Shown: piece by piece, positions 1 to 64,000 of the stretch
Layout of the letters: each line of letters begins with the position of its first letter
Numbering within the stretch: position 1 is the stretch's first letter
Virus record (IMG/VR): IMGVR_UViG_3300045988_159115
From: a virus
DNA: 64,000 bases
Direction: 5' to 3' (one strand)
Translations under genes and position numbers: made by a program
Notes under the pieces: generated by a model
Told to the model about the DNA's origin: nothing
What the model saw: the letters and a program-made list of their open reading frames with translations, nothing else
Databases searched by the model: none

Positions 1-164
1 GCGAGAAAGAGGAGGCTGCTGAAAAGAAACACAAGAAGAAGGAAAAGAAAAAGGCTAAGAAAGAAAAGAAAGCTCGTGAAGCCATGGACAACATCACGAA
101 AGATGATGACTTCGATACTGCGAAAGAGTATCAGAAGTACATGGAAGACTTTACGAGCTTTTGA
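1..164 (+). CDS. 3' end of a CDS entering from upstream; Lys/Glu-rich C-terminus, function unknown
   Basis: Frame 3 is open from the window edge (..EKEEAAEKKHKKKEKKKAKKEKKAREAMDNITKDDDFDTAKEYQKYMEDFTSF) to TGA 162-164. It is absent from the ORF track because it has no start in the window. Confidence 0.4.
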   Translation, partial: EKEEAAEKKHKKKEKKKAKKEKKAREAMDNITKDDDFDTAKEYQKYMEDFTSF

Positions 165-178
165 TGGGAGGACAAAAG

Positions 179-1084
179 ATGGTATCCAATGTGGAACTTC
201 AGGGTACTAAGATGAAGATGCGTTCTCGCATTCTTCAGTATTTCCCTGTGGAACTCCTGATGAAACTTCGTCAGGTAAGTGATGCTCATGGAGTGAGTAA
301 TAATGAGAAAACTCCGAAGATCATTGAGCTTCTCAATGAGTATCACGTTCCGTTCGATCGCCTTGGTAATGGCACAAATCGTTATGGCATTTTGATTGAT
401 GGATATGCCGTAAAGATTGCGCTGGATAGTGCAGGCCGAATGGACAATCGTCGTGAGTTTAAGTATGCTCACAATCTGTATCCGTATGTCGTCAAAGTCT
501 ATGAGTGCTCGGAGGATGGACTCATTGCATTCTTTGAGTATGTGACGATCTTTTCCATGGCAGACTATATGGCATGTCAGGATCAGATGAGAGACATTCT
601 GAGAGAAATCAGTCAGAACTATCTGGTTGGCGATATCGGCGTTTCGTCCAATAACTACGTGAACTGGGGAACGAGAGAAAACGGCGAAATCGTGATTCTC
701 GATTTCGCATATATCTATTCCTTGTCTTATCGTGGTTTTGAATGTACGAAGTGTGACGAGCATGCTCAACTTCAATTTGATCCGGACTACAATAACCTGA
801 TTTGCCCATTCTGTAAAGAGAAGTATAGCTTTTCTGCGATCCGGAGAAGAATTTCGAAGGAAGACGAGCAGAATGAGATCGGCAATATCATGGAAGCTGA
901 AGGCGCTTATAAGCTGACTGCTCCGACTCAATTCGTTGAGATTGGTGAGAAGAAAGCGATGAAGTATCGTGGCAAGTCCAAGAAAGAGACGCTGGAAAAA
1001 GATTGCTCTGGTCCGAAACTGAAGAAAGATATGACCTCGGAAGAAGCCAAGACATATCTGGATCAGTTGATCGCTATGGCATAA
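179..1084 (+). CDS. protein-kinase-like protein with C-terminal zinc ribbon
   Basis: Track ORF 161-1084; the GGGAGGA SD favours ATG 179. Kinase-like motifs: G-loop-like LGNGTNRYG, AVKIA (VAIK-like), catalytic-loop-like VGDIGVSSNNYVNWG, ILDFAY (DFG-like). C-terminal CTKCDEH...CPFCKEK. Terminator 1087-1133 follows. Confidence 0.6.
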   Translation: MVSNVELQGTKMKMRSRILQYFPVELLMKLRQVSDAHGVSNNEKTPKIIELLNEYHVPFDRLGNGTNRYGILIDGYAVKIALDSAGRMDNRREFKYAHNLYPYVVKVYECSEDGLIAFFEYVTIFSMADYMACQDQMRDILREISQNYLVGDIGVSSNNYVNWGTRENGEIVILDFAYIYSLSYRGFECTKCDEHAQLQFDPDYNNLICPFCKEKYSFSAIRRRISKEDEQNEIGNIMEAEGAYKLTAPTQFVEIGEKKAMKYRGKSKKETLEKDCSGPKLKKDMTSEEAKTYLDQLIAMA

Positions 1085-1086
1085 TT

Positions 1087-1133
1087 AGAAACAGCACTAA
1101 CTCCCGGCTAGAAAGTTAGTGCTGTTTCTTTTT
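1087..1133 (+). terminator. intrinsic terminator
   Basis: AGAAACAGCACTAAC / GTTAGTGCTGTTTCT stem followed by TTTT. Confidence 0.8.
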
Positions 1134-1199
1134 GTCATTTATATGTAATATACTAGAGAGGTAAAAACTCTTAAAATAATTAAAGGAGTGAAATCGAAA

Positions 1200-3482
1200 A
1201 TGTCTAAAAAGAAAAATGGGTTTGTAGATTTTGCAAACCAAGTTCGTCCGGTATTTATCAATCCGGATCCCTCTGTGAAAGAGGACATTCATTATCTGGG
1301 CTATACTCTGAAAGCCCAGCGTCGGTCTCGTGATGAGCAGGCTGCCTTGACGCTCGATGCGTTGATTGCTCTCGATGATATGGCAACCGAAATTGAAAAG
1401 AAGACCGGTAAGCCTGTTGACATGAACAAGGTTCGTGCAGAGGCTAAGAAAGAGAAATGCAAGAAAGGAGATACTGTCGTTGTCAAGGGTAAGCATGTTC
1501 CGACGAAGATTACGACAGAGGATCTCCTGAATCAGCTTCCTGTATGTTATCCGATTTTGAATGATTCTGAAGATGAGGAGGAAGAGTCTTCTGATGTGTC
1601 TGATAACGATCTGATTCTGAGTCAGATGACGGAAGAAGAGGAACCTGAGGAGAAGGACAACGGAAAGTTCGTTGGTGTCTTCAAGTATGCTCAGGCAAAT
1701 GACTCTGACGATTCTGATGAGGATGATGAGGATGACGACGAATCAGAAGAGGACGATGACGAAGAGGAAGAAGATTCTACCGATGAGTCTGACGAAGGTG
1801 ATGATTCTGAGGAAGAATCCGATGTCCATATCGACCCGGGTAAGTTCGGCGAGCCGGATGATGCTGATGATGAGGACTTCGAGAAATGGATGAAGAGTCT
1901 TTCGTCCAATCTGGGCTTTGAGTATAATCCGGAGGATTCTTTCTTGAAGAAAGGTAACAACGGAGTCCCTGAGTCTTTGGAATTGACTCCTCCTGTTCCG
2001 AAAGTCGATGATGATGAGGATGACGAAGAGAGTGAACCTCCGAAGAAGGTTGATTTGGAAGAGGCATCTAAGCACGATGATTATCTGAAGAAGATTCTCG
2101 ATGCTGCTCGGAATGATTCTGGATTTGGTCAGAATGATGTTGTCAAGCAGGAGAAGCCGAAAGAGCCTGAGACAATTCCTCCGGAGGTTTTGGAACAGGC
2201 GAAGGCAAAGGAACCTGTGCCTCTTGTGTTTGAAGAGATCAAAGCTCCGATGCCCCATGACGTTCAGTTTGTGTCTCACGATATTAAGTATACGATTCCG
2301 ATCGAGAGTCAGTTCAATTCTCTCCATATCTTCTTCAAAGACAATCCGGTTTCTCAGCAGCTGTTTGATAATGTCGTCAAGATTGGTGATGGTGTCAATG
2401 CTCTGTGCATCAATCTGGATTATCTCAAGGTGAATCCGAATGCGAACACGATCGTTGGGCACAAGGATACCATCGAAGCATTCGATTGGTTCATGAATTC
2501 CGCAATTCATTTCCGTCCGAGTTTCGTTATGTCTCGTGATGAGTTCGCAGCATCCATGGCAACGATTACTGAGTTCAATGATACTCAGTATAAGTTCTTC
2601 CCGGTTGGTACGAATTATGTTGCGGGATATTATGCGGACAATGAGAGCTTTGACAACTTTGCCATTGCTTTCAATTATCTTGCAGAGCACGGTATCTGTG
2701 AGACGTTCTTCAAGAAGTATCTTGAGACGGTTATGGCAGAGTCCAGTTTCAGCTTTACGAATGCAACGATGCCTCAGGTTGCAGCGATTTGCAAGTCTGA
2801 AGACAATGCTCGGGCAATGAAGGCATTCTTCCATAAGTTCTATTTGGATCCGGATACTGAGATGACTGCTGGGAATACTCCTGCGAACAAAGACATCTCT
2901 GAGTATCTCGTTGATACCAAGTGGAACGATCCTGAGTTCATTGGTTCCATCTTCCAGTTGATCATGGATGCCAATGAGCCTGAGGATGATGATCCGATCG
3001 AAGGCGTTGACGAAGAAACCGATGCAGAAGCAGCACGTTTGAATGCAATCTATGATGAGCAGAAAAAGCGTGTTGAGTCTGGAGAAGGGATTGATCCGTC
3101 CGTTGCGATGGCCACTGGAATGCCTCTGACTCCGGATATGATTGCAACCGATGAAGAGATTGCAGAAGCGACTGGAGTCTCTGATGCGTCTGAAAAGAAG
3201 CGTGAACTTCTGACGGATGTTGCTGAAATTCTCGCGCCTATTAATGATCCGGCAAAGCTTGATCAGATCATTGCGCGTTATAAGCAGATTGGTGATCCGA
3301 ATTACAAAAAGGAAGAACCGAAGCAGGATTCGTCTGACGATGATGACGAAGACGATGATGCTTTCGATGAGGATGACTTCTTCCCGGATCGTCGGAAGGA
3401 AGAGAAGCGTGCAGCAACCATTATGCGTACTCCTCAGAAAGACGACGATGAGGACGAGAACTTCGTCATTACTCGTCGTTGA
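1200..3482 (+). CDS. large acidic protein with long Asp/Glu low-complexity tracts, function unknown
   Basis: Track ORF 1188-3482; AAAGGAG SD and ATG 1200. D/E runs lie at roughly aa 120-290 and again at the C-terminus. The middle part (about aa 340-600) looks globular. Confidence 0.75.
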   Translation: MSKKKNGFVDFANQVRPVFINPDPSVKEDIHYLGYTLKAQRRSRDEQAALTLDALIALDDMATEIEKKTGKPVDMNKVRAEAKKEKCKKGDTVVVKGKHVPTKITTEDLLNQLPVCYPILNDSEDEEEESSDVSDNDLILSQMTEEEEPEEKDNGKFVGVFKYAQANDSDDSDEDDEDDDESEEDDDEEEEDSTDESDEGDDSEEESDVHIDPGKFGEPDDADDEDFEKWMKSLSSNLGFEYNPEDSFLKKGNNGVPESLELTPPVPKVDDDEDDEESEPPKKVDLEEASKHDDYLKKILDAARNDSGFGQNDVVKQEKPKEPETIPPEVLEQAKAKEPVPLVFEEIKAPMPHDVQFVSHDIKYTIPIESQFNSLHIFFKDNPVSQQLFDNVVKIGDGVNALCINLDYLKVNPNANTIVGHKDTIEAFDWFMNSAIHFRPSFVMSRDEFAASMATITEFNDTQYKFFPVGTNYVAGYYADNESFDNFAIAFNYLAEHGICETFFKKYLETVMAESSFSFTNATMPQVAAICKSEDNARAMKAFFHKFYLDPDTEMTAGNTPANKDISEYLVDTKWNDPEFIGSIFQLIMDANEPEDDDPIEGVDEETDAEAARLNAIYDEQKKRVESGEGIDPSVAMATGMPLTPDMIATDEEIAEATGVSDASEKKRELLTDVAEILAPINDPAKLDQIIARYKQIGDPNYKKEEPKQDSSDDDDEDDDAFDEDDFFPDRRKEEKRAATIMRTPQKDDDEDENFVITRR

Positions 3483-3504
3483 TTCCCAGAAAGGATGAGA
3501 AACG

Positions 3505-4191
3505 TTGATATACTTTATGAGTGGTAAAACGCTCATCACAAAGTATGTCGTAGAAGAAAAAGCCGAGGATATCTTTGAGACCAATTTCGTGTTGGCATCT
3601 CAAAGAGTCCGTCGTGGGACGATCGCGAATAATAGTAAGTTTAAAGAGCAAATCATAGACGGGTCTATTGGATTCTATCCGGACATGGAAATGATTCTGG
3701 ATTATAAAGACTATAAAGATCCTGAATATGAAAGGAAGTATAAGGAGTCTCTTCATAGAATGCTTCCGACACTTGCTCTTATGATCAAGGCACATTATGA
3801 ATCTGATCTTACGATTGTATTTGTATGCGCCGAGTGCGAGAAGAAGTATCGGCATCTCAAGCTCATTCGTGATTTCGTGAGAGAAGAATTCCTCGGATTT
3901 GAAATCTACGACTATAAGAAGACTGGGCACATGAAAGGAGGTGGTGCTCTTACTCAAAACGACATTGACATCCTGATTCTCTGCGATGATGTAATTAAGG
4001 GTGCCAAGGAAGAGGACAAGATGCGTAGTATGATGACGCGTCGAGGACGTAAAATGTACGTGCAAAGTTGTACCACGAAGCAGTTGAAGAATGAATTGAA
4101 AGCCAGAGATGAGTATTATTCTGATATGAATCACGCAGAAATGGCTAGTAAACTTCTTGAACTGCTTGAGGCACAATACAACAGAAGATAA
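3505..4191 (+). CDS. hypothetical protein
   Basis: Track ORF. The start is uncertain: TTG 3505 after AAAGGA, or ATG 3517. Hairpin terminator 4202-4244 follows. Confidence 0.6.
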   Translation: MIYFMSGKTLITKYVVEEKAEDIFETNFVLASQRVRRGTIANNSKFKEQIIDGSIGFYPDMEMILDYKDYKDPEYERKYKESLHRMLPTLALMIKAHYESDLTIVFVCAECEKKYRHLKLIRDFVREEFLGFEIYDYKKTGHMKGGGALTQNDIDILILCDDVIKGAKEEDKMRSMMTRRGRKMYVQSCTTKQLKNELKARDEYYSDMNHAEMASKLLELLEAQYNRR

Positions 4192-4201
4192 TTTCCCTAG
4201 T

Positions 4202-4244
4202 GAGACAGTTCGGTGGGCGAAAGCCCACTGGCTGTCTCTTTTTT
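4202..4244 (+). terminator. intrinsic terminator
   Basis: GAGACAG..GTGGGCGAAAGCCCAC..CTGTCTC followed by TTTTTT. Confidence 0.8.
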
Positions 4245-4264
4245 GTCTTCTCATAGTGAAATCG

Positions 4265-4276
4265 ACAGGAAATTAA
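4265..4276 (+). promoter_or_regulatory. class B motif ACA-N6-TAA (candidate phage-RNAP promoter)
   Basis: ACAGGAAATTAA; 20 nt upstream of ATG 4297, after terminator 4202-4244. Confidence 0.5.
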
Positions 4277-4296
4277 TCGAAAAGGAGGTTGTGAAA

Positions 4297-5100
4297 ATGG
4301 CAGAAGAATATAGTAAGCTATACCTCAAAGATAATTACCTCAATAAAGGAATTTCCATTTTAACTGGAAAGACGATTATTGAGTATGACTTAAAATCAGC
4401 AAATACTAGCCTGTGCTCTGAATACCATCTTTTACCACAGGATCAGATTGAAAAAATATCGGCTCTACCAAGAAGTAAACGAGTGGTGAAGATTGGTAAG
4501 CTGTGTAGAAAAAATAAAGAGTTTAATGAAGGATTAAAGAAAGCATTCGTTGACATTCGTAGAAGATTCTTTGAAGCAAATAATATCCAAGATGAAGATA
4601 TTCTTGCGATCAAGAAAGATGCAATCTTTTGCCTTCGGAAATGCAAGGTAAATGAATTTGGCCCATGCCTATTCAGACCGAAAAATGTCTATAGCTCTTA
4701 TCTCTATTTACCACCACTGGAGCTCTACTACAAAGGCTCATATTTGCCTAGCAAAGAACTACTTGCCGTGAAGGGAATCTCTGATGAGACTCTACATCTT
4801 CACGAAGATTACATGCTCACATTTTTCAAACAACTTTTCAGACATATTGAGGAAGGAAAACAACACAACATTTTTCGATATCTTTCAGATTTTACGACAG
4901 CGTATAAGCTGAAACAGCTAGAACCTGGGTACTATCGAGAATTCAACCAGAATAGTCTAATGATTGATGAAGGTGGAGAAGTCACGTACGATGATGAGAC
5001 TTTCATACCATATGAAGGATCGGAGAAATCAGCTCATCTAAATATCGACTATAACTTCTCTAAGGTGATAATTCCTCTCCTCAATATTCTGATATACTGA
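4297..5100 (+). CDS. hypothetical protein (AT-rich codon usage)
   Basis: Track ORF 4213-5100 begins inside the upstream terminator. AAAAGGAGG SD plus ATG 4297 (MAEEYSKLYLK) is the credible start. Class B motif at 4265. Confidence 0.7.
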   Translation: MAEEYSKLYLKDNYLNKGISILTGKTIIEYDLKSANTSLCSEYHLLPQDQIEKISALPRSKRVVKIGKLCRKNKEFNEGLKKAFVDIRRRFFEANNIQDEDILAIKKDAIFCLRKCKVNEFGPCLFRPKNVYSSYLYLPPLELYYKGSYLPSKELLAVKGISDETLHLHEDYMLTFFKQLFRHIEEGKQHNIFRYLSDFTTAYKLKQLEPGYYREFNQNSLMIDEGGEVTYDDETFIPYEGSEKSAHLNIDYNFSKVIIPLLNILIY

Positions 5101-5113
5101 GGAGAGGATTGAT

Positions 5114-5530
5114 TTGCTCGAAGTTATTTACAACGAAATGTATGGGGTATGCCAACCGGATGGATTGATTCCTGATTGGATCAGCAATTACTTTTATAAG
5201 AATCACGACGATATCATGTCGGATGGGTTCTGCTGTAAGCTTTATGTCTCACAGTATCAGTTCATTGATGATCTGATTATCTTCCTTAAACTGACAGACT
5301 ATTACACTCCGCATGTGAAATTCTTCTATCATGAGAGGGAATGCTTCAAGGTAAAACAGAAATGGAATACGATTGATTTCCATCCCTATAAATTCCGAGA
5401 AGAACTTGAAAAGGCTAAGTATCGGTACGATATGATGCCGAATAAAATCTCCACGTCTCCTGCTCAGATTGAGAAGAAGTACGTGGAGGAAACTGGCCAT
5501 TACCAGTACGAATTTACTTTGAGTTCTTGA
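5114..5530 (+). CDS. hypothetical protein
   Basis: Track ORF; TTG start 13 nt after the previous stop, GGAGAGG SD. Same AT-rich codon style as 4297-5100. Confidence 0.55.
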   Translation: MLEVIYNEMYGVCQPDGLIPDWISNYFYKNHDDIMSDGFCCKLYVSQYQFIDDLIIFLKLTDYYTPHVKFFYHERECFKVKQKWNTIDFHPYKFREELEKAKYRYDMMPNKISTSPAQIEKKYVEETGHYQYEFTLSS

Positions 5531-5543
5531 CATGTATGATGGA

Positions 5544-6023
5544 TTATGCTTGCTCTTTCTGAGTCAGCTGATCCATCATATTTTTGTCCACATATGTGAG
5601 GACAGCAACGAAAGTTCTCTTTGTGATGCAACGCATCAGATATTCTTTCGTCATGACAAGATTCTTATCACTGAAGATTTCAGGCTTGATTGAATTAAAT
5701 ACTGCCTTAGAAATTTCTTCAATGTCTTTATCAATATCCATATTTTTTCCTTTTTTATCGAGGAAAATTTCATAGCGTTTATTATTCACAAGCTCGAGAG
5801 TTACTGTATCATCTATGAGAGTCAGTAACTCTCGAGTACATTTGATTCTTTGATCAATTTCCAAAGTAGGAGTGGAATCCTGAATCCGATTGATAAGATT
5901 CTGAGTTTCTGTAAGAACCTTATTGATTTTATAATTATATAGGACATAGACAATGCGTGATGCGACAGCTGCACCGATAATAAATGCAACTATCACAATC
6001 GCAATTACGAGAGATGTAGACAT
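5544..6023 (-). CDS. N-terminally membrane-anchored protein, function unknown
   Basis: Track ORF. One hydrophobic helix, MSTSLVIAIVIVAFIIGAAVASRIVYVLY. The start abuts the stop of 6025-6699, consistent with an operon. Confidence 0.65.
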   Translation of the reverse strand: MSTSLVIAIVIVAFIIGAAVASRIVYVLYNYKINKVLTETQNLINRIQDSTPTLEIDQRIKCTRELLTLIDDTVTLELVNNKRYEIFLDKKGKNMDIDKDIEEISKAVFNSIKPEIFSDKNLVMTKEYLMRCITKRTFVAVLTYVDKNMMDQLTQKEQA

Positions 6024-6024
6024 A

Positions 6025-6699
6025 TTAGTCTCCTTTCTTAGCGGCTAGTTTAACTACCGTGTCGTTTAGCTGGAGAATGCCAAAGTCGTTACTATCATAC
6101 ATCATAGAACGGTCGATGTACTTATTGAGTTTTTCTTTGAGGCGATCACTCATTGCAATACCATATTTCTCAATGAATGCATTTAGATCACCCCATGCCT
6201 GATTGTAGTTGATGAAGATATTTCTGTTATGAACTTCCTCATGAACTGTAGCAAGAAGCATCACAACCTGAATATGGTTTAACTGATGCTCATTCATTAC
6301 TTCATCAGCAATTCTAAAGGTGCTGATCTTTTTATTATTGAGGATGAACCATTCTGTCATAATCTCACAATAATCAAAGAGTGTGAAGATTGGACCATGG
6401 TGCATCTCAATTTCAATCTTTCCCTCTACATCAGGCTCTACATCAGGAAGAACTTGGCAATGATCCAGACCAATGACATTCTTTAAGTAGTAAATGTATT
6501 TTGAGTAACGATCATTCGTTCTCACCATACGTTCACAGCCTTTGATGAAATTCGTATAGGAATCAATATTTGAGAAGTATTCAACTCCTTTATACAGAGG
6601 AATCTGATACATACTTTCGCCAGCATTGACGAACGGAATTACTTTTCCGGATTCATTTTTTTCTTGGTTATATTCGATACCAGGGAGATTTCTTGGCAT
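6025..6699 (-). CDS. hypothetical protein
   Basis: Track ORF; GAGAGGAGAAA SD; class B motif 28 nt upstream (6728-6739). Confidence 0.7.
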   Translation of the reverse strand: MPRNLPGIEYNQEKNESGKVIPFVNAGESMYQIPLYKGVEYFSNIDSYTNFIKGCERMVRTNDRYSKYIYYLKNVIGLDHCQVLPDVEPDVEGKIEIEMHHGPIFTLFDYCEIMTEWFILNNKKISTFRIADEVMNEHQLNHIQVVMLLATVHEEVHNRNIFINYNQAWGDLNAFIEKYGIAMSDRLKEKLNKYIDRSMMYDSNDFGILQLNDTVVKLAAKKGD

Positions 6700-6727
6700 A
6701 GTAGTTTCTCCTCTCTATTAAAAATCG

Positions 6728-6739
6728 TTAATAGCATGT
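6728..6739 (-). promoter_or_regulatory. class B motif ACA-N6-TAA
   Basis: Reverse complement CTAAAAACATGCTATTAA; 28 nt upstream of minus-strand ATG 6699. Confidence 0.55.
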
Positions 6740-6782
6740 TTTTAGGGCATATTCTTATTGGCCCTAGAATTCTCTAGTGAAG

Positions 6783-6794
6783 ACATTGGTATAA
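6783..6794 (+). promoter_or_regulatory. class B motif ACA-N6-TAA
   Basis: ACATTGGTATAA; 40 nt upstream of ATG 6835. Confidence 0.55.
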
Positions 6795-6834
6795 TCTCTG
6801 AGAATGAAATAATAATGGAGGTGAGTGTGATACA

Positions 6835-9800
6835 ATGGCTGATATTAATATGGTAAGTCAGCTTTCAAAAGACTTTATGACCATCGTACAAGATTCTGTC
6901 ATCAAGTATAAAGTCTTAGCTGACGAATCAGAGACTTTGGAAAGTATGCGGAACGGCGATCTCTACGTAAGAGCAATGCGCAAAGAAGATACTTTTGAAG
7001 GTTACGAAAATTTCACTGAAGAAGAAATTCTCGAAGTTTATGATGCTGCGGGAATTACGATCACACGAGGGGAACTGCTTGATTATGTCTATAATAATCG
7101 GGAGATTCCTGTCATTTATAAATACAAAAATGCTGATGGTACGATCGGTTTCCAGCATGATGTAAGAAAAGATCTCGTCGAGAATCGACGCAAGAAGATT
7201 ATCTCTACCTATGTGGAAGAGAATAACTACTATCGCATGCTGATCGGTCTTCCTGATCGAGATGAAGATCCGGATGAGTATTTTTACGTACCTGCTGACA
7301 TCGCAGAAGAATATAATCTTCCCAGCGATGTCGCTATTCATGAACTGGATATTGGTCAAGTATCAGTGCTTCAAGCAATTGGATACATTGATAAACTGAT
7401 TGCTGAGAATCCTACTAAGAAATATTTGAATTATCTTGGTAGTAAAGCAGTCGACCTTGTGACAGCAAGAAGTGCAAAGGCTTTTGATATTATCCGAGTT
7501 CCGAATATTTCTTCTGCTACGATGTGGAATAGTTTCTCTTTGATCTATTCTCAGTGCAGAGAATATTTTATGGTGACGATTTATGTCCCCGAGCATCGCC
7601 AGACGATTGGGTATTATGACAATTTCATTGCTCTGTGCATCATGGTGATGACTCTTCAGCAGTTCGTTGCTCGTATTTTGAAGTTCACGATTGAGCGTGA
7701 TTTCTTTGATGAGTATTGTGTGAGATGCCTGTTTAATTGCTATGGCGTTCCGTATGATAGTGCATTGGATAATGATACGAAGCTTCAAATCGTTCAGAAT
7801 CTGAATCTTCTCGTTCAGAATAAGGGTACAACGAAAGTTCTTGTAGACATCGCATCCATCCTTGGATTCGATCGTCTTAAGATCTATAAATACTGCCTGG
7901 TTAAAGATCGGCTGTTTGACGAAAATGGATTGCCTATTGTGGCAACGAAGAAAGATCCTGCTACAGGAAGAGAAGTTCCTGATTATGAGACGATGTATGA
8001 CGTTTATTTCAAGAAGATTGATGTGAGCGCTCATGACTACTATCATGCTCTTCAGAAAGAAGCTATTTCTGAATCGTATAGTAGCGTTACTTCTCCTGAT
8101 CCGTACTGGATTGATGACGATGAGTTAAAGAAATCATTGTATGAGATTGAGTATAACTATGCTGAGACAAAGTACATGGGTGTCTCAATTTCGTATCGAA
8201 TGACTCGACTTTTCTTTGATAACGTCTATGCTCTGAAGATGCTTCTGGATAATCGTTTTAAGGAATACACGATTTTCCTTGATCTTCCGAAAATTCTTAC
8301 CTATCAGAGCATTAGCATCTTCGATGCGATCGTTACTCTTTGTGCTCTTACATGTAAGATGAATAATCTTCGTGGTAACATCTTGTATACCCCTTCTAAG
8401 ATTCTTCATGTGATGGGATTCAACTTCCGTGAGAATTTTGATAAGATTCGTGAGAAGGTTATTCTTGGTTATGAGTATAAAGAGAATCCTAAGGAAGAAG
8501 AGAAGGAAGCGTATGAGAAGAAGCTGAAGTCCAGTCCGTATTATGACAGACTGAATGATGAGCTTGCTAAGTACTTTGAGCGTCCTGAGATGGATGGTCC
8601 GTATACGGCAGAGAATCTGAATATGATGTATTCGGATATTCTTACGATGTACGATTTCCTTCTGAATAAAATGGCTCATGCGGAAACGATTGAAGAATAT
8701 CGTCTGTATAAAGATTTCTATTATGCAGCATATTATGCTGAAGAAACGCAGGATATTTTTGCAATCGGTGACTCGAAGCCGTTTACCGATTGGGATACCA
8801 TCACTCAGAATGATGGATTCACAAAAGGATGGATTCTTGCTCACGTTGATACTACAAAAGATGCAGAGCATTGTCTTGTCCATGATAAGACTACGATTAC
8901 GACATGCAATTATCTGAGCAATCTGTTTAAAGATATCCAGGAAGGCTCTTATGTGGAGTTCCACCCGGCATCTAGCACATGGTCTCAGGTATATGAGTTC
9001 GATGCCAACGATACCTATATCAGAAGTTATAATCCTGCTTATGATTACGATAGCGGAAAGAGCTTTATTAAGTTCCTTCCAATTCGTGGTCATAAATATT
9101 ATATCAGTATGCGCCCATCTGATGCTGCCATTTCAACACGAGACAATCGAGTCATTTTCGATGATGAACTTGCTGGTATGGTAAATGGATGTCGTCTGGA
9201 GTTTGCTCCTAGATATGCATCAACGTTTATGGATTATCTGATGTACCGGAATCCGGCACTTTGGGCATTCGTCGAAAGTACTGACAAAGATCAGGTTCCT
9301 CAGTATGCAAATCATATCATCAATCGTCTTTTGAAGCTGATTCCTTCTTTGAGAACTCTGGGTTCGTCTATTGGATATTCCTCTACGATGGAGGATGTTC
9401 TTCTGAGATTCATCCGGTTCTTCAAATCCTATACAACAGACCTTCTGAATATGGAAGTTATCTATGTCTTGGATATGAAGCCAGAGAGTTTGCTCCGTCT
9501 AATGGATTATGGACGATATATCGTTACATTGTATCCGAAAGATGACCAGTTATTTGGCTATACAGACATGCTGGAAGCTTCTATTACGGAGCATATGGAT
9601 ACGAAGTTGACATTCAGAGATAATGTGAACGTGTCTTCCATTTTGTATCTTTTCTCTGATCTTCGGTTCATTGATGACATCCATCATATCCAAGTAGATA
9701 TCCGAAAGAAAGATGATCTCAAGATCAATGATAGGAATCAGTTTGAACTGATCACAGATTATATCTGGCTTCAGTCGATTCTTCATATTCATGATTGGTT

Positions 9801-10524
9801 CCGGTATGAAGTTATCTATAAGATGTATGAGAACCGAATTCCTTTCCGAGATGAAATTCTCAGGACTTTTATAGATCTCGTAGCAAACGACACTCAATTT
9901 GGCTTCTATGATATGCTCTTCGATTATTCCAAGTTTATTCATCCAGATACTTACATGAAGTTTAAGGATGGATTGGATTATCAGACGTATTACCCGATGC
10001 AGACTGGATATACGCTTAGAGATAGATCTGATGTCGTGTCAAAGACTGATGAACTCAACGATAAGACCTTCCGTCTCTACGTAGAGAAATTCTTTAAGAA
10101 AGAGATTGAAGTCTTTGATAAAGACGGATTCAGGTTCACTGATGACACAGATAAATTTGCTATTCTTTTACAGGATAAAACTTATCTGCGCTATCGTGAT
10201 GCAATTCGCATTGAAGTTCTTATGAGACTCTTTGATAGAAAGACCTTCACTGATCAGATGAATCATATGCAAGTTGTAATTGATCGACTGATGAGTAAGT
10301 ATCATTTCACGGATGCTCATAAAAGCACTCATGGTGATTATTTGACTCCGGATGGATACCATTTCTCTGATGAAGTTTCCTATATATCGAAAGAGTATCT
10401 CGCAAAGCACGGTGCAGCATCTCATATGGGATTCTATGACTTTATCATGGCTCCCGAGATAAATGAATCGGTAAATACAAAACTTGGATTTAAAGACGAA
10501 TGCAGAATCTTCTATGAAGAATAA
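6835..10524 (+). CDS. very large protein (1229 aa), possible virion component, function unknown
   Basis: Uninterrupted track ORF; GGAGGTGAG SD; class B motif at 6783-6794. I recognised no enzymatic motif. Confidence 0.8.
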   Translation: MADINMVSQLSKDFMTIVQDSVIKYKVLADESETLESMRNGDLYVRAMRKEDTFEGYENFTEEEILEVYDAAGITITRGELLDYVYNNREIPVIYKYKNADGTIGFQHDVRKDLVENRRKKIISTYVEENNYYRMLIGLPDRDEDPDEYFYVPADIAEEYNLPSDVAIHELDIGQVSVLQAIGYIDKLIAENPTKKYLNYLGSKAVDLVTARSAKAFDIIRVPNISSATMWNSFSLIYSQCREYFMVTIYVPEHRQTIGYYDNFIALCIMVMTLQQFVARILKFTIERDFFDEYCVRCLFNCYGVPYDSALDNDTKLQIVQNLNLLVQNKGTTKVLVDIASILGFDRLKIYKYCLVKDRLFDENGLPIVATKKDPATGREVPDYETMYDVYFKKIDVSAHDYYHALQKEAISESYSSVTSPDPYWIDDDELKKSLYEIEYNYAETKYMGVSISYRMTRLFFDNVYALKMLLDNRFKEYTIFLDLPKILTYQSISIFDAIVTLCALTCKMNNLRGNILYTPSKILHVMGFNFRENFDKIREKVILGYEYKENPKEEEKEAYEKKLKSSPYYDRLNDELAKYFERPEMDGPYTAENLNMMYSDILTMYDFLLNKMAHAETIEEYRLYKDFYYAAYYAEETQDIFAIGDSKPFTDWDTITQNDGFTKGWILAHVDTTKDAEHCLVHDKTTITTCNYLSNLFKDIQEGSYVEFHPASSTWSQVYEFDANDTYIRSYNPAYDYDSGKSFIKFLPIRGHKYYISMRPSDAAISTRDNRVIFDDELAGMVNGCRLEFAPRYASTFMDYLMYRNPALWAFVESTDKDQVPQYANHIINRLLKLIPSLRTLGSSIGYSSTMEDVLLRFIRFFKSYTTDLLNMEVIYVLDMKPESLLRLMDYGRYIVTLYPKDDQLFGYTDMLEASITEHMDTKLTFRDNVNVSSILYLFSDLRFIDDIHHIQVDIRKKDDLKINDRNQFELITDYIWLQSILHIHDWFRYEVIYKMYENRIPFRDEILRTFIDLVANDTQFGFYDMLFDYSKFIHPDTYMKFKDGLDYQTYYPMQTGYTLRDRSDVVSKTDELNDKTFRLYVEKFFKKEIEVFDKDGFRFTDDTDKFAILLQDKTYLRYRDAIRIEVLMRLFDRKTFTDQMNHMQVVIDRLMSKYHFTDAHKSTHGDYLTPDGYHFSDEVSYISKEYLAKHGAASHMGFYDFIMAPEINESVNTKLGFKDECRIFYEE

Positions 10525-10533
10525 GGTCTGAAA

Positions 10534-10545
10534 ACATTAGTGTAA
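10534..10545 (+). promoter_or_regulatory. class B motif ACA-N6-TAA
   Basis: CTGAAAACATTAGTGTAA; 56 nt upstream of ATG 10602. Confidence 0.6.
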
Positions 10546-10601
10546 CCTGATTTTTTGAGAACCTGCATTACTCAATATACTAAGAAAGGATGATGAAATC
10601 T

Positions 10602-11513
10602 ATGATTAAGAAACTTAACGATAGATTTTCCATGAATGACAAGGTCGACATTGGCAATGACCATCACCATCGGAATACCCTGTGGGCTCGTACCCAGATC
10701 ATTGGTGGCTACGGCCTCCATAAGAATCCTGAGACTGGTCTTTCTGAACTTGATGAGGTCGTGTTCGAGACTGAGAACATGGTTCCTATTGGCGGCGTCC
10801 AGTTTGCTATGGAGCAGATCTTTGGTGTGAAGGGCCCTCTTGAGGTTCCTTCTCTGAATAAGGATCTTGGCATTGCAACAGGCGCTACTGTGAAGCCGAC
10901 TGCCCCCAACCCTCATGCATATGGTACGAAGGTTTGCCTGTTCGGTATTGGCGTCAGTGGTTCTGCTGAGAACAACCTGACTGCTAAGGAAGTTAAGTAC
11001 CGTGACAGTGCTGTTGACGGTATGGTTCCATTCCGTTATACCAATGAGACTCTGTCAACTGATGATCAGAAGCGTTACTTTGGTAAGGTGAAGAAGACCG
11101 ATACAAACACCACCGCTTACTATCTGAAGCGTTTCGATGGCGAACCTGTCATCAAGCACTTCTATGACGATTCCACTGAGGATGGCGTGGATGGTTCTGA
11201 GGTCAAGAGCGATATCTTTACCAAGGATTATGGTAAGGGCGTTCAGACTCTGACTGAGATGAACCTGATCATCTCCAAGAAGGACATCAAGGAGTGGTTC
11301 ACTGCTCAGGGTAACGTTGAGGAGAGCCGTGTGAACTCCATTGCTCTGTATTCTGCCGTCTATGACGCGAATGCAAAGCTGAACCCTGCAGATACGAATG
11401 AGACTATGGGTGACTATACTGACATCCATCTGTTCTCTAAGCTGAACATCCCCACTGAGCCTATGAGCCTCACAAAGGATATGCACATCATTTATCGCGT
11501 TTACGGTTCTTAA
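10602..11513 (+). CDS. probably abundant protein of unknown function (structural candidate)
   Basis: Track ORF 10590-11513. The AAGAAAGGA SD overlaps the first two ATGs, so ATG 10602 is best spaced. Strongly G/C-ending codons. Own class B motif (10534) and own terminator (11552-11597), so it looks monocistronic. Confidence 0.8.
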   Translation: MIKKLNDRFSMNDKVDIGNDHHHRNTLWARTQIIGGYGLHKNPETGLSELDEVVFETENMVPIGGVQFAMEQIFGVKGPLEVPSLNKDLGIATGATVKPTAPNPHAYGTKVCLFGIGVSGSAENNLTAKEVKYRDSAVDGMVPFRYTNETLSTDDQKRYFGKVKKTDTNTTAYYLKRFDGEPVIKHFYDDSTEDGVDGSEVKSDIFTKDYGKGVQTLTEMNLIISKKDIKEWFTAQGNVEESRVNSIALYSAVYDANAKLNPADTNETMGDYTDIHLFSKLNIPTEPMSLTKDMHIIYRVYGS

Positions 11514-11551
11514 AATCAAACAGATATTTGATGCCTGTAAGCTGAAACTAG

Positions 11552-11597
11552 CCGCATGAATAAAATGACATTGCGTCAATTATTCATGCGGTTTTTT
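11552..11597 (+). terminator. intrinsic terminator
   Basis: CCGCATGAATAA / TTATTCATGCGG stem followed by TTTTTT. Confidence 0.8.
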
Positions 11598-11601
11598 GTT
11601 T

Positions 11602-11611
11602 ATATATTATA
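11602..11611 (+). promoter_or_regulatory. class A motif ATATATTATA (candidate early-type promoter)
   Basis: Exact 10-mer, just after terminator 11552-11597 and 67 nt upstream of the tubulin ATG 11679. Confidence 0.6.
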
Positions 11612-11630
11612 CTTAAGTACGAAAGCTGAA

Positions 11631-11642
11631 ACCATTAGTTAT
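11631..11642 (+). promoter_or_regulatory. class B variant (ACC-N6-TAT)
   Basis: CTGAAACCATTAGTTAT closely resembles CTGAAAACATTAGTGTA at 10528; 36 nt upstream of the tubulin ATG. Confidence 0.4.
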
Positions 11643-11678
11643 TCGTGCAAAAAAATATTTTTTTAGGAGGCATGATTT

Positions 11679-12824
11679 ATGCTAAGTATTTCTGTAGTGG
11701 GTATCGGTAACTGCGGTTCGCAAATCGCTGCGTTGGCTATGAAGAAGCTAAACGTACCTGTGATTGCGATCAACAGCAGTGAAAGAGATATCCAGACCCT
11801 GCCGGAAGACGTTCCGGTTTACTTGATGGGTGACGCCAAGGGCGCTGGCAAGCAGCGTATCATGGCAAAGCAGATGCTCAAGAAGTCCGTTATGGACATC
11901 CTTGAGAATCCGAAACTGAAGGACGTCTTCGCAAGTGACATCCTGTTTGTGGTGTCTTCTACTGGTGGCGGTACCGGTTCTGGTACTGCGATCCTGATGA
12001 CCAATATCATTCGTGAGGTCTACACGAAGGGTACTGTCGTCACGGTTGGCGTGCTTCCTACGCTCAAGGAAGCTCTGTCGACTCAGTTGAACAGCGTTGA
12101 GTATCTGAAGGAGCTGTATGGCACCATGACGGATACTACATATATGCTGTATGATAATGATCGTTGTTCGAAGAGTGCGATCGCCATGATGGATTCTGTG
12201 AACGAGCAGGTCGTCAACGATATGGATGTCATCCGCGGAACCTATCAGATTCCGACTCGTTACGCATCCATCGACGAGAGAGACATGCTCAACATCATCG
12301 GTACTCCTGGCCGTCTTGTTGTTGCTGGCGTTCGGGATATCGCAAAGCGTCGTGACGCAGATAACATCGACATCGAGGATGCTCTGATTGATGCTCTGCG
12401 TACCGCTCCGATTGCAGATCTCGAGAAGGATGGCGTGATTGCACGTACTGGTGTGATCAGTGCGCTGTCTTCTGATCTGAACGATCGGTTTGATACCCAT
12501 ATCCCGAAGGTTCTGAATGTCGTTGGTACTCCTGTCGAGGAGTTTGAGCATGTGGCGGTCAATACTGATCGTCATCTTCCGTCCAACGTCTTCATCGTGT
12601 GCTCTGGCATGAGCCAAGCAAACGATCGTCTTCGTAAGATCAATGATCGAATCGAAGAGATCAATTCTTTGCAGGAGAAGGCAAAGGCTGACGATTCTAT
12701 CATCTCCGAGATTGATGTTTCGAAGCTGAGCCAGAAGGTGAGCCACACCCGTACTCCTGCAAAGGAAAAGGAAGCAGGTACAGATTTCGACCTGAAGAGC
12801 ATCTTCTCGAAGTTCGGCATCTAA
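11679..12824 (+). CDS. tubulin/FtsZ-superfamily GTPase (phage PhuZ/TubZ-like)
   Basis: VVGIGNCGSQIA (G-box 1), tubulin signature SSTGGGTGSGTA, T7-loop-like YDNDR. AGGAGG SD 8 nt before the ATG. Confidence 0.9.
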   Translation: MLSISVVGIGNCGSQIAALAMKKLNVPVIAINSSERDIQTLPEDVPVYLMGDAKGAGKQRIMAKQMLKKSVMDILENPKLKDVFASDILFVVSSTGGGTGSGTAILMTNIIREVYTKGTVVTVGVLPTLKEALSTQLNSVEYLKELYGTMTDTTYMLYDNDRCSKSAIAMMDSVNEQVVNDMDVIRGTYQIPTRYASIDERDMLNIIGTPGRLVVAGVRDIAKRRDADNIDIEDALIDALRTAPIADLEKDGVIARTGVISALSSDLNDRFDTHIPKVLNVVGTPVEEFEHVAVNTDRHLPSNVFIVCSGMSQANDRLRKINDRIEEINSLQEKAKADDSIISEIDVSKLSQKVSHTRTPAKEKEAGTDFDLKSIFSKFGI

Positions 12825-12836
12825 GTAAGGTTTCAT

Positions 12837-12900
12837 AAGAGGGGAATAGTATTTTACCGAGGTGGTTACACTAAGGTAATTTTGGCTATCCCCTCTTTAT
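12837..12900 (+). terminator. large-loop hairpin after the tubulin gene (terminator-like; encloses class B motif)
   Basis: AGAGGGGA(A)TAG / CTATCCCCTCT arms, about 36-nt loop, followed by TTTAT. Confidence 0.4.
12868..12879 (+). promoter_or_regulatory. class B motif ACA-N6-TAA
   Basis: ACACTAAGGTAA, identical to the 12-mer at 63821; 52 nt upstream of ATG 12932. It lies in the loop of hairpin 12837-12900. Confidence 0.55.
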
Positions 12901-12931
12901 GGGATAAATAAATTCAAGGAGGACTCATTAT

Positions 12932-13918
12932 ATGAGTAAGGACAACAACAAAAAACGGGAATTTAAGATTCCTAAGGAAGTCAAGAATTTCCTCATGCCG
13001 TTCAAGAAGTGGCGTAAGGACAATGACTTTTACGAGAGCAAGAAGGATGCTCGTAAGGCCTATTACACCGAGAAGCTCGAGTGGATGGGCGAGAGTGTGA
13101 TTCCTCTGCTCGTCAGTTATGGCTATCGTCAGGAAGTGATTGAGATCAAGAACGACCTCTACGAAGGGTTGTCTGATCCCGAGTTCGTGAAGGCCTGCAC
13201 AAAGGCTGTCAAGAAGGGCGATGGTTTTGAGAACCAGTCCCTGTATGCAGTCCTGGTCCAGGACATGGCTGAGGCGCTGGCAAAGCAGGCTCGCGTTGAG
13301 TCTGCTAAGACTGGTGAGACCATCGTTACGGATATCGACGATATGGTTGAGCTGTCCAAGCTGGTTCTGGCAAAGAAGATCAAGAAGGCAAAGAAGGCCG
13401 GGATTGATGAAGCCACTGCATTCAGTGTGCTGAGCATCCTGCCGGATACTTCCATTCTGGATATCCGCAACGACAACCGCTGTAATAAGAAGTTCTACTT
13501 CTACAGAAAGCTTATCAATTGCCTGTATACTCTGGCAAAGGATAAGCCTCTGTGTGCACCGGTTGGTGAGATCATCGAATTCGTCTTCCGTAAGGGCGAC
13601 GACTTCATCCCCAGTTTCATCGTGTGTGCGATGCTGGAGCGTAAGGAGCGTTACAACAGCCTCAACAAGACTCAGCAGGAGGTCTATGACCAGCTGACTA
13701 CTTGGGCTTTTGGTAAGCTCGAGAGTTACGATAAGGAAACCATCACTGCCGCCCTGCGTCTGTATTACAACTGGCGCAAGGACGACGCAGCAAACAACCG
13801 TGATTCTCAGCGCCGATACTATGTGAGCAGCCTGCCGGAGAATGAATATCCGAAGACTGTCGCATGCATGAACAAGATCATCGCAAGCGGCGATGAGCAC
13901 ACCAAGGACTTTTTCTAA
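12932..13918 (+). CDS. basic, probably alpha-helical protein downstream of tubulin, function unknown
   Basis: Track ORF; AAGGAGG SD; G/C-ending codon usage like the tubulin gene; class B motif at 12868. Confidence 0.75.
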   Translation: MSKDNNKKREFKIPKEVKNFLMPFKKWRKDNDFYESKKDARKAYYTEKLEWMGESVIPLLVSYGYRQEVIEIKNDLYEGLSDPEFVKACTKAVKKGDGFENQSLYAVLVQDMAEALAKQARVESAKTGETIVTDIDDMVELSKLVLAKKIKKAKKAGIDEATAFSVLSILPDTSILDIRNDNRCNKKFYFYRKLINCLYTLAKDKPLCAPVGEIIEFVFRKGDDFIPSFIVCAMLERKERYNSLNKTQQEVYDQLTTWAFGKLESYDKETITAALRLYYNWRKDDAANNRDSQRRYYVSSLPENEYPKTVACMNKIIASGDEHTKDFF

Positions 13919-13936
13919 TAAAGGAGAGCAAGAATA

Positions 13937-14521
13937 ATGGGCAAGCATAATAATCGTTATGATAAGCGTAAGGGTGTTTCCGAGAAGGTGAGCACCAAGC
14001 TGTCCAAGCGTCTGGACGAGAAGAGCATGAGCGAGACGTTGAGCGTCAGCTGCATGAAGAATCCCGTTGAGTATGCTTCTAAGCATGCCAACAAGAAGCT
14101 TCGTCTGAAGGGTATCAGCAAGGCTGAGAAGAAGCTGCTGACCTGTGGCTGTGAGCACGTCATCATCAACAAGAAGGGTCGGCGCAAGGCTGCTCTGCGC
14201 CCTGCTGAGAAGGGCATGATGCAGTGCCGTCTGTGCGGCAAGATCATTTCTCCCACCATTCCCACCGAGGAGGATCTGGATAAGATCTGGGAGGCTTCCG
14301 ATGCAGTCGACAATCAGGTTCGTCTGATGGTCGGTATGCTGGATCTCGGCGCAAACGTCGATCGTGCAACCTATGCGTTCGCATGGCGTCAGAAGATGTG
14401 GCGTAAGTTCGAGGCCAAGATCATCAAGCTGGGTGCCAAGAATCAGGTGATCCAGGACAAGAAGCACGGCAAGGGCAACAACGACAACGATGGCTCCGGT
14501 GTTGCTGGCGAGTGGTATTGA
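13937..14521 (+). CDS. Lys-rich protein with CxC...CxxC zinc-ribbon-like motif, function unknown
   Basis: Track ORF; AAGGAG SD 18 nt after the previous stop. TCGCEH...CRLCGK. Terminator 14615-14666 follows. Confidence 0.7.
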   Translation: MGKHNNRYDKRKGVSEKVSTKLSKRLDEKSMSETLSVSCMKNPVEYASKHANKKLRLKGISKAEKKLLTCGCEHVIINKKGRRKAALRPAEKGMMQCRLCGKIISPTIPTEEDLDKIWEASDAVDNQVRLMVGMLDLGANVDRATYAFAWRQKMWRKFEAKIIKLGAKNQVIQDKKHGKGNNDNDGSGVAGEWY

Positions 14522-14614
14522 TCTACAGAGAAAGATAAGCTTAGCTACCTTATCTCAAAACGTGCTACAATCGCGTCAAAATTGAAGCACTGTGTTTAAC
14601 TGTAGTTAAATGAG

Positions 14615-14666
14615 AAGAATCCAATGTGATTTGTGTAATAGCAAATTCACATTGGATTCTTTTTTT
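14615..14666 (+). terminator. intrinsic terminator
   Basis: GAATCCAATGTGA / TCACATTGGATTC stem followed by TTTTTTT. Confidence 0.85.
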
Positions 14667-14745
14667 CGTGCTAGGAAGTCTATGATCCGAAAGGGATTTA
14701 ATCTCATAAATTGGGAAACTTTCCATTAATCCGTATAGGACTACG

Positions 14746-14774
14746 CATGAAAAACGAAAGGACGATATGAATGG
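14746..14774 (+). promoter_or_regulatory. conserved 29-nt leader with 7-codon uORF (MKNERTI) abutting the topoisomerase B-subunit start
   Basis: CATGAAAAACGAAAGGACGATATGAATGG. uORF ATG 14747 to TGA 14768-14770, then the main ATG at 14771. 28 of 29 nt are identical to 17372-17400. Confidence 0.6.
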
Positions 14775-17194
14775 CCCAATTTAAAGACGATAAGATGGAA
14801 TACATCGAATCGGATATTGAAAAGATCCAAATGAAAACCGGCATGTATATCTCTTATGTCGGTCGTAAAGGTGCACTGCATCTGGCAAAAGAAGTAATTC
14901 AAAATGCTATTGATGAATGTGCAAACCCCAAAAGTCCTGCTAAGAATATTCAGGTAACTCTTGACGTTTTGGATGGTTCTCTGATTGTCGAAGACGATGG
15001 TCGTGGCATTCCGGAGACTCAGGAGATCCCGATGGATATTCTGTGTACAAAACTGAATTCCGGTAGTAAGTTTACCCGTGAACAGGGTGGCGCTTCTTCC
15101 GGTGAAAACGGTGTCGGTCTGACTGCTACAAACGCACTGTCTGCCATGTTCCGTTGGGAATCTTACCGCGATGGAAATTGCCACCACATCGAGTTTGAGA
15201 ATGGTGTGAAGATTGCAGACGAGCATAAGAAGTCTAGCAAGAAGCATGGTTGTATTCTCAAATTCATTCCCTCTACGAAGTACCTCGGTAAATCAGCAGT
15301 CATCAATAAAGATGACCTGAAAGAATGGCTGGATGGTATTTCGTATTTCATCCCTTCTGATTGCAAGATCGTTTATACGGTCGAGAAGGGTATGGATAAA
15401 GTTATCTCCAGCACCAAGTATAAGTCTGGCAATATGAGTGATCTTCTGAAATCTCATCTGACAGATTCTGTCTTGGTAAAGCCGAAAGATTTCCACGGTG
15501 AAACCAAACTCGATGAGGATTACCGTGGAGAAAAGACGATTAAGAGAAGCCTGTCTCTTCAGTTTGCATTTGCATACACGACTTCTCTTGAGCCTTGGGT
15601 AGATTCTTTCTGTAACTACGTGAATACCACTTCTGGTGGCGTTCATCTGAATGCAGTCAGAGAAGCTATCTGGCGATTCTTTATGAAGAAGACAAATGAA
15701 GCTCTGAGTGAGAGAGAGAAGAATAAGTATTCTGTGTTAAAGGTTGATATTGAATCCGGTATGAATCTGGTTGTCAATATCTTCACCGATGCTCAGATGC
15801 AATTCGTTGGTCAGACCAAGAACGAGATCTCCAACGACATGCTCTTCGCTCCGATTAAGCAGCTCGCTTCCGATGCGATGGATGGATACTATTCCAAGCC
15901 GGAGAATAAGGACGAGCTGAATGCGATCGTGAAGGTTATTAAGACGAACTGCAAAGCTCGTGTTGATGCTTCCAAGATCCGTGAGCAGACGATCAAGGAG
16001 ACCGTCAATAAGTTTGACAAGCACAAGATTCCGAACTTCACTCCTTGCAATAACGATGGCAAGGCTTACAAAGAGCTTCACATCTGTGAGGGACGCTCGG
16101 CAGCTGGCTCTCTGGTTAACGGTCGTGATCCTGACACTCAGGCATTCTTCAGTTTCCGTGGCGTCACTGCGAACGGTTTTAAGCGTGACGCATCTACCAT
16201 CCTTGCCAACAAGGAATGGTATACCTACGTCAAGCTTCTGAAGACAAACTTTGGCCCGAAGTTTAACCTTGCCAATTGCTATTATGACAAGATTATCATC
16301 GAGACAGACTCCGATGTCGACGGCTATAATATCTCTTCTGGTATCGGTGCGTTCCATGCACTGTATATGCCGGAACTGGTTAAAGCCGGTAAGCTGTACA
16401 AAGCAATCGCTCCTCTGTACCATATCGACGATAAGAAGACTCCGTTTGTCCGTTCTAAGAACGAGTACATCGAAGCATATCAGGATAAGGTGCTGAAGAA
16501 CTATAAGGTCGCTCTTGATTCTTATGGTAAGGACTATCTGAAGAGTTCTGTCTTTAAGAAGTTCATCTATGATACGGAATTCTATCCTGATGAGCTGACT
16601 CGTGTCTCCAACCACTTCGGTGTCAATAAGTTCCTCATTGAGCGTATCGCCGCATACTTCGTTATCGGTGGTTATATGACGTCGGACATTCCCACTCTCT
16701 TTGGTAATCGGAAGTTCCTTCTGAAGTTCACCGAGATGCTCCAGTTGAAGTTCCCTGAGCTGAAAGTAACCGATAAGGGTTCTATCACTGGCATCATTGA
16801 TGGTAAGTTCCAGTCGATCAAGATTACCGATCGCTTCATCAAGAAGATCGAGGACCTCGCTCCTATCTACTCTGAGTATGGTTATATGATGAGAGTTTGT
16901 GAGAAGGATGGTCCTGAGATTCCGATGAGCATTGGTGAGTTCCTCGATTCTGCCAATAAGTACAAGGCGAAGATTCTGTCTCGCTTTAAAGGACTTGGCG
17001 AAGCAAACGGTAAGGAACTGTGGCAGACTACCCTTGACCCGAACAACCGTATTCTGATTCAGTTGACTATGGATGATGTTGAGAAGGATCTGAAGATCTT
17101 TGCAAAGCTCCATGGTACAACGGAAGAAGATCTGAGAGCACGTAAGGAAATGATGGCTGCTTACCGCATCAAGAGAGATGATCTGGATAACTAA
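14771..17194 (+). CDS. type IIA DNA topoisomerase, ATPase/Toprim (GyrB/ParE/T4 gp39-like) subunit
   Basis: GHKL motifs EVIQNAIDE and DDGRGIPE. Toprim motifs EGRSAAGS and ETDSDVDGYNI. Confidence 0.9.
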   Translation: MAQFKDDKMEYIESDIEKIQMKTGMYISYVGRKGALHLAKEVIQNAIDECANPKSPAKNIQVTLDVLDGSLIVEDDGRGIPETQEIPMDILCTKLNSGSKFTREQGGASSGENGVGLTATNALSAMFRWESYRDGNCHHIEFENGVKIADEHKKSSKKHGCILKFIPSTKYLGKSAVINKDDLKEWLDGISYFIPSDCKIVYTVEKGMDKVISSTKYKSGNMSDLLKSHLTDSVLVKPKDFHGETKLDEDYRGEKTIKRSLSLQFAFAYTTSLEPWVDSFCNYVNTTSGGVHLNAVREAIWRFFMKKTNEALSEREKNKYSVLKVDIESGMNLVVNIFTDAQMQFVGQTKNEISNDMLFAPIKQLASDAMDGYYSKPENKDELNAIVKVIKTNCKARVDASKIREQTIKETVNKFDKHKIPNFTPCNNDGKAYKELHICEGRSAAGSLVNGRDPDTQAFFSFRGVTANGFKRDASTILANKEWYTYVKLLKTNFGPKFNLANCYYDKIIIETDSDVDGYNISSGIGAFHALYMPELVKAGKLYKAIAPLYHIDDKKTPFVRSKNEYIEAYQDKVLKNYKVALDSYGKDYLKSSVFKKFIYDTEFYPDELTRVSNHFGVNKFLIERIAAYFVIGGYMTSDIPTLFGNRKFLLKFTEMLQLKFPELKVTDKGSITGIIDGKFQSIKITDRFIKKIEDLAPIYSEYGYMMRVCEKDGPEIPMSIGEFLDSANKYKAKILSRFKGLGEANGKELWQTTLDPNNRILIQLTMDDVEKDLKIFAKLHGTTEEDLRARKEMMAAYRIKRDDLDN

Positions 17195-17256
17195 CAGAAA
17201 AGTAATCCGCGATGGGTTATTGGTTTCCATAATTCAAACTCTCTTTAAAATATAAA

Positions 17257-17305
17257 ATAAGACGTAGACAGTGAGCTCGTGTAACTACACTGTCTACGTC
17301 TTATT
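17257..17305 (+). terminator. intrinsic terminator (A-tract/T-tract flanked, potentially bidirectional)
   Basis: AATAAGACGTAGACAGTG / CACTGTCTACGTCTTATT. Confidence 0.8.
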
Positions 17306-17371
17306 CCTTGTATTTCCATTGTCTGGAAAACGTATATATAGGAGTGATCCTTATGTAAACTGAGATTACAT

Positions 17372-17400
17372 CATGAAAAACGAAAGGACGACATGAATGG
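17372..17400 (+). promoter_or_regulatory. conserved 29-nt leader with 7-codon uORF (MKNERTT) abutting the topoisomerase A-subunit start
   Basis: CATGAAAAACGAAAGGACGACATGAATGG. uORF ATG 17373 to TGA 17394-17396, then the main ATG at 17397. Confidence 0.6.
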
Positions 17401-19763
17401 AACAAATCATTCGTAAGAATTTGGCGGAAGAGTGTGAAAACTACATCAAGCTGTTTGGTGCAAATAAGAATCTCTACCGTATTATTCCGTCTATGATCGA
17501 CGGATTGAAACCCGTTCAGAGACGATTCCTCTATTCTCTGTATAAGGGAAAGGGTCGTACTCAGTTTATTAAAATGGCAAAGGCTGCTGCGGATACCACC
17601 GCAGCATATCATCCTCATGGTAGTGCATCAGTTGAAGACGTCGGTGCGAAGATGGCTTCTCCGATTGCGAATAACCTTACTACCGTGGAAGGCCAGGGAA
17701 ACTTCGGTTCCTATAAGTCAGACGAGGCAGCAGCTTCTCGTTACATTGAGTGCAAACTTTCGAAGTATGCACTGGAGTGCTTCTTCCGAGATTTCGATAT
17801 CTCCAATGTCGACATGAAGCCGACTTATACTGGCGATGACGTTGAGCCGGAATATCTCCCTGCAAAGTATCCTCATGCATTGATCAATCCTCAGCTGTCT
17901 GGTATTGGCTATGCATTTGCTTCTAATATCCCTCCTTTTAATTTTAAGGAAGTCTTGGAAGCAACGATTACCCTTCTGAAGAATCCGGATGCAAAGATTC
18001 TTCTGATTCCGGATTCTCCTACTGGAGCAGAAATCGTTGATGATGGTCAGTTTGAAAGAATCAATGCCGAAGGCCTTGGTACTTTCACTCTCCGTGGTAA
18101 ATGTGAAGTTGACGTTCAGAAGAATATCATCACCATTACTTCGATTCCTCTTCAGACAACCATTGATGATATCATCCGAAAGATCGTTGAGCTTCGTGAG
18201 AAAAAGGTCTTTGATGAGATTAAAGACATCAAGGACTATTCTGGAGAGAAGCACGTTCGGACTCTCATCTATCTTGATCAGAATGCCGATCCGTATGCAA
18301 CGATCGAGAAACTCTATACGAAGGGAACTGGTCTGAAGAAGACTTATCCTGTCGGTCTGAAGATGGTCGATGACTATCGTGACATCGACTATGGTGTGAA
18401 GTCTTTCCTTCTGGATTGGATTTCCTATCGTAGAGATACAGTTCGTTCTTCCTTCAATTCGAAGCTGATTGCTACGATGGAAGAGAAGAATATCAACGAC
18501 GCTCTTCTTCTGATCCTTGCTGGTAAGAATGGTGAAGCAACGATTAAGCTCGCTCGTGAGTCTTCCAATAAGGATGCTTTTGCGAAAGCACTGATGGAGA
18601 AGTATGGGATCAATTCTCAGCAGGCGTCTACGATTTCCAATATGCGAATCTACGCATTCACCAAGGATGCGTACGAAGAGTATAAGAAGAAGGAGCCTCT
18701 CTTGATTCAACAGATCAAAGATCTTGAAGCAACTCTGGATGACGACGGGAAGATTGATGAAGTGATCATCAGTCAGCTGAAGGAAGGCATTAAGCTGTTC
18801 GGTTCTCCCCGTAAGAGTCCAATTGTGAAAGAAGGTGAAGAAGACGAGATTGAATCAACTGATCATTGTGTTGCTATCTCTGAGGATGGATTCATTAAGA
18901 AGGTACTCCTCGGAGAGAGTAATGTCGGTAAAATCGGAGAAAAGATGAGCACTCGGACTATGGTTATCCCTGTCAATAATGAGCGCTCTCTGATTATCTT
19001 CGATGTGAATGGTCGAGCATACCGTCTTCCTGTTCATGCTCTTCCGGACTCTCTTCCGGAGGAGAATGGGATTCCTGTGGAGCGCTATTGCAAGGGTATC
19101 GGTGCCATCGTTGCTACTATGATCCAGCCCACAAAGAGTCAGCTTGAGAAGCATTCTATCTATGCTATCTTCCTGACTAAGAAGGGCGTTATGAAGGCGA
19201 TTGATGCAAACGAGATGTCCAACAACTTCAAATCCATGAACGTCATTAATGTGACGGATGGAGATGCTCTTGTTGGTGCAGCTTGCTCTATTGATCGAAG
19301 CCTGAATAACTTCATCATTTATACCGACGAGGGCAATGGTCTCCGTAAGGAACTCAGTGATATTCCTATCATGAAACCTGCTGCACAGGGAAGCAGAATG
19401 ATCAATCTGAAGAAGCATGAAAGCTGTGTTGGCTTTAATGGCATTTCTTCGAAGGATAAGTTCGTTCTGTATGTGACAGATCAGGGACGTGCAAAGGTCA
19501 CTGAGATGAAGTATTTCCCTCTGTCTAAGAAGAAGGAAATGGTCGCATTGATCACAATGGATCCAGGTGAACGTCTTGTCTGTGTCCGTGGTATTGAGCC
19601 CGGTTCTCTTATCACAGCATATGCAAAGACTGGATCTGAGACGATTAAGTCTGGCGACGTTCCTCTGTCCACTAGAGTAGCAGCACCGAAGAAGGTCTTT
19701 AAGCTCGGTAATTCTCGTACCAAGATCTTAGCGATTACTGTCGATAGACAGAACGCTGAGTAA
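17397..19763 (+). CDS. type IIA DNA topoisomerase, DNA breakage-reunion (GyrA/ParC/T4 gp52-like) subunit
   Basis: AAYHPHGSASV (GyrA KYHPHGD) and active-site region AAASRYIECKL (GyrA AAMRYTE). Confidence 0.9.
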   Translation: MEQIIRKNLAEECENYIKLFGANKNLYRIIPSMIDGLKPVQRRFLYSLYKGKGRTQFIKMAKAAADTTAAYHPHGSASVEDVGAKMASPIANNLTTVEGQGNFGSYKSDEAAASRYIECKLSKYALECFFRDFDISNVDMKPTYTGDDVEPEYLPAKYPHALINPQLSGIGYAFASNIPPFNFKEVLEATITLLKNPDAKILLIPDSPTGAEIVDDGQFERINAEGLGTFTLRGKCEVDVQKNIITITSIPLQTTIDDIIRKIVELREKKVFDEIKDIKDYSGEKHVRTLIYLDQNADPYATIEKLYTKGTGLKKTYPVGLKMVDDYRDIDYGVKSFLLDWISYRRDTVRSSFNSKLIATMEEKNINDALLLILAGKNGEATIKLARESSNKDAFAKALMEKYGINSQQASTISNMRIYAFTKDAYEEYKKKEPLLIQQIKDLEATLDDDGKIDEVIISQLKEGIKLFGSPRKSPIVKEGEEDEIESTDHCVAISEDGFIKKVLLGESNVGKIGEKMSTRTMVIPVNNERSLIIFDVNGRAYRLPVHALPDSLPEENGIPVERYCKGIGAIVATMIQPTKSQLEKHSIYAIFLTKKGVMKAIDANEMSNNFKSMNVINVTDGDALVGAACSIDRSLNNFIIYTDEGNGLRKELSDIPIMKPAAQGSRMINLKKHESCVGFNGISSKDKFVLYVTDQGRAKVTEMKYFPLSKKKEMVALITMDPGERLVCVRGIEPGSLITAYAKTGSETIKSGDVPLSTRVAAPKKVFKLGNSRTKILAITVDRQNAE

Positions 19764-19768
19764 ATGAT

Positions 19769-19814
19769 AAATCCATAGTGAGTAGCTACCTGTGCTCTCA
19801 CTATGGATTTTTTT
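19769..19814 (+). terminator. intrinsic terminator
   Basis: AAATCCATAGTGAG / CTCACTATGGATTT stem followed by TTTT. Confidence 0.85.
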
Positions 19815-19822
19815 GTATTTGC

Positions 19823-19834
19823 ACAATTCCTTAA
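19823..19834 (+). promoter_or_regulatory. class B motif ACA-N6-TAA
   Basis: GCACAATTCCTTAA; 27 nt upstream of ATG 19862, after terminator 19769-19814. Confidence 0.55.
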
Positions 19835-19861
19835 TACTTTTAATACGGGAGGAAGAAACCA

Positions 19862-20104
19862 ATGAAACAATCTGACGTACATCATCACATTCTGAAGACT
19901 CTTTACAAAGTAAACTCAGCAGTTCTCTTCTTCTTAGGTCTGTATCTTACCATTCGATTTGAAGTCGAGAACTGGAATACTAGACGAATCATTGCTCTCA
20001 TCAATAATCCTATGGAAGTTTTTGTTGGAGTGCTTGCGATTCTCGGTGGTTTCTTCTTCTTGTATAAATATCGTCACTATAATGAAGAAAGGGATGGGGA
20101 TTAA
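19862..20104 (+). CDS. small membrane protein (2 predicted TM helices)
   Basis: Track ORF; GGGAGGAAG SD; class B motif at 19823. Confidence 0.65.
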   Translation: MKQSDVHHHILKTLYKVNSAVLFFLGLYLTIRFEVENWNTRRIIALINNPMEVFVGVLAILGGFFFLYKYRHYNEERDGD

Positions 20105-20403
20105 TGGAATACAAACAGATTCATGGTAGTTCCGGTGGTAGAAGTGCCGGAACTCCTCTTGATATTCCTTGGACTATTCGAAATGGCAGAGCTGCTCAAT
20201 GCACTTGTCTTCCGATGGTTGAAGAATGGCTGAAAGATGAAATTAACGCACGAAAGAACTGCGGTTGTACTGCTTGTGAATATTCCAAGAATATGCTTAG
20301 AGAACTTCAGCATATCGTGCAGGTTTATTCTAAGACCGAAGAGGGTATGAGCAGACGCTGTGATCGTGTTGATTCGTGCGATAAAATTCGAAATAAATTG
20401 TGA
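20104..20403 (+). CDS. small Cys-rich protein
   Basis: Track ORF; TAATG overlap with the previous gene. The sequence contains a CTC motif, a CGCTAC motif and further cysteines towards the C-terminus. Confidence 0.55.
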   Translation: MEYKQIHGSSGGRSAGTPLDIPWTIRNGRAAQCTCLPMVEEWLKDEINARKNCGCTACEYSKNMLRELQHIVQVYSKTEEGMSRRCDRVDSCDKIRNKL

Positions 20404-20480
20404 TTCCAACTGAGTGGTAATCGGAGGATAAAAATATTCTCTGAAAATCACGTCATGATGGTAAACATGGAGGTTTTATT

Positions 20481-20588
20481 ATGAGCGTAAATCGGTTTTT
20501 TAACGCAGTCACAAACGGTCTTGCTATCGCAGCGGTGATCATCTTTGCACCGATCGTTGCGGTGGTCGTTGGGACTCTGAAGGACTGA
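20481..20588 (+). CDS. 35-aa single-TM peptide
   Basis: Not in the track (under 60 aa). GGAGG SD 8 nt before ATG 20481. MSVNRFFNAVTNGLAIAAVIIFAPIVAVVVGTLKD. Confidence 0.45.
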   Translation: MSVNRFFNAVTNGLAIAAVIIFAPIVAVVVGTLKD

Positions 20589-20598
20589 GGTGAGTACA

Positions 20599-20724
20599 AT
20601 GACATACAAAGCATACAGAGCAAAGTGCCGGGGAGAAAACTTCTCTTTCCTGGTGTATATCATTGGTCTTCTCATTTGGCTGCTCTTCGGCACGAATGAC
20701 ATTAAGCCCACTGGGAATAAATAA
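20599..20724 (+). CDS. 41-aa single-TM peptide
   Basis: Not in the track. ATG 10 nt after the previous stop, GAGGTGAG SD. MTYKAYRAKCRGENFSFLVYIIGLLIWLLFGTNDIKPTGNK. Confidence 0.45.
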   Translation: MTYKAYRAKCRGENFSFLVYIIGLLIWLLFGTNDIKPTGNK

Positions 20725-20732
20725 TACTGAAA

Positions 20733-20744
20733 ACGAAGAAGTAA
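20733..20744 (+). promoter_or_regulatory. class B variant (ACG-N6-TAA)
   Basis: CTGAAAACGAAGAAGTAA; 53 nt upstream of ATG 20798. Confidence 0.35.
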
Positions 20745-20797
20745 TGGATTCACATATAAGTCCGTTACTTCTTCATATTTTTATTTGGAGGTTTGTT

Positions 20798-22195
20798 ATG
20801 ACACATACAGATGTAGATGAAAATGGCATGGGTATGGTTCTCCTTACCGACTATCTTACGAGGTATTGGGACAATCGCCACCCTGAATATGAGCATGATC
20901 GTGCTCATTGCCACTATACCTATCGTAAGCATTCCGAATGGGATAAGCATGAGGTTAAAGATGTTCCTCCTTATTCCATTGATATTCCCTGTAACATCTC
21001 TATGAATCCGTTCAGTGGTATGATTTTTGAGACCATTGATGAGGCTCGTTCTACCCTGGCTGATTACATCAGCATGTTTGGTCAGGAAGCTACTTCTTAT
21101 GTCTATAAGAAGGATAGCCGCCTTGGTATGGTTCTCACTACCACGTTCGATGACACGGATGGTGAAACTTGGACCTGTGACATTATCCGTTTTAACACTG
21201 AGAATGATGCCAATACATATGTCATCAACATGTGGTGTGAGGTTGATCATTTTGTCAGTGGCTTGAAGGTTTCTTGCTTTGAGAAACGGCTTTACATGTG
21301 CAGCCAGACTGGTGAGTTCGTTGAACTGAAAGAGAATGATAATGGCGATGCAGGTCGCGGCGAAGTAGGTCGCATCGTTGTATATCCGAATATTTATGAC
21401 ATCGAGTTCAATTCCTACAATGGTGCTATGGAAGCATGGTGTTCCATTACCCACAAATGCAGGTTTATGAAGTTTGATCGGCACGTCTATCCGATTCATG
21501 GTTGCATGTATACCGCGTTTTCCGATGATTATGAACTTGGCATGCCAGATGAATCTTCAACCGTTACGGCTGAAGAGGTTGTTGCTTTGATGCCTAGTAA
21601 AAACGGCAATGGTAAGTGCTACCGCATCGTTTCTTTGAGCTGCGGCTGTGACAATATTGATGAAGTTTCTGCACTTGAAGCTACTCCGATCCCTCATCAC
21701 CAGACTGGCAAGACGGTTGATCTTACGACTCTGATGTGTGATGGCATTTATTATACCAAGAATCCGATGATGATTTATCAGACTCGTCGGAATTGTAACT
21801 GCCGTGACGGAAATGACAATGTTGTATTCTTCACGAATTCCGTAGCAGCCGATGGCGTTACTGGATTTGATAATTTCTCGAGGTTTATCTTCGGTGATTA
21901 TCAGGCAGCTTGCGATACCTTAAGGATCTTCCTCACAATGATGGGATACAAGTATGTGAAGGTGTCTCTTGATGGATCAATCACCGGTCTTGAGGATGAT
22001 CGCTATACGTATCACATCACTGCAAGAGTCGCTCAGGATCATGGTGCCAAACTTAGTACCATCCACGTTGCACTTCTCCCGATTTACGGTTCTGGCAGTG
22101 GAGTTGATAATTGCAATGTCAATTATGTTCCCATGTTCTATTCCGGTTTCTCCACTCTTCCTGTGATTCCCAAGAAATCTTCTGAAGATAAGTAA
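20798..22195 (+). CDS. Cys/His-rich 465-aa protein, function unknown
   Basis: Track ORF 20663-22195. GGAGG SD plus ATG 20798 (MTHTDVDENG) is the credible start. Bidirectional terminator 22204-22244 follows. Confidence 0.7.
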   Translation: MTHTDVDENGMGMVLLTDYLTRYWDNRHPEYEHDRAHCHYTYRKHSEWDKHEVKDVPPYSIDIPCNISMNPFSGMIFETIDEARSTLADYISMFGQEATSYVYKKDSRLGMVLTTTFDDTDGETWTCDIIRFNTENDANTYVINMWCEVDHFVSGLKVSCFEKRLYMCSQTGEFVELKENDNGDAGRGEVGRIVVYPNIYDIEFNSYNGAMEAWCSITHKCRFMKFDRHVYPIHGCMYTAFSDDYELGMPDESSTVTAEEVVALMPSKNGNGKCYRIVSLSCGCDNIDEVSALEATPIPHHQTGKTVDLTTLMCDGIYYTKNPMMIYQTRRNCNCRDGNDNVVFFTNSVAADGVTGFDNFSRFIFGDYQAACDTLRIFLTMMGYKYVKVSLDGSITGLEDDRYTYHITARVAQDHGAKLSTIHVALLPIYGSGSGVDNCNVNYVPMFYSGFSTLPVIPKKSSEDK

Positions 22196-22203
22196 ATAAC
22201 GAA

Positions 22204-22244
22204 AGTCGCCCACGATTAGCGGTCAATACTAATCGTGGGCGACT
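22204..22244. terminator. hairpin between convergent genes
   Basis: AGTCGCCCACGATTAG / CTAATCGTGGGCGACT. Confidence 0.7.
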
Positions 22245-22308
22245 TCCACTGTTATAAATTCAAGGAGGAAAAATATGAAGAATGAAGAAAAGACAAAGCA
22301 TCTTTCTC

Positions 22309-23034
22309 TTATCCATATGTAAATGGAATAATGTCCATTTGATACAGATTAGCCCAGTCATCAACGAGCTGCTTTCGCTGGTCAGCAGCATTCTGCCAGT
22401 CATCCAGTTTCATCTGAATGGTGCCATATGCTGTCTGAATCTCATTGTAGTGCTTCATCGTCTGATAGAGCATGTCCTTGACATCCAGAATTGCAAGATC
22501 ATGGAATGACTCTTCCATTGTCGGAGTGATAGTGGTCAGATTCTTGTCATGAATCATAGCGATATCAAAGACAAGCTGAGAACTACATAAGACGTTGTAG
22601 AGAGTGACCTTGCGAGGAGGCTCGTATTTGAAGAGTAGCTTCGGAACTGTCTGTCGTGTTAGAGCAAGACCAGCATTTGAGAGGATGCTCTGATTCATCA
22701 TATTGCCATGCAGAATTGGAATACCACCACCCCAATAGCCGATACCAGAAATATCTGCTTCATCGTATTTCACATCTACGATTTGAGTAATTTCATGGTT
22801 TGCGAAAATATCAGGGAGAAGATAAGTTTCCCAGTTTGCGTGCTTCTCTACACGTGTCAGATCCGTAAGATCAAACCGATAGGTTTCACGGTAAGGGCAA
22901 TATGTGCTGAACGTTCTTACGGTAATCGTCTGGATAACATCCATAATGGCTTGATCCAGATTATCAAACGGGAGTGCTAACGAATAAAGACCGAGTTCGA
23001 TTTTCATTCGTGTGACTAGAGTAGAAATATTCAT
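22309..23034 (-). CDS. hypothetical protein downstream of prohead protease (head-morphogenesis candidate)
   Basis: Track ORF; GGAGGTGAG SD; 30 nt after the protease stop. Confidence 0.7.
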   Translation of the reverse strand: MNISTLVTRMKIELGLYSLALPFDNLDQAIMDVIQTITVRTFSTYCPYRETYRFDLTDLTRVEKHANWETYLLPDIFANHEITQIVDVKYDEADISGIGYWGGGIPILHGNMMNQSILSNAGLALTRQTVPKLLFKYEPPRKVTLYNVLCSSQLVFDIAMIHDKNLTTITPTMEESFHDLAILDVKDMLYQTMKHYNEIQTAYGTIQMKLDDWQNAADQRKQLVDDWANLYQMDIIPFTYG

Positions 23035-23064
23035 AATAACTCACCTCCAAAAATGAGTTGAGTA

Positions 23065-23943
23065 TTACTTACCGAAAGAACGGAAGAAATCATCAACCAG
23101 ACGCTTGGAGTTCTGATTGATATTGCAGTAGATGGTGTTGGTGTCCTGATCACGAATGATCATCTGCTTACGGCTACGAGTAAAGCCCATGACAGAATCT
23201 TCATCCAGGTCAAAGCTTTCCATCAGAACCTGAGCGTTCGGATCAGTTGCAGAAATACGGCCGATCAGATCCTTCATGGGGATAGCAATATCAGCAGCCT
23301 CACTGATGTAATGATTGGTTGTAACAACCTTATTACCTTCAGGATCCTTTGTGATAAACTTATTATCGACAGAAGTAATCTGCTCAGCTTCACGATGAGA
23401 CTGGAACAGAACCCAGTCGTAAGTGATGATCTGACGCACATTGACAACGGGTTTGGAGTTCTTGATGTTCATGGTCGCAATTGCGCGGCAGCTGAAACCA
23501 GGGATGAAGCCCTGAACCATCTTACGTGCAAGATTCATACCGGCGGCAGTGCCAGAGTCAGTCTGAATCTTGGAGATAAGCAGATTACGCTCGACATGAG
23601 GATTCAGCATCTTGTGAGAGGTGTTATTCATGTCGATATCACGAATGCGCTCAGGAGCGAGGGGCATATCCTTGTACTTCGGAGTGGGATGATTCATCTC
23701 ACCGAACCAGCCGCCATGAGACAGATAATGCTGAATACGCTCAGTCTTCAGGCACTGCTCAATATTGGCAGCTTCATACATACGGGAGTTACGATTCATA
23801 ACATCGAATGAGTGAATGCAGGATTCAAACTCGACATAAAAGACATCACCGTCATGATGGACTTTCATATCTTTAACGATATTCTGCTCGGGAGAAGTCT
23901 CTTCAGCAATATACATCACGCCGACATCTTGATCAATCGTCAT
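23065..23943 (-). CDS. prohead core protease, T4 gp21-like
   Basis: MNRNSRMY, GEMNHP and IPGFSCRAI match my recollection of the T4 gp21 motifs NRNKRLYP, GELNHP and IPGVSSRG. Class B motif at 23987-23998. Confidence 0.8.
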   Translation of the reverse strand: MTIDQDVGVMYIAEETSPEQNIVKDMKVHHDGDVFYVEFESCIHSFDVMNRNSRMYEAANIEQCLKTERIQHYLSHGGWFGEMNHPTPKYKDMPLAPERIRDIDMNNTSHKMLNPHVERNLLISKIQTDSGTAAGMNLARKMVQGFIPGFSCRAIATMNIKNSKPVVNVRQIITYDWVLFQSHREAEQITSVDNKFITKDPEGNKVVTTNHYISEAADIAIPMKDLIGRISATDPNAQVLMESFDLDEDSVMGFTRSRKQMIIRDQDTNTIYCNINQNSKRLVDDFFRSFGK

Positions 23944-23986
23944 AGTATATCAATCCTTTCTGTTTAGTATAGTTAGGAGCAAAAGC

Positions 23987-23998
23987 TTACCCTATTGT
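23987..23998 (-). promoter_or_regulatory. class B motif ACA-N6-TAA
   Basis: Reverse complement CTAAAAACAATAGGGTAA; 43 nt upstream of the prohead protease ATG 23943. Confidence 0.6.
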
Positions 23999-24043
23999 TT
24001 TTAGGGCATATACTTACCATCCGTATATTCTATTAGTATAATG

Positions 24044-24053
24044 ATATATTATA
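24044..24053 (+). promoter_or_regulatory. class A motif ATATATTATA
   Basis: Exact 10-mer in the context TAATGATATATTATAC; 86 nt upstream of ATG 24140. Confidence 0.6.
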
Positions 24054-24139
24054 CAGGTAGAAGATAGAGGAAGAAGAGTACTCTGTCAAATCAATTTGTA
24101 TGATCCTCGAGAATAAGAGGGTCGGAAGGAGATCATATT

Positions 24140-24745
24140 ATGAAAACCAACAACATCATCAAGAACGCAAGCAAGGCCATCCGTAACGGCAGCAAGAACT
24201 ACATCGGTTACTGCAACAAGTGCGCCGCACAGCGTGCTGTCGCTCGCAAGAACGATGCCAAGTACGACAGCAAGGTCTTCGCTAAGGCCCTTGTTGGAGG
24301 CGCAGCGATCTATTTGACCGTTGCTGCTGTCGATTTTGCAATCGACGTTGCACCCATGATCGTTAATAAGATCAAGGGTGATGCGAAGAAGGCGCTCGAC
24401 GAGAAGAACTCGGTGACTGTCCAGACCATGGAACGAGAGATGGCTATGCGCAAGGCCACCCTCGAGAACACCGGGTACACTGACTACTACGTCAGCGGAG
24501 ACACCATGGCGATGAACCACGGTGAGCTCACTGGTGGCGTGATCACCAAGGCTTGCCTCGATGCTAAGCCTGGCACGCTGCCCAGAATCATCATTGGCAA
24601 CTCTGTCAGTGATGAGCATGTGGACAAGATCTACACCGTCGATGGTCAGCCGAAGTGCTGCCCTTACGGTGAAGACCCTGCAACCACCAAGCATGAGAAG
24701 GATGTCACCTTCCCGATGTTCGGTGACCACAAGGTTGAAGAGTAA
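24140..24745 (+). CDS. probably abundant membrane-associated protein, function unknown
   Basis: Track ORF; GGAAGGAG SD; G/C-ending codons; one hydrophobic segment, LVGGAAIYLTVAAVDFAIDVAPMIV. Class A motif at 24044. Confidence 0.75.
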   Translation: MKTNNIIKNASKAIRNGSKNYIGYCNKCAAQRAVARKNDAKYDSKVFAKALVGGAAIYLTVAAVDFAIDVAPMIVNKIKGDAKKALDEKNSVTVQTMEREMAMRKATLENTGYTDYYVSGDTMAMNHGELTGGVITKACLDAKPGTLPRIIIGNSVSDEHVDKIYTVDGQPKCCPYGEDPATTKHEKDVTFPMFGDHKVEE

Positions 24746-24788
24746 AAGAAATCGAATAGCGTAAAATAGCGTAAAGGAGAAAACCACT

Positions 24789-24968
24789 ATGAAAAACAAT
24801 AACAGCACGAGCACGTCGACCATCATCGCCAATGTGGTTGTGTCCACCGTATTCATGTACGGCTGGATGCGACTCATCCTGAAGGACGTACCGGAGTACG
24901 TCAAGAGCAAGGGCCTCTTGAAGGTGGCCAAGGAGAAGTATGATTCCTTCATGGCGAAGGAAGCATAA
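24789..24968 (+). CDS. 59-aa membrane peptide
   Basis: Not in the track (59 aa). AAAGGAG SD. MKNNNSTSTSTIIANVVVSTVFMYGWMRLILKD... Same G/C-ending codon style. Terminator 24977-25016 follows. Confidence 0.55.
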   Translation: MKNNNSTSTSTIIANVVVSTVFMYGWMRLILKDVPEYVKSKGLLKVAKEKYDSFMAKEA

Positions 24969-24976
24969 CTTCTCAG

Positions 24977-25016
24977 AAGAAGGACCTAACAACCAGTTAG
25001 GTATCCTTCTTTTTTT
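24977..25016 (+). terminator. intrinsic terminator, bulged GGACCTAAC family
   Basis: GAAGGACCTAAC-AACCA-GTTAGG(TA)TCCTTC followed by TTTTTTT. Confidence 0.8.
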
Positions 25017-25070
25017 GTAATTACATTGATTACCTTAAATATAATTACAAAACTAAGGAGGATCATAGAA

Positions 25071-25508
25071 ATGACGATTACAGATGGTAGAGTTCCACAC
25101 GTCTGTGAGAATAGTACGATTGACAAATACATCAATACAAAAGCCCTCTTTAAGTTAGATGCGCATGGCGGTGTAATATTGGATCGGTTTTACATCGAGA
25201 TTTTCTACCACAGAGAACGGAGAAAGCAATTCCCGTATCAGCCAAATGTGACTTCATTAAAGATTCGAATCAAGGATCTGAATAATTATTCTGAGAAAAT
25301 CTTTGAAGATAAATTTGAGCAGTGGGAATTTTCTTCGATTCGAAAAATGATCAAAAAATATTCCGATTTTGAAAAAGTCGATTTTGAGTCGGCATATGTG
25401 GCTTTCAAAAAGAATTTGGAAGGAAGACTCACACTCATGCTTTATGACAATGCCGGAAAAGATATTTTATATAATGCGACAATGAATTCGGAGGGAGAAT
25501 TTGAATGA
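25071..25508 (+). CDS. hypothetical protein
   Basis: Track ORF 25026-25508; TAAGGAGG SD plus ATG 25071. Confidence 0.65.
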   Translation: MTITDGRVPHVCENSTIDKYINTKALFKLDAHGGVILDRFYIEIFYHRERRKQFPYQPNVTSLKIRIKDLNNYSEKIFEDKFEQWEFSSIRKMIKKYSDFEKVDFESAYVAFKKNLEGRLTLMLYDNAGKDILYNATMNSEGEFE

Positions 25509-26404
25509 AACCAAGACATGTATACCAGCTTGCTGCTGGTCTAATGGAATCGTATGCTACCTCAGCTCTTCAATTCCTTAATCCTTTGACTGGAATTGAT
25601 GACTTAAGGAAATCCGGTGTTCGATATGAAGTATCGGATTTTATTGGCCGGATTATTCCAAAGGGAGCAAATAAGATTTCTCGAAGTAAAGGGAATCCGA
25701 TCAAAGGAGTTTATCTTGGCACCGTTTCTGGAGCAATACCGATTTTTTTGTTTATGGATATGGATACGGCATATCTTGTGAAGACGACCGTAAACGGAGA
25801 AGTTGAATCGGCTGAACCGTATAAAGGATATAATCCTTTTCGTGGGATTGACCCATCGGATTCTTTTGTGGCAGATTCTACTTTTACCACGATATCAAAT
25901 TCTCTTTATCAGATTCCATTGACAAAAGCGATGTATGAATTTATAATTCATGGTGGTAGATATATTTCCCTCTCAAATCCGAATGGTTGGAATTATATTA
26001 CTCCGACTATTTGCAAACGAAAGAATCTGGAAGATCCATCCGTTTTATCTTATAAACTTCTCGGAAATCCACTTCCAGATTACACGTATCCGTTTGTGGA
26101 ATATGTGAATGGAAAGTTTGCACGAATTACTCAGATCGTGGATGACAGGAAGGTATCTATTGAAGAGCATGATATGAAGTCAGATTCTGAGCTCCGTTGG
26201 ATTACGAATTTCAAATGGCCAAATATGGACGCTTGTATCAGTACTCTCTTTCGATATGAATTGATTCGAGATTATCAGCCTATTTCCGATCTTACGGTAT
26301 CAAATTGTGATAATACAGAAATCTTCAATGTTTGTGCTCGGAATAAGCATCAGAAGACTTTTATCTATGAGCGTTCCACTGGACATATGACTTTGATTTT
26401 ATAA
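25505..26404 (+). CDS. hypothetical protein
   Basis: Track ORF; ATGA start/stop overlap with the previous gene. Confidence 0.7.
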   Translation: MKPRHVYQLAAGLMESYATSALQFLNPLTGIDDLRKSGVRYEVSDFIGRIIPKGANKISRSKGNPIKGVYLGTVSGAIPIFLFMDMDTAYLVKTTVNGEVESAEPYKGYNPFRGIDPSDSFVADSTFTTISNSLYQIPLTKAMYEFIIHGGRYISLSNPNGWNYITPTICKRKNLEDPSVLSYKLLGNPLPDYTYPFVEYVNGKFARITQIVDDRKVSIEEHDMKSDSELRWITNFKWPNMDACISTLFRYELIRDYQPISDLTVSNCDNTEIFNVCARNKHQKTFIYERSTGHMTLIL

Positions 26405-26408
26405 TACG

Positions 26409-26465
26409 TATACCTCCTTTCTTTGATTATATATTATAAAGGTAATCAATAAGAAAGGAGGTATA
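26409..26465 (+). promoter_or_regulatory. 15-bp perfect inverted repeat whose right arm is the SD of gene 26470 (anti-SD hairpin)
   Basis: TATACCTCCTTTCTT (26409-26423) pairs with AAGAAAGGAGGTATA (26451-26465). The 27-nt loop contains class A motif 26429-26438. Confidence 0.6.
26429..26438 (+). promoter_or_regulatory. class A motif ATATATTATA
   Basis: Exact 10-mer (TGATTATATATTATAA); 31 nt upstream of ATG 26470. It lies in the loop of inverted repeat 26409-26465. Confidence 0.6.
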
Positions 26466-26469
26466 TATT

Positions 26470-26679
26470 ATGGCACGTACTAGCTATGTAAAAGGCGACA
26501 GCAACTATACATCACTAACATGTAAGTTGCTGTCGCCTGTTGCAGACTACGCTGAAGTCTCACGAGATGAACTGACGCGTAGTTTCACCAGCCAGATGTC
26601 TAGGTTTAATAGTAATGGCGTATTTGGTAAGTATTTAGCTACATCTCCAAATATGGACCAAACTATTAGCCTCGTCTAA
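26470..26679 (+). CDS. small hypothetical protein
   Basis: Track ORF; AAAGGAGG SD, which is one arm of a 15-bp inverted repeat. Class A motif at 26429. Confidence 0.6.
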   Translation: MARTSYVKGDSNYTSLTCKLLSPVADYAEVSRDELTRSFTSQMSRFNSNGVFGKYLATSPNMDQTISLV

Positions 26680-26685
26680 TGGCTG

Positions 26686-26728
26686 AAAAGAAAGAGTGGG
26701 AGCGATACACTTTCACTCTTTCTTTTTT
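26686..26728. terminator. bidirectional terminator between convergent genes
   Basis: AAAAGAAAGAGTG / CACTCTTTCTTTTTT. Confidence 0.8.
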
Positions 26729-26751
26729 GTAAGTTTATCAATAGAAAAATG

Positions 26752-27981
26752 TTAGTAGTCTAATTCTTCCTTATCCACGATAATCTCAGAAGGAGATACC
26801 GTAGACAGTTTTGCTTTCAGAGCAGGAATAATAGTATCGTACATGACTCTGTAAAGTTCCTTATTCTCTGTAAATGCTTCATGCACATTTCGTCCAGGGA
26901 ACTTCAAATCCTTCCGGTCGCCAAAGTAATAGCCATTGATGTTACCACCAAGCATACCGATTTCCTTCGCATAGTTGATAGACGAACGAATGGAGTCGTA
27001 TCCATGTACCTTGTCAAAAACAAGAGGCACAGAGACGCCATCGGTATTACTTCGGTTTTTGACGAAATATGCCGAAACGCCAAATCCATCAAATCCATTG
27101 GTTGCAACTTCATATTTTTCGCTACCAATAGAGGTAAGACGAATCATGGTATTGGTGTAATACTGAAGAGCCTTACCAGCAGGAAGAGTTTCGTTCTGCT
27201 TCAGACCACGCATCTCAGCAGGCTGAGGAACACCCATGCTAATCTTATCTTTGATGTGGTTAATCATGATAAGAATGATATTGGCGGCCTTCAGCATCTG
27301 CATGATTTCTTTCAGGAAACGAGTCATCAGTCCAGCGAAACGAGAACTATCAGTCTGAGAAGAAATAGAATCCATCTCAGCCTGACCATCCTTCGTGTTC
27401 TCATTGATGAAAGAAGACATAGATGCGACAGAGTCGATGATGATGACGGTAGGCACGTAGACGTAGACCTTGTCACCGAATTCATCAACTTCACCAGTAT
27501 CATACTTAAACTGATCTGGATTTGCAGTCTTTGTACGATACAGCTCAGCAATCGTCTTCTTGATCTCTTCAATGGATACACCGAGCTGACGAACGATGTA
27601 TTTACCATTACGAAGTTCTTCTGGAGTAAATCTGCTCAAGGCAGAAATACGAGTCATATTCGTACCACCCTCAAGGTCGAAATGGATAACGAATCCATTG
27701 TCGAAAGGACGGACGATACTAGATCCAATCTGAGTAGCAAAAGTAGTTTTACCAACGTGGGTCTTACCGATAATCGTAACGATAGAACCACAGGTCACGC
27801 CGATAGAAGGATATACTTCTTTCACGTTTCCATCAGCGTCAAATACATTTACGTTGAAACCCATTGAATAATCGAGAGCAGGGAAACCTGTCCGATATGC
27901 AGTGAATGTGGAATTTGTAGTAAACATGTTTCCGATTTTAGCATTACTACGCAATGCTTCCAGTAAAATATTCTTACCCAT
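26752..27981 (-). CDS. RecA-superfamily recombinase (UvsX/RecA-like)
   Basis: Walker A GKTHVGKTTFATQIGS at about aa 70 and Walker B VIIIDSVASM. Size and motif spacing are RecA-like. Class B motif at 28009-28020. Confidence 0.75.
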   Translation of the reverse strand: MGKNILLEALRSNAKIGNMFTTNSTFTAYRTGFPALDYSMGFNVNVFDADGNVKEVYPSIGVTCGSIVTIIGKTHVGKTTFATQIGSSIVRPFDNGFVIHFDLEGGTNMTRISALSRFTPEELRNGKYIVRQLGVSIEEIKKTIAELYRTKTANPDQFKYDTGEVDEFGDKVYVYVPTVIIIDSVASMSSFINENTKDGQAEMDSISSQTDSSRFAGLMTRFLKEIMQMLKAANIILIMINHIKDKISMGVPQPAEMRGLKQNETLPAGKALQYYTNTMIRLTSIGSEKYEVATNGFDGFGVSAYFVKNRSNTDGVSVPLVFDKVHGYDSIRSSINYAKEIGMLGGNINGYYFGDRKDLKFPGRNVHEAFTENKELYRVMYDTIIPALKAKLSTVSPSEIIVDKEELDY

Positions 27982-28008
27982 AATTGAGCACTCCTTTTCT
28001 CTCAGGTC

Positions 28009-28020
28009 TTACTGAGCTGT
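28009..28020 (-). promoter_or_regulatory. class B motif ACA-N6-TAA
   Basis: Reverse complement TTTTAACAGCTCAGTAA; 27 nt upstream of the RecA-like ATG 27981, after terminator 28035-28085. Confidence 0.55.
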
Positions 28021-28034
28021 TAAAATGAGCATGC

Positions 28035-28085
28035 AAAAACAGGAGACGCTATCTAGACTAGGCTTGTCATAGATAACGTCTCCTG
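28035..28085 (-). terminator. intrinsic terminator (minus strand)
   Basis: CAGGAGACGCTATCT / AGATAACGTCTCCTG, with an A-run on the plus strand that gives a T-run on the minus strand. Confidence 0.8.
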
Positions 28086-28095
28086 ATAAATGATC

Positions 28096-29292
28096 TTAAA
28101 GAATAATAGTGATTTTATCTATTGCTCGTGTAATTGCTGTGTATTGAAGTTTTTTATATAGATTGTCAGGGAAATTCTGGAATCTGCTTTCGTTGACAAG
28201 CAGCACACGATTATACTGACTACCCTGAGAAAGATGAGTTGTGATAGCATAAGCATACTCAAATTTATTGAGCTGATTATATTTATCCATCCCATCATTC
28301 TGGGTTCCCGGGTCAGCTTTCATCGCAGGTAAGTCAACTTTTAGATTTCGGAATTGCTTTTCTGGAGGAAGGAAGTCTGGGTGGAAATCAATTGTCAGAT
28401 ACTGACTATTCCTATTCTGGTCATCAATATATGTGATTTCTCCAGCAGTTCCATTCGTCAAGAAAAGGATGTGATCAATCGTTCGTTTCCAGTTATTTTT
28501 TCTGCAAATGACTCGCTCTCCAAGAACCGGATTATCTTCTTGCTTCTTTCGATAGAATTCTTTCCGATAGAAATTATTGATCAATCCACGCATTTTATTA
28601 GAATACGTAAGAGTGATATCATGCTTCTTAAGAAGTTCTCTCGTTACTTTTGTATCATGACCGAATACGATGGAATCTCCGTACGTACCAGGTTCCAGTG
28701 GTCTATTATTTAGAACGCATTGGGATAGGTAGATGATTGGATTTCCCTCTTCTTGTCGCATGATTTGAGTAAGATGATAATCTGGCTCTGTAAGGAAGAA
28801 AGCACCTCCAATAACAGGAGGCAACTGATTTAAGTCACCCATAGCAATAACTGGGATATTATAACTGAGAAGGTCTTGTGCAATCTCAGCAGATACCATA
28901 GATGCTTCGTCGACTACAATGAGCTTGTAATCTTTTTGAAGCGTTTCTTTTTTACGAAAAATCCACTTCTGAATGACTTTATTCTTATCGTCAAATTGGT
29001 AATGACCTTCGTCATCAAGAATTGGCACTTTCACATAGTCGTAGATTAAGCTATGAATCGTTTGAGCGGGTAAGCCGTTTCGAGCCATGACCATTGCGGC
29101 TTTTCCCATGAAAGCAGTGAAAGCACAGTCGCTAATATCGAGTCCAATGGAATCTATGAAGAAGTTCACTAGAAAAGTTTTTCCTGCTCCACTCACTCCA
29201 GATAACTCGAATACTTGCTCATCGTGTCTTTCCCACCAGTTCTGTATTAGAAAAAGAGCTTGTGCTTGATCTCTATTCAATTCAATTCCCAT
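28096..29292 (-). CDS. SF1 DNA helicase (Dda/RecD-like)
   Basis: GVSGAGKTFLV, LIVVDEASMV, GDLNQLPPV, YAITTHLSQGSQY, LQYTAITRA. Confidence 0.85.
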   Translation of the reverse strand: MGIELNRDQAQALFLIQNWWERHDEQVFELSGVSGAGKTFLVNFFIDSIGLDISDCAFTAFMGKAAMVMARNGLPAQTIHSLIYDYVKVPILDDEGHYQFDDKNKVIQKWIFRKKETLQKDYKLIVVDEASMVSAEIAQDLLSYNIPVIAMGDLNQLPPVIGGAFFLTEPDYHLTQIMRQEEGNPIIYLSQCVLNNRPLEPGTYGDSIVFGHDTKVTRELLKKHDITLTYSNKMRGLINNFYRKEFYRKKQEDNPVLGERVICRKNNWKRTIDHILFLTNGTAGEITYIDDQNRNSQYLTIDFHPDFLPPEKQFRNLKVDLPAMKADPGTQNDGMDKYNQLNKFEYAYAITTHLSQGSQYNRVLLVNESRFQNFPDNLYKKLQYTAITRAIDKITIIL

Positions 29293-29367
29293 AGGGATAT
29301 TTTCCTCCTTGCTCTTCTTTTTAGCTTATGATTTCTGTTTTTACCTCTATCTGAACCCACTATGAAA

Positions 29368-29379
29368 ACAGAATTTTAA
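29368..29379 (+). promoter_or_regulatory. class B motif ACA-N6-TAA
   Basis: TGAAAACAGAATTTTAA; 27 nt upstream of ATG 29407. Confidence 0.55.
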
Positions 29380-29406
29380 GCACATTGACTAAGGAGGGAA
29401 ACTAAT

Positions 29407-29772
29407 ATGTCGATTACTGGATTTGATATGATCTATTCTATAGATAATCAAGAGTATGGATACGTTCCTGAGGACTTTAAACCGAAGCGTCGTCAGGAAC
29501 GTATTAGCCTTGTTGTCCCTCGTATTATGGGTGCTCTCACTGCTACGGGAACTGCAAATATTACTGGTAATAAGCTCTTTGCAAATGGAAAAGAGTGTAA
29601 GATCAATTTTAATAAGAGCATTAAATTTGGTAAGGCATTCACAGTAGAGCTTCAGGATAGTAATACTTGGATTGATAAAATTGATAAGGATGGTAATGTC
29701 GTAAAGGGCAAGAAGTTCACCGTTGATTTTATCAATGGAAATATTCAGTATCCGTATGCAACCACAAAGTAA
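29407..29772 (+). CDS. hypothetical protein
   Basis: Track ORF; AAGGAGGG SD; class B motif at 29368. Confidence 0.65.
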   Translation: MSITGFDMIYSIDNQEYGYVPEDFKPKRRQERISLVVPRIMGALTATGTANITGNKLFANGKECKINFNKSIKFGKAFTVELQDSNTWIDKIDKDGNVVKGKKFTVDFINGNIQYPYATTK

Positions 29773-29787
29773 TTAGGAGGATATCCC

Positions 29788-30186
29788 ATGTATATGACAT
29801 CACAAGGTGAGAAACCTACAGGAGAATGCTATCTGATTCCTCCAGACGACAACGGAGTTGCTTGGCTGGTTGCCCATTATTATGATGGGACCAATGTCAA
29901 GCTGATTCGTTTCAGAAAACCTGAGAAATCTCCTAAGAGTGATTCTCCTATGCAACGAATGTATGACCTCGAAGATAATCAGCTGAAGCTTGCTCAAGTT
30001 CTTACAGTTGCTCAGACTGTTATCATGAGTTTGACTGGCGTAAATATTGATTCTGCTGGTAATCTTCCGAAGGTTATTTCTGATCTTACTGCTATCAAGG
30101 GCGCTCGAAATGGCCTGAATAATATGGGAGATGCGGAATACGTTGTGACAAACGTTGAGCAGCTCCTGAATCAGAGAGGATGGTGA
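29788..30186 (+). CDS. hypothetical protein
   Basis: Track ORF; TAGGAGG SD; same operon as 29407. Confidence 0.65.
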   Translation: MYMTSQGEKPTGECYLIPPDDNGVAWLVAHYYDGTNVKLIRFRKPEKSPKSDSPMQRMYDLEDNQLKLAQVLTVAQTVIMSLTGVNIDSAGNLPKVISDLTAIKGARNGLNNMGDAEYVVTNVEQLLNQRGW

Positions 30187-30189
30187 GTT

Positions 30190-30594
30190 ATGGCAGATCA
30201 GTATTATGCAACGATCAGTGAGCTTATTCGATCAATTGATCACGAAGAGATCAGTTATCGAAATCTGCATACGACTTTCTGTATTCGTGAAAATGGTACA
30301 GATACAATCCAAGTTCCATATAAATCAATTATCCGTGAGTACATTGACCTTATGAATGAGGATGCTGTGAGTGTGAAGCTCCCTGATGATGAAGTCCGTA
30401 TTTATCAGTATAAGCCGAAGAAGCTTTCTCTTGATCTATATGGGACGACAGAACTTTGGGCTGGACTTCTTGAGCTCAATCACATGTATTCTATCTTGAA
30501 CTTCGATTGTCTGAAGCCTTTCCTCGTATTTAATCCGGGCACGGTAAGAAAGAAGATCAACGAGATTCTGATTGCTGAAGAAGTTATTAAGTGA
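30190..30594 (+). CDS. hypothetical protein
   Basis: Track ORF; 3 nt after the previous stop. Terminator 30598-30637 follows. Confidence 0.65.
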   Translation: MADQYYATISELIRSIDHEEISYRNLHTTFCIRENGTDTIQVPYKSIIREYIDLMNEDAVSVKLPDDEVRIYQYKPKKLSLDLYGTTELWAGLLELNHMYSILNFDCLKPFLVFNPGTVRKKINEILIAEEVIK

Positions 30595-30597
30595 ATT

Positions 30598-30637
30598 AAA
30601 GTACCAGACTATCAATTCTCAAGTAGTCTGGTACTTT
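30598..30637 (+). terminator. intrinsic terminator
   Basis: AAAGTACCAGACT / AGTCTGGTACTTT. Confidence 0.8.
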
Positions 30638-30642
30638 AATTT

Positions 30643-30652
30643 ATATATTATA
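30643..30652 (+). promoter_or_regulatory. class A motif ATATATTATA
   Basis: Exact 10-mer just after terminator 30598-30637; 33 nt upstream of the ligase ATG 30686. Confidence 0.6.
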
Positions 30653-30685
30653 TAATAGACGAAATATCAAGGAGGTAATAATCAA

Positions 30686-32818
30686 ATGGCATTAAACGTC
30701 AATTTCAATGACCTTTATCAGAGAATGGTTGATGGCGAAACTTCTGTTGCTGAAGCATCCAGATTCATGCAATCGCCTGAAGTTCATAAGCTCATCAATT
30801 CTCTGGTCTACAAAAAGTCCATTGATCAGATGGTTCCTTTCTACCCTGAGGAACTTCAAAATATTCAGGGTATTATCAACGTGGCGCAGTTCATCTATAA
30901 CGATTCTGGAATGGATACTGGACTTACCGATTCGGAATATGATGCACTTTATGAAGCAATGCTTCGTAATGGTGGAGACGATATCATCACGGTACCGATT
31001 CTTCCGAATGCAAATAATATTGCGCATCATAAGTACCCGTCTCTTCGTGGTACTCTGACGAAGACCTACTATCTTTCCACAGATGAGAAGCGCACAAATC
31101 CGTCTCGCCATTATCTGGATGAATGGATTCAGACGATGGAGAATAAGATCTATCAAGCAACCGGGAAGCAGATGTATCTCAATGATGAAGAGATCTATGT
31201 TTTCCCGAAGTTTGATGGAGTCTCCGGCATCTTTGAGATGAATGCTGACGGAACGATCGGCAGAGTTCTTACTCGTGGATTCACTGAGCGAAACGAGGCT
31301 CAGGATATCACACGTCATTTCCAAGGTCTTCCTATCCGTAAGTATCATGAAATCAATGGTGCTTATGGTTTGAAGACAGAGGTCATGATGTATGAATCCG
31401 ACCTTGCAAAGTTCAATGAGACGTATCATACGGATTACAAGAATACCCGATCCATCGTATCTGGTATTCTGAATAGTGAAGAATATGACCCGTATAAGGC
31501 ACAGTATCTTCACGTAGTTCCTCTTCGTGTTGGAGATCTGGATGGTAATCAGGAACTTGCACAGGAAGCTTTCAATCTGTACCCGTATCTTCGTTGCCGT
31601 CTGAAAGACCGTGAAGCAATCAGAAATTTCGCCTATTCTCATCGTTATATTCATGATGAACTTCGGTGTGATGGTGCAGTTATCTATATCATCAATCCCG
31701 AGATTCAGAAGATTCTTGGACGCGAGAATGATAAGAATAACTTCGAAGTGGCTTACAAGTTCACGGAAGAATCTGCTATGACGATTCTGGAAGACGTCTC
31801 TTTCAATATGGGTTCTTTTGGAAGACTAGCTCCGGTTGCAAAGGTGAAGCCGGTTAAGCTAAAGGGAAACACCATTGAGAAAGTTTCTCTTGGGTCTGTT
31901 GGTCGATTCCGTTCTTTGAAGCTTCATGAGGGTGACAAGGTTAAGATTCTTTACGACATCATTCCGTATCTTGCCTTCGATAAAGACTGCTCTCATAACT
32001 ATGATGGGAAACAGTTCGTCCTTCCTGCAACCTGTCCTGAGTGTGGAGAGATTCTGGAATTCAGTGACACTGGTGATGTTGCATCCTGTGTCAATCCGAA
32101 CTGTGCATGCAGACGGATTGGTAAGATCATTAATTATCTCAATAAGATGAGTATTGATGGTCTTTCTTACGGAGTTATCTCCAGACTCTATCATGAAGGC
32201 ATTGTGAAGAATGTCGTTGATCTCTATAAGCTTGACAAGCACAAGAAGGAGATTATCGGGATTGATGGCTTTGGTCCAAAGCTTGTGAATTCTTGGATTG
32301 ACGCAATCGAGGAAAAGTCTGCCGTCGAGGATTATATCTTCCTTGGGTCTCTTGGCATTGAGGGAGTATCTAAGAAGACTTTCTCGAAGATCATGAATGT
32401 CATGACTTTGGATGAGCTCTTGGATGTTTGTGAGAATAAGCTTCCTCACTCTCTCATCTCGATTCCTTCTATTCAGGCAAAGACAGCTGAGAAAATTATC
32501 GCAGGTGTCAATGCCAATATCAAGCTCATTGAGAAACTGGAGAAGTATCTGAATATCAAGTCAACGAAGGGTAGTGAAGATCGGTGCAAGTTTGCAGTCT
32601 GCTTTACTATGATCCGAGATAAGAGTTTGGAGAAATGGATCCTTGAGCATGACGGCAGGGTTGATGCAACCTTGACAAAAGCAACCACATTCCTTGTGGT
32701 CCCGTCTCTGGATACAACTTCCGATAAAGTTGAGAAAGCCAAGAAATACGGAGCTTATGTGATTCCGATTGACAAGGCAATCGAAACTTTCACGAGATAT
32801 ATTTCAAGCATTGAGTAA
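30686..32818 (+). CDS. ligA: NAD-dependent DNA ligase
   Basis: Adenylation motif FPKFDGVSG (KxDG), Zn finger CPECGEILEF..CVNPNC, an HhH-like region, and a C-terminal BRCT-like CKFAVCFTMIRDKSLEKWILEHDGRV. About 710 aa, typical LigA length. Confidence 0.88.
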   Translation: MALNVNFNDLYQRMVDGETSVAEASRFMQSPEVHKLINSLVYKKSIDQMVPFYPEELQNIQGIINVAQFIYNDSGMDTGLTDSEYDALYEAMLRNGGDDIITVPILPNANNIAHHKYPSLRGTLTKTYYLSTDEKRTNPSRHYLDEWIQTMENKIYQATGKQMYLNDEEIYVFPKFDGVSGIFEMNADGTIGRVLTRGFTERNEAQDITRHFQGLPIRKYHEINGAYGLKTEVMMYESDLAKFNETYHTDYKNTRSIVSGILNSEEYDPYKAQYLHVVPLRVGDLDGNQELAQEAFNLYPYLRCRLKDREAIRNFAYSHRYIHDELRCDGAVIYIINPEIQKILGRENDKNNFEVAYKFTEESAMTILEDVSFNMGSFGRLAPVAKVKPVKLKGNTIEKVSLGSVGRFRSLKLHEGDKVKILYDIIPYLAFDKDCSHNYDGKQFVLPATCPECGEILEFSDTGDVASCVNPNCACRRIGKIINYLNKMSIDGLSYGVISRLYHEGIVKNVVDLYKLDKHKKEIIGIDGFGPKLVNSWIDAIEEKSAVEDYIFLGSLGIEGVSKKTFSKIMNVMTLDELLDVCENKLPHSLISIPSIQAKTAEKIIAGVNANIKLIEKLEKYLNIKSTKGSEDRCKFAVCFTMIRDKSLEKWILEHDGRVDATLTKATTFLVVPSLDTTSDKVEKAKKYGAYVIPIDKAIETFTRYISSIE

Positions 32819-32827
32819 GGTGTAACA

Positions 32828-32873
32828 AAAGTTTGACGATGGATTGAACGAAATCAATCCATCGTCAAACTTT
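32828..32873 (+). terminator. intrinsic terminator
   Basis: 20-bp stem AAAGTTTGACGATGGATTGA / TCAATCCATCGTCAAACTTT. Confidence 0.8.
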
Positions 32874-32937
32874 CCCTACTCGAAGAAGAATGCAGGTCAT
32901 TTAATATAACTGTTTTTGTAGGAGGTCTATTTTCAGT

Positions 32938-33114
32938 ATGAAGAAGTTTTCTAAGAAAGCTTTTAAGAAAGCATTCATTCAGCATTTCTGTAATCATGAA
33001 TGGTTTCCGAAGCACGTTGGTGATGGATATATCGTTTACGTCTGCCAGAAATGTGGGAAGACGATGTCAGAAGAAGCGATGTATGAGAAAGAGTTTAACT
33101 TAGACAAGTTCTAA
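32938..33114 (+). CDS. 58-aa Lys-rich zinc-ribbon-like peptide
   Basis: Not in the track. GTAGGAGG SD, though the spacing is long at 13 nt. CNH...CQKCG. Confidence 0.4.
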   Translation: MKKFSKKAFKKAFIQHFCNHEWFPKHVGDGYIVYVCQKCGKTMSEEAMYEKEFNLDKF

Positions 33115-33134
33115 TTTGGTTCTTATTACGTGAT

Positions 33135-33146
33135 ACAATTAGTTAT
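33135..33146 (+). promoter_or_regulatory. class B variant (ACA-N6-TAT)
   Basis: GATACAATTAGTTATTAA; 67 nt upstream of ATG 33214. Confidence 0.4.
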
Positions 33147-33213
33147 TAATAACCCTAGTGTAGTCCTGTTCGCTGGGGCCTTTTCAATAACTATAGAAAG
33201 AGGTACACGTAAA

Positions 33214-33636
33214 ATGAAAACCGATATTGCTGGTCTCGCAAGTTTCTATAAAAATGAGGCATGGAAGGACAATGAAGCGATTCAGAATAACTTCTCCATC
33301 CGTGTGAAGCCTTCCAACGTGAACGATCAGACGTCTCATGCCTCTATCACAATCACCATGACTCCCAAGTCTCAGCCGGATAAGGAGCTGTCTGCTTCTC
33401 TCTACATTGTGGAGAGCAACATGAAGGTTCGTAATCCGAAGACTGGTCAGGCTGCTGATGACTATACTCGCGTGGCCGTTATCTTCGTGAACAACCATTC
33501 TCACACTGTCATTTTCTCTTCCCTGTCCAAGAACGCTCTGGAGAAGAGCCAGAAGTACGTCATCCAGTATTTCCTGAAGCGTGCTTCTTACACCGATCCC
33601 AGCGTTCTGCCTGATAAGCCTGCTGACGAGGCTTAA
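33214..33636 (+). CDS. probably abundant 140-aa protein, function unknown
   Basis: Track ORF 33130-33636; GAAAGAGG SD plus ATG 33214; G/C-ending codons. Variant class B motif at 33135. Confidence 0.7.
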   Translation: MKTDIAGLASFYKNEAWKDNEAIQNNFSIRVKPSNVNDQTSHASITITMTPKSQPDKELSASLYIVESNMKVRNPKTGQAADDYTRVAVIFVNNHSHTVIFSSLSKNALEKSQKYVIQYFLKRASYTDPSVLPDKPADEA

Positions 33637-33657
33637 AACCAAACCATGATTTCACTT

Positions 33658-33667
33658 ATATATTATA
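33658..33667 (+). promoter_or_regulatory. class A motif ATATATTATA
   Basis: Exact 10-mer; 133 nt upstream of ATG 33801. The leader contains an imperfect hairpin at about 33683-33741. Confidence 0.55.
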
Positions 33668-33800
33668 TATAGGTGATGAAGATGAGCTTACTGCAATTTG
33701 TGTGTTAGAAATTCATTTTAGCATACACTTTGTAGTAAGCTCGTTTTATCATGAGAACGAACGTAAACCCAATGAGAAACTTTGAAAGGAAGTACCAACT

Positions 33801-34514
33801 ATGGCAACGAAATCTCAGGCGTGGTTCGACGAATGTGTCGTCGACAACAAGAAGGAGCTTCTGGATATCGGTGAACTTGCAAATCACTTGATCCACGATT
33901 CCCTGTCTTTGGGTATCTCTGACCCGAAGACTACTGTGGCGATTTATGCCACGATCTTCGATGCTATCACCGATGTGGTGGCATCCAAGGAAGCAAACTA
34001 CGACCACTATGATCTGAACGTAGCGAATCGCTTCCTCATCGGTTATGATACGACCGATAACAAGGAGGACGAGAAGTCTGGCAACTTCATGGTCTACATG
34101 CAGCACATGGAAGCCACTCAGTCCGATAACTCCATTGATGACGACAACGATGATACCATCTCTCTGTGCGTCCAGTGGAATGCAAACAACATCAAGGAGC
34201 AGCAGGATGTTCTGAAGGATGTCGCCGGTAAGGCAAAGATCAAGATGGGCGACATCATCAACATCAAGCTGGAGAGCCATGAGTTCATCCTGCCGCTGTT
34301 CTGCATCATTCACGCATGTATCGTAAACTATGTGCGTCTGCGTCGTCGTGAAGAGAACGTGTCGGACTACAACATCAACGTTGCTGGCCTGTATACCATT
34401 GGCTGCCAGGTTGATGATGAGTCCAATGAAGAGATCTACTATACCCCGTCCATCAGCCTGAAGCTGAAATTTAAGAACGATGCTAAGGCAACTGGCGTAA
34501 AGGACGAGGACTAA
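33801..34514 (+). CDS. probably abundant acidic 237-aa protein, function unknown
   Basis: Track ORF; GAAAGGAAG SD; G/C-ending codons. Class A motif at 33658 with a 133-nt leader. Terminator 34547-34594 follows. Confidence 0.75.
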   Translation: MATKSQAWFDECVVDNKKELLDIGELANHLIHDSLSLGISDPKTTVAIYATIFDAITDVVASKEANYDHYDLNVANRFLIGYDTTDNKEDEKSGNFMVYMQHMEATQSDNSIDDDNDDTISLCVQWNANNIKEQQDVLKDVAGKAKIKMGDIINIKLESHEFILPLFCIIHACIVNYVRLRRREENVSDYNINVAGLYTIGCQVDDESNEEIYYTPSISLKLKFKNDAKATGVKDED

Positions 34515-34546
34515 TCCTCGATAAAGTACCACAACGGTAACACGGT

Positions 34547-34594
34547 GGGCTGATATGATAATTCGAAAGAAATCATATCAGCCCATTATTTTTT
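34547..34594 (+). terminator. intrinsic terminator
   Basis: GGGCTGATATGAT / ATCATATCAGCCC followed by ATTATTTTTT. Confidence 0.8.
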
Positions 34595-34610
34595 CAGGAG
34601 GAAGCCACAA

Positions 34611-36392
34611 ATGCTCAAATATATTGGAGAATACGTGTCCGACTTTGAGAAAGAACTTAATCGGCCTCTGATGACAAAAGAAGCTGATCTTCCTCTGGTC
34701 GAGTATATCAAGGATGTCTGGCGTTCTTTGGAGATCGTCAAGAACATCAAGATTCTGAGCTTCGAGTGGAATGACAACGAAGCGACGATCGACATCAATA
34801 ATCATATCTTCAAGCGCGAGAAAAAGAAGCGCAAGAAGGATCGCTATAACTACAAGTTCATCAATGATGATCGTTGTGGTTGCCTGACAGTATATGTCGA
34901 GATTACTGTCAAAGAAAATGATAGCCGGAATCCGGATGAACCGAAGATCCATAAGAAGATCATCAAGAAGCAGATGCTGATTCCTATTCAGGATGAGGAT
35001 GGGTTCTTCTATATCCGTGGCAAGCGCTATTATATGATTTATCAGCTCGTTGATAAATCTACATACACTTCGAATAACGCTGTTACTCTGAAGTCTCTGA
35101 TGCCTATCTGCGTGAAGCGCAATGGCATTAAGACAGACGAGATCGTTCGAAGTGAAAACACCGGTAAGGATGTAAACGGAATGCAGTATAACATTCCCGT
35201 TTATAACGTCTTCGTCTTCCGTAAGGAAATTCCCATCATGCTGTTCTATCTTGCAAACGGATGGGACTGGGCAATGTGCTATCTGGAAGTCGATAATGTC
35301 ATTCGTCTGGTGAAGAACCTCGATGATGCTAATTTCGAGAAGAATCTGTATTTCCAGATTTCCAGTCATTGCTTCATCGAGGCAAACAAGGAGATGTTCC
35401 TGAAGTACCCTTATATCCAGTCTGTGGTTGGTGGTCTTCTGACGATTTCCAATTCCAGAACTACGATGGATGATTTCCATGACCGTACGGTTTGGATCAA
35501 GGCGCTCTCAAACAACAACACCGTTGAGAAGGGTGAAGACATTCTGGTGTTCTTTAACCGTCTGATGGATGTTACCACTCGTAAGATTCTGAAGCTCAAC
35601 GATTACGAGAAGAATGACATCTATGCAATCCTTCGTTGGATGATGCAGAATTTCGGCACCCTCCGTATGAAGGATAACATGAGTCTTGAGAATAAGCGTC
35701 TTCGTTGCAATGAGTATATTGCATCGCTGCTGACTCTGGACTTCTCTTCTCGACTCAATTCTGTGATTACTCTTGGTAACAAGGCAACCATGGATAACTT
35801 CACAAACATGTTCCGCTTCACGGGTGAGATTCTGATCCAGAAGATGCATTCTTCTGGTATTCTCCGGTTCAATGATAATATGAATGATATGGACTTCTTC
35901 TCGAAGTTCAAGTATACTATCAAAGGACCTCATTCCATGGGCGGAAAGAATTCCAACAACATCTCGATTCGCTACCGTGGCTCTCATCCGAGCTTCCTTG
36001 GTAATATTGACCTTTTGGTTTGTGGTAACTCTGACCCTGGTACTTCCGGTGTCTTGAGTCCGTTTGGTAAAATCAAGGGCTTCTATTTCAACGATGAGAA
36101 TGAGACTGATGCGTTCCGGTTCGATTATGCAAAGGATTTGGAGCGTGTCCTCACGGAAGAGAACTTTGAGTATATCAAAATCAACTGTGCTACTAAGGAG
36201 GAGTATTATGCTCTTCTGAATAAGTTGGCAGACTTTAACGAGAATGCTATTAAGATCAATGGTACGTCTCGTGAAAAGTACGAAGTTGTTGTTGAGAAAG
36301 AAGACATGACATCTGGTTCTGATTCGGATGAGAAGGAAACTCAGGAAGAAGCTCCAGAGACTATTTCCGACACAACCGAAGATGATTCCTAA
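34611..36392 (+). CDS. multisubunit RNA polymerase beta subunit, N-terminal fragment
   Basis: GFFYIRGKRYYMIYQLVDKS (beta F.ING.ERV..SQL), LENKRLRCNEYIASLL (GNRR.R..GEL), RYRGSHPSFLGNIDLLVCGNSDPGTSGVLSPF (R.VH.SHYGR.CP.ETPEG.N.GL). The protein ends soon afterwards in an acidic tail. Confidence 0.85.
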   Translation: MLKYIGEYVSDFEKELNRPLMTKEADLPLVEYIKDVWRSLEIVKNIKILSFEWNDNEATIDINNHIFKREKKKRKKDRYNYKFINDDRCGCLTVYVEITVKENDSRNPDEPKIHKKIIKKQMLIPIQDEDGFFYIRGKRYYMIYQLVDKSTYTSNNAVTLKSLMPICVKRNGIKTDEIVRSENTGKDVNGMQYNIPVYNVFVFRKEIPIMLFYLANGWDWAMCYLEVDNVIRLVKNLDDANFEKNLYFQISSHCFIEANKEMFLKYPYIQSVVGGLLTISNSRTTMDDFHDRTVWIKALSNNNTVEKGEDILVFFNRLMDVTTRKILKLNDYEKNDIYAILRWMMQNFGTLRMKDNMSLENKRLRCNEYIASLLTLDFSSRLNSVITLGNKATMDNFTNMFRFTGEILIQKMHSSGILRFNDNMNDMDFFSKFKYTIKGPHSMGGKNSNNISIRYRGSHPSFLGNIDLLVCGNSDPGTSGVLSPFGKIKGFYFNDENETDAFRFDYAKDLERVLTEENFEYIKINCATKEEYYALLNKLADFNENAIKINGTSREKYEVVVEKEDMTSGSDSDEKETQEEAPETISDTTEDDS

Positions 36393-36405
36393 ATAGGAGG
36401 ATACG

Positions 36406-36660
36406 ATGAGAAAAATTAGTCCGACTGGACATGTACAGCAAGAGGATTCTGTGATCCTGAAGTTATTGGACGACATTGTAGACTACTACAGTGATCCGAA
36501 GACTATGGGAACGATTTCTCATGCTCTCACGGAGAAAATCCGGTATGTCCAGAAAAATTACGAGTCTATCATTCGAGACGATATTGACCGTATTGCACAG
36601 GATACAACGAAGCGTCGATATGACGTAGAGGATACGGAAGAGGCCGCCAAGGATGACTAA
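36406..36660 (+). CDS. small hypothetical protein
   Basis: Track ORF; TAGGAGG SD. Confidence 0.6.
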   Translation: MRKISPTGHVQQEDSVILKLLDDIVDYYSDPKTMGTISHALTEKIRYVQKNYESIIRDDIDRIAQDTTKRRYDVEDTEEAAKDD

Positions 36661-37363
36661 ACTCGTACTAGATTTTGGTAGAGTCACTCGAATCATGCGC
36701 GTGAAACTTACAGTGATCGTGGATGATGAAAGTGATCCGAAGACATCTAAGTTTACGAAAGTCGTTGACAAAAGTAACTATAAAGGAGTGGAGTATCTTC
36801 GGGTAACTCCACATCCTTATGTTACTTTGGACATCTCTGCTGGGAAGGACAAATCAGAAGACTGGAATGGAAACCTTCAGATCAATCTGAATACCATGTA
36901 TAAGTATGCACTTTGTAGAAAGCTGAATAAGCTGATAAAGTGCTTTACCGAACTGGAAGATCTTTTCATGGTAGATGAGGACGGTCATCTTCACGTAAAT
37001 AAAGATGAGTCGAAGAAAGCTGCTCAGGAACTGCTGACGAATAATGGTGCAATTCGAATTGCACCTGTGGTTGTCTATAAGAATACTGGAGATACTTCTT
37101 CTGGTGTGGAAGGCGCAGTTTTTATGATCAATACGATTGATAACTATTGCACTTTTACATACACTGAACTTCAGAATTTTTATGATCTATTGGAAAATAT
37201 GGACATGATGGCATATGCAATGGATCTGATCACGATGAATCAAGTGTATTCAAAAGAGGAAACTGAAATTCCTCAAGTCAACTATTCTGAAGTGCAAAGT
37301 CCTGATACAACGAAAGCAACTCCGATTGTTAAATCTCCGGATACAATTCCGGACCTAAGTTAA
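36653..37363 (+). CDS. hypothetical protein
   Basis: Track ORF; 8-nt overlap with the previous gene. Confidence 0.65.
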   Translation: MTKLVLDFGRVTRIMRVKLTVIVDDESDPKTSKFTKVVDKSNYKGVEYLRVTPHPYVTLDISAGKDKSEDWNGNLQINLNTMYKYALCRKLNKLIKCFTELEDLFMVDEDGHLHVNKDESKKAAQELLTNNGAIRIAPVVVYKNTGDTSSGVEGAVFMINTIDNYCTFTYTELQNFYDLLENMDMMAYAMDLITMNQVYSKEETEIPQVNYSEVQSPDTTKATPIVKSPDTIPDLS

Positions 37364-37378
37364 AAGGATGTGATACCA

Positions 37379-37927
37379 ATGAATCATAGCCTGATCAAGG
37401 CTGGAATGAAAGATAAAAGTCTTGTCTTCAAGAAGAGTGATTCGAATAAAGCAATTCGTACCGCTCTCGATATGATGGGTGAGACAAAATACATTATCAT
37501 TTGCATGGAAGAAATTACAGAACTGCTGGAAGTCATCGGTGATAACATTGATGGCACTGGGTGCTATATCCACACCGTTGAAGAGATTGCTGACGTAGCA
37601 TGTTGCTGTGATATTCTCCAGGTCATTTTCGATATAAGATCGAAGGAGCTGGCAAAGCCTGAGAAGTGCAAGAAGAAGAGAGCAAACTTGAAAGCGCATT
37701 CTCTTTTGTGCCAGTCCCATATGATCCTTTCTAAATACCTCCGTCACGCAGATCATATAGATCTGGATGATTTTAGAGAGGTTAAGATCATCCCGTGTAT
37801 CAACATGATGGCAAGTGCCGTAGAAATGCTGAAGAATGCATATGGGATTAAAGATAGCGAGATTAAGAAACTGCGTGCGATCAAGCTTGATCGTATGAAG
37901 AAGCGCATTGAGAACAACGACCTGTAA
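37379..37927 (+). CDS. MazG-like all-alpha nucleotide pyrophosphohydrolase (tentative)
   Basis: Track ORF 37370-37927; AAAAGGA SD plus ATG 37379. Paired acidic helices CMEEITELLEV and VEEIADVACC resemble the ExxE/ExxD metal motifs of MazG/dimeric dUTPase-type enzymes. Confidence 0.45.
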   Translation: MNHSLIKAGMKDKSLVFKKSDSNKAIRTALDMMGETKYIIICMEEITELLEVIGDNIDGTGCYIHTVEEIADVACCCDILQVIFDIRSKELAKPEKCKKKRANLKAHSLLCQSHMILSKYLRHADHIDLDDFREVKIIPCINMMASAVEMLKNAYGIKDSEIKKLRAIKLDRMKKRIENNDL

Positions 37928-37929
37928 GT

Positions 37930-37971
37930 AAAAGAAGAGTACCTTGAGAAATCTTGGTACTCTTCTTTTTT
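37930..37971 (+). terminator. intrinsic terminator
   Basis: AAAAGAAGAGTACC / GGTACTCTTCTTTTTT. Confidence 0.85.
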
Positions 37972-38160
37972 GTAAATATGGGACAAACCTTATAGTAATC
38001 CGGATGAGGAATTTCGTTACTATCGGTGCCAATGGTAGTAGGTTGCTCATTCGCATTTATGGTTTGATATTATCTATATCGACTACGGTTAACAGGAGCT
38101 AGTTTGGATTACCTGACTAGCTCCCGTTAACTATCCTTATAATAGAAAGGAGATGTGGAT

Positions 38161-38256
38161 GTGATTCGAATTCTTTTTGAAGATTTGGTTTACTATGTCT
38201 GCTATGCATTTTACTTTATTCGATTTATGGTTTTTGGTATAGATGATGATTTATGA
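38161..38256 (+). CDS. 31-aa aromatic/hydrophobic peptide with acidic tail (speculative)
   Basis: Not in the track. AAAGGAG SD 8 nt before GTG 38161. (M)IRILFEDLVYYVCYAFYFIRFMVFGIDDDL. Preceded by hairpin 38079-38124 and a TATAAT box, and followed by bidirectional terminator 38259-38304. Confidence 0.3.
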   Translation: MIRILFEDLVYYVCYAFYFIRFMVFGIDDDL

Positions 38257-38258
38257 TT

Positions 38259-38304
38259 AAAAGGTAGCTACTCTATATTGGATTACAGAGTAGCTACCTA
38301 ATTT
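38259..38304. terminator. bidirectional hairpin at the 3' end of the Rad50-like gene
   Basis: AGGTAGCTACTCT / AGAGTAGCTACCT, flanked by AAAA and TTTT. Confidence 0.7.
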
Positions 38305-40910
38305 TAGCTTTTTTCGATAGGAATATAAGATGCGAGTTCTGCGTTAGAAGAAGTTCTGTTTCGAGTATCTACGATGTCAACAGGATATGCGTTAAACATG
38401 TCGTTGTGAGAGATAACGAATACCTGCTCAGCATGAATCATATCAATTTGCATCTCCAAGACATGTAAAAACTTCTCACGATTGGATATATCGAGAGTGG
38501 CATCGATCTCATCAAGAAGCATGATATTATACTTCGAGATAGATTTGTAAGTGAGTGCAAATGAGAGTGCTAGAGAGATAAAGCTTCGCTCACCCTGAGA
38601 AGCATAAATCACATCTTTTACAGTGGTTCCTTTTGTACTATAAGGAATTCCAAATTCATCAGCCGTGATTTCAAAATCTTCCAGATGAAGATCTCCGTCA
38701 TATACGACATCAAGTAGTTGATTCGCAATATCTTTGATGTCTTTTAAATATGCTTGGATGAAAATAAGAGGAATTCCTTCTCGACTAGAAAGAGCACGAG
38801 CAAGATATTCAAGATCCGTAAACTTGGAACTGAGTTCATCAAGATCTTTTTTATACCTCTTATAATTCTCGATACGGAACTCATTGTCTTGGTGAGTTTT
38901 ACTCATCTTATTCTTACGGAACTGGAGATCATTGAGAACTGATGTTTTCTCACGAATCTGAAGAGATAACTGAGATGCAAGGGTAAGTTTTGATTTGAGA
39001 TCATTAAATTCAGTCTCAACTTCATCCTCATGCTCCATTGCAACTACCATATCTTCATAATCAGATACGGAAGCTTCTTTTTCTGCAATCTCTCTATTGA
39101 GAGAATTGATCGTTTCTTTGACTTCATCAAGTTGTCCCATAAGAGTTGTACGAGAGTTGATGAGCTCTTCCAGTTTATTCTGGAAATACTCAATATTGCT
39201 ATTTGCTTTCTTATATTGAGCAAGCATAGATTTCTGACGGTTGAGTTCTTCGAGATCAGCATCCTGAAGTTCATCATCTGTGATGAGTCCAAGCTCATGG
39301 AAGATAATATCCTTATCATAAATCCATTCCATATTACAAATATGGGTAAGGACTGTACTCATCATGAACTGGTCTTTGATACACTCAGGCATCTTCTCAA
39401 AGATATCATGATAATCTCTCAGATATTTGAGGACTGTCTGGATGTTATTATAGGCCATTTTTGTATAAGCCAAGAACGTCTCATCTTCAATGACCTTGTC
39501 TGGGGCTTGTGTTGCGTACTCATAGATTCTCTGATAGAAGTCATAAACTCTGCATCCAGACGGATTCTTACAGTCAGGACCTAAGAGACCAATATCTTTG
39601 CTGATTTCAGCATAGACTTGCTCACAGAGAGATTGCATTCGGTTCCGTTTAATTTTCTCTCTATTCTCTCTGGTATATTTCTCAATATCCGTTTTTGTGT
39701 GGAAGAAGGATACAGCTTTCTGAATTGGTCCTTTACCAAGCTCATATGTCGACAGCAGGATATCCATGCATTTATCAAGCATCTTGATAAGGTCTTCCAT
39801 TTCTGCTTTAGAACATGGACGAACATATCCGGCGATTCCACTTTCTTTTGCTCTTCTCCGAATCGTTTCTCTAAGAAGCTCAATATTTGCTTCCATGTCT
39901 TTGACGTTTTGATCATCCTCAATACGAGCGATTTCACGTCTGATGGAATCAATTTCATTTGCGATAGAATCCAGTTGATTCAGAATTCCAGTTCGTGTAA
40001 TGACGTTTGTATCAAGAGAAGATTTTGCTTTCAGAATAGCAATCTTAGCTTCTTCAATCATAGACTTCAGGGTGCTAATGCTAATCTTAATTTCAGATGC
40101 TCTTGCTAGTGCTTTCTGAATGTGCTTTAGTTCTTTTTCTTTCTCTTGAATCCGGTCTCTCATTGCTGGAATATCTCCACAGTCATTGAGTTGATACTGG
40201 AGAACGGAGAGTTCACTATTCACTTTCTCAATCTTTGCTGTGAGATCCTCAATTTGATGCTGCAGACTTTTTTGAGCCTTTTTGAGTTCTCCCAAATCAT
40301 CCACTTGAAGTCGACGAATTAGGTCTGAAGTATGATTGATTTGGATATTGACTTTATTCTTATCTGCCATAATTTTCTTATGGTAAGAAAGATAAATGTC
40401 AGCTTCACTGATAATCTTACCAGTGAAGTTTTTTCGTTCCTGTCTCTTCATATCAATGAAATTTGTGACATTGCTACCAAGACGAGTAAGCTTCATATAA
40501 TCTTGCTCAAGTCCAAGTTCCTTTTCCACAATTTCTTTGAAAGAAGTGACATTCCCGTTTTCGTTCAATTCTACACCATTTTTCTGGATATAGCTTTTGA
40601 TAATATGCTTATCACTATTTCTGGTATAGAAATGCTGTATGACGTATAAATCGTCACAATCGGAGATATGGATTTCTTTATATCCATTTTCTCTTGGAAC
40701 GATAATTGGGTTATCGCTGCGTACATCCATGTTGCCATTTGTAGGGAATGGATGTAAGCAACTTAAAATGCTAGTCTTACCAGACCCATTTGGTCCAGTA
40801 AGCAATACGACATTATTATTAGACTTACTGAAATCAATCTCAATCGTTTCCGTATTGAATGCAGTAACGATATTGATGAAATTCGTAAGTTTTAGATACA
40901 AGATTTTCAT
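38304..40910 (-). CDS. Rad50/SbcC-like SMC-family ATPase
   Basis: Walker A LLTGPNGSGKTSIL, long coiled-coil middle, signature ASQGERSFISLALSFAL, Walker B IMLLDEIDATLD, H-loop VFVISHN. Confidence 0.85.
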   Translation of the reverse strand: MKILYLKLTNFINIVTAFNTETIEIDFSKSNNNVVLLTGPNGSGKTSILSCLHPFPTNGNMDVRSDNPIIVPRENGYKEIHISDCDDLYVIQHFYTRNSDKHIIKSYIQKNGVELNENGNVTSFKEIVEKELGLEQDYMKLTRLGSNVTNFIDMKRQERKNFTGKIISEADIYLSYHKKIMADKNKVNIQINHTSDLIRRLQVDDLGELKKAQKSLQHQIEDLTAKIEKVNSELSVLQYQLNDCGDIPAMRDRIQEKEKELKHIQKALARASEIKISISTLKSMIEEAKIAILKAKSSLDTNVITRTGILNQLDSIANEIDSIRREIARIEDDQNVKDMEANIELLRETIRRRAKESGIAGYVRPCSKAEMEDLIKMLDKCMDILLSTYELGKGPIQKAVSFFHTKTDIEKYTRENREKIKRNRMQSLCEQVYAEISKDIGLLGPDCKNPSGCRVYDFYQRIYEYATQAPDKVIEDETFLAYTKMAYNNIQTVLKYLRDYHDIFEKMPECIKDQFMMSTVLTHICNMEWIYDKDIIFHELGLITDDELQDADLEELNRQKSMLAQYKKANSNIEYFQNKLEELINSRTTLMGQLDEVKETINSLNREIAEKEASVSDYEDMVVAMEHEDEVETEFNDLKSKLTLASQLSLQIREKTSVLNDLQFRKNKMSKTHQDNEFRIENYKRYKKDLDELSSKFTDLEYLARALSSREGIPLIFIQAYLKDIKDIANQLLDVVYDGDLHLEDFEITADEFGIPYSTKGTTVKDVIYASQGERSFISLALSFALTYKSISKYNIMLLDEIDATLDISNREKFLHVLEMQIDMIHAEQVFVISHNDMFNAYPVDIVDTRNRTSSNAELASYIPIEKS

Positions 40911-40936
40911 AATTTCACCTTTTCTATAGTGGTTTC

Positions 40937-40948
40937 ATATTGAATGGT
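40937..40948 (-). promoter_or_regulatory. class B variant (ACC-N6-TAT)
   Basis: Reverse complement CTAAAAACCATTCAATAT; 26 nt upstream of the Rad50-like ATG 40910. Confidence 0.4.
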
Positions 40949-41310
40949 TTTTAGGTGAATAACATGTTAGTAACTCCTTGACTGGATTGAACTACGAAGA
41001 TGTTCTTAATCAGTATGGATTTAATAGCTATAGATTTTTCTTTGGAACGAGTAATGTGGTTACGTCAGAAATATCTTTGATATGAAAACGGGACTTTTCA
41101 TCTTCATTGTACCTCCTAAGAATATAGTGGAAAACGTTTGCGCTCTGGTGATGTATCATAACAATTTTCGTGTATATGAACTTCCGGCGGATATGAGCAT
41201 TCTTCCTTCTTGACCTCATGGTCAAAAGCTATATAAAGTCCATCCTGTACTCCGTTGCCGATATCTCACGGATGGAAGGTGGAAGAGATATTGGGCGGTT
41301 TATATATACA

Positions 41311-41358
41311 AAGAAGACGCTATTATGTAATTGGAAAGGTTACATAATAGCGTCTTCT
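41311..41358 (-). terminator. hairpin terminator of the RNAP operon (minus strand)
   Basis: GAAGACGCTATTATGTAA / TTACATAATAGCGTCTTC. Confidence 0.7.
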
Positions 41359-41365
41359 GCTGTCG

Positions 41366-42652
41366 TTATGACAGATGATAGATTTCCTTGATGAGATTAT
41401 TGATATAATCCACATTAATCTGGATGATGATTTTGTACGTGTAGTACGTACTTTGATGATGAAACTTCAGAGTGAGGGTATTAAAGTCGAATGAGTAATC
41501 CTTATCAGGAGTCATCAGACGGCCCTGCTTCCGAACTTTCATCTTGAAGAAGTCCGTTGTCGGAATTCCTCGTTCAAAGTGGAAGTTGAGAACTTTCTTC
41601 AGACTATCATTGAAGAGAGTGCTAAGATCAACTTCATCATCCATCTGTTCCAGCCTACAAGACGGAGATGCATACAAAGTCCATCCAAGAGGAAGATTCA
41701 CATCATCTTCTGTCAGTACATCTGTGAAAATCGGAACGATGGTATTTCCACTATCGTCACAAGTAACGATACTATTTTCTTTGATATCGTCACTAAAGAT
41801 ATAGTAGAAGCCTGTCGAATAGAATTCACAGCGCATACTGAAATTGATCTTATAGGAATCACCAACTTGGTTTACCTTATCGCCTTCGTCAACATTGAAG
41901 TTTGTGATAATCGTGTCGATATTGACTGGATAGTACCGATAAAATTCTTCATGTCCAGTTGCTCCTTCCAACTTGTAAGTGATAGGAGTAACGGATGTAG
42001 AATTCAGATGCTTCAAGAACTTTGCTGTACTTCCATCTTCATCTCGCATCGGAACTTTGATCAGTTCGGAATACTTTGCAAGAAGATCAGGCGGAATATA
42101 ACTTTCAAGACATGTCTGGAGATTGAAAGGAATCTCATATCTCACTGAGTTCTTGAAGTAGTTCGCCCAGTTGATTTGCTGAATCATCGTATTGAAGATC
42201 AAGATGACATCGAAATTCAATACGCTACGATTCATTTGATACTTAATTGCAGTACGAGAATTCCGATCCCAAATGAAATCTTGTAAATTAGTACCGCCTC
42301 GCATCATATAGAGGTCACCCTGACGCTCAATGAGAGGAGTTCCACGAAGGAATCTACTGTCATCATCCCAGTCAATACGGGGACGGATAACAAACATGGG
42401 AGGCTGCTTCTTTAAGAACTCTTTCGGAGTACTTCTCATTTGAGCATGAGCGATCTTACTATTGACATGAATTGTCTTGAAGAAATCTTTCGGAAAAAGA
42501 TTGATGAGCCAATTCTGAACGAATGCTGTCACGTTTCCATAGGTATGAGCAGCTGATGTTTGCGCTTGGATGTAATGCATCGGATGCCCATAGATAAGAT
42601 CATGACGCTCGTCTTCTGTCAGCTCATAGTCGTGAAGTCGTTTTGTATCCAT
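41366..42652 (-). CDS. hypothetical 428-aa protein co-transcribed with RNA polymerase fragments
   Basis: Track ORF; GAGGTG SD 31 nt after the beta-prime stop. I recognised no motif. Terminator 41311-41358 follows. Confidence 0.7.
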   Translation of the reverse strand: MDTKRLHDYELTEDERHDLIYGHPMHYIQAQTSAAHTYGNVTAFVQNWLINLFPKDFFKTIHVNSKIAHAQMRSTPKEFLKKQPPMFVIRPRIDWDDDSRFLRGTPLIERQGDLYMMRGGTNLQDFIWDRNSRTAIKYQMNRSVLNFDVILIFNTMIQQINWANYFKNSVRYEIPFNLQTCLESYIPPDLLAKYSELIKVPMRDEDGSTAKFLKHLNSTSVTPITYKLEGATGHEEFYRYYPVNIDTIITNFNVDEGDKVNQVGDSYKINFSMRCEFYSTGFYYIFSDDIKENSIVTCDDSGNTIVPIFTDVLTEDDVNLPLGWTLYASPSCRLEQMDDEVDLSTLFNDSLKKVLNFHFERGIPTTDFFKMKVRKQGRLMTPDKDYSFDFNTLTLKFHHQSTYYTYKIIIQINVDYINNLIKEIYHLS

Positions 42653-42683
42653 ACATATTCACCTCGCTTTCTAATGAGAATGA

Positions 42684-43904
42684 TTACAAGAGCATAGTAT
42701 CCGGATCAATCTGATTCGATTTGATGTTAGCTGTATGGAATTTCTTCATGCCCATCTTCAGAAGCTTTGTGGAAATCTGAGGGCAACCGAGGCCAATATT
42801 CAGGTTATCCAGCTTGTAGTTCAGCTCTCCTGCACAGATATTGCAGATATGCTTTCCCTTGCAATACATGGGGCTACGCAGTTTGATAGGCTTACCGACA
42901 TACTTACCGATAATCTCAGGAGTCAAGCAGACATACTTACCATTTTCTACGATGTACCGATACTCAAAGTCACGAGTATCTTTCGGAGTCATGATGTAGG
43001 AAATGGTCTTTTTTGTCCCGCAATCACTGCCATGCTCATCAAGAACTTCGCCCTGCATTGCTGCCAGAAGCTGTTTTGTCAGGTAGCCAGACTCAGCAGT
43101 ACCGACTGCTTTCGGGTATGCACCAGAAACGACGGATGTGCCGAAAGAAGGAATGTCTTGCTTTGTGATACCATCCATGAAAGACGATCTGACGATTTCA
43201 TATTCGCCAGTAATATTATTCATGGTAGCACCCTTATACAACATCATATTCTTGTAGTTACCGAAGTTACCACGAGCACCAGAATTATAAAGGTCCATAC
43301 CGGGGTCATCTGCAAGAAGTTTCTTTGCCTCACTGGTGAGTTCTTTCTCGATTTTCTCGGAAGTAACGATGTCACCCTCATTGAGCTTGTCATCATATTT
43401 CTTGAAAAGCTCTTCTTTTCGCTTAGCAATCTCAGGAGGGCATGCAATTGTCTTCTCACTGAAAGAAGTAGTGATAACAGAGTTCAGCTGCATTCCAAGA
43501 GTATCACGGTAATCGTAATAGTCATAGAAATCATTGATGCTGATCTTATCATCAATCAGAGCTTTTGCAAGTTGACTTTCGATAGATTCATATTTACCCT
43601 GAGTAACAGGCTCATTCACATACCCGAGAACACTCTGGAATCCAAAGCGTTCGATGAGGTACTTATTGAAGATGAACCTACCGACGGTTGTCTTCGTTTT
43701 CTCTTTTACGAAATACTCAGAAGGCTCCAATGTCATTTCGTCCCAAGTACTGAACTTAGATTTCTTAACTCCACTGAAAGCGTTCTGAGCATCTGTAGTA
43801 TCTCCGAAGAGATAGACGAGCTTTGTGAAAGTAAGATCATCCGGTTTTAATTCCAGAAGTTCTTTCTTTTCTGCTTCTGTGATTTTTCGAGCAGGTCTAG
43901 GCAT
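42684..43904 (-). CDS. multisubunit RNA polymerase beta-prime subunit fragment (regions E-G: bridge helix to first trigger-loop helix)
   Basis: TTVGRFIFNKYL; LYNSGARGNFGNYKNMMLYKG (SGARG...GMRG); bridge helix GTAESGYLTKQLLAAMQ (TA.SGYLTRRLVD); LRSPMYCKGKHICNICAG; GLGCPQISTKLLKMGMKKFHTA (AAQSIGEP.TQ.T..TFH.GG). Confidence 0.85.
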   Translation of the reverse strand: MPRPARKITEAEKKELLELKPDDLTFTKLVYLFGDTTDAQNAFSGVKKSKFSTWDEMTLEPSEYFVKEKTKTTVGRFIFNKYLIERFGFQSVLGYVNEPVTQGKYESIESQLAKALIDDKISINDFYDYYDYRDTLGMQLNSVITTSFSEKTIACPPEIAKRKEELFKKYDDKLNEGDIVTSEKIEKELTSEAKKLLADDPGMDLYNSGARGNFGNYKNMMLYKGATMNNITGEYEIVRSSFMDGITKQDIPSFGTSVVSGAYPKAVGTAESGYLTKQLLAAMQGEVLDEHGSDCGTKKTISYIMTPKDTRDFEYRYIVENGKYVCLTPEIIGKYVGKPIKLRSPMYCKGKHICNICAGELNYKLDNLNIGLGCPQISTKLLKMGMKKFHTANIKSNQIDPDTMLL

Positions 43905-43906
43905 CC

Positions 43907-44635
43907 TTAACCCTCCTCTTTCAGAGTCTTATTAATCATCAGGCCACGAGTGACCAGATCGGATTTAAGACCCATACCAAGCAGGTATACATCAACTGTA
44001 TTCAGAGTAGTCTTATTCTCAGGAGAAGATTCCATATCTTCCAGAGAGACATAACCCTTCGTATTGATTGCAGTATACATCTGCTGCTTCATAACCATAT
44101 CATCGGCACGAGGGCCATTGAGTTCCTTCAACGTATCCTTCATATTCATGCTGATGAGCATGGAATTTTCAAGGTCAGATTCACGGCCATTCTTATCAGC
44201 GCCACTAACCTGACCAGTAAGAGAAGAACGTGCATCTGCTGTGGTAGACAGACCGTTCTTCTTTGCAACCGTTTGCTGTGTACGTTTCACATGGCAGTAT
44301 CCAACAGGCACTGCTTCTTTGGAAACGATGATATTATTCTTATCCATTGTATAGTGAGGGAATGCAATTCTCTCAAACAGAGGAACGTTAAGTACCTTTG
44401 CTGCATCTTCAATATCAGGAACTTTCAGATCAATCTGATAGTCACAGACATTCAGAATCAGATACTCGTTCGGGTTTGCAAAAAATTCTTTGAAGAATTT
44501 ATCAAACTGAGCATCCGTCATGGTATCAAAGATGGATTTGTAGTGCTTCGTATTTGCGCCGGTCTTATCAAGAGCATTGAATGTCTTATAGATAAGATCT
44601 TCCATCTTCTTTCGTTTTTGCGGAGTTAACGCCAT
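43907..44635 (-). CDS. multisubunit RNA polymerase beta subunit, C-terminal fragment
   Basis: Track ORF 43907-44686; AAAGGAG SD plus ATG 44635. VGYCHVKRTQQTVAKKNGLSTTADARSSLTGQ (GY.Y.LKL.H.V.DK.HARS.GP..TQQP) and GRESDLENSMLISMNMKDTLKELNGPRADD (GGQR.GEME.WAL.AYGA..L.E.L..KSDD). Confidence 0.7.
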   Translation of the reverse strand: MALTPQKRKKMEDLIYKTFNALDKTGANTKHYKSIFDTMTDAQFDKFFKEFFANPNEYLILNVCDYQIDLKVPDIEDAAKVLNVPLFERIAFPHYTMDKNNIIVSKEAVPVGYCHVKRTQQTVAKKNGLSTTADARSSLTGQVSGADKNGRESDLENSMLISMNMKDTLKELNGPRADDMVMKQQMYTAINTKGYVSLEDMESSPENKTTLNTVDVYLLGMGLKSDLVTRGLMINKTLKEEG

Positions 44636-44679
44636 AACGATGTATCTCCTTTCGTTTAATGTGTAATAGACTAGGCTGC

Positions 44680-44691
44680 TTACCATTCTGT
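44680..44691 (-). promoter_or_regulatory. class B motif ACA-N6-TAA
   Basis: Reverse complement CTGAAAACAGAATGGTAA; 44 nt upstream of the RNAP beta-C ATG 44635. It lies in the loop of hairpin 44665-44724. Confidence 0.6.
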
Positions 44692-44732
44692 TTTCAGGAT
44701 GAAATTAAGCTGCCTAGTCTTATTTTATAATG

Positions 44733-44742
44733 ATATATTATA
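44733..44742 (+). promoter_or_regulatory. class A motif ATATATTATA
   Basis: Exact 10-mer in GTCTTATTTTATAATGATATATTATA, an extended context shared with site 50424. Upstream of ATG 44842. Confidence 0.6.
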
Positions 44743-44841
44743 TAGGTATAGAAAGTCCATAAATATAAAAAGAAAGGTTGTAAAAATACGTGGCTTATCT
44801 GAAAATACATGAAAAATAAAAGAATAGGAGTTGTAGAGACA

Positions 44842-45696
44842 ATGCTTTCAAGAAGACGTAGTTTAGGTGGCGCATATCCTTTGGCATCACAGGACCTCGT
44901 TTCGCTCAAGAGCATCATCATCAAAAATGAAATCACTATGGATTATATCAATTCGTGGTTTGATACTATGCTTGATGTGTTGAGTGATGCTGTGCACTAT
45001 CCAGCTAGACAGATACACCTCGGCAGTATGATTTATGATATCGCCGAAAAGAGCAAAATCGAGTACGGACTTTTCAGATACTCGTATAAAGAATCCATCA
45101 TAAAGTTTTCCATTAATAAAGAGGACCATGAGATTGCATTAGATTTGTATCTCTTTGATGATGTTCTTCCGGCTGCCGCTGGATGCGATAGAAGCGTTAT
45201 CCATTTCATTCTTTATAACGATACCAGTTTTCGTAATATGTGGTTTGCTGTAAAGAAAAATACATACATCTACTGGAATAGTGTCATACCCAATAAGGAT
45301 GCCGGAATACCTAAAGGTGAAGTCTTTGGTATTATCGTTCGTGAGATTGAAGACTTCTTGGCTGCGATGCTCTTTACTGTGATCCGGGGCAAGCCTATTC
45401 AGCGTGAATCCCGCACTACTTCGTTGCCTGTGAAGGAGAATACTCATAAGGAAACGAAACCACATTCTAGCCGTAACGACAATAGCCCGATTATCATTGA
45501 TGCATTGGATAAAGCCACTATCCGTAGAAATATCAACGTAAGTCGCGTTGGTGAAAAGCATCATGAAATGCGGTATCGTCATATCGTTCACGGACACTAT
45601 CGTCATTATAAAGACGGTAGAACCGTTTGGGTGTCCTCCTATGTGCGGTGCAAAAACAAGGGCTCGAAGTCGGAAGTAATTGGAGGTGACGTATAA
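44842..45696 (+). CDS. hypothetical protein with basic His/Arg-rich C-terminus
   Basis: Track ORF 44809-45696; TAGGAG SD favours ATG 44842. C-terminus HHEMRYRHIVHGHYRHYKDGRTVWVSSYVR. Class A motif at 44733. Confidence 0.65.
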   Translation: MLSRRRSLGGAYPLASQDLVSLKSIIIKNEITMDYINSWFDTMLDVLSDAVHYPARQIHLGSMIYDIAEKSKIEYGLFRYSYKESIIKFSINKEDHEIALDLYLFDDVLPAAAGCDRSVIHFILYNDTSFRNMWFAVKKNTYIYWNSVIPNKDAGIPKGEVFGIIVREIEDFLAAMLFTVIRGKPIQRESRTTSLPVKENTHKETKPHSSRNDNSPIIIDALDKATIRRNINVSRVGEKHHEMRYRHIVHGHYRHYKDGRTVWVSSYVRCKNKGSKSEVIGGDV

Positions 45697-46040
45697 TGCA
45701 GTATTCAGGATTATGGCTGTCAAAAGAAATGGCAGAATCTTTCATCGGATATATCCATGATGGATCGGCAGTACAAACTACTCTTCCGAATGAATATATC
45801 CATATCTTTGCTCGGATCACTGAGGGAGGCAAACTTTATTTCCGCCTTGATCCGAATGATGCCAAAAGCGGCGAATTCTATTTAACGAATGCCGCTGGCA
45901 ATGTTTCATACGCTCATGCAACCATCCAAAAGATGTATGAGGTTATCAGTGACATGTTCTACCTCACCCATGATCAGAAATACACGAGTTTGAAGACTAA
46001 GGTACGGCAGGCTGCCGAAATGAACTCGTGGTATAGATGA
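45696..46040 (+). CDS. hypothetical protein
   Basis: Track ORF; TAATG overlap with the previous gene. Confidence 0.6.
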   Translation: MQYSGLWLSKEMAESFIGYIHDGSAVQTTLPNEYIHIFARITEGGKLYFRLDPNDAKSGEFYLTNAAGNVSYAHATIQKMYEVISDMFYLTHDQKYTSLKTKVRQAAEMNSWYR

Positions 46041-46049
46041 TATATTATA
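46040..46049 (+). promoter_or_regulatory. class A motif ATATATTATA
   Basis: Exact 10-mer; 29 nt upstream of small ORF 46079 and the operon 46201-46884. Confidence 0.6.
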
Positions 46050-46078
46050 TATATATATGAAAGGAGTGAGAGCGAAAT

Positions 46079-46189
46079 ATGAAATTCCAAAATCGTATTG
46101 GAAAGAATATCATGAAGGCTTTTAAGAAAAAGCCGAGACGGTATCCTGTGAGCGCGAAAACGGTACTCGATATCATCAAAAAGAAATAA
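46079..46189 (+). CDS. 36-aa highly basic peptide
   Basis: Not in the track. AAAGGAG SD. MKFQNRIGKNIMKAFKKKPRRYPVSAKTVLDIIKKK. Class A motif 29 nt upstream. Confidence 0.4.
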   Translation: MKFQNRIGKNIMKAFKKKPRRYPVSAKTVLDIIKKK

Positions 46190-46200
46190 GGAGAAAAAGT

Positions 46201-46884
46201 ATGAAAAAGAAAGCAATTAAGAAAATCTTCCATGGAGAGATGGACTCCTATAAGGAGAAACTGGTTGTGCGCTTCATGTCTGAGAAGGCGACAGCTCAGG
46301 CGTACAGTTATCTTGATGATCATATCAAAGAGCTGAAGTTGACCGGCGACGATGCCGAGAAACTTCCGTGGGTAAATCGTCAGGCAGATAACCTTTGCAG
46401 TAAGGCAATGAATGAATCCATGCGTCATTCGAATATTGCTTATGGCATTAAGATTGCTTTGGAAGGCGTTTGCGACGAATTAGCCATTGAGGTGTACGAT
46501 GATTACGCGATGCTCATCGTTGACCCTGACAGCTTTGAGGTTGACCCGTTCTCGTATGTGGCTGACTGCGGGGTTTCCATTTTGGACGACCCCCTCAACA
46601 GCTTTGCTAAGCTTCGTAAGAAGTACTTAGAGCTTGCCAATAAAATCTCTAAGGCAAAGGCTGATATGGACGATGCTAAAGATGACGGTGTGGTTGCTGA
46701 GATCACTTCTGTCGACGATGAAGACACTCCTTCCAAACAGCAAAAGGCTGAGTGGCTTGACTCGTTTGAAGAGCTTATACAGAATGCCAATGCAGGGAAC
46801 TCTTCTGACGCAGTTCCTGCTGAAGAATCTCCCAAAGAAGCTCCTTCGGAGGAATCTCCTGTGGAAGAGGAGTCTCATGAGTAA
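46201..46884 (+). CDS. hypothetical protein with acidic Pro/Glu/Ser-rich tail
   Basis: Track ORF; AAGGAG SD. Terminator 46904-46941 follows. Confidence 0.7.
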   Translation: MKKKAIKKIFHGEMDSYKEKLVVRFMSEKATAQAYSYLDDHIKELKLTGDDAEKLPWVNRQADNLCSKAMNESMRHSNIAYGIKIALEGVCDELAIEVYDDYAMLIVDPDSFEVDPFSYVADCGVSILDDPLNSFAKLRKKYLELANKISKAKADMDDAKDDGVVAEITSVDDEDTPSKQQKAEWLDSFEELIQNANAGNSSDAVPAEESPKEAPSEESPVEEESHE

Positions 46885-46903
46885 GTAACTCACATGCATT
46901 CTT

Positions 46904-46941
46904 GGAAGGACCTAACAGCCAGTTAGGCATCCCTCTTTTTT
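46904..46941 (+). terminator. intrinsic terminator, bulged GGACCTAAC family
   Basis: GAAGGACCTAAC-AGCCA-GTTAGG(CA)TCCCTC followed by TTTTTT. Confidence 0.8.
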
Positions 46942-46947
46942 CCATCC

Positions 46948-46959
46948 ACACTAAATTAA
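46948..46959 (+). promoter_or_regulatory. class B motif ACA-N6-TAA
   Basis: ACACTAAATTAA; 33 nt upstream of ATG 46993, after terminator 46904-46941. Confidence 0.55.
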
Positions 46960-46992
46960 TTTACTTTATCACGAAAGGGAGTGAATTAATTT

Positions 46993-47187
46993 ATGAAAGA
47001 AGACAACGGGTGGATTACGCTTCTACAGATTACAATTGGCGCATATCTGTGCTATTTTCAATACATCATGTACATGCTGATGCTCAGTCATAATGCAAAT
47101 GAAACTAGAAAAGAACGCCAATTTGCTATTCGTCGGGTAATTAAAAAAATTTATATGTGGATGAAGAAGGAGTTCTGGGGAGAATGA
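46993..47187 (+). CDS. small membrane protein
   Basis: Track ORF; AAAGGGAG SD; TM helix WITLLQITIGAYLCYFQYIMYMLML. Class B motif at 46948. Confidence 0.6.
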   Translation: MKEDNGWITLLQITIGAYLCYFQYIMYMLMLSHNANETRKERQFAIRRVIKKIYMWMKKEFWGE

Positions 47188-47369
47188 GTGCGCCTAACAG
47201 CTACTATTATGATGATTATTATGACGAGTTGGAATGGATGGATAATGCCAGCGCATTCGATTGGATCAGGTTTTATCTTGCAATCGGAATTATGATGGTC
47301 ATCCTGTACCCTATTTGGGCGGTCCAAAAAGTGAAAGAACTCATCACTGGCTTATTTAAGCACAATTGA
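47184..47369 (+). CDS. small membrane protein
   Basis: Track ORF 47157-47369. ATGA overlap start at 47184 (MSAPNSYYYDDYYDE...); TM helix FYLAIGIMMVILYPIWAV. Confidence 0.55.
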   Translation: MSAPNSYYYDDYYDELEWMDNASAFDWIRFYLAIGIMMVILYPIWAVQKVKELITGLFKHN

Positions 47370-47373
47370 TTAA
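47362..47373 (+). promoter_or_regulatory. class B motif ACA-N6-TAA
   Basis: GCACAATTGATTAA; overlaps the stop codon of 47184-47369; 45 nt upstream of ATG 47419. Confidence 0.5.
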
Positions 47374-47418
47374 GCAAAAGGATTTCTATGATCCTGAAAA
47401 TGAAAGGAGATAATAATT

Positions 47419-48411
47419 ATGGCTATGGCTATGAAGCTTCTGCTTCTGGATCCGGAGACCAATGACTACGGCAATGGCCTTACTGCGATTGAAAAGATGC
47501 GTGGTGAGATGGTTGATTTCCCTGATGAATGGGAGATTGGCATTTCCGATAAGACTGGCACATCTGCAATGCAGTCTTTCGTCATCTATAAGGGCGCTGT
47601 CTGGGATATCGTGAAGAACTACTACGACCTTGATAATAAGGTGCGTATCTTCATGTGTATCAAGTCTAAGGAGACTTATGACGATCCGAAGTATTATGAC
47701 GAGACTCATAAGAAGCCCGAGACACCTAAGCCCATCAACCCTCCAGTTCGTGTCGATCCTACCTCTGTTTCATACAAGGCAAAGAATCTGATTGATCGTG
47801 CCATCGCTTCTGCAATGAATGGCGCTGGTAAGAATGAGAAGGATCTTGCCGCAAAGGTATATACTGCTCTTGGTACTATTACCGAGGGCGGCCACATCGA
47901 CATGGATGCGCTCACTCCCAGTGAGGCTGATGAGCAGGCAAAGATGGAAGCGTGGTCAGCTGCTGTTAAGGCTGGTAAGCACGCTGATGCTTGCAATATC
48001 ACCGTCTACACCATTGATGCTGGCTCTGGCGTTGCATATGAGGTAACAGAGGCTACCCTCAACGACGTTGCTAAGAAGCAGACCGAAGAGTTTGTCGCAG
48101 ATGAGATGGAGACTGCCCTCAGCGTCTGCAAGACTGCAAAGTTCACAGTTGGTGGTAACGCTCGTGAGATGTTTGGTAAGACATACATGGGTTGGGTCGT
48201 GAATATTTCTCTTTCCGAAGTTGCTGCAAAGACTACTGTAGAGAAGCCGAAGCCCGACTCTACTGAGACACATCAGCCTACGGAATCCACCGGTACTACA
48301 GAATCAACTGATACTGAGAAGACTCAGGCTCCTTCCGAGGACGCAAATACTGAGGCAGAGACTCAGACAGTTCCGAATCCCTACGATGAGATTCTCACTC
48401 CTGCCACCTGA
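47419..48411 (+). CDS. probably abundant 330-aa protein with Thr/Glu/Pro-rich tail, function unknown
   Basis: Track ORF; AAAGGAG SD; G/C-ending codons. Class B motif at 47362. Terminator 48423-48473 follows. Confidence 0.75.
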   Translation: MAMAMKLLLLDPETNDYGNGLTAIEKMRGEMVDFPDEWEIGISDKTGTSAMQSFVIYKGAVWDIVKNYYDLDNKVRIFMCIKSKETYDDPKYYDETHKKPETPKPINPPVRVDPTSVSYKAKNLIDRAIASAMNGAGKNEKDLAAKVYTALGTITEGGHIDMDALTPSEADEQAKMEAWSAAVKAGKHADACNITVYTIDAGSGVAYEVTEATLNDVAKKQTEEFVADEMETALSVCKTAKFTVGGNAREMFGKTYMGWVVNISLSEVAAKTTVEKPKPDSTETHQPTESTGTTESTDTEKTQAPSEDANTEAETQTVPNPYDEILTPAT

Positions 48412-48422
48412 TAAAGTTTAAA

Positions 48423-48473
48423 AATAAGATTACGCTCTACTCTATATCAAAGAGACAGAGCGTAATCTTATTT
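48423..48473 (+). terminator. intrinsic terminator
   Basis: AATAAGATTACGCTCT / AGAGCGTAATCTTATT. Confidence 0.8.
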
Positions 48474-48499
48474 CTATCAAATAAAAAGGAGAATGAAAT

Positions 48500-49036
48500 A
48501 TGACTATCGAAGAAGAATTCAAACTGTATGCTGATGATTTTTACAGACAGCATGAGTTTGTTGCTATGGACGAAGACTGCTGGGAGAAAGAGCAAGCGGT
48601 TCGTGATATCATCTGGCCGGTTCGTCAAAAGTATGGCAGTGTAGATGATCCGGAATTATTACAGCCTTTTCATGATGAAGCTGAAGTCTGCCATATTCAG
48701 GGCATGTGGTTGCATGATGCGCCAATTCTGTGCGCAAAGGTTATTGACGATGATAGCTTCATTATCCGTCCTGATATGGAGATCATGGTTCAATGCTTTG
48801 GATCTGATATGGTGGATGACACAGAGATGAATGTCAAATATGCAACTTATGCGCATGGCCCGTATAAGGAGTTCAGGAAGCTCATTCTTGAAAGCGATGG
48901 CTTTGCTGATAAGTTCCAGTTACTCCTGCATTTTGACTGGGCACTTGGTTGCTCTATGTGCATTCCGTACGGAATGTATAGCCAGTATGATATCAGGACG
49001 GATGCGAGAGATTTTGATAAACTGACTTGTGAATAA
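48500..49036 (+). CDS. hypothetical protein
   Basis: Track ORF; AAAAGGAG SD. Bidirectional terminator 49038-49082 follows. Confidence 0.65.
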   Translation: MTIEEEFKLYADDFYRQHEFVAMDEDCWEKEQAVRDIIWPVRQKYGSVDDPELLQPFHDEAEVCHIQGMWLHDAPILCAKVIDDDSFIIRPDMEIMVQCFGSDMVDDTEMNVKYATYAHGPYKEFRKLILESDGFADKFQLLLHFDWALGCSMCIPYGMYSQYDIRTDARDFDKLTCE

Positions 49037-49037
49037 G

Positions 49038-49082
49038 AAAAGAAGACTACATTGGATGGATTTCCATGTAGTCTTCTTTTTT
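49038..49082. terminator. bidirectional terminator between convergent genes
   Basis: AAAAGAAGACTACAT / ATGTAGTCTTCTTTTTT. Confidence 0.8.
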
Positions 49083-50319
49083 AGCTATACATCTGGATGG
49101 AGAGAATGAAATACATAAAGATTGCTTTTGTATAGTCAACTCTTGTAGCAGAGCGACTGAACTTCCGATAAATACCAGAAGAAGTTCCCCATTTATCCAG
49201 AGTAGTTTTTATGTTAGTGACGTTCTTATCCTTTGAGTTGGTTTTCTTAAACAGCTGAAGAGCATACCCAATGAATTCTTTAGATCTGATTTCATCAGGT
49301 TCATGAGAATCAGTGTAGAGATAAAGGAAAAGAATACTAGAAATAAATTCTTTCATAGTTTCACTTTCCTTCTCATTGATAATCAGAGAGATGTAGTTCC
49401 GAAGATCAAGCTTGGATACCTGTGCAGCGTTTGAAGCAAAATCTGCAATACGAAGGTCAACGCCATTTGTCAGCATAGACAACACGATCTTGTTGGATAG
49501 CGCCTCAACTTTATTGGTATTATTGACGTTATCCACATTGATATTATCGTCATATGCATCCACTTGCGTTGTAACGAATAGACCTTTCTTATAGTTTGTC
49601 TGATAAGCGTTTGCGATCTTCTTCAGCAAACTATTTTGGTCATTTCGAATACGCTGGATGAATCGAATTACATCCTGGTCTGCACCACGGTTAAAATCCT
49701 TCTCATGGAATTTCCAAGAAGACTGGATTGAGTATGTTAGCGTACCAAAGATGTGATTTGATTTCTTGATGATAAACCGATTGCTCAAATTATCAATGGT
49801 ATATTGCATGATATTTGGATTCGGCTCATATCGGAAATACTTTGCGAAGATAGATGGATACACAGAAAGAGCCATTGCAATCAACGCACTATTCAGAAGT
49901 TTCGCATCTTTTGCCAGAGTTGCATAACGAATACAGCAATAGAAGATGAAGAAAATGGGGTTATTCTTAAACAGCCTCCAGTTAGCCTTATCGTTTACCT
50001 GTTTTGTGATCTTATCAACCAAAGCAGCAACTTCTGTATCAGATATACTGAAAAGATCGAAATATTCTTGTTTGTCTTTCATAGTAAACGGAATCAGATA
50101 TTGCGGTCCGGATGTTGTGAGCTTGTCGTTATTCCGGCTTACATATCTGCCAATGATATTATTGAAATTCCGTTTTCCTTGATCTGTGGAAAGGACAGCT
50201 TCAATCTTTGGGTAAAGCTCATCTTTGATAATATACGTGAAAGAGTCATTCGATGCTTCCGAAAAATACATCGGCTCAATATCATAATTATCTTGAGCAT
50301 CTTCAAAGAAGATAAACAT
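49081..50319 (-). CDS. hypothetical 412-aa protein
   Basis: Track ORF; TGGAGGT SD; class B motif at 50351-50362. Confidence 0.7.
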   Translation of the reverse strand: MFIFFEDAQDNYDIEPMYFSEASNDSFTYIIKDELYPKIEAVLSTDQGKRNFNNIIGRYVSRNNDKLTTSGPQYLIPFTMKDKQEYFDLFSISDTEVAALVDKITKQVNDKANWRLFKNNPIFFIFYCCIRYATLAKDAKLLNSALIAMALSVYPSIFAKYFRYEPNPNIMQYTIDNLSNRFIIKKSNHIFGTLTYSIQSSWKFHEKDFNRGADQDVIRFIQRIRNDQNSLLKKIANAYQTNYKKGLFVTTQVDAYDDNINVDNVNNTNKVEALSNKIVLSMLTNGVDLRIADFASNAAQVSKLDLRNYISLIINEKESETMKEFISSILFLYLYTDSHEPDEIRSKEFIGYALQLFKKTNSKDKNVTNIKTTLDKWGTSSGIYRKFSRSATRVDYTKAIFMYFILSIQMYS

Positions 50320-50350
50320 GTGATTTTACCTCCATTCTTTAATAGTTGAT

Positions 50351-50362
50351 TTAAGCTAATGT
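50351..50362 (-). promoter_or_regulatory. class B motif ACA-N6-TAA
   Basis: Reverse complement ACATTAGCTTAA; 31 nt upstream of minus-strand ATG 50319. Confidence 0.55.
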
Positions 50363-50373
50363 CCTTTGGCGTA

Positions 50374-50414
50374 AATAAGACCAGATACTATTGATTTCTA
50401 GTATCTGGTCTTAT
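50374..50414. terminator. 18-bp perfect hairpin in a divergent promoter region (insulator/terminator-like)
   Basis: AAATAAGACCAGATACTA / TAGTATCTGGTCTTATTT. It sits between class B site 50351 (minus strand) and class A site 50424 (plus strand). Confidence 0.5.
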
Positions 50415-50423
50415 TTTATAATG

Positions 50424-50433
50424 ATATATTATA
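50424..50433 (+). promoter_or_regulatory. class A motif ATATATTATA
   Basis: Exact 10-mer in GTCTTATTTTATAATGATATATTATAC; 80 nt upstream of ATG 50514. Confidence 0.6.
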
Positions 50434-50513
50434 CACATAAGAAGCCATAGAGGAATGGAAGCAATAACCCATCGCAGTTAAATTTTTCATAATTGAAAGG
50501 AATTCAAAATATT

Positions 50514-50711
50514 ATGACAAACGATACTGCGCACTTCTATCCCTCTATGACCATGACACAGGCCGAGCTTATAGCTAGACTCACTTTTCCAGGAGGAGCA
50601 TTTAGATATGTCTCTAAATGGGAAGCTGACGAAGCTGCGGCTCGCGGAGAGAACTTGATTTATATCAAGCCTCCAATTGAATACTCATTGCAGATTCCCA
50701 ACCATCTGTAA
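50514..50711 (+). CDS. small hypothetical protein
   Basis: Track ORF 50493-50711. ATG 50514 after GAAAGGA. Class A motif at 50424. Terminator 50723-50765 follows. Confidence 0.55.
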   Translation: MTNDTAHFYPSMTMTQAELIARLTFPGGAFRYVSKWEADEAAARGENLIYIKPPIEYSLQIPNHL

Positions 50712-50722
50712 TTAGTATTAGG

Positions 50723-50765
50723 AGAAAGTTGGTTCTTATATGGCTTCTTACAACTTTCTTTTTTT
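50723..50765 (+). terminator. intrinsic terminator
   Basis: AGAAAGTTG / CAACTTTCT stem followed by TTTTTT. Confidence 0.65.
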
Positions 50766-50769
50766 AATG

Positions 50770-50779
50770 ATATATTATA
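50770..50779 (+). promoter_or_regulatory. class A motif ATATATTATA
   Basis: Exact 10-mer just after terminator 50723-50765; 69 nt upstream of ATG 50849. Confidence 0.6.
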
Positions 50780-50848
50780 AATATGATAGGCAGGAAGGAT
50801 GTGAAAAATTTATATGCCGAAATCGTTCAAATTGAAAGGAGTATAAAA

Positions 50849-51235
50849 ATGATCATTAACGGTAATCGAATTGATTTGCTGGAAGACATGCAAACTGTCA
50901 TGGCAGAAAGGAAGGAGAAGGAATACTATTTCTCCTTCCATAATATCCGGCATGACATTTTCAGCACATGCTGTGACATGGAAGTCGTCACCAAATCTTC
51001 TGATGGCGAGTCTAAGGATACGTTTGGTATGACTATTATCGGAGAGAATATCTCTGACACTGGCCGCATTGCTGAGATGTTCTATGATGCAATGCGTACG
51101 AACGAATCTTTTGGTGTTTTCACTCTCATCAACGAGCATCCTGTTTCTGGTAAACGGATCCAGGTGAAAGAAAAAGATACCGACGGTAAAGAGAAGCAGA
51201 TTACGATCATTTTCTATGTGAAAGGAGTGATTTGA
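50849..51235 (+). CDS. small hypothetical protein
   Basis: Track ORF 50783-51235. GAAAGGAG SD plus ATG 50849. The longer start would overlap the class A motif at 50770. Confidence 0.6.
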   Translation: MIINGNRIDLLEDMQTVMAERKEKEYYFSFHNIRHDIFSTCCDMEVVTKSSDGESKDTFGMTIIGENISDTGRIAEMFYDAMRTNESFGVFTLINEHPVSGKRIQVKEKDTDGKEKQITIIFYVKGVI

Positions 51236-51237
51236 GA

Positions 51238-51627
51238 ATGAGAGTAGAACGCGAACGCAAGTCTACGAAAAACGAGCGTGGGCTAAATGACCGCTTTGTC
51301 ATTGAGGATTATGATGGACTTGGGAGTTATCTCATAATCTCTCCCGAGAAGTTTGACATAAGCCTTGACGGCTTTGTAGATGTTACTTATCAACTTCGAA
51401 ATGACCGGTGTGCAGAGCATATTGCGGTGCATATCTCGTATGATACTATCTTACATGCATCGGGCAAGATTAACGTCGCTGACATCTGCGAAGGCATTTT
51501 CTCCAATAAGGATAATATTTGCAATATTATCCAGGCGTACCCTGGCGCTTACATTCCGATCAAATTCGATGCGGACCCGTATCAGTATGGGTTTAACAGT
51601 GGCTATATGAAAAAGGAGGATTATTAA
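51238..51627 (+). CDS. small hypothetical protein
   Basis: Track ORF 51232-51627; AAAGGAG SD plus ATG 51238. Confidence 0.6.
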   Translation: MRVERERKSTKNERGLNDRFVIEDYDGLGSYLIISPEKFDISLDGFVDVTYQLRNDRCAEHIAVHISYDTILHASGKINVADICEGIFSNKDNICNIIQAYPGAYIPIKFDADPYQYGFNSGYMKKEDY

Positions 51628-51628
51628 G

Positions 51629-52084
51629 ATGATGGAATATTTTTCTGGTGAGTATTACGTAGTTAAGGGGTCTGACAAGAACTACATGTTCTACAACCAT
51701 ACGGCAGTTCATGATGACCGCACCGAGGAGCGTGGAGACGAGTTTTACAACACCTTCAATATGATCTACCGGGACAGTGAAGGGAAGCTTCAGGAACGAA
51801 TCTTTGAAGCATCCGCTCAGCTGAGCGATAAGAAGGTTGTTGCATTCTCCTGTGACACCTTCCATTATCTCATGATTGAGATGATGAATAACCCGATGAA
51901 GCTCGGTTCCGTTGTCCGGAATCTTATCTTCGAGAAGCCGAAGTCTATCGTTCTGAACGACTTCAACCTTGAGATGCTGAAGGATGAGTGCGATTCCGAT
52001 GAGGTGATTCAGGTGACGGGTCCCAATCAGGATGACGTCATCGTTACCTTCAAGCCCATCTCTCCTACCACAAGAAAGGACTGA
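51629..52084 (+). CDS. small hypothetical protein
   Basis: Track ORF; AAAGGAGG SD. Confidence 0.6.
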   Translation: MMEYFSGEYYVVKGSDKNYMFYNHTAVHDDRTEERGDEFYNTFNMIYRDSEGKLQERIFEASAQLSDKKVVAFSCDTFHYLMIEMMNNPMKLGSVVRNLIFEKPKSIVLNDFNLEMLKDECDSDEVIQVTGPNQDDVIVTFKPISPTTRKD

Positions 52085-52088
52085 TAAC

Positions 52089-52502
52089 GTGACCGATCAT
52101 TACAAGGTTTTTGCAGATCAGATCATTGCGAAAGAAGTCTATAACGAGAGCGATGATACGGTTTATACCATCGTGCCTTGCAGCTCTGGTATGGATGCTT
52201 GTCCTGGAACTGATGGTTATTACGCAATGATCTGGCATAACGCTTCTGGCTTCTCTTCGAAGTTCTTTAAGCTCTCTGTGGTTAAGAAAGAAGAGATTGC
52301 TGACTATTGCACTGCCGATCGGATGTGTGAAGAGGTTATCACAGATACCAGGTCTCTCATTAAGCTGATTAGCAATTTGAATGCTGGCACTATGACGCAG
52401 TGTCTCGTACATCTGTCTCTTCCCTCCGAGCATAACGGATATTTTAACGGAGCTTTTCGTCAGGAATATGACATCGTCGTTGCAATTACTCCGGTGAAAT
52501 AA
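52089..52502 (+). CDS. small hypothetical protein
   Basis: Track ORF 52032-52502. GAAAGGA SD 8 nt before GTG 52089, which removes the 53-nt overlap. Bidirectional terminator 52506-52548 follows. Confidence 0.5.
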   Translation: MTDHYKVFADQIIAKEVYNESDDTVYTIVPCSSGMDACPGTDGYYAMIWHNASGFSSKFFKLSVVKKEEIADYCTADRMCEEVITDTRSLIKLISNLNAGTMTQCLVHLSLPSEHNGYFNGAFRQEYDIVVAITPVK

Positions 52503-52505
52503 ATA

Positions 52506-52548
52506 AAAAAGAAGGAGCCAAACCATTTTCGGTGGCTCCTTCTTTTTT
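52506..52548. terminator. bidirectional terminator between convergent genes
   Basis: AAAAAGAAGGAGCCA / TGGCTCCTTCTTTTTT. Confidence 0.85.
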
Positions 52549-52552
52549 GTAA

Positions 52553-54037
52553 TTATGGAATGATGCTCTTTTGAAAAACACCTTTACACTTTGCTCGGAG
52601 AATTGGAAGTTTGTTGACGAGCTGTCTTTCACAAGGCTCGAACCCAATATCAATCAAATCGTAGAAGTAGGTATCGTCTGTCGGACTATACTCACGCAAT
52701 CTACCAGATAATTGATTTGCGATTATTTTAGATGAGAACGGTGTGGTATTGATAATGGATCTTAAGTCTTTGATATCAACGCCAGTACCACAGCTCTGGA
52801 TCGTAGAAATAATAACGTCCACACTGGATTTAGCCATTTCATTCTCTTCTTTTTTATTCTTAGAATGAATTGTGCCAATGGTTCTTCCATCCAAAATTTC
52901 AGGGTGCTTCTTAAAGTATTCACAGATGTAATTGATATTATCAATTTTTGGTACTGTGATAAGAATTTTCCCTTTATGCTTCTTTGCTTCTTCAAATACC
53001 TGTAATAGAACTTTCATGAGAGAGTTCTTTGGATCTTCGTCAAATGCCCACATTGCAAATAGCAGTGAACTAAATCCTTTATACGTATCACATTTCTTTT
53101 TCCAATACGAAGTTGGATTAGAACGATAAGTGATTGGGTAATACAGGATATGCTTCCTACTTACAGCAGTAGAAGTTTCTTCCAATGCTTTATTTGACCG
53201 ATAACGGTAGACAGATGCGAAGCACCGTTCATAGAGGTGGGCTTCTTGATCATCACTTCGAGTGAAGTTTGCTGTCAGATAATAGGTTCTTACAGTATCA
53301 CTGAAGTAATCCACATAAATGACATTTCGGAAACAAAGATGTGCTTCATCGTATACTTTGACTCCGATTTTCACTTCATGGAAAAACTCTTTTAAAGCGT
53401 CTTCCCCTTTATTTCGAGCATAAGTTTGAAGAGTCTGATGGTTAACGAAGTAGATATCTCCTTCGATGGAACCATCAATAATTCCATCCATCGTCCCACT
53501 ACCAACGATATTGATGAGTCTATCAGGATCAATATCGGTTTTTTCATGGAACGTGTTAATCCATTGCTCTTTGATTTTATCCTGTGTTGTAATGATCATA
53601 GTCCTTGCTTTCATGGAAATGATTGCATTGACCATGCAGTACGTTTTCCCAAATCCAGTTTGAAGAATCAATGCTTGCTGACTGGATACGGAAAACCCAG
53701 AATATTTCCCACTTGCAGTTAAGAAATTGATGCAGTCTTTTTGCAAATCGTCTCTTGGAGCAACCGTCATATTTGCATCTTTGAATGTGCGGTATGGATC
53801 GTGGTCATATACCATAATTGCTTTTGTATTGAAGTAATTTTCAAGATAAGCAACGTCCATACCTCTAGGAAGATACAGTTTATCGTCTTTTATCAAATAG
53901 ACACCGTTTACATATCGGTGTCTCAAATTATCCCATGTACAAAATCTTTTTTCGATTTTGAATTCTTCACCTTTTTCATAGGGAGATATTTCGATGTGAG
54001 TATGAAATACACGGATTGTTTTTGTATCGTATCCCAT
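52553..54037 (-). CDS. SF2 DEAD/DEAH-type helicase (UvsW/ResIII-like)
   Basis: Motif I QTGFGKTY, motif II VYDEAHL, motif III TANFTRSD, motif V QSCGTGVDIKD, motif VI QLSGRLRE. Confidence 0.8.
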   Translation of the reverse strand: MGYDTKTIRVFHTHIEISPYEKGEEFKIEKRFCTWDNLRHRYVNGVYLIKDDKLYLPRGMDVAYLENYFNTKAIMVYDHDPYRTFKDANMTVAPRDDLQKDCINFLTASGKYSGFSVSSQQALILQTGFGKTYCMVNAIISMKARTMIITTQDKIKEQWINTFHEKTDIDPDRLINIVGSGTMDGIIDGSIEGDIYFVNHQTLQTYARNKGEDALKEFFHEVKIGVKVYDEAHLCFRNVIYVDYFSDTVRTYYLTANFTRSDDQEAHLYERCFASVYRYRSNKALEETSTAVSRKHILYYPITYRSNPTSYWKKKCDTYKGFSSLLFAMWAFDEDPKNSLMKVLLQVFEEAKKHKGKILITVPKIDNINYICEYFKKHPEILDGRTIGTIHSKNKKEENEMAKSSVDVIISTIQSCGTGVDIKDLRSIINTTPFSSKIIANQLSGRLREYSPTDDTYFYDLIDIGFEPCERQLVNKLPILRAKCKGVFQKSIIP

Positions 54038-54061
54038 ATCCTTCTTCCCTCCTTAGAGTTT

Positions 54062-54073
54062 CTATGTGTATGT
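54062..54073 (-). promoter_or_regulatory. class B variant (ACA-N6-TAG)
   Basis: Reverse complement CCAAAAAAACATACACATAG; 24 nt upstream of the SF2 helicase ATG 54037, after hairpin 54089-54132. Confidence 0.4.
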
Positions 54074-54223
54074 TTTTTTGGCAATATGATGGAATAGCAG
54101 TCGGTATCAACCCGTATACCAACTGCTATTCCAATATACTTTTTATCTTCATTCAGCAAGGCCCAACAATTCTTCTTCGTATAGGATCTTACTTGCGTTC
54201 TGGTGGCTACTACATTAATAAAA

Positions 54224-54676
54224 TCATTTCTTTTCGAACGAATCATGCTTGAGATGATCATAACAGACATCGCGAATATGTTTGATAGCCATCTCTGCTT
54301 TACCATTCGGAATATCGTTATCAACACAGTAAGCCTCATATTTCTTGCACTGTTCGAGAATATGGTTATATTGCTCTTCAGTGTGCCGATCGTTGTTGTC
54401 TCGAATTTCACTCTCAAATTGAAAAATCTCATATCGGTATTGAGCGACTTTAAAGTCCTGGAAATCTTTTTTCTGCTCTTCCTGAGCTTTCTTTAACGCA
54501 TCCAATTCCGTTTTGAGGCCAGAGTTCATTTTGTCTCCCATCCATTTGAGAATCATTGTAATTGGGTTGAACTTAATAGGAGAAATCTCGATGATCGTGC
54601 CAGAAGCGATTAGATAGATTAGCGCCTGTCCAATCGCTTTGGCGAGGTCACCAGAATCCATGTTGAATAAGCCCAT
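54224..54676 (-). CDS. membrane-associated protein transcribed divergently from the endolysin (holin candidate by context only)
   Basis: Track ORF. One hydrophobic segment, AIGQALIYLIASGTIIEI, then a charged coiled-coil-like region. Class B motif at 54739-54750. Confidence 0.35.
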   Translation of the reverse strand: MGLFNMDSGDLAKAIGQALIYLIASGTIIEISPIKFNPITMILKWMGDKMNSGLKTELDALKKAQEEQKKDFQDFKVAQYRYEIFQFESEIRDNNDRHTEEQYNHILEQCKKYEAYCVDNDIPNGKAEMAIKHIRDVCYDHLKHDSFEKK

Positions 54677-54738
54677 GTCGTTACCTCGCTTACAAAAGAT
54701 TCAATAATGCATGAAGGTGTTACCCTGTCATGCAAGTA

Positions 54739-54750
54739 TTATATGTCTGT
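54739..54750 (-). promoter_or_regulatory. class B motif ACA-N6-TAA
   Basis: Reverse complement ACAGACATATAA; 62 nt upstream of minus-strand ATG 54676. Confidence 0.5.
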
Positions 54751-54771
54751 TGCATGACCCCAGACCCCGTA

Positions 54772-54783
54772 ACACATACATAA
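54772..54783 (+). promoter_or_regulatory. class B motif ACA-N6-TAA
   Basis: AACACATACATAA; 29 nt upstream of the endolysin ATG 54813. Confidence 0.6.
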
Positions 54784-54812
54784 TTCTGTGACGATGAAAG
54801 GAGTAATATATT

Positions 54813-55457
54813 ATGGGTAACGTAAAGACCTATCCTCGTACACCGGATGTGAATCTTTCAAGTCATTTTGCACTGCATGAATTTGCATGTAAGGATAACG
54901 GCGTGAGCAAGACTGTCCTTGTTGATGATGAACTGGTTCAGCGTCTTGAGACTCTTCGGAGTCGTCTTGGCGGAAAAGCCATCAATATCAATTCTGGTTA
55001 TCGTTCTCCCGCTCACGATAAGGCAGTTGGCGGTTCTGGTAGGGGTTTCCATACGAGAGGCATGGCAGCTGATATCTGGGTTCAGGGCCTTACTTGTGTT
55101 CAGCTCGGCATGCTTGCAAAGGAAGTTGGCTTCCGTGGTATTGGTATGTATCATCGTAAGCCTTCTGAGCAGGTTGTCCATGTTGACACACGCCCGTCTC
55201 CGTGTAAGTGGCTTTGCCGTTCTGGTGCAAAGTACAATTACATCCAGAACTTCATGCCTACGGTATCTCCTACTTCTCAGGGTGATACAAACAAGACTGC
55301 AACCATTATGCTTCAGTCTTGCCTTGGCATCGCTGAAGATGGGAAGTACGGTCCTGCAACAGTTGCTGCTGTTAAGAAGTTCCAGGCTGCGCATGGTCTG
55401 ACTGCTGATGGTATCTGCGGTGTTATGACTTGGAAAGAAATCGGTAAGATTCGTTAA
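54813..55457 (+). CDS. endolysin: Peptidase_M15 (M15A/YcbK-like) catalytic domain plus C-terminal peptidoglycan-binding (PG_binding_1-like) domain
   Basis: SGYRSPAHD, GFHTRGMAADI and VVHVD match the Zn-ligand pattern H..D..H of M15 peptidases. C-terminal DGKYGPATVAAVKKFQAAHGLTADGICGVMTW. Confidence 0.85.
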   Translation: MGNVKTYPRTPDVNLSSHFALHEFACKDNGVSKTVLVDDELVQRLETLRSRLGGKAININSGYRSPAHDKAVGGSGRGFHTRGMAADIWVQGLTCVQLGMLAKEVGFRGIGMYHRKPSEQVVHVDTRPSPCKWLCRSGAKYNYIQNFMPTVSPTSQGDTNKTATIMLQSCLGIAEDGKYGPATVAAVKKFQAAHGLTADGICGVMTWKEIGKIR

Positions 55458-55464
55458 GACTACA

Positions 55465-55507
55465 AAAAAGACAACGGAAATCGTATTTGAAATCCGTTGT
55501 CTTTTTC
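55465..55507. terminator. bidirectional terminator between convergent genes
   Basis: AAAAAGACAACGGA / TCCGTTGTCTTTTT. Confidence 0.8.
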
Positions 55508-55508
55508 T

Positions 55509-56267
55509 TTACCGCATCATACTGATCCAGTATTGGCCAGTCTCAAAAAGAATTGTATTTGGATAATCTTCCTGAGAGATACCCTCAATACCTTCCACAT
55601 TAGGAGCGATAATCGTTACGTTTTTTAAATTATTGCATGTAAGCAGTCCAACTACGTTGCCAGTATACCCAGCTCCAATGAGATACAAACTCCGAAGTTG
55701 AGTGCAACGCACAAGTCTCTCTATATTGCCATCCTTGGCTTTGTGAATATCACCATCAAGTTTCATGAAGCGGATTGTATCACTGATATCACTCATCTTG
55801 AACTTCTCAATGAAACAGTTCGGACTGACAATCAAGCTTTCAAGCCGTTCAAGATTTCCGATATACTCGGACTCCACAGTGATATGATCGAGGAGGGATA
55901 AATAGTCAATGTATTCAACATCGCCAAAGAATCCGACACAGCATGTGTCATTATTCAGTGGCTTAATTGAAAATCGAACGACATAATTCGTCCGCAAGCA
56001 TTTCTTTCGGAATGCATGCATTGATTTATTGGATTCGCCCTCATCAGACCACAGAACACAATTGCTGCTATGGTAAATGAATACTTTTGGCGGACGAAGT
56101 TTTTTATCTCCGAAGATATCATGCCGTAAGCAAACTTCAAAATTGATTTCGTGAATGATTGCTTGATTCGGCACTTTATATCGAAGAATAAGACGCTTCA
56201 TCCCTTTCACACTACGCTTCGGATTTGCATTAAGTTCTTCTATGAACTTTCTCTCACTAGCGTTCAA
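55509..56267 (-). CDS. leucine-rich-repeat-like protein (tentative)
   Basis: Track ORF. The C-terminal half has LxxLxLxxN/C-type periodicity (LERLESLIVSPNC..., CTQLRSLYLIGAGYTGNVVGLLTCNNLKNVTI). Confidence 0.45.
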   Translation of the reverse strand: MNASERKFIEELNANPKRSVKGMKRLILRYKVPNQAIIHEINFEVCLRHDIFGDKKLRPPKVFIYHSSNCVLWSDEGESNKSMHAFRKKCLRTNYVVRFSIKPLNNDTCCVGFFGDVEYIDYLSLLDHITVESEYIGNLERLESLIVSPNCFIEKFKMSDISDTIRFMKLDGDIHKAKDGNIERLVRCTQLRSLYLIGAGYTGNVVGLLTCNNLKNVTIIAPNVEGIEGISQEDYPNTILFETGQYWISMMR

Positions 56268-56270
56268 TTT

Positions 56271-56810
56271 TTACAGATCCTTTCCCTCGTCATATTCTAC
56301 GTCTGTCAGATTCGTAAGAAATTTTATGCCATCGGAAGTATACCCAGAGATATTGGTATTCTTGATGTTGAGGAATCGTAAGAAGATGCACTTGTAAAGA
56401 TCAGAGAATTTCCCGTAAACATCAGTGCAATTAACATCCAAGTATTCCAAGGAAGTCATCATGCCAAAATCCGACAAAGGATTCGTGATGCTTGTGTTGG
56501 CTACAGTAATCTTTGTAACCCGGTTTGCTTTTGGAATATAGAGCACAGTATCTTCACCTTTCGGAAAAGAAATGACGCTTGTCTTACCATCCGTAGTCCA
56601 GATGGTATCCTGATCTACGTATCTATTTCCACGACGCACCTTCGAAGTGATTACCTGATTGATACAGGAAGTGATATACACGGTATTCGTTTCGTGAGGG
56701 CTCTTCTCATCTTTTCTAAAGAAGAGATATAAGCCATCATCGTGCTTGGAATAGCGCACACGCAGTCTTGTCACACATTGCTTCATTCGTTTCCATAAAG
56801 TCGTCACCAT
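56271..56810 (-). CDS. leucine-rich-repeat-like protein (tentative)
   Basis: Track ORF. MTSLEYLDVNCTDVYGKFSDLYKCIFLRFLNIKNTNISGYTSDGIKFLTNLTDV. Class A motif at 56867-56876. Confidence 0.45.
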   Translation of the reverse strand: MVTTLWKRMKQCVTRLRVRYSKHDDGLYLFFRKDEKSPHETNTVYITSCINQVITSKVRRGNRYVDQDTIWTTDGKTSVISFPKGEDTVLYIPKANRVTKITVANTSITNPLSDFGMMTSLEYLDVNCTDVYGKFSDLYKCIFLRFLNIKNTNISGYTSDGIKFLTNLTDVEYDEGKDL

Positions 56811-56866
56811 AATAATTCCTCCAAGTTTTTATATTCATGAGCTTCTTTTCATCTACTCACTATAAT

Positions 56867-56876
56867 TATAATATAT
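56867..56876 (-). promoter_or_regulatory. class A motif ATATATTATA (minus strand)
   Basis: The reverse complement reads TGATTATATATTATAATTATAGTG; 56 nt upstream of minus-strand ATG 56810. Confidence 0.6.
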
Positions 56877-56959
56877 AATCAAAAACAATTAGGTAGAAAT
56901 GTTTTCCTTCTTCCTTTCAAATTTTGGTCGGTCGAACACGCGCGGGCAAAATCATATGA

Positions 56960-57000
56960 TCCAGACTGCTGTAACGTCTTAGATTACAGTAGTCTGGATT
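56960..57000 (-). terminator. second hairpin downstream of the fibre-like gene
   Basis: ATCCAGACTGCTGTAA / TTACAGTAGTCTGGAT; weak T-tracts. Confidence 0.45.
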
Positions 57001-57017
57001 ATGCTTTATTAGACAAG

Positions 57018-57063
57018 AAAAATCCCTATGGAATACCAGTATAAGTATCCATAGGGATTTTTT
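57018..57063 (-). terminator. intrinsic terminator (A/T flanked, bidirectional)
   Basis: AAAAATCCCTATGGA / TCCATAGGGATTTTTT. Confidence 0.85.
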
Positions 57064-57080
57064 ATGCTAGAGGATAAAGA

Positions 57081-58451
57081 TCACTTTTCCTCATCAGTTG
57101 ATGTAGACGCTGAATCCTCAGTGGGAGGAGTCGTAGTCTCTGAAGGAGTCTCTTCCTTTACACTACCCTCTTCAGTTGAGTCAGTGGAAGGAGTCTCGAC
57201 GGTTTCATCGGGCTTATTCTCAGTCTCAGTCTCCTCAGTTGATCCTGCGGCTTCAGAAGACTGATCGGTGCCAGATGCCTCAGTGGACTCACCCTTCTCG
57301 GTTGTGTCAGTGGATGCATCGGTTTCACCAGTCACAGTATCGGTGGTTTCGCCTTCTGAAGTAGACTTATCTTCGGAGGAACCAGGATTGGTTTCATCCG
57401 TAGATTCAGGAGGAGTCACTGTACCATTATCGGTATCGGTAGTTTCACCAGATCCGGTTGTGTCAGTAGACTCACCAGGTTCGGTCGTTTCCGTACCGGT
57501 TGTCTCACCAGAGCCTTCCGTCTCAGTAGACTTATCCGGCTCAGGTGTTTCAGTCTTAGTCTCCTCAGACTTCTTAGCAGCATCGAGTTCAGACTGGAGA
57601 CGGTCGTTCTTTGCCTTCTCAGCATTGAGCTCCTCTGTGGTATCATGGAGCTGCTTCCATGCGTCAGATGCGGAAGCTTCTGCATTATCAGCACGGTTAG
57701 TTGCATTAGCCAGATCCTTTTCGGTCTCAGCCTTAGAATCTTCAGCTTCCTTCTGAGCCTTCTCAGCGGCAGCCTTAGCAGCTTCTGCCTCAGCCTGTGC
57801 CTTCATAGCATCCTCAGCATTGACTCGAGCAATCTCAGCCTTATTCTCTGCATCGGCGATGCGATCAAACAGATCCATCAGAGCAGCAGTGACATTAGGC
57901 ATGTTGTACTGATCGAGAACCGTTCGATCACCGATCAGGCCAAGATAGTCGCTGTAGGTAAGCGGAGCGTCATATGCATCCGCAACAGACGTGTTAGGTT
58001 CAACGCCAAGCCTCTTATACAGATCAGCAATTGCACCAATGATAGTACCATCGCCGCCATAAGAATCCAGCAGAGATGCGTTGCCAATGGCATCCGCAAT
58101 ATTCAGACCAATCAGATCAGTATCCACAAAATCGGTGGAACCAACTGCCTGGTCTTCCATCGGACCGGTAACATTGCCATCCTTGTCAGCAACGACAAAT
58201 TCGGTACCAGAACCATTCGTAGCAGTACCGTCGCTGTCATCGACACTGGCAACAGCATCATCATCGAGACTCATAGGCTGAGCAGCAGGTGCGTCACTGA
58301 CAAGATTCTGAGCTGCGATTGAGCTATCCGAGATGAAGTATGTCTTCAGAGGATTATTCTTCTCAGCAGTTGTCAGCTTGTCGTAATTTGCTTGAGTAAT
58401 AACGATATTTTGTTCAGCGGTTGCAATGATCTCGTCATTAATTTTAATCAT
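57081..58451 (-). CDS. fibre/decoration-like protein: N-terminal domain, Ala/Lys/Glu coiled coil, about 190-aa Thr/Glu/Ser/Gly-rich tail
   Basis: Track ORF; G/C-ending codons. Coiled coil AEAAKAAAEKAQKEAEDSKAETEKD. Repetitive GETT/TETT/ESTD units. Terminator 57018-57063 follows. Confidence 0.7.
   Translation of the reverse strand: MIKINDEIIATAEQNIVITQANYDKLTTAEKNNPLKTYFISDSSIAAQNLVSDAPAAQPMSLDDDAVASVDDSDGTATNGSGTEFVVADKDGNVTGPMEDQAVGSTDFVDTDLIGLNIADAIGNASLLDSYGGDGTIIGAIADLYKRLGVEPNTSVADAYDAPLTYSDYLGLIGDRTVLDQYNMPNVTAALMDLFDRIADAENKAEIARVNAEDAMKAQAEAEAAKAAAEKAQKEAEDSKAETEKDLANATNRADNAEASASDAWKQLHDTTEELNAEKAKNDRLQSELDAAKKSEETKTETPEPDKSTETEGSGETTGTETTEPGESTDTTGSGETTDTDNGTVTPPESTDETNPGSSEDKSTSEGETTDTVTGETDASTDTTEKGESTEASGTDQSSEAAGSTEETETENKPDETVETPSTDSTEEGSVKEETPSETTTPPTEDSASTSTDEEK
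57084..57650 (-). repeat. imperfect coding tandem repeats (Thr/Glu/Ser/Gly-rich tail of 57081-58451)
   Basis: Recurrent GGTTTCACC / GTCTCACC / CTCAGTAGAC units on the plus strand. The protein shows GETTGTETTEPGESTDTTGSGETTDTD-type units. Confidence 0.6.
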
Positions 58452-58475
58452 TTCTGTTATCCTCCTTTCTTCTCA

Positions 58476-58991
58476 TTATACCTTGACAAATACCAGCTGA
58501 CCATTAATGAGAGCATCTGTAGCTACAGCGTAGGTAGAGATGTTCGTAAGGGTCAGTGCACCGGCAGCTGTACAAGAGAGTTTCAGGTTGATAACGCCCT
58601 TACTAGGAACGATTGTTGCGCTGGAATCAGTCTCTTCGACGTACATACCGCACATACCTGTTGTAAACACAACAGTGGAGGTCTCAATCTTCGGACGAAT
58701 GGTAGTACCAAGCGTAGAAATTGAGACGGATGCACCTGCTGCCAATGCTGCCTTAAGTTTAACATTGACCAGAGACAGTACAACCATCTCATGACTATTT
58801 GCATACGTGATACTACCCGAACTTGTATTGGCCAGAGTCAGAGAGCCGTTTGCAGTAGTTGTGAGCTCCTTCAATGCTGTCTGAACTGTGGTAGACGTAA
58901 TGCGGGTGCCGGATGTGGCAACTGAGACATTTGATGCCGGCAGTGTGGAACCACCAGCATATACGACGCCCGATTTTACAATCTTCGGCAT
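58476..58991 (-). CDS. small fibre/receptor-binding-like structural protein (tentative)
   Basis: Track ORF; Ser/Thr/Ala/Gly-rich beta-type composition. TVQTALKEL resembles the NVQ.AL.EL motif common in phage tail-fibre N-termini. Class B motif at 59058-59069. Confidence 0.5.
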   Translation of the reverse strand: MPKIVKSGVVYAGGSTLPASNVSVATSGTRITSTTVQTALKELTTTANGSLTLANTSSGSITYANSHEMVVLSLVNVKLKAALAAGASVSISTLGTTIRPKIETSTVVFTTGMCGMYVEETDSSATIVPSKGVINLKLSCTAAGALTLTNISTYAVATDALINGQLVFVKV

Positions 58992-59057
58992 ATAGATTTA
59001 TCACCCTTTCTTTAAGATTATTACCCAATATCGTTATAATAAAGGACAGATCAGGTA

Positions 59058-59069
59058 TTAGCTATATGT
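59058..59069 (-). promoter_or_regulatory. class B motif ACA-N6-TAA
   Basis: Reverse complement CTAAAAACATATAGCTAA; overlaps the stop of 59072-60160; 66 nt upstream of ATG 58991. Confidence 0.6.
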
Positions 59070-59071
59070 TT

Positions 59072-60160
59072 TTAGACGACTATCAGGCGGTACTTGTTAC
59101 CATACAGGTCTGTAGCAGTAGATGTAGAGCGGTTGATATTCATTCTAGTGTGTTCAGGAAGCGGATAATCATCAATCACGACACCATCTTTATCAACGGC
59201 TTGGAATTCATACTTATCCGGATCGTCTTCAGAAAGATCATCGTGCCAAACGACATTGATCTTTACACCACGATTTTCATATTCAAGATACTTCAGCGTT
59301 TCTTCATCACGAGATTCTTCGCCGAGAGAATCTTCAATACCATCAAACAGATCGTCATCGTTGCTTACATCAGAATAGTCCTGTGTGGAAGAAGAATCGG
59401 TAGGCGCAATATTATTACGACCCATTTCCATCATAGTCTTCAGATAGGTAGAAGCGTAGTTCACCATATTGGCCTGCTCAGAGGTATTATTGGAGCCAAA
59501 TTCTTTGCGCTCTTTGAAGTTCATATCTGCAATAGAACGCTTTGTGGAAATAATCTTATCCACAATCTGAAGGCTCGTACCACGTGCAGTACTGATACTA
59601 TTGATAAGATCGGTCGTGAATTTCCCAATACCACGGGCACTACTCTTAGAGCTTTCCAGCTGGTCATACTTCTTTTGGAGAGAATCAACGAACTTAGCTT
59701 GCTGAAGTTGCATGTCCCTAAGCAAGGCAAGCTCAGGTTCAAACTCCTTCTTATGATTGATAGGCTGGCCATCTTTCTTTTTCTTCTTTTTGTCGCCATC
59801 GCCTTCATCATCTTCATCATAATCAAAAAGATCGTTGAAGCGCTTATTTTTCTTCTTCTTTTTCTTCTTTGCAGATTTAACGCCGAAGCTAAAGTCGACA
59901 GCTTCGTCCTGCATGGAATTCATTCCATTCAGATAATACTGGAAGTCATCATCTTCCTGCTTAATAGCAGATTGATTGCGTTCCACCTTCTTTTTCTCAG
60001 CTTTCGCTAAGAGATCAGAAGCCAGAACGCAATCATCTGTCCCATAATCGTCAAGATCTGCGGTAGCGTCAAGAAGGCTTTGTACTCGATTCGTTTTTAC
60101 TTTACGCTTCGAGTTTACTTCGATTTCGCTCTTAGGTAGATCGTCGTAATTATACTTCAT
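59072..60160 (-). CDS. hypothetical protein with poly-Lys and acidic tracts
   Basis: Track ORF; AAAGGTGG SD. AKKKKKKKNKRF and GDKKKKKKDG tracts. Class B motif at 60206-60217. Confidence 0.7.
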   Translation of the reverse strand: MKYNYDDLPKSEIEVNSKRKVKTNRVQSLLDATADLDDYGTDDCVLASDLLAKAEKKKVERNQSAIKQEDDDFQYYLNGMNSMQDEAVDFSFGVKSAKKKKKKKNKRFNDLFDYDEDDEGDGDKKKKKKDGQPINHKKEFEPELALLRDMQLQQAKFVDSLQKKYDQLESSKSSARGIGKFTTDLINSISTARGTSLQIVDKIISTKRSIADMNFKERKEFGSNNTSEQANMVNYASTYLKTMMEMGRNNIAPTDSSSTQDYSDVSNDDDLFDGIEDSLGEESRDEETLKYLEYENRGVKINVVWHDDLSEDDPDKYEFQAVDKDGVVIDDYPLPEHTRMNINRSTSTATDLYGNKYRLIVV

Positions 60161-60205
60161 ATAAAGACCACCTTTCGTTGGTAATTAATGGAAAGCCTAG
60201 AAAAC

Positions 60206-60217
60206 TTATGCATCTGT
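60206..60217 (-). promoter_or_regulatory. class B motif ACA-N6-TAA
   Basis: Reverse complement GGAAAAACAGATGCATAA; 45 nt upstream of ATG 60160. Confidence 0.55.
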
Positions 60218-60246
60218 TTTTCCTATCCTTTTTCATTGGCCTTGTG

Positions 60247-60258
60247 ACAGTTGACTAA
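60247..60258 (+). promoter_or_regulatory. class B motif ACA-N6-TAA
   Basis: ACAGTTGACTAA; 28 nt upstream of the PolB ATG 60287. Confidence 0.5.
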
Positions 60259-60286
60259 ACGAAAGACCGAAAGGAATGAAACTAAT

Positions 60287-62113
60287 ATGGTAGATACAGT
60301 GAAACCCAAAAAAGATTCTTCCATGTTGATTGACATTCAATATGTGAAACCTAGTAAAGCAAATAACCAGCCAGATGACTATCTCTACATTATCTGGAGA
60401 GATATGGATACTGGTGAGAAGCATTTGATGATAAATAAAAACCCGGTCATTCCTATCTATTTTGAGAAGGAAGAGTATCGGGATCATGACTATTGTAAGA
60501 ATTACGCTCCGATGGATCATCTCGTAGAGAAATTTGTTCCGTATCGAGATGTGACGAAGGAGATTGCTTGTGAAGCTGGTGGCCAGTGGCTTCAGATTTA
60601 CAAGGAGAATATGAGAGCCGGTCGTTATGGAGAGAATAAAAAAATTTATGCTTATCCATACACGTTCGGCTCTGATTATGACCCTATCCCTATTTATCGA
60701 GCAAAATGGCTTAATAAATTTGATAATGATAGGGTTAAAAAACTGCATAAGGGATTCCTCGATATTGAGGTTGATGGTATCGAAACTCCGGGAATGCCTT
60801 CTGCACAAGACTGTCCTGTTAATGCAGTTACTCTGATTGACGGATGGGATGGTATCGTATACACTTTCCTTTATGTCGGTAGACAGTATGAAGGAAGCGA
60901 TCCTCATCGTAAAGAGATGTATGCTAATATGCATGCTCAGCAGAAGTATATGATTACTCATACTTCTGAATTTAATCAGAAGCTCCATGAAACCTATGAC
61001 GACTTCTACGGTGCTGACTTGAAGTATAAGCAATTCTTCTATACCGATGAGAAGAAGATGCTTGTCCATTTATTCCAGCTTATCAACCAATTGAAGCTTG
61101 ACTTCATTGCTGTGTGGAATATCTCCTTCGATATGCCGTACTTAATTGAACGATTGACTCGATTGGGACTTGACCCGAAAGAAGTAATGTGCCATCCGGA
61201 TTTTCCTGCTAAGGTTTGCTACTTTAAGAAGGACGATCGAAACTTCGAAATTAAGAATAAGAATGATACGATGATTCTTAGTTCTTATACGAATTTCATC
61301 GACCAAATGGAACTGTATGCAGCAAACCGTAAAGGTGCATCCGAACTTCGTTCCTATAAGCTGAATTTCATTGCACAGAAAGAGTTGAAGGATACGAAGC
61401 TCGATTATTCTGACGAAGGTAATATTAAGACTCTTCCATATGAGAACTTCGAGATGTTTGTGACATACAACATCAAGGACGTTTTGCTTCAGTATGGTAT
61501 TGAACGCCGTACTTGTGATATGGATACCTTATATGTCTCTTCGTATAAGAATGCTACTCCGTATGCAAAGGTCTTTAAGCAAACCGTCGTTCTTCGTAAC
61601 GTGCAATACGTGAACTTCTTAAGTAGAGGACTGGTTCCTGGAAATAACATCAATGTCCTCTTTGATACAAAGGCTGCACCTAAGTATGATGATGAAGGAA
61701 ACTTGATTGACGAAGATGAGAGCTTCGAAGGTGCGCTCGTAGCCGATCCGACGTATAATGATAAAGTCGGTATTGACATTTACGGCCAGCCTTCCAATAA
61801 TATCTTCCTCAATGCAGTTGACTTCGATATGTCTGCATTCTATCCTTCTAGCATTCGTGCCATGAATATCGACCCGTCTACGTTGATTTTCAAAATGCAG
61901 CTTGACCTTGATCAGTATGATATTTATGGCGGAGAAATTCCTCTGAATGGTATTACTTGGAAAAAATTCGTTGAAGAAGGAGAGAAAGACGGAAGCAAGG
62001 AGTTCATTGATAACTTCCAGACAGGGAACTACCATAGCTTTGGTAGCAAATGGCTTAATATGCCTTCTGTCGATGAAGTATTCCAGCGTATGAAAGAGGA
62101 GCTTGGAGACTAA
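60287..62113 (+). CDS. family B DNA polymerase, N-terminal part only (3'-5' exonuclease domain through polymerase motif A)
   Basis: Track ORF 60251-62113; GAAAGGA SD plus ATG 60287. ExoI GFLDIEVD, ExoII VWNISFDMPYL, ExoIII YNIKDVLL, motif A DFDMSAFYPSS. There is no KxxxNSxYG or YGDTDS before the stop, about 86 aa after motif A. Confidence 0.85.
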   Translation: MVDTVKPKKDSSMLIDIQYVKPSKANNQPDDYLYIIWRDMDTGEKHLMINKNPVIPIYFEKEEYRDHDYCKNYAPMDHLVEKFVPYRDVTKEIACEAGGQWLQIYKENMRAGRYGENKKIYAYPYTFGSDYDPIPIYRAKWLNKFDNDRVKKLHKGFLDIEVDGIETPGMPSAQDCPVNAVTLIDGWDGIVYTFLYVGRQYEGSDPHRKEMYANMHAQQKYMITHTSEFNQKLHETYDDFYGADLKYKQFFYTDEKKMLVHLFQLINQLKLDFIAVWNISFDMPYLIERLTRLGLDPKEVMCHPDFPAKVCYFKKDDRNFEIKNKNDTMILSSYTNFIDQMELYAANRKGASELRSYKLNFIAQKELKDTKLDYSDEGNIKTLPYENFEMFVTYNIKDVLLQYGIERRTCDMDTLYVSSYKNATPYAKVFKQTVVLRNVQYVNFLSRGLVPGNNINVLFDTKAAPKYDDEGNLIDEDESFEGALVADPTYNDKVGIDIYGQPSNNIFLNAVDFDMSAFYPSSIRAMNIDPSTLIFKMQLDLDQYDIYGGEIPLNGITWKKFVEEGEKDGSKEFIDNFQTGNYHSFGSKWLNMPSVDEVFQRMKEELGD

Positions 62114-62970
62114 TGGTAGATACACAGAAGAACTATATCCAAATCATTTCAGATCTTGTCTCTGTCCCACAGGATGAGCTGACTGAGATGCTTAAGAAAG
62201 ATCTTAGGAAAAAGAAAGCAACTCCTTTGATGGAAGAAATTATGAGTGCTCTCGGAGTGTCAGAAGAAGAATTGCGAGAGCAACTCAGATATGAATTCAC
62301 CGGTAAGATTACCGTTCATATTCCAGAAGAAGAGATTCGTTCTCCAATTGCCAAGATGCTGTCTAAATTGATTCGTGTCATGAACGATATCTATATCTTA
62401 AAGACTGGTGATGTCATTAGTCTGGATGTAGACTATCCGTATCACATCAAATTACAGCAGGAGATGACGGAGTCTATTTTCTCATTACTTCCTGAGATTG
62501 ATGGAATCATTCATATTCCAAATGCTCGTGAATTTAAGATGATGCTTTATCCTTCTGACAAGGAAGCGATGACTGATGGATTCGATTTTTACGAGTATAA
62601 GACAAAAGCAGTTCCAGTTATCTTGAATTCTGAAAAAGGAAAAGTCTTAGCAAGACTCAAGTATTATCAGGATTTGAGTGCTGGCTGTGATAGCTGGTAT
62701 GATTTCGTTTTGGACGAATCGACGATCAATAAGATTTTCGTGAATAACGATTATTTTGATTTCGTTCCAGAAGGAGTGGAAGGTGGTCCTTCGATTATTC
62801 TTACGAAGGAATCTTTCCCACTCATTACAGAAAAGACAGCTGATATCATAGAGTATAGCGCAAGACAATACTCTAAAGACTTATACCTAATCGTATTCAG
62901 ATTCGATTGTGGTATTTTTTCAGTTCAATCGTTCAACTTCTATATCCCGATGGTTAGAAAAGATAGCTGA
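62113..62970 (+). CDS. hypothetical protein translationally coupled to the PolB fragment
   Basis: Track ORF; TAATG overlap. I saw no polymerase motif B or C. Terminator 62975-63027 follows. Confidence 0.65.
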   Translation: MVDTQKNYIQIISDLVSVPQDELTEMLKKDLRKKKATPLMEEIMSALGVSEEELREQLRYEFTGKITVHIPEEEIRSPIAKMLSKLIRVMNDIYILKTGDVISLDVDYPYHIKLQQEMTESIFSLLPEIDGIIHIPNAREFKMMLYPSDKEAMTDGFDFYEYKTKAVPVILNSEKGKVLARLKYYQDLSAGCDSWYDFVLDESTINKIFVNNDYFDFVPEGVEGGPSIILTKESFPLITEKTADIIEYSARQYSKDLYLIVFRFDCGIFSVQSFNFYIPMVRKDS

Positions 62971-62974
62971 AACT

Positions 62975-63027
62975 AAAAAATAAGAACCAAGGTTTCTCGT
63001 ACTAGAGTGAACCTTGGTTCTTATTTT
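62975..63027 (+). terminator. intrinsic terminator
   Basis: AAAAAATAAGAACCAAGGTT / AACCTTGGTTCTTATTTT. Confidence 0.85.
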
Positions 63028-63029
63028 AC

Positions 63030-63068
63030 AAAAAAGAAGGGATACCTAGCTGGTTGCTAGGTCCCTTG
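63030..63068 (-). terminator. intrinsic terminator, bulged GGACCTAAC family (minus strand)
   Basis: Reverse complement AAGGGACCTAGC-AACCA-GCTAGG(TA)TCCCTT followed by CTTTTTT. Confidence 0.8.
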
Positions 63069-63078
63069 ATCCCATGGA

Positions 63079-63684
63079 TTATTTCATAGGATCGAAGTCA
63101 CGAACCAAGAATGGTACGTAGATGTTGTCTATATTCATGAGGAGGAAATAGCAAATGCCGTCCTCGCTCATGAAATGGTGAATTTTCATGTATTCGGTGT
63201 GATCGCCATAGACATCCTGGACAGCCTTGTACTCATTAGCATACTGGATGCCGATGAGTTGGTCGCCATTGGTGGACGTAGCGAACAGATCCGCGCTCGA
63301 AATCCTCAAGTAGTTCTTTCCGGTGGAAAGCACAGACATGAAATCATCGAACGATTCCGGAGAGAACCCGGTATAGTGCATGAGATCGTTGATGACGTCG
63401 GGGGTGAAGATAGTTTCCAGATTGAGGCCGCGAACGAACTGTGTGAGCACAACGTTCTTATTGGGTTTGACTGTCTTGTAGATCGGGCTCTTTACGATGA
63501 TGTCACCATTCAGGAGGGAAGAGCATTGCTGATCAGCCGTATTAGCGTAGAGCAACCGATCGTATATCTCAGAATACCCTTCGTAATATTTAACAGACCC
63601 ATTGACTACCGTTGCTTTGATGATGTGAAATGGATTGTACTGTTCGGTGCGGCGCAAGGCGCTCTTGCTGATTTCATATCCCAT
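63079..63684 (-). CDS. hypothetical protein
   Basis: Track ORF; GGAGAAGGAAAA SD. Class A motif at 63761-63770. Terminator 63030-63068. Confidence 0.65.
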   Translation of the reverse strand: MGYEISKSALRRTEQYNPFHIIKATVVNGSVKYYEGYSEIYDRLLYANTADQQCSSLLNGDIIVKSPIYKTVKPNKNVVLTQFVRGLNLETIFTPDVINDLMHYTGFSPESFDDFMSVLSTGKNYLRISSADLFATSTNGDQLIGIQYANEYKAVQDVYGDHTEYMKIHHFMSEDGICYFLLMNIDNIYVPFLVRDFDPMK

Positions 63685-63760
63685 TCTGTTTTCCTTCTCC
63701 TAGTATACACTAGGCCAAAATGAATATAAGTAAACCGATTGCTTACTTCATATTCACTAT

Positions 63761-63770
63761 TATAATATAT
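63761..63770 (-). promoter_or_regulatory. class A motif ATATATTATA (minus strand)
   Basis: The reverse complement reads TAATTATATATTATAATAGTG; 76 nt upstream of minus-strand ATG 63684. Confidence 0.6.
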
Positions 63771-63820
63771 AATTATTTTAAATGATTAACTGTTATACTC
63801 CACAGGAAATGATGCTGAAA

Positions 63821-63832
63821 ACACTAAGGTAA
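63821..63832 (+). promoter_or_regulatory. class B motif ACA-N6-TAA
   Basis: CTGAAAACACTAAGGTAA; 73 nt upstream of ATG 63906. Confidence 0.55.
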
Positions 63833-63905
63833 GCTTAAGACAATACATATGATGCATTACGTTTTCATATCAAAAAATAGATTTGAGAGGAGTGTAGTAA
63901 GTCCT

Positions 63906-64000
63906 ATGGCCGATCATATCCACGAAGCTTCTGGATCTTCTGCGCCGCAGCTTACCAAACAGCAGGCGGGTCGAATTAACCGGACGAATCGAAACATCAG
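63906..64000 (+). CDS. 5' end of a CDS running off the window
   Basis: ATG 63906 (MADHIHEASGSSAPQLTKQQAGRINRTNRNI..) is open to the window end. The GAGGAG SD is 13 nt upstream, a long spacing. Class B motif at 63821. Confidence 0.4.
   Translation, partial: MADHIHEASGSSAPQLTKQQAGRINRTNRNI

Follow-up and report, generated by a model that had tools for sequence, protein, structure and literature searches.

The question raised by this locus is whether a minus-strand gene cluster (44635-41366), together with a beta-like gene 7 kb away, encodes one unusually fragmented RNA polymerase (RNAP) with an additional subunit. The window, by which we mean the whole stretch of 64,000 nucleotides analyzed here from IMG/VR record IMGVR_UViG_3300045988_159115, comes from an uncultured jumbo phage of the AR9/PBS1/phiR1-37 kind, and the phage's proteins have 25 to 40% amino acid identity to those of Bacillus phage AR9. 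Megablast searches of phage genomes with the locus returned no match, and neither tRNAs nor Rfam families were detected within the window. An earlier note made from the sequence alone had proposed a single split polymerase represented by three open reading frames (ORFs), with a fourth as a candidate further piece or extra subunit; all four were recovered at the same positions:

34611..36392, plus strand: non-virion RNAP N-beta subunit, 593 aa, part of an enzyme other than that of C-beta and Mid-beta' (PDB 7S00 chain c, AR9 gp105)
41366..42652, minus strand: predicted tail terminator (neck) protein, PhiKZ gp98-like, 428 aa (AF2/Foldseek, hhalign, phrog_21946)
42684..43904, minus strand: virion RNAP Mid-beta' subunit, 406 aa, with beta' regions E/F, the bridge helix, and the first trigger-loop helix (phrog_2962, AR9 gp264)
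43907..44635, minus strand: virion RNAP C-beta subunit, 242 aa, free-standing (phrog_3233, tblastn to AR9 gp078 and Goe21_00920, family profile)

The explanation that we favor, at a probability of about 0.85, is that C-beta and Mid-beta' of a virion RNAP (vRNAP) share one late transcription unit with a tail terminator, and that N-beta belongs to a separate non-virion RNAP (nvRNAP).

Polymerase subunits from two enzymes

The ORF at 43907-44635 matched phrog_3233, "RNA polymerase beta subunit," at 2e-39 in a PHROGs scan, and by tblastn it was 39.8% identical to the C terminus of Goe21_00920 and 37% identical to the RNAP domain of AR9 gp078, which is annotated "virion RNAP subunit." The gp078 C-terminal domain was also its best AR9 match, placing it with the virion set rather than the non-virion paralog, and an hhalign comparison of the C-beta profile with AR9 gp089 was null. 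The family profile put residues 106 to 190 on E. coli beta 1222 to 1308 in 23 of the 24 best PDB matches, each weak when taken singly (E value of 0.29) and consistently located on the segment that carries HARS, GEME, and KSDD. The phrog_3233 match and this placement uphold the proposal that the ORF represents the last 240 or so residues of beta. Homologs were uniformly 241 to 242 aa long, which favors the start at 44635 used in the earlier note over the longest-ORF start at 44686.

The 406-aa ORF matched phrog_2962 at 4.6e-73 in the same scan, and its best AR9 match was again in the virion set (gp264, a virion RNAP subunit; 37.6% identity over 94%). It aligned with residues 664 to 897 of M. 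tuberculosis beta' (E value of 1.6e-8), with the bridge helix TAESGYLTKQL facing TADSGYLTRRL. This alignment to bacterial beta', along with the end at KFHTA, agrees with the span from region E to the first trigger-loop helix that had been read from the letters. The protein stops at that point because jumbo-phage vRNAPs divide beta' into N, Mid, and C pieces as part of a five-polypeptide architecture (PMC7598289). The Mid-beta' boundary here fits such a split, and N-beta, N-beta', and C-beta' of the virion set were not found in the 64-kb window. The absence of the NADFDGD-bearing beta' N terminus from the window was likewise borne out, with no window ORF matching AR9 gp145 or gp270.

The beta N-terminal fragment at 34611-36392 was identified as such by PDB 7S00 chain c, the AR9 nvRNAP beta N-terminal subunit (E value of 9e-52), and it matched AR9 gp105, annotated "non-virion RNAP subunit," at 1e-54 by tblastn. 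The best AR9 matches of N-beta (34611) and C-beta (43907) therefore lie in different polymerases, and the two are not halves of one split beta, as had been supposed. The two jumbo-phage RNAPs split beta at different sites (PMC7598289), and the central beta region (GDK/RHG.KG) had seemed to be missing because two enzymes with different split sites are represented. The fragment motifs and the AR9/PhiKZ style of splitting recognized in the earlier note thus stand, while its single split enzyme resolves, by best AR9 match, into two. Judged by these matches, the minus-strand cluster and the N-beta gene would reflect two encoded multisubunit RNAPs, as in relatives. The locus is an ordinary one, an example of the known two-polymerase system of AR9/PhiKZ-type giant phages.

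A predicted tail terminator beside the vRNAP genes

The 428-aa ORF had been proposed as either the missing beta' C terminus or a fifth RNAP subunit, and both its fold and its profile matched tail terminators instead. An AF2 model of moderate confidence (pLDDT of 75.6, pTM of 0.58) had as its top Foldseek match 9xps_w (E value of 4e-15, 462 columns), and 9XPS chain w is PHIKZ098 (gp98; cryo-EM). Next came T4 gp15, T5 p142, lambda gpU, P1, the E217/Pa193 necks, and A-1(L) gp7. Besides 9xps_w, more than 15 terminator or neck chains of unrelated phages were matched, with no competing fold above a probability of 0.2, and BFVD matches included entries named "tail sheath stabilizer and completion protein gp15." Applied to this ORF, the AlphaFold and Foldseek check suggested with the original proposal pointed to a terminator fold; for C-beta it was uninformative, as the AF2 model (pLDDT of 54.6) was too poor for a fold search and Foldseek gave nothing significant.

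Profile comparisons agreed with the fold and gave it moderate, not overwhelming, support. When broader profiles were used on both sides, hhalign joined the 428-aa family (A3) to the gp98 family (A4) at 84.7% (E value of 6.7e-6) over 296 columns. An hhalign run that set the narrow family alignment (A1) against gp98 as a lone sequence found no match. The sole PHROG match of the ORF was phrog_21946 (3e-24), whose LPJP1 member also matched the gp98 family, phrog_3289, at 1.8e-7. No relevant Pfam match, including to the T4 gp15 family, was obtained among 59 family members scanned, and PDB sequences searched by phmmer and hmmsearch with the ORF and its family yielded only noise. The family was single copy in 21 of 21 AR9-clade records. 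The phiR1-37 homolog, g272, carries the annotation "phage structural protein," and the structural genes g271 and g270 come after it. The AR9 homolog, gp251, is labeled a "putative membrane protein" and not a "virion protein," which leaves g272 as the one homolog with virion presence on record, by its annotation. Literature searches on g272 and gp251 found no functional statement.

By fold and profile, the 428-aa protein is predicted to be a tail terminator, with no sign of a role in transcription, and as such it would be a virion component. In PhiKZ, the terminator gp98 is hexameric and larger than classical terminators, and it is a chain distinct from the stopper gp99 (469 aa) (PMC13250141); by analogy, the protein encoded here may also form hexamers. 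A virion structural protein was the outcome that the earlier note had set against a polymerase role, and homology and the g272 annotation lead to it.

The protein is unlikely to be some other neck or tail-completion component with this class of fold, for instance a stopper or a sheath-stabilizing collar. Terminator-like folds recur in several neck proteins, the TM-scores of the model to solved terminators are modest (at most 0.45), and gp98 is matched equally strongly by the Goslar terminator and by a PDB chain named "Collar Protein gp126." However, gp98 gives the strongest match and the most complete one; in the PhiKZ atlas it is assigned the terminator role, with the stopper gp99 as a different chain, and the secondary Foldseek matches T4 gp15, T5 p142, lambda gpU, and A-1(L) gp7 are all bona fide terminators.

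Organization and predicted transcription of the cluster

Four sequence elements flank the three minus-strand genes:

41308..41363, minus strand: terminator-like hairpin with a 19-bp core stem at 41312-41358 and a U-rich 3' side (RNA fold)
44668..44720, minus strand: inverted repeat in the region separating the operon from the divergent gene, with the AACA motif of the candidate late promoter at its apex (dG of -27 kcal/mol, z of -5.56)
44681..44692, minus strand: candidate AR9-type late (nvRNAP) promoter, AACAGAATGGTA (match to the AR9 late consensus)
44733..44742, plus strand: early-promoter-like motif, TTTnnAT[T/G]ATATATTATA (recurrence in the window)

The Mid-beta' start codon directly follows the C-beta stop codon with 0 nt between them, an arrangement consistent with translational coupling. 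From the Mid-beta' stop to the 428-aa ORF there are 31 nt, which contain no structure and, as the earlier note had observed, a Shine-Dalgarno sequence (GAGGTG). Three nucleotides past the stop codon of the 428-aa ORF begins the hairpin, with a dG of -28.9 kcal/mol and a z score of -9.45; none of 200 shuffled sequences folded as well. A terminator scan missed this hairpin, and a scan for sigma-70 promoters performed at chance level.

Upstream of the operon, AACAGAATGGTA was the only sense-strand match to the AR9 late consensus, AACA-N6-TA/G (PMC5312081), and it implies a transcription start site at 44681, 46 nt upstream of the ATG at 44635. Across the window, the late motif preceded 10 of 54 genes compared to 4.8 ± 2.0 in shuffled sequences, a modest enrichment for a short motif (z of about 2.6). 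On this basis, AACAGAATGGTA may serve as the late promoter of the operon. An AT-rich 20-mer upstream of the operon, found 4 times with 0 expected, was considered as the operon promoter and rejected, since its conserved orientation (ATATATTATA, AR9-early-like) points to the divergent gene.

The early-promoter-like motif at 44733..44742 points away from the operon and toward the ORF at 44809-45696. It is one of 11 copies in the window, all of them intergenic, and it resembles the AR9 early consensus, AAATATATATTAT (PMC5312081). The N-beta ORF is downstream of a copy at 33658; early-type motifs head the nvRNAP operon and not the operon of C-beta, Mid-beta', and the 428-aa gene. Together, the early-like and AR9-type late motifs suggest that AR9 regulatory logic extends to these phages, with nvRNAP genes expressed early and vRNAP genes expressed late. 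The three minus-strand genes are probably transcribed late as a single unit that encodes virion components and ends at the strong hairpin. We infer co-transcription, late expression, and the start site of this unit from these elements; C-beta and Mid-beta', taken on their virion-set matches, would be late-expressed proteins located in the virion.

Such an arrangement also bears on whether the 428-aa protein could be an accessory or fifth vRNAP subunit, perhaps one that serves promoter specificity or assembly and is expressed and packaged along with C-beta and Mid-beta'. The gene is in an apparent operon with vRNAP genes, separated by a 31-nt gap without an intervening terminator; a fifth subunit would also be expected to be annotated as a structural or virion protein, as is g272; and how vRNAPs recognize promoters is not known, and none had been purified as of 2020 (PMC7598289). 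However, adjacency to the vRNAP genes is lost with divergence among relatives: two opposite-strand ORFs intervene at 64% identity, the arrangement is gone at 60% identity or less, and it is absent in AR9, LPJP1, and phiR1-37. Virion mass spectrometry of Goslar lists exactly five vRNAP subunits, and the neck map of that phage includes gp51, its protein of the gp98 type. The 428-aa ORF has no similarity to AR9 gp226, with gp251 as its best AR9 match, and its fold and profile homology lead to tail terminators and to no transcription protein. Searches for the fifth nvRNAP subunit (AR9 gp226/PhiKZ gp68) found no window ORF matching gp226 and no RNAP-associated chain in the fold search. With this evidence, a subunit or accessory role is very improbable. 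The phiR1-37 gene g274, located beside g272, was considered as a recurring RNAP adjacency and rejected; it encodes nvRNAP beta'-N (the AR9 gp270 ortholog), and an annotated terminator separates the two.

That the 428-aa protein could be a highly diverged, enlarged beta' C-terminal piece (the remainder of the trigger loop and region H) would fit the collinearity of beta', with its gene directly downstream of Mid-beta', but has next to no probability, given that this phrog_21946-only ORF has no similarity to the true C-beta', a virion protein of small size (SPN3US gp244, 240 aa, phrog_2926), that sequence and profile searches against PDB gave no beta' match, and that Foldseek matches of the model included no RNAP chain. 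By tblastn, SPN3US gp244 found nothing in the window, and neither did the rest of gp240 to gp245, a set that includes gp243 from inside the vRNAP cluster of that phage.

Proposed roles and implications

In the favored reading, C-beta and Mid-beta' would come together with N-beta, N-beta', and a small C-beta', whose genes lie in other parts of the genome, and the resulting vRNAP would be packaged, injected, and used to transcribe early genes. In PhiKZ, gp98 hexamers form a ring that sits over the final layers of tube and sheath and connects tail and neck (PMC13250141), and the 428-aa protein would end up in the virion in the same capacity. N-beta, 7 kb away and with an early-type promoter at the head of its operon, would serve the separate non-virion enzyme. 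The C-beta, Mid-beta', and 428-aa genes would adjoin because of their shared late timing and the loose organization of gene order in this group. A second, polymerase-linked role for a terminator-like protein, such as docking or gating vRNAP polypeptides at the neck for exit via the tail with the DNA, is likewise very improbable; if true, this lineage would offer a natural clue to the ejection of a multisubunit RNAP.

Clustered at 50% identity, the family of the 428-aa gene comprises at least 519 clusters, and its members occur on contigs of up to about 258 kb; contigs of about that size bear genes nearly identical to those here. The matches indicate that this clade, which is abundant in metagenomes and uncultured, has the standard AR9/PhiKZ two-polymerase system. 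An appealing lead is also set aside as wrong: on this evidence, the locus contains neither a new RNAP subunit nor an unusually fragmented single polymerase. For annotation, phrog_21946 (AR9 gp251, PBS1 gp144, phiR1-37 g272, and homologs in Staphylococcus and Listeria jumbo phages) can be labeled as the likely tail terminator of the clade, which would assign a function to a previously unannotated family homologous to PhiKZ gp98.

Comparison with known systems

Both vRNAP subunits have clear counterparts in AR9. The C-terminal domain of gp078 is the ortholog of C-beta and gp264 that of Mid-beta', with 37 to 40% identity and the same split points, gp264 also ending after the first trigger-loop helix. 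Unlike gp078, C-beta here lacks introns as well as an HD phosphohydrolase domain at the N terminus; the HD-hydrolase fusion is a feature of the Bacillus phages that is absent from this one. The C-beta and Mid-beta' genes adjoin here, whereas in AR9 they are about 155 kb apart. AR9 gp105 is a clear ortholog of N-beta, although the C terminus of the protein at 34611-36392 extends beyond that of gp105 by an acidic stretch of about 100 aa.

AR9 gp251, PBS1 gp144, phiR1-37 g272, and LPJP1 00086 are full-length members of phrog_21946 with about 20% identity to the 428-aa ORF. Each of these genomes has one copy, as a rule annotated "hypothetical" or "putative membrane protein," and in none of them is the gene beside vRNAP genes. 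Among better-characterized proteins, PhiKZ gp98 and Goslar gp51, the hexameric terminators of Chimalliviridae, have the same fold as that predicted over almost the whole length of the 428-aa protein, and the gp98 family has profile-level homology to it over about 300 residues. The two differ in size (428 aa here and 542 aa for gp98), in PHROG (21946 and 3289), and in lineage, the phage here belonging to the AR9/uracil-DNA group, and they have no pairwise sequence similarity. T4 gp15, T5 p142, and lambda gpU share the core fold (Foldseek E values of 1e-4 to 7e-2, probability of up to 1.00) but are much smaller, at 130 to 270 aa, and do not match the 428-aa protein at the sequence level.

RNA polymerase genes in the window

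The four ORFs described in an earlier note are present at matching coordinates, and comparison with PHROGs placed three of the four in phage RNA polymerase (RNAP) families.

ORFs and PHROGs matches
44686/44635-43907, minus strand, C-beta (242 aa), phrog_3233 (2e-39)
43904-42684, minus strand, Mid-beta' (406 aa), phrog_2962 (4.6e-73)
34611-36392, plus strand, N-beta (593 aa), phrog_2943 (6e-24)
42652-41366, minus strand, 428-aa ORF, phrog_21946 (3e-24), family of unknown function

The 406-aa protein had only subthreshold Pfam matches (Rpb1 domain 4/5) and aligned with solved structures of bacterial beta', including the bridge helix (M. tuberculosis 664 to 897, E 1.6e-8), as well as with the N terminus of cyanobacterial and plastid beta''. 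The 593-aa protein matched chain c of the AR9 non-virion RNAP (7S00; E 9e-52). In 23 of its 24 best matches, each at only E 0.29, the 242-aa family profile placed residues 106 to 190 on E. coli beta 1222 to 1308, the segment containing HARS...GEME...KSDD. The AF2 model of C-beta was poor (pLDDT 54.6), and a fold search with it was uninformative. These families and structural alignments bear out the RNAP motifs read in the earlier note. At its C terminus (residues ~491 to 593), N-beta has ~100 additional aa, strongly acidic (...SGSDSDEKETQEEAPETISDTTEDDS), that AR9 gp105 (7S00 chain c) lacks.

The AR9 annotation assigns gp189 (N-beta), the C-terminal domain of gp078 (C-beta), gp145 (N-beta'), and gp264 to the virion RNAP (vRNAP), and gp105 (N-beta), gp089 (C-beta), gp270 (N-beta'), gp154 (C-beta'), and gp226 to the non-virion RNAP (nvRNAP). 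The 406-aa protein is the ortholog of gp264 (37.6% identity over 94%), the 242-aa protein that of the gp078 RNAP domain, and the 593-aa protein that of gp105. By these orthologs the enzyme type had been recognized correctly as PhiKZ/AR9-like, but the single split RNAP first proposed had joined an N-terminal piece of one enzyme to a C-terminal piece of the other. At least five polypeptides make up the vRNAP core (N-, Mid-, and C-beta' plus N- and C-beta), C-beta' belongs to the SPN3US gp244 family of small virion proteins, and vRNAP and nvRNAP cut beta at different sites (PMC7598289). Mid-beta' thus ends past the first trigger-loop helix because vRNAP beta' comes as N, Mid, and C pieces, and the central beta region seemed absent because the two enzymes split beta differently (PMC7598289). 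The other three vRNAP pieces lie outside the 64-kb window. In Bacillus phages, the gp078-type domain is made as a fusion with an HD hydrolase, which proteolysis removes; this accounts for the "hydrolase" PHROG match.

At the nucleotide level the window matched no deposited phage, and tblastn placed it in the AR9/PBS1/Staphylococcus-jumbo/LPJP1/phiR1-37 lineage. Comparing the full AR9 genome with all window ORFs revealed orthologs at 25 to 40% identity, namely, gyrases A and B, UvsX, RecD, ligase, SbcC, DNA polymerase, helicase, prohead protease, and virion proteins. For a small ORF (37370-37927), the match was a MazG-like nucleoside triphosphate pyrophosphohydrolase (phrog_2245, 1.6e-10); if the phage DNA is modified (dU) as in AR9 and phiR1-37, this gene could be relevant to control of the nucleotide pool.

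A predicted tail terminator beside the vRNAP genes

The 428-aa ORF belongs to a large, wholly unannotated family with >370 clusters at 90% identity and 519 clusters at 50%, which occurs in a single copy in all 21 AR9-clade records. Sequence and profile searches of the 428-aa ORF against PDB gave no match, and none of the 59 family members scanned matched Pfam, the T4 gp15 family included. An AlphaFold2 model of moderate confidence (43 homologs, pLDDT 75.6, pTM 0.58) had as its best Foldseek match in PDB chain w of 9XPS, "neck structure of phage PhiKZ" (E 4e-15, 462 columns), which is PHIKZ098. Next came the T4 gp15 tail terminator (9MKB, 4HUH, and 4HUD) and neck chains of E217 and Pa193, then P1, Pam3, the A-1(L) gp7-terminator, T5 p142, DT57C, Sf14, Chi, and lambda gpU, while every nonphage match had a probability below 0.2. 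In BFVD, PBS1 and phiR1-37 family members (~1e-30) were followed by a continuum of 500- to 690-aa proteins from PhiKZ-like phages, and matches included entries named "tail sheath stabilizer and completion protein gp15."

PhiKZ gp98 (542 aa; the stopper, gp99, has 469 aa) is a hexameric terminator capping tube and sheath, "larger" than those of other myophages (PMC13250141); it is homologous to the Goslar terminator gp51. PDB 36za chain jj, "Collar Protein gp126" (492 aa), matches gp98 at 4e-30, equal in strength to the match of the Goslar chain "Tail Terminator protein gp51," and the collar name may be a labeling inconsistency in the deposited entry.

Profile comparison supported the same relationship. 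A broadened 428-aa family profile (59 sequences, including AR9 gp251, phiR1-37 g272, and LPJP1) aligned by hhalign with a gp98-family profile (32 sequences) at 84.7% probability (E 6.7e-6, 296 columns), and the LPJP1 member of phrog_21946 matched phrog_3289, the gp98 family, directly (1.8e-7). The phiR1-37 annotation of g272 reads "phage structural protein," and structural genes g271 and g270 come next. Model and profiles together suggest that the 428-aa ORF encodes a PhiKZ gp98-like tail terminator. This is part of an explanation (two RNAPs, and one late unit of vRNAP subunit and tail terminator genes) to which, as a whole, we assign a probability of about 0.85. The protein would accordingly be located in the virion as an oligomer like gp98, and phrog_21946 gains a functional annotation as the AR9-clade tail terminator.

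Two roles in transcription had been proposed for this ORF. As a fifth RNAP subunit it should resemble AR9 gp226, to which it has no similarity; as a diverged C-beta' it should match SPN3US gp244, a member of phrog_2926, and neither it nor the neighboring unknown ORFs tested in the window did so. Position among RNAP genes favors both, but this linkage is not conserved among relatives. The order 242-406-428-SbcC is kept in relatives at 99% identity. In a 64%-identity relative, the RNAP pair and a 427-aa gene are parted by two opposite-strand ORFs (62 and 63 aa, L020 4525-4909) that break the operon after Mid-beta', and at 50 to 60% identity the upstream neighbor is unrelated (Thy1, guanylate kinase, or others). 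The corresponding genes lie ~7 kb apart in AR9 and LPJP1, and in phiR1-37 the neighbor labeled "RpoC" (g274) encodes the non-virion beta'-N and is set apart by an annotated terminator. SbcC downstream of the 428-aa homolog is more widely conserved than the RNAP neighbors: the SbcC-like ATPase gene (38304-40910 in the window, with its own AACA-N6-TA motif at 40993-41004) lies directly 3' of the terminator-homolog gene in three relatives' loci (L014, L020, and L022), down to 50% identity. The SPN3US vRNAP cluster (locus L016, SPN3US 212357-220745) comprises, in order, gp240 plus gp241, gp242 plus gp243, and gp244 (C-beta'); gp243 (491 aa, phrog_3841), an uncharacterized gene embedded among the vRNAP genes, is unrelated to the window 428-aa ORF.

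Predicted operon structure and expression

The Mid-beta' start codon abuts the C-beta stop codon with 0 bases between. Only 31 nt separate Mid-beta' from the 428-aa ORF; this junction includes a GAGGTG Shine-Dalgarno sequence and lacks significant structure (z 0.02). A hairpin lies 3 nt past the 428-aa stop (19-bp stem, dG -28.9 kcal/mol, z -9.45). The arrangement is consistent with cotranscription of the three genes. Upstream of C-beta, a candidate late promoter, AACAGAATGGTA (44692-44681, minus strand), fits the AR9 late consensus AACA-N6-TA/G (PMC5312081) and would place a transcription start site (TSS) 46 nt before the ATG at 44635. Since all C-beta homologs are 241 to 242 aa, the start is 44635 rather than 44686, in agreement with this TSS; the candidate TSS is downstream of the longest-ORF ATG (44686, 259 aa), which falls within an inverted repeat. 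Window-wide, the late-type motif is about fivefold denser in noncoding DNA and precedes 10 of 54 genes versus 4.8 +/- 2.0 in shuffles, which is modest support.

A highly conserved early-promoter-like motif that closely resembles the AR9 early (vRNAP) consensus AAATATATATTAT occurs in 11 copies, all intergenic and nearly all 5 to 153 nt upstream of a same-strand ORF; these are probably the phage's early promoter set.

Copies of TTTnnAT[T/G]ATATATTATA
11602, 24044, 26429, 30643, 33658, 44733, 46040, 50424, 50770 (starts), plus strand, early-like motif
56868-56876, 63762-63770, minus strand, early-like motif

The copy at 33658 heads the operon containing the nvRNAP N-beta gene, and that at 44733, beside the vRNAP operon, faces away toward ORF 44809-45696. 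Strong inverted repeats adjoin early-like motifs at 44668-44720, ~50377-50412, and ~50720-50760. Their plus-strand order is hairpin, ATTTTAT, promoter, like terminator-promoter cassettes, though without an upstream plus-strand gene; the hairpin apex of the repeat at 44668-44720 carries the late-type AACA motif.

As judged from these motifs, the promoter pattern is that of AR9/PhiKZ logic, in which injected vRNAP would transcribe nvRNAP genes early and nvRNAP would transcribe vRNAP and structural genes late. Late timing common to vRNAP and structural genes would explain why a neck protein is grouped with two packaged RNAP subunits. The rest of the locus is of an already known kind, and the annotation of phrog_21946 is what stands out.
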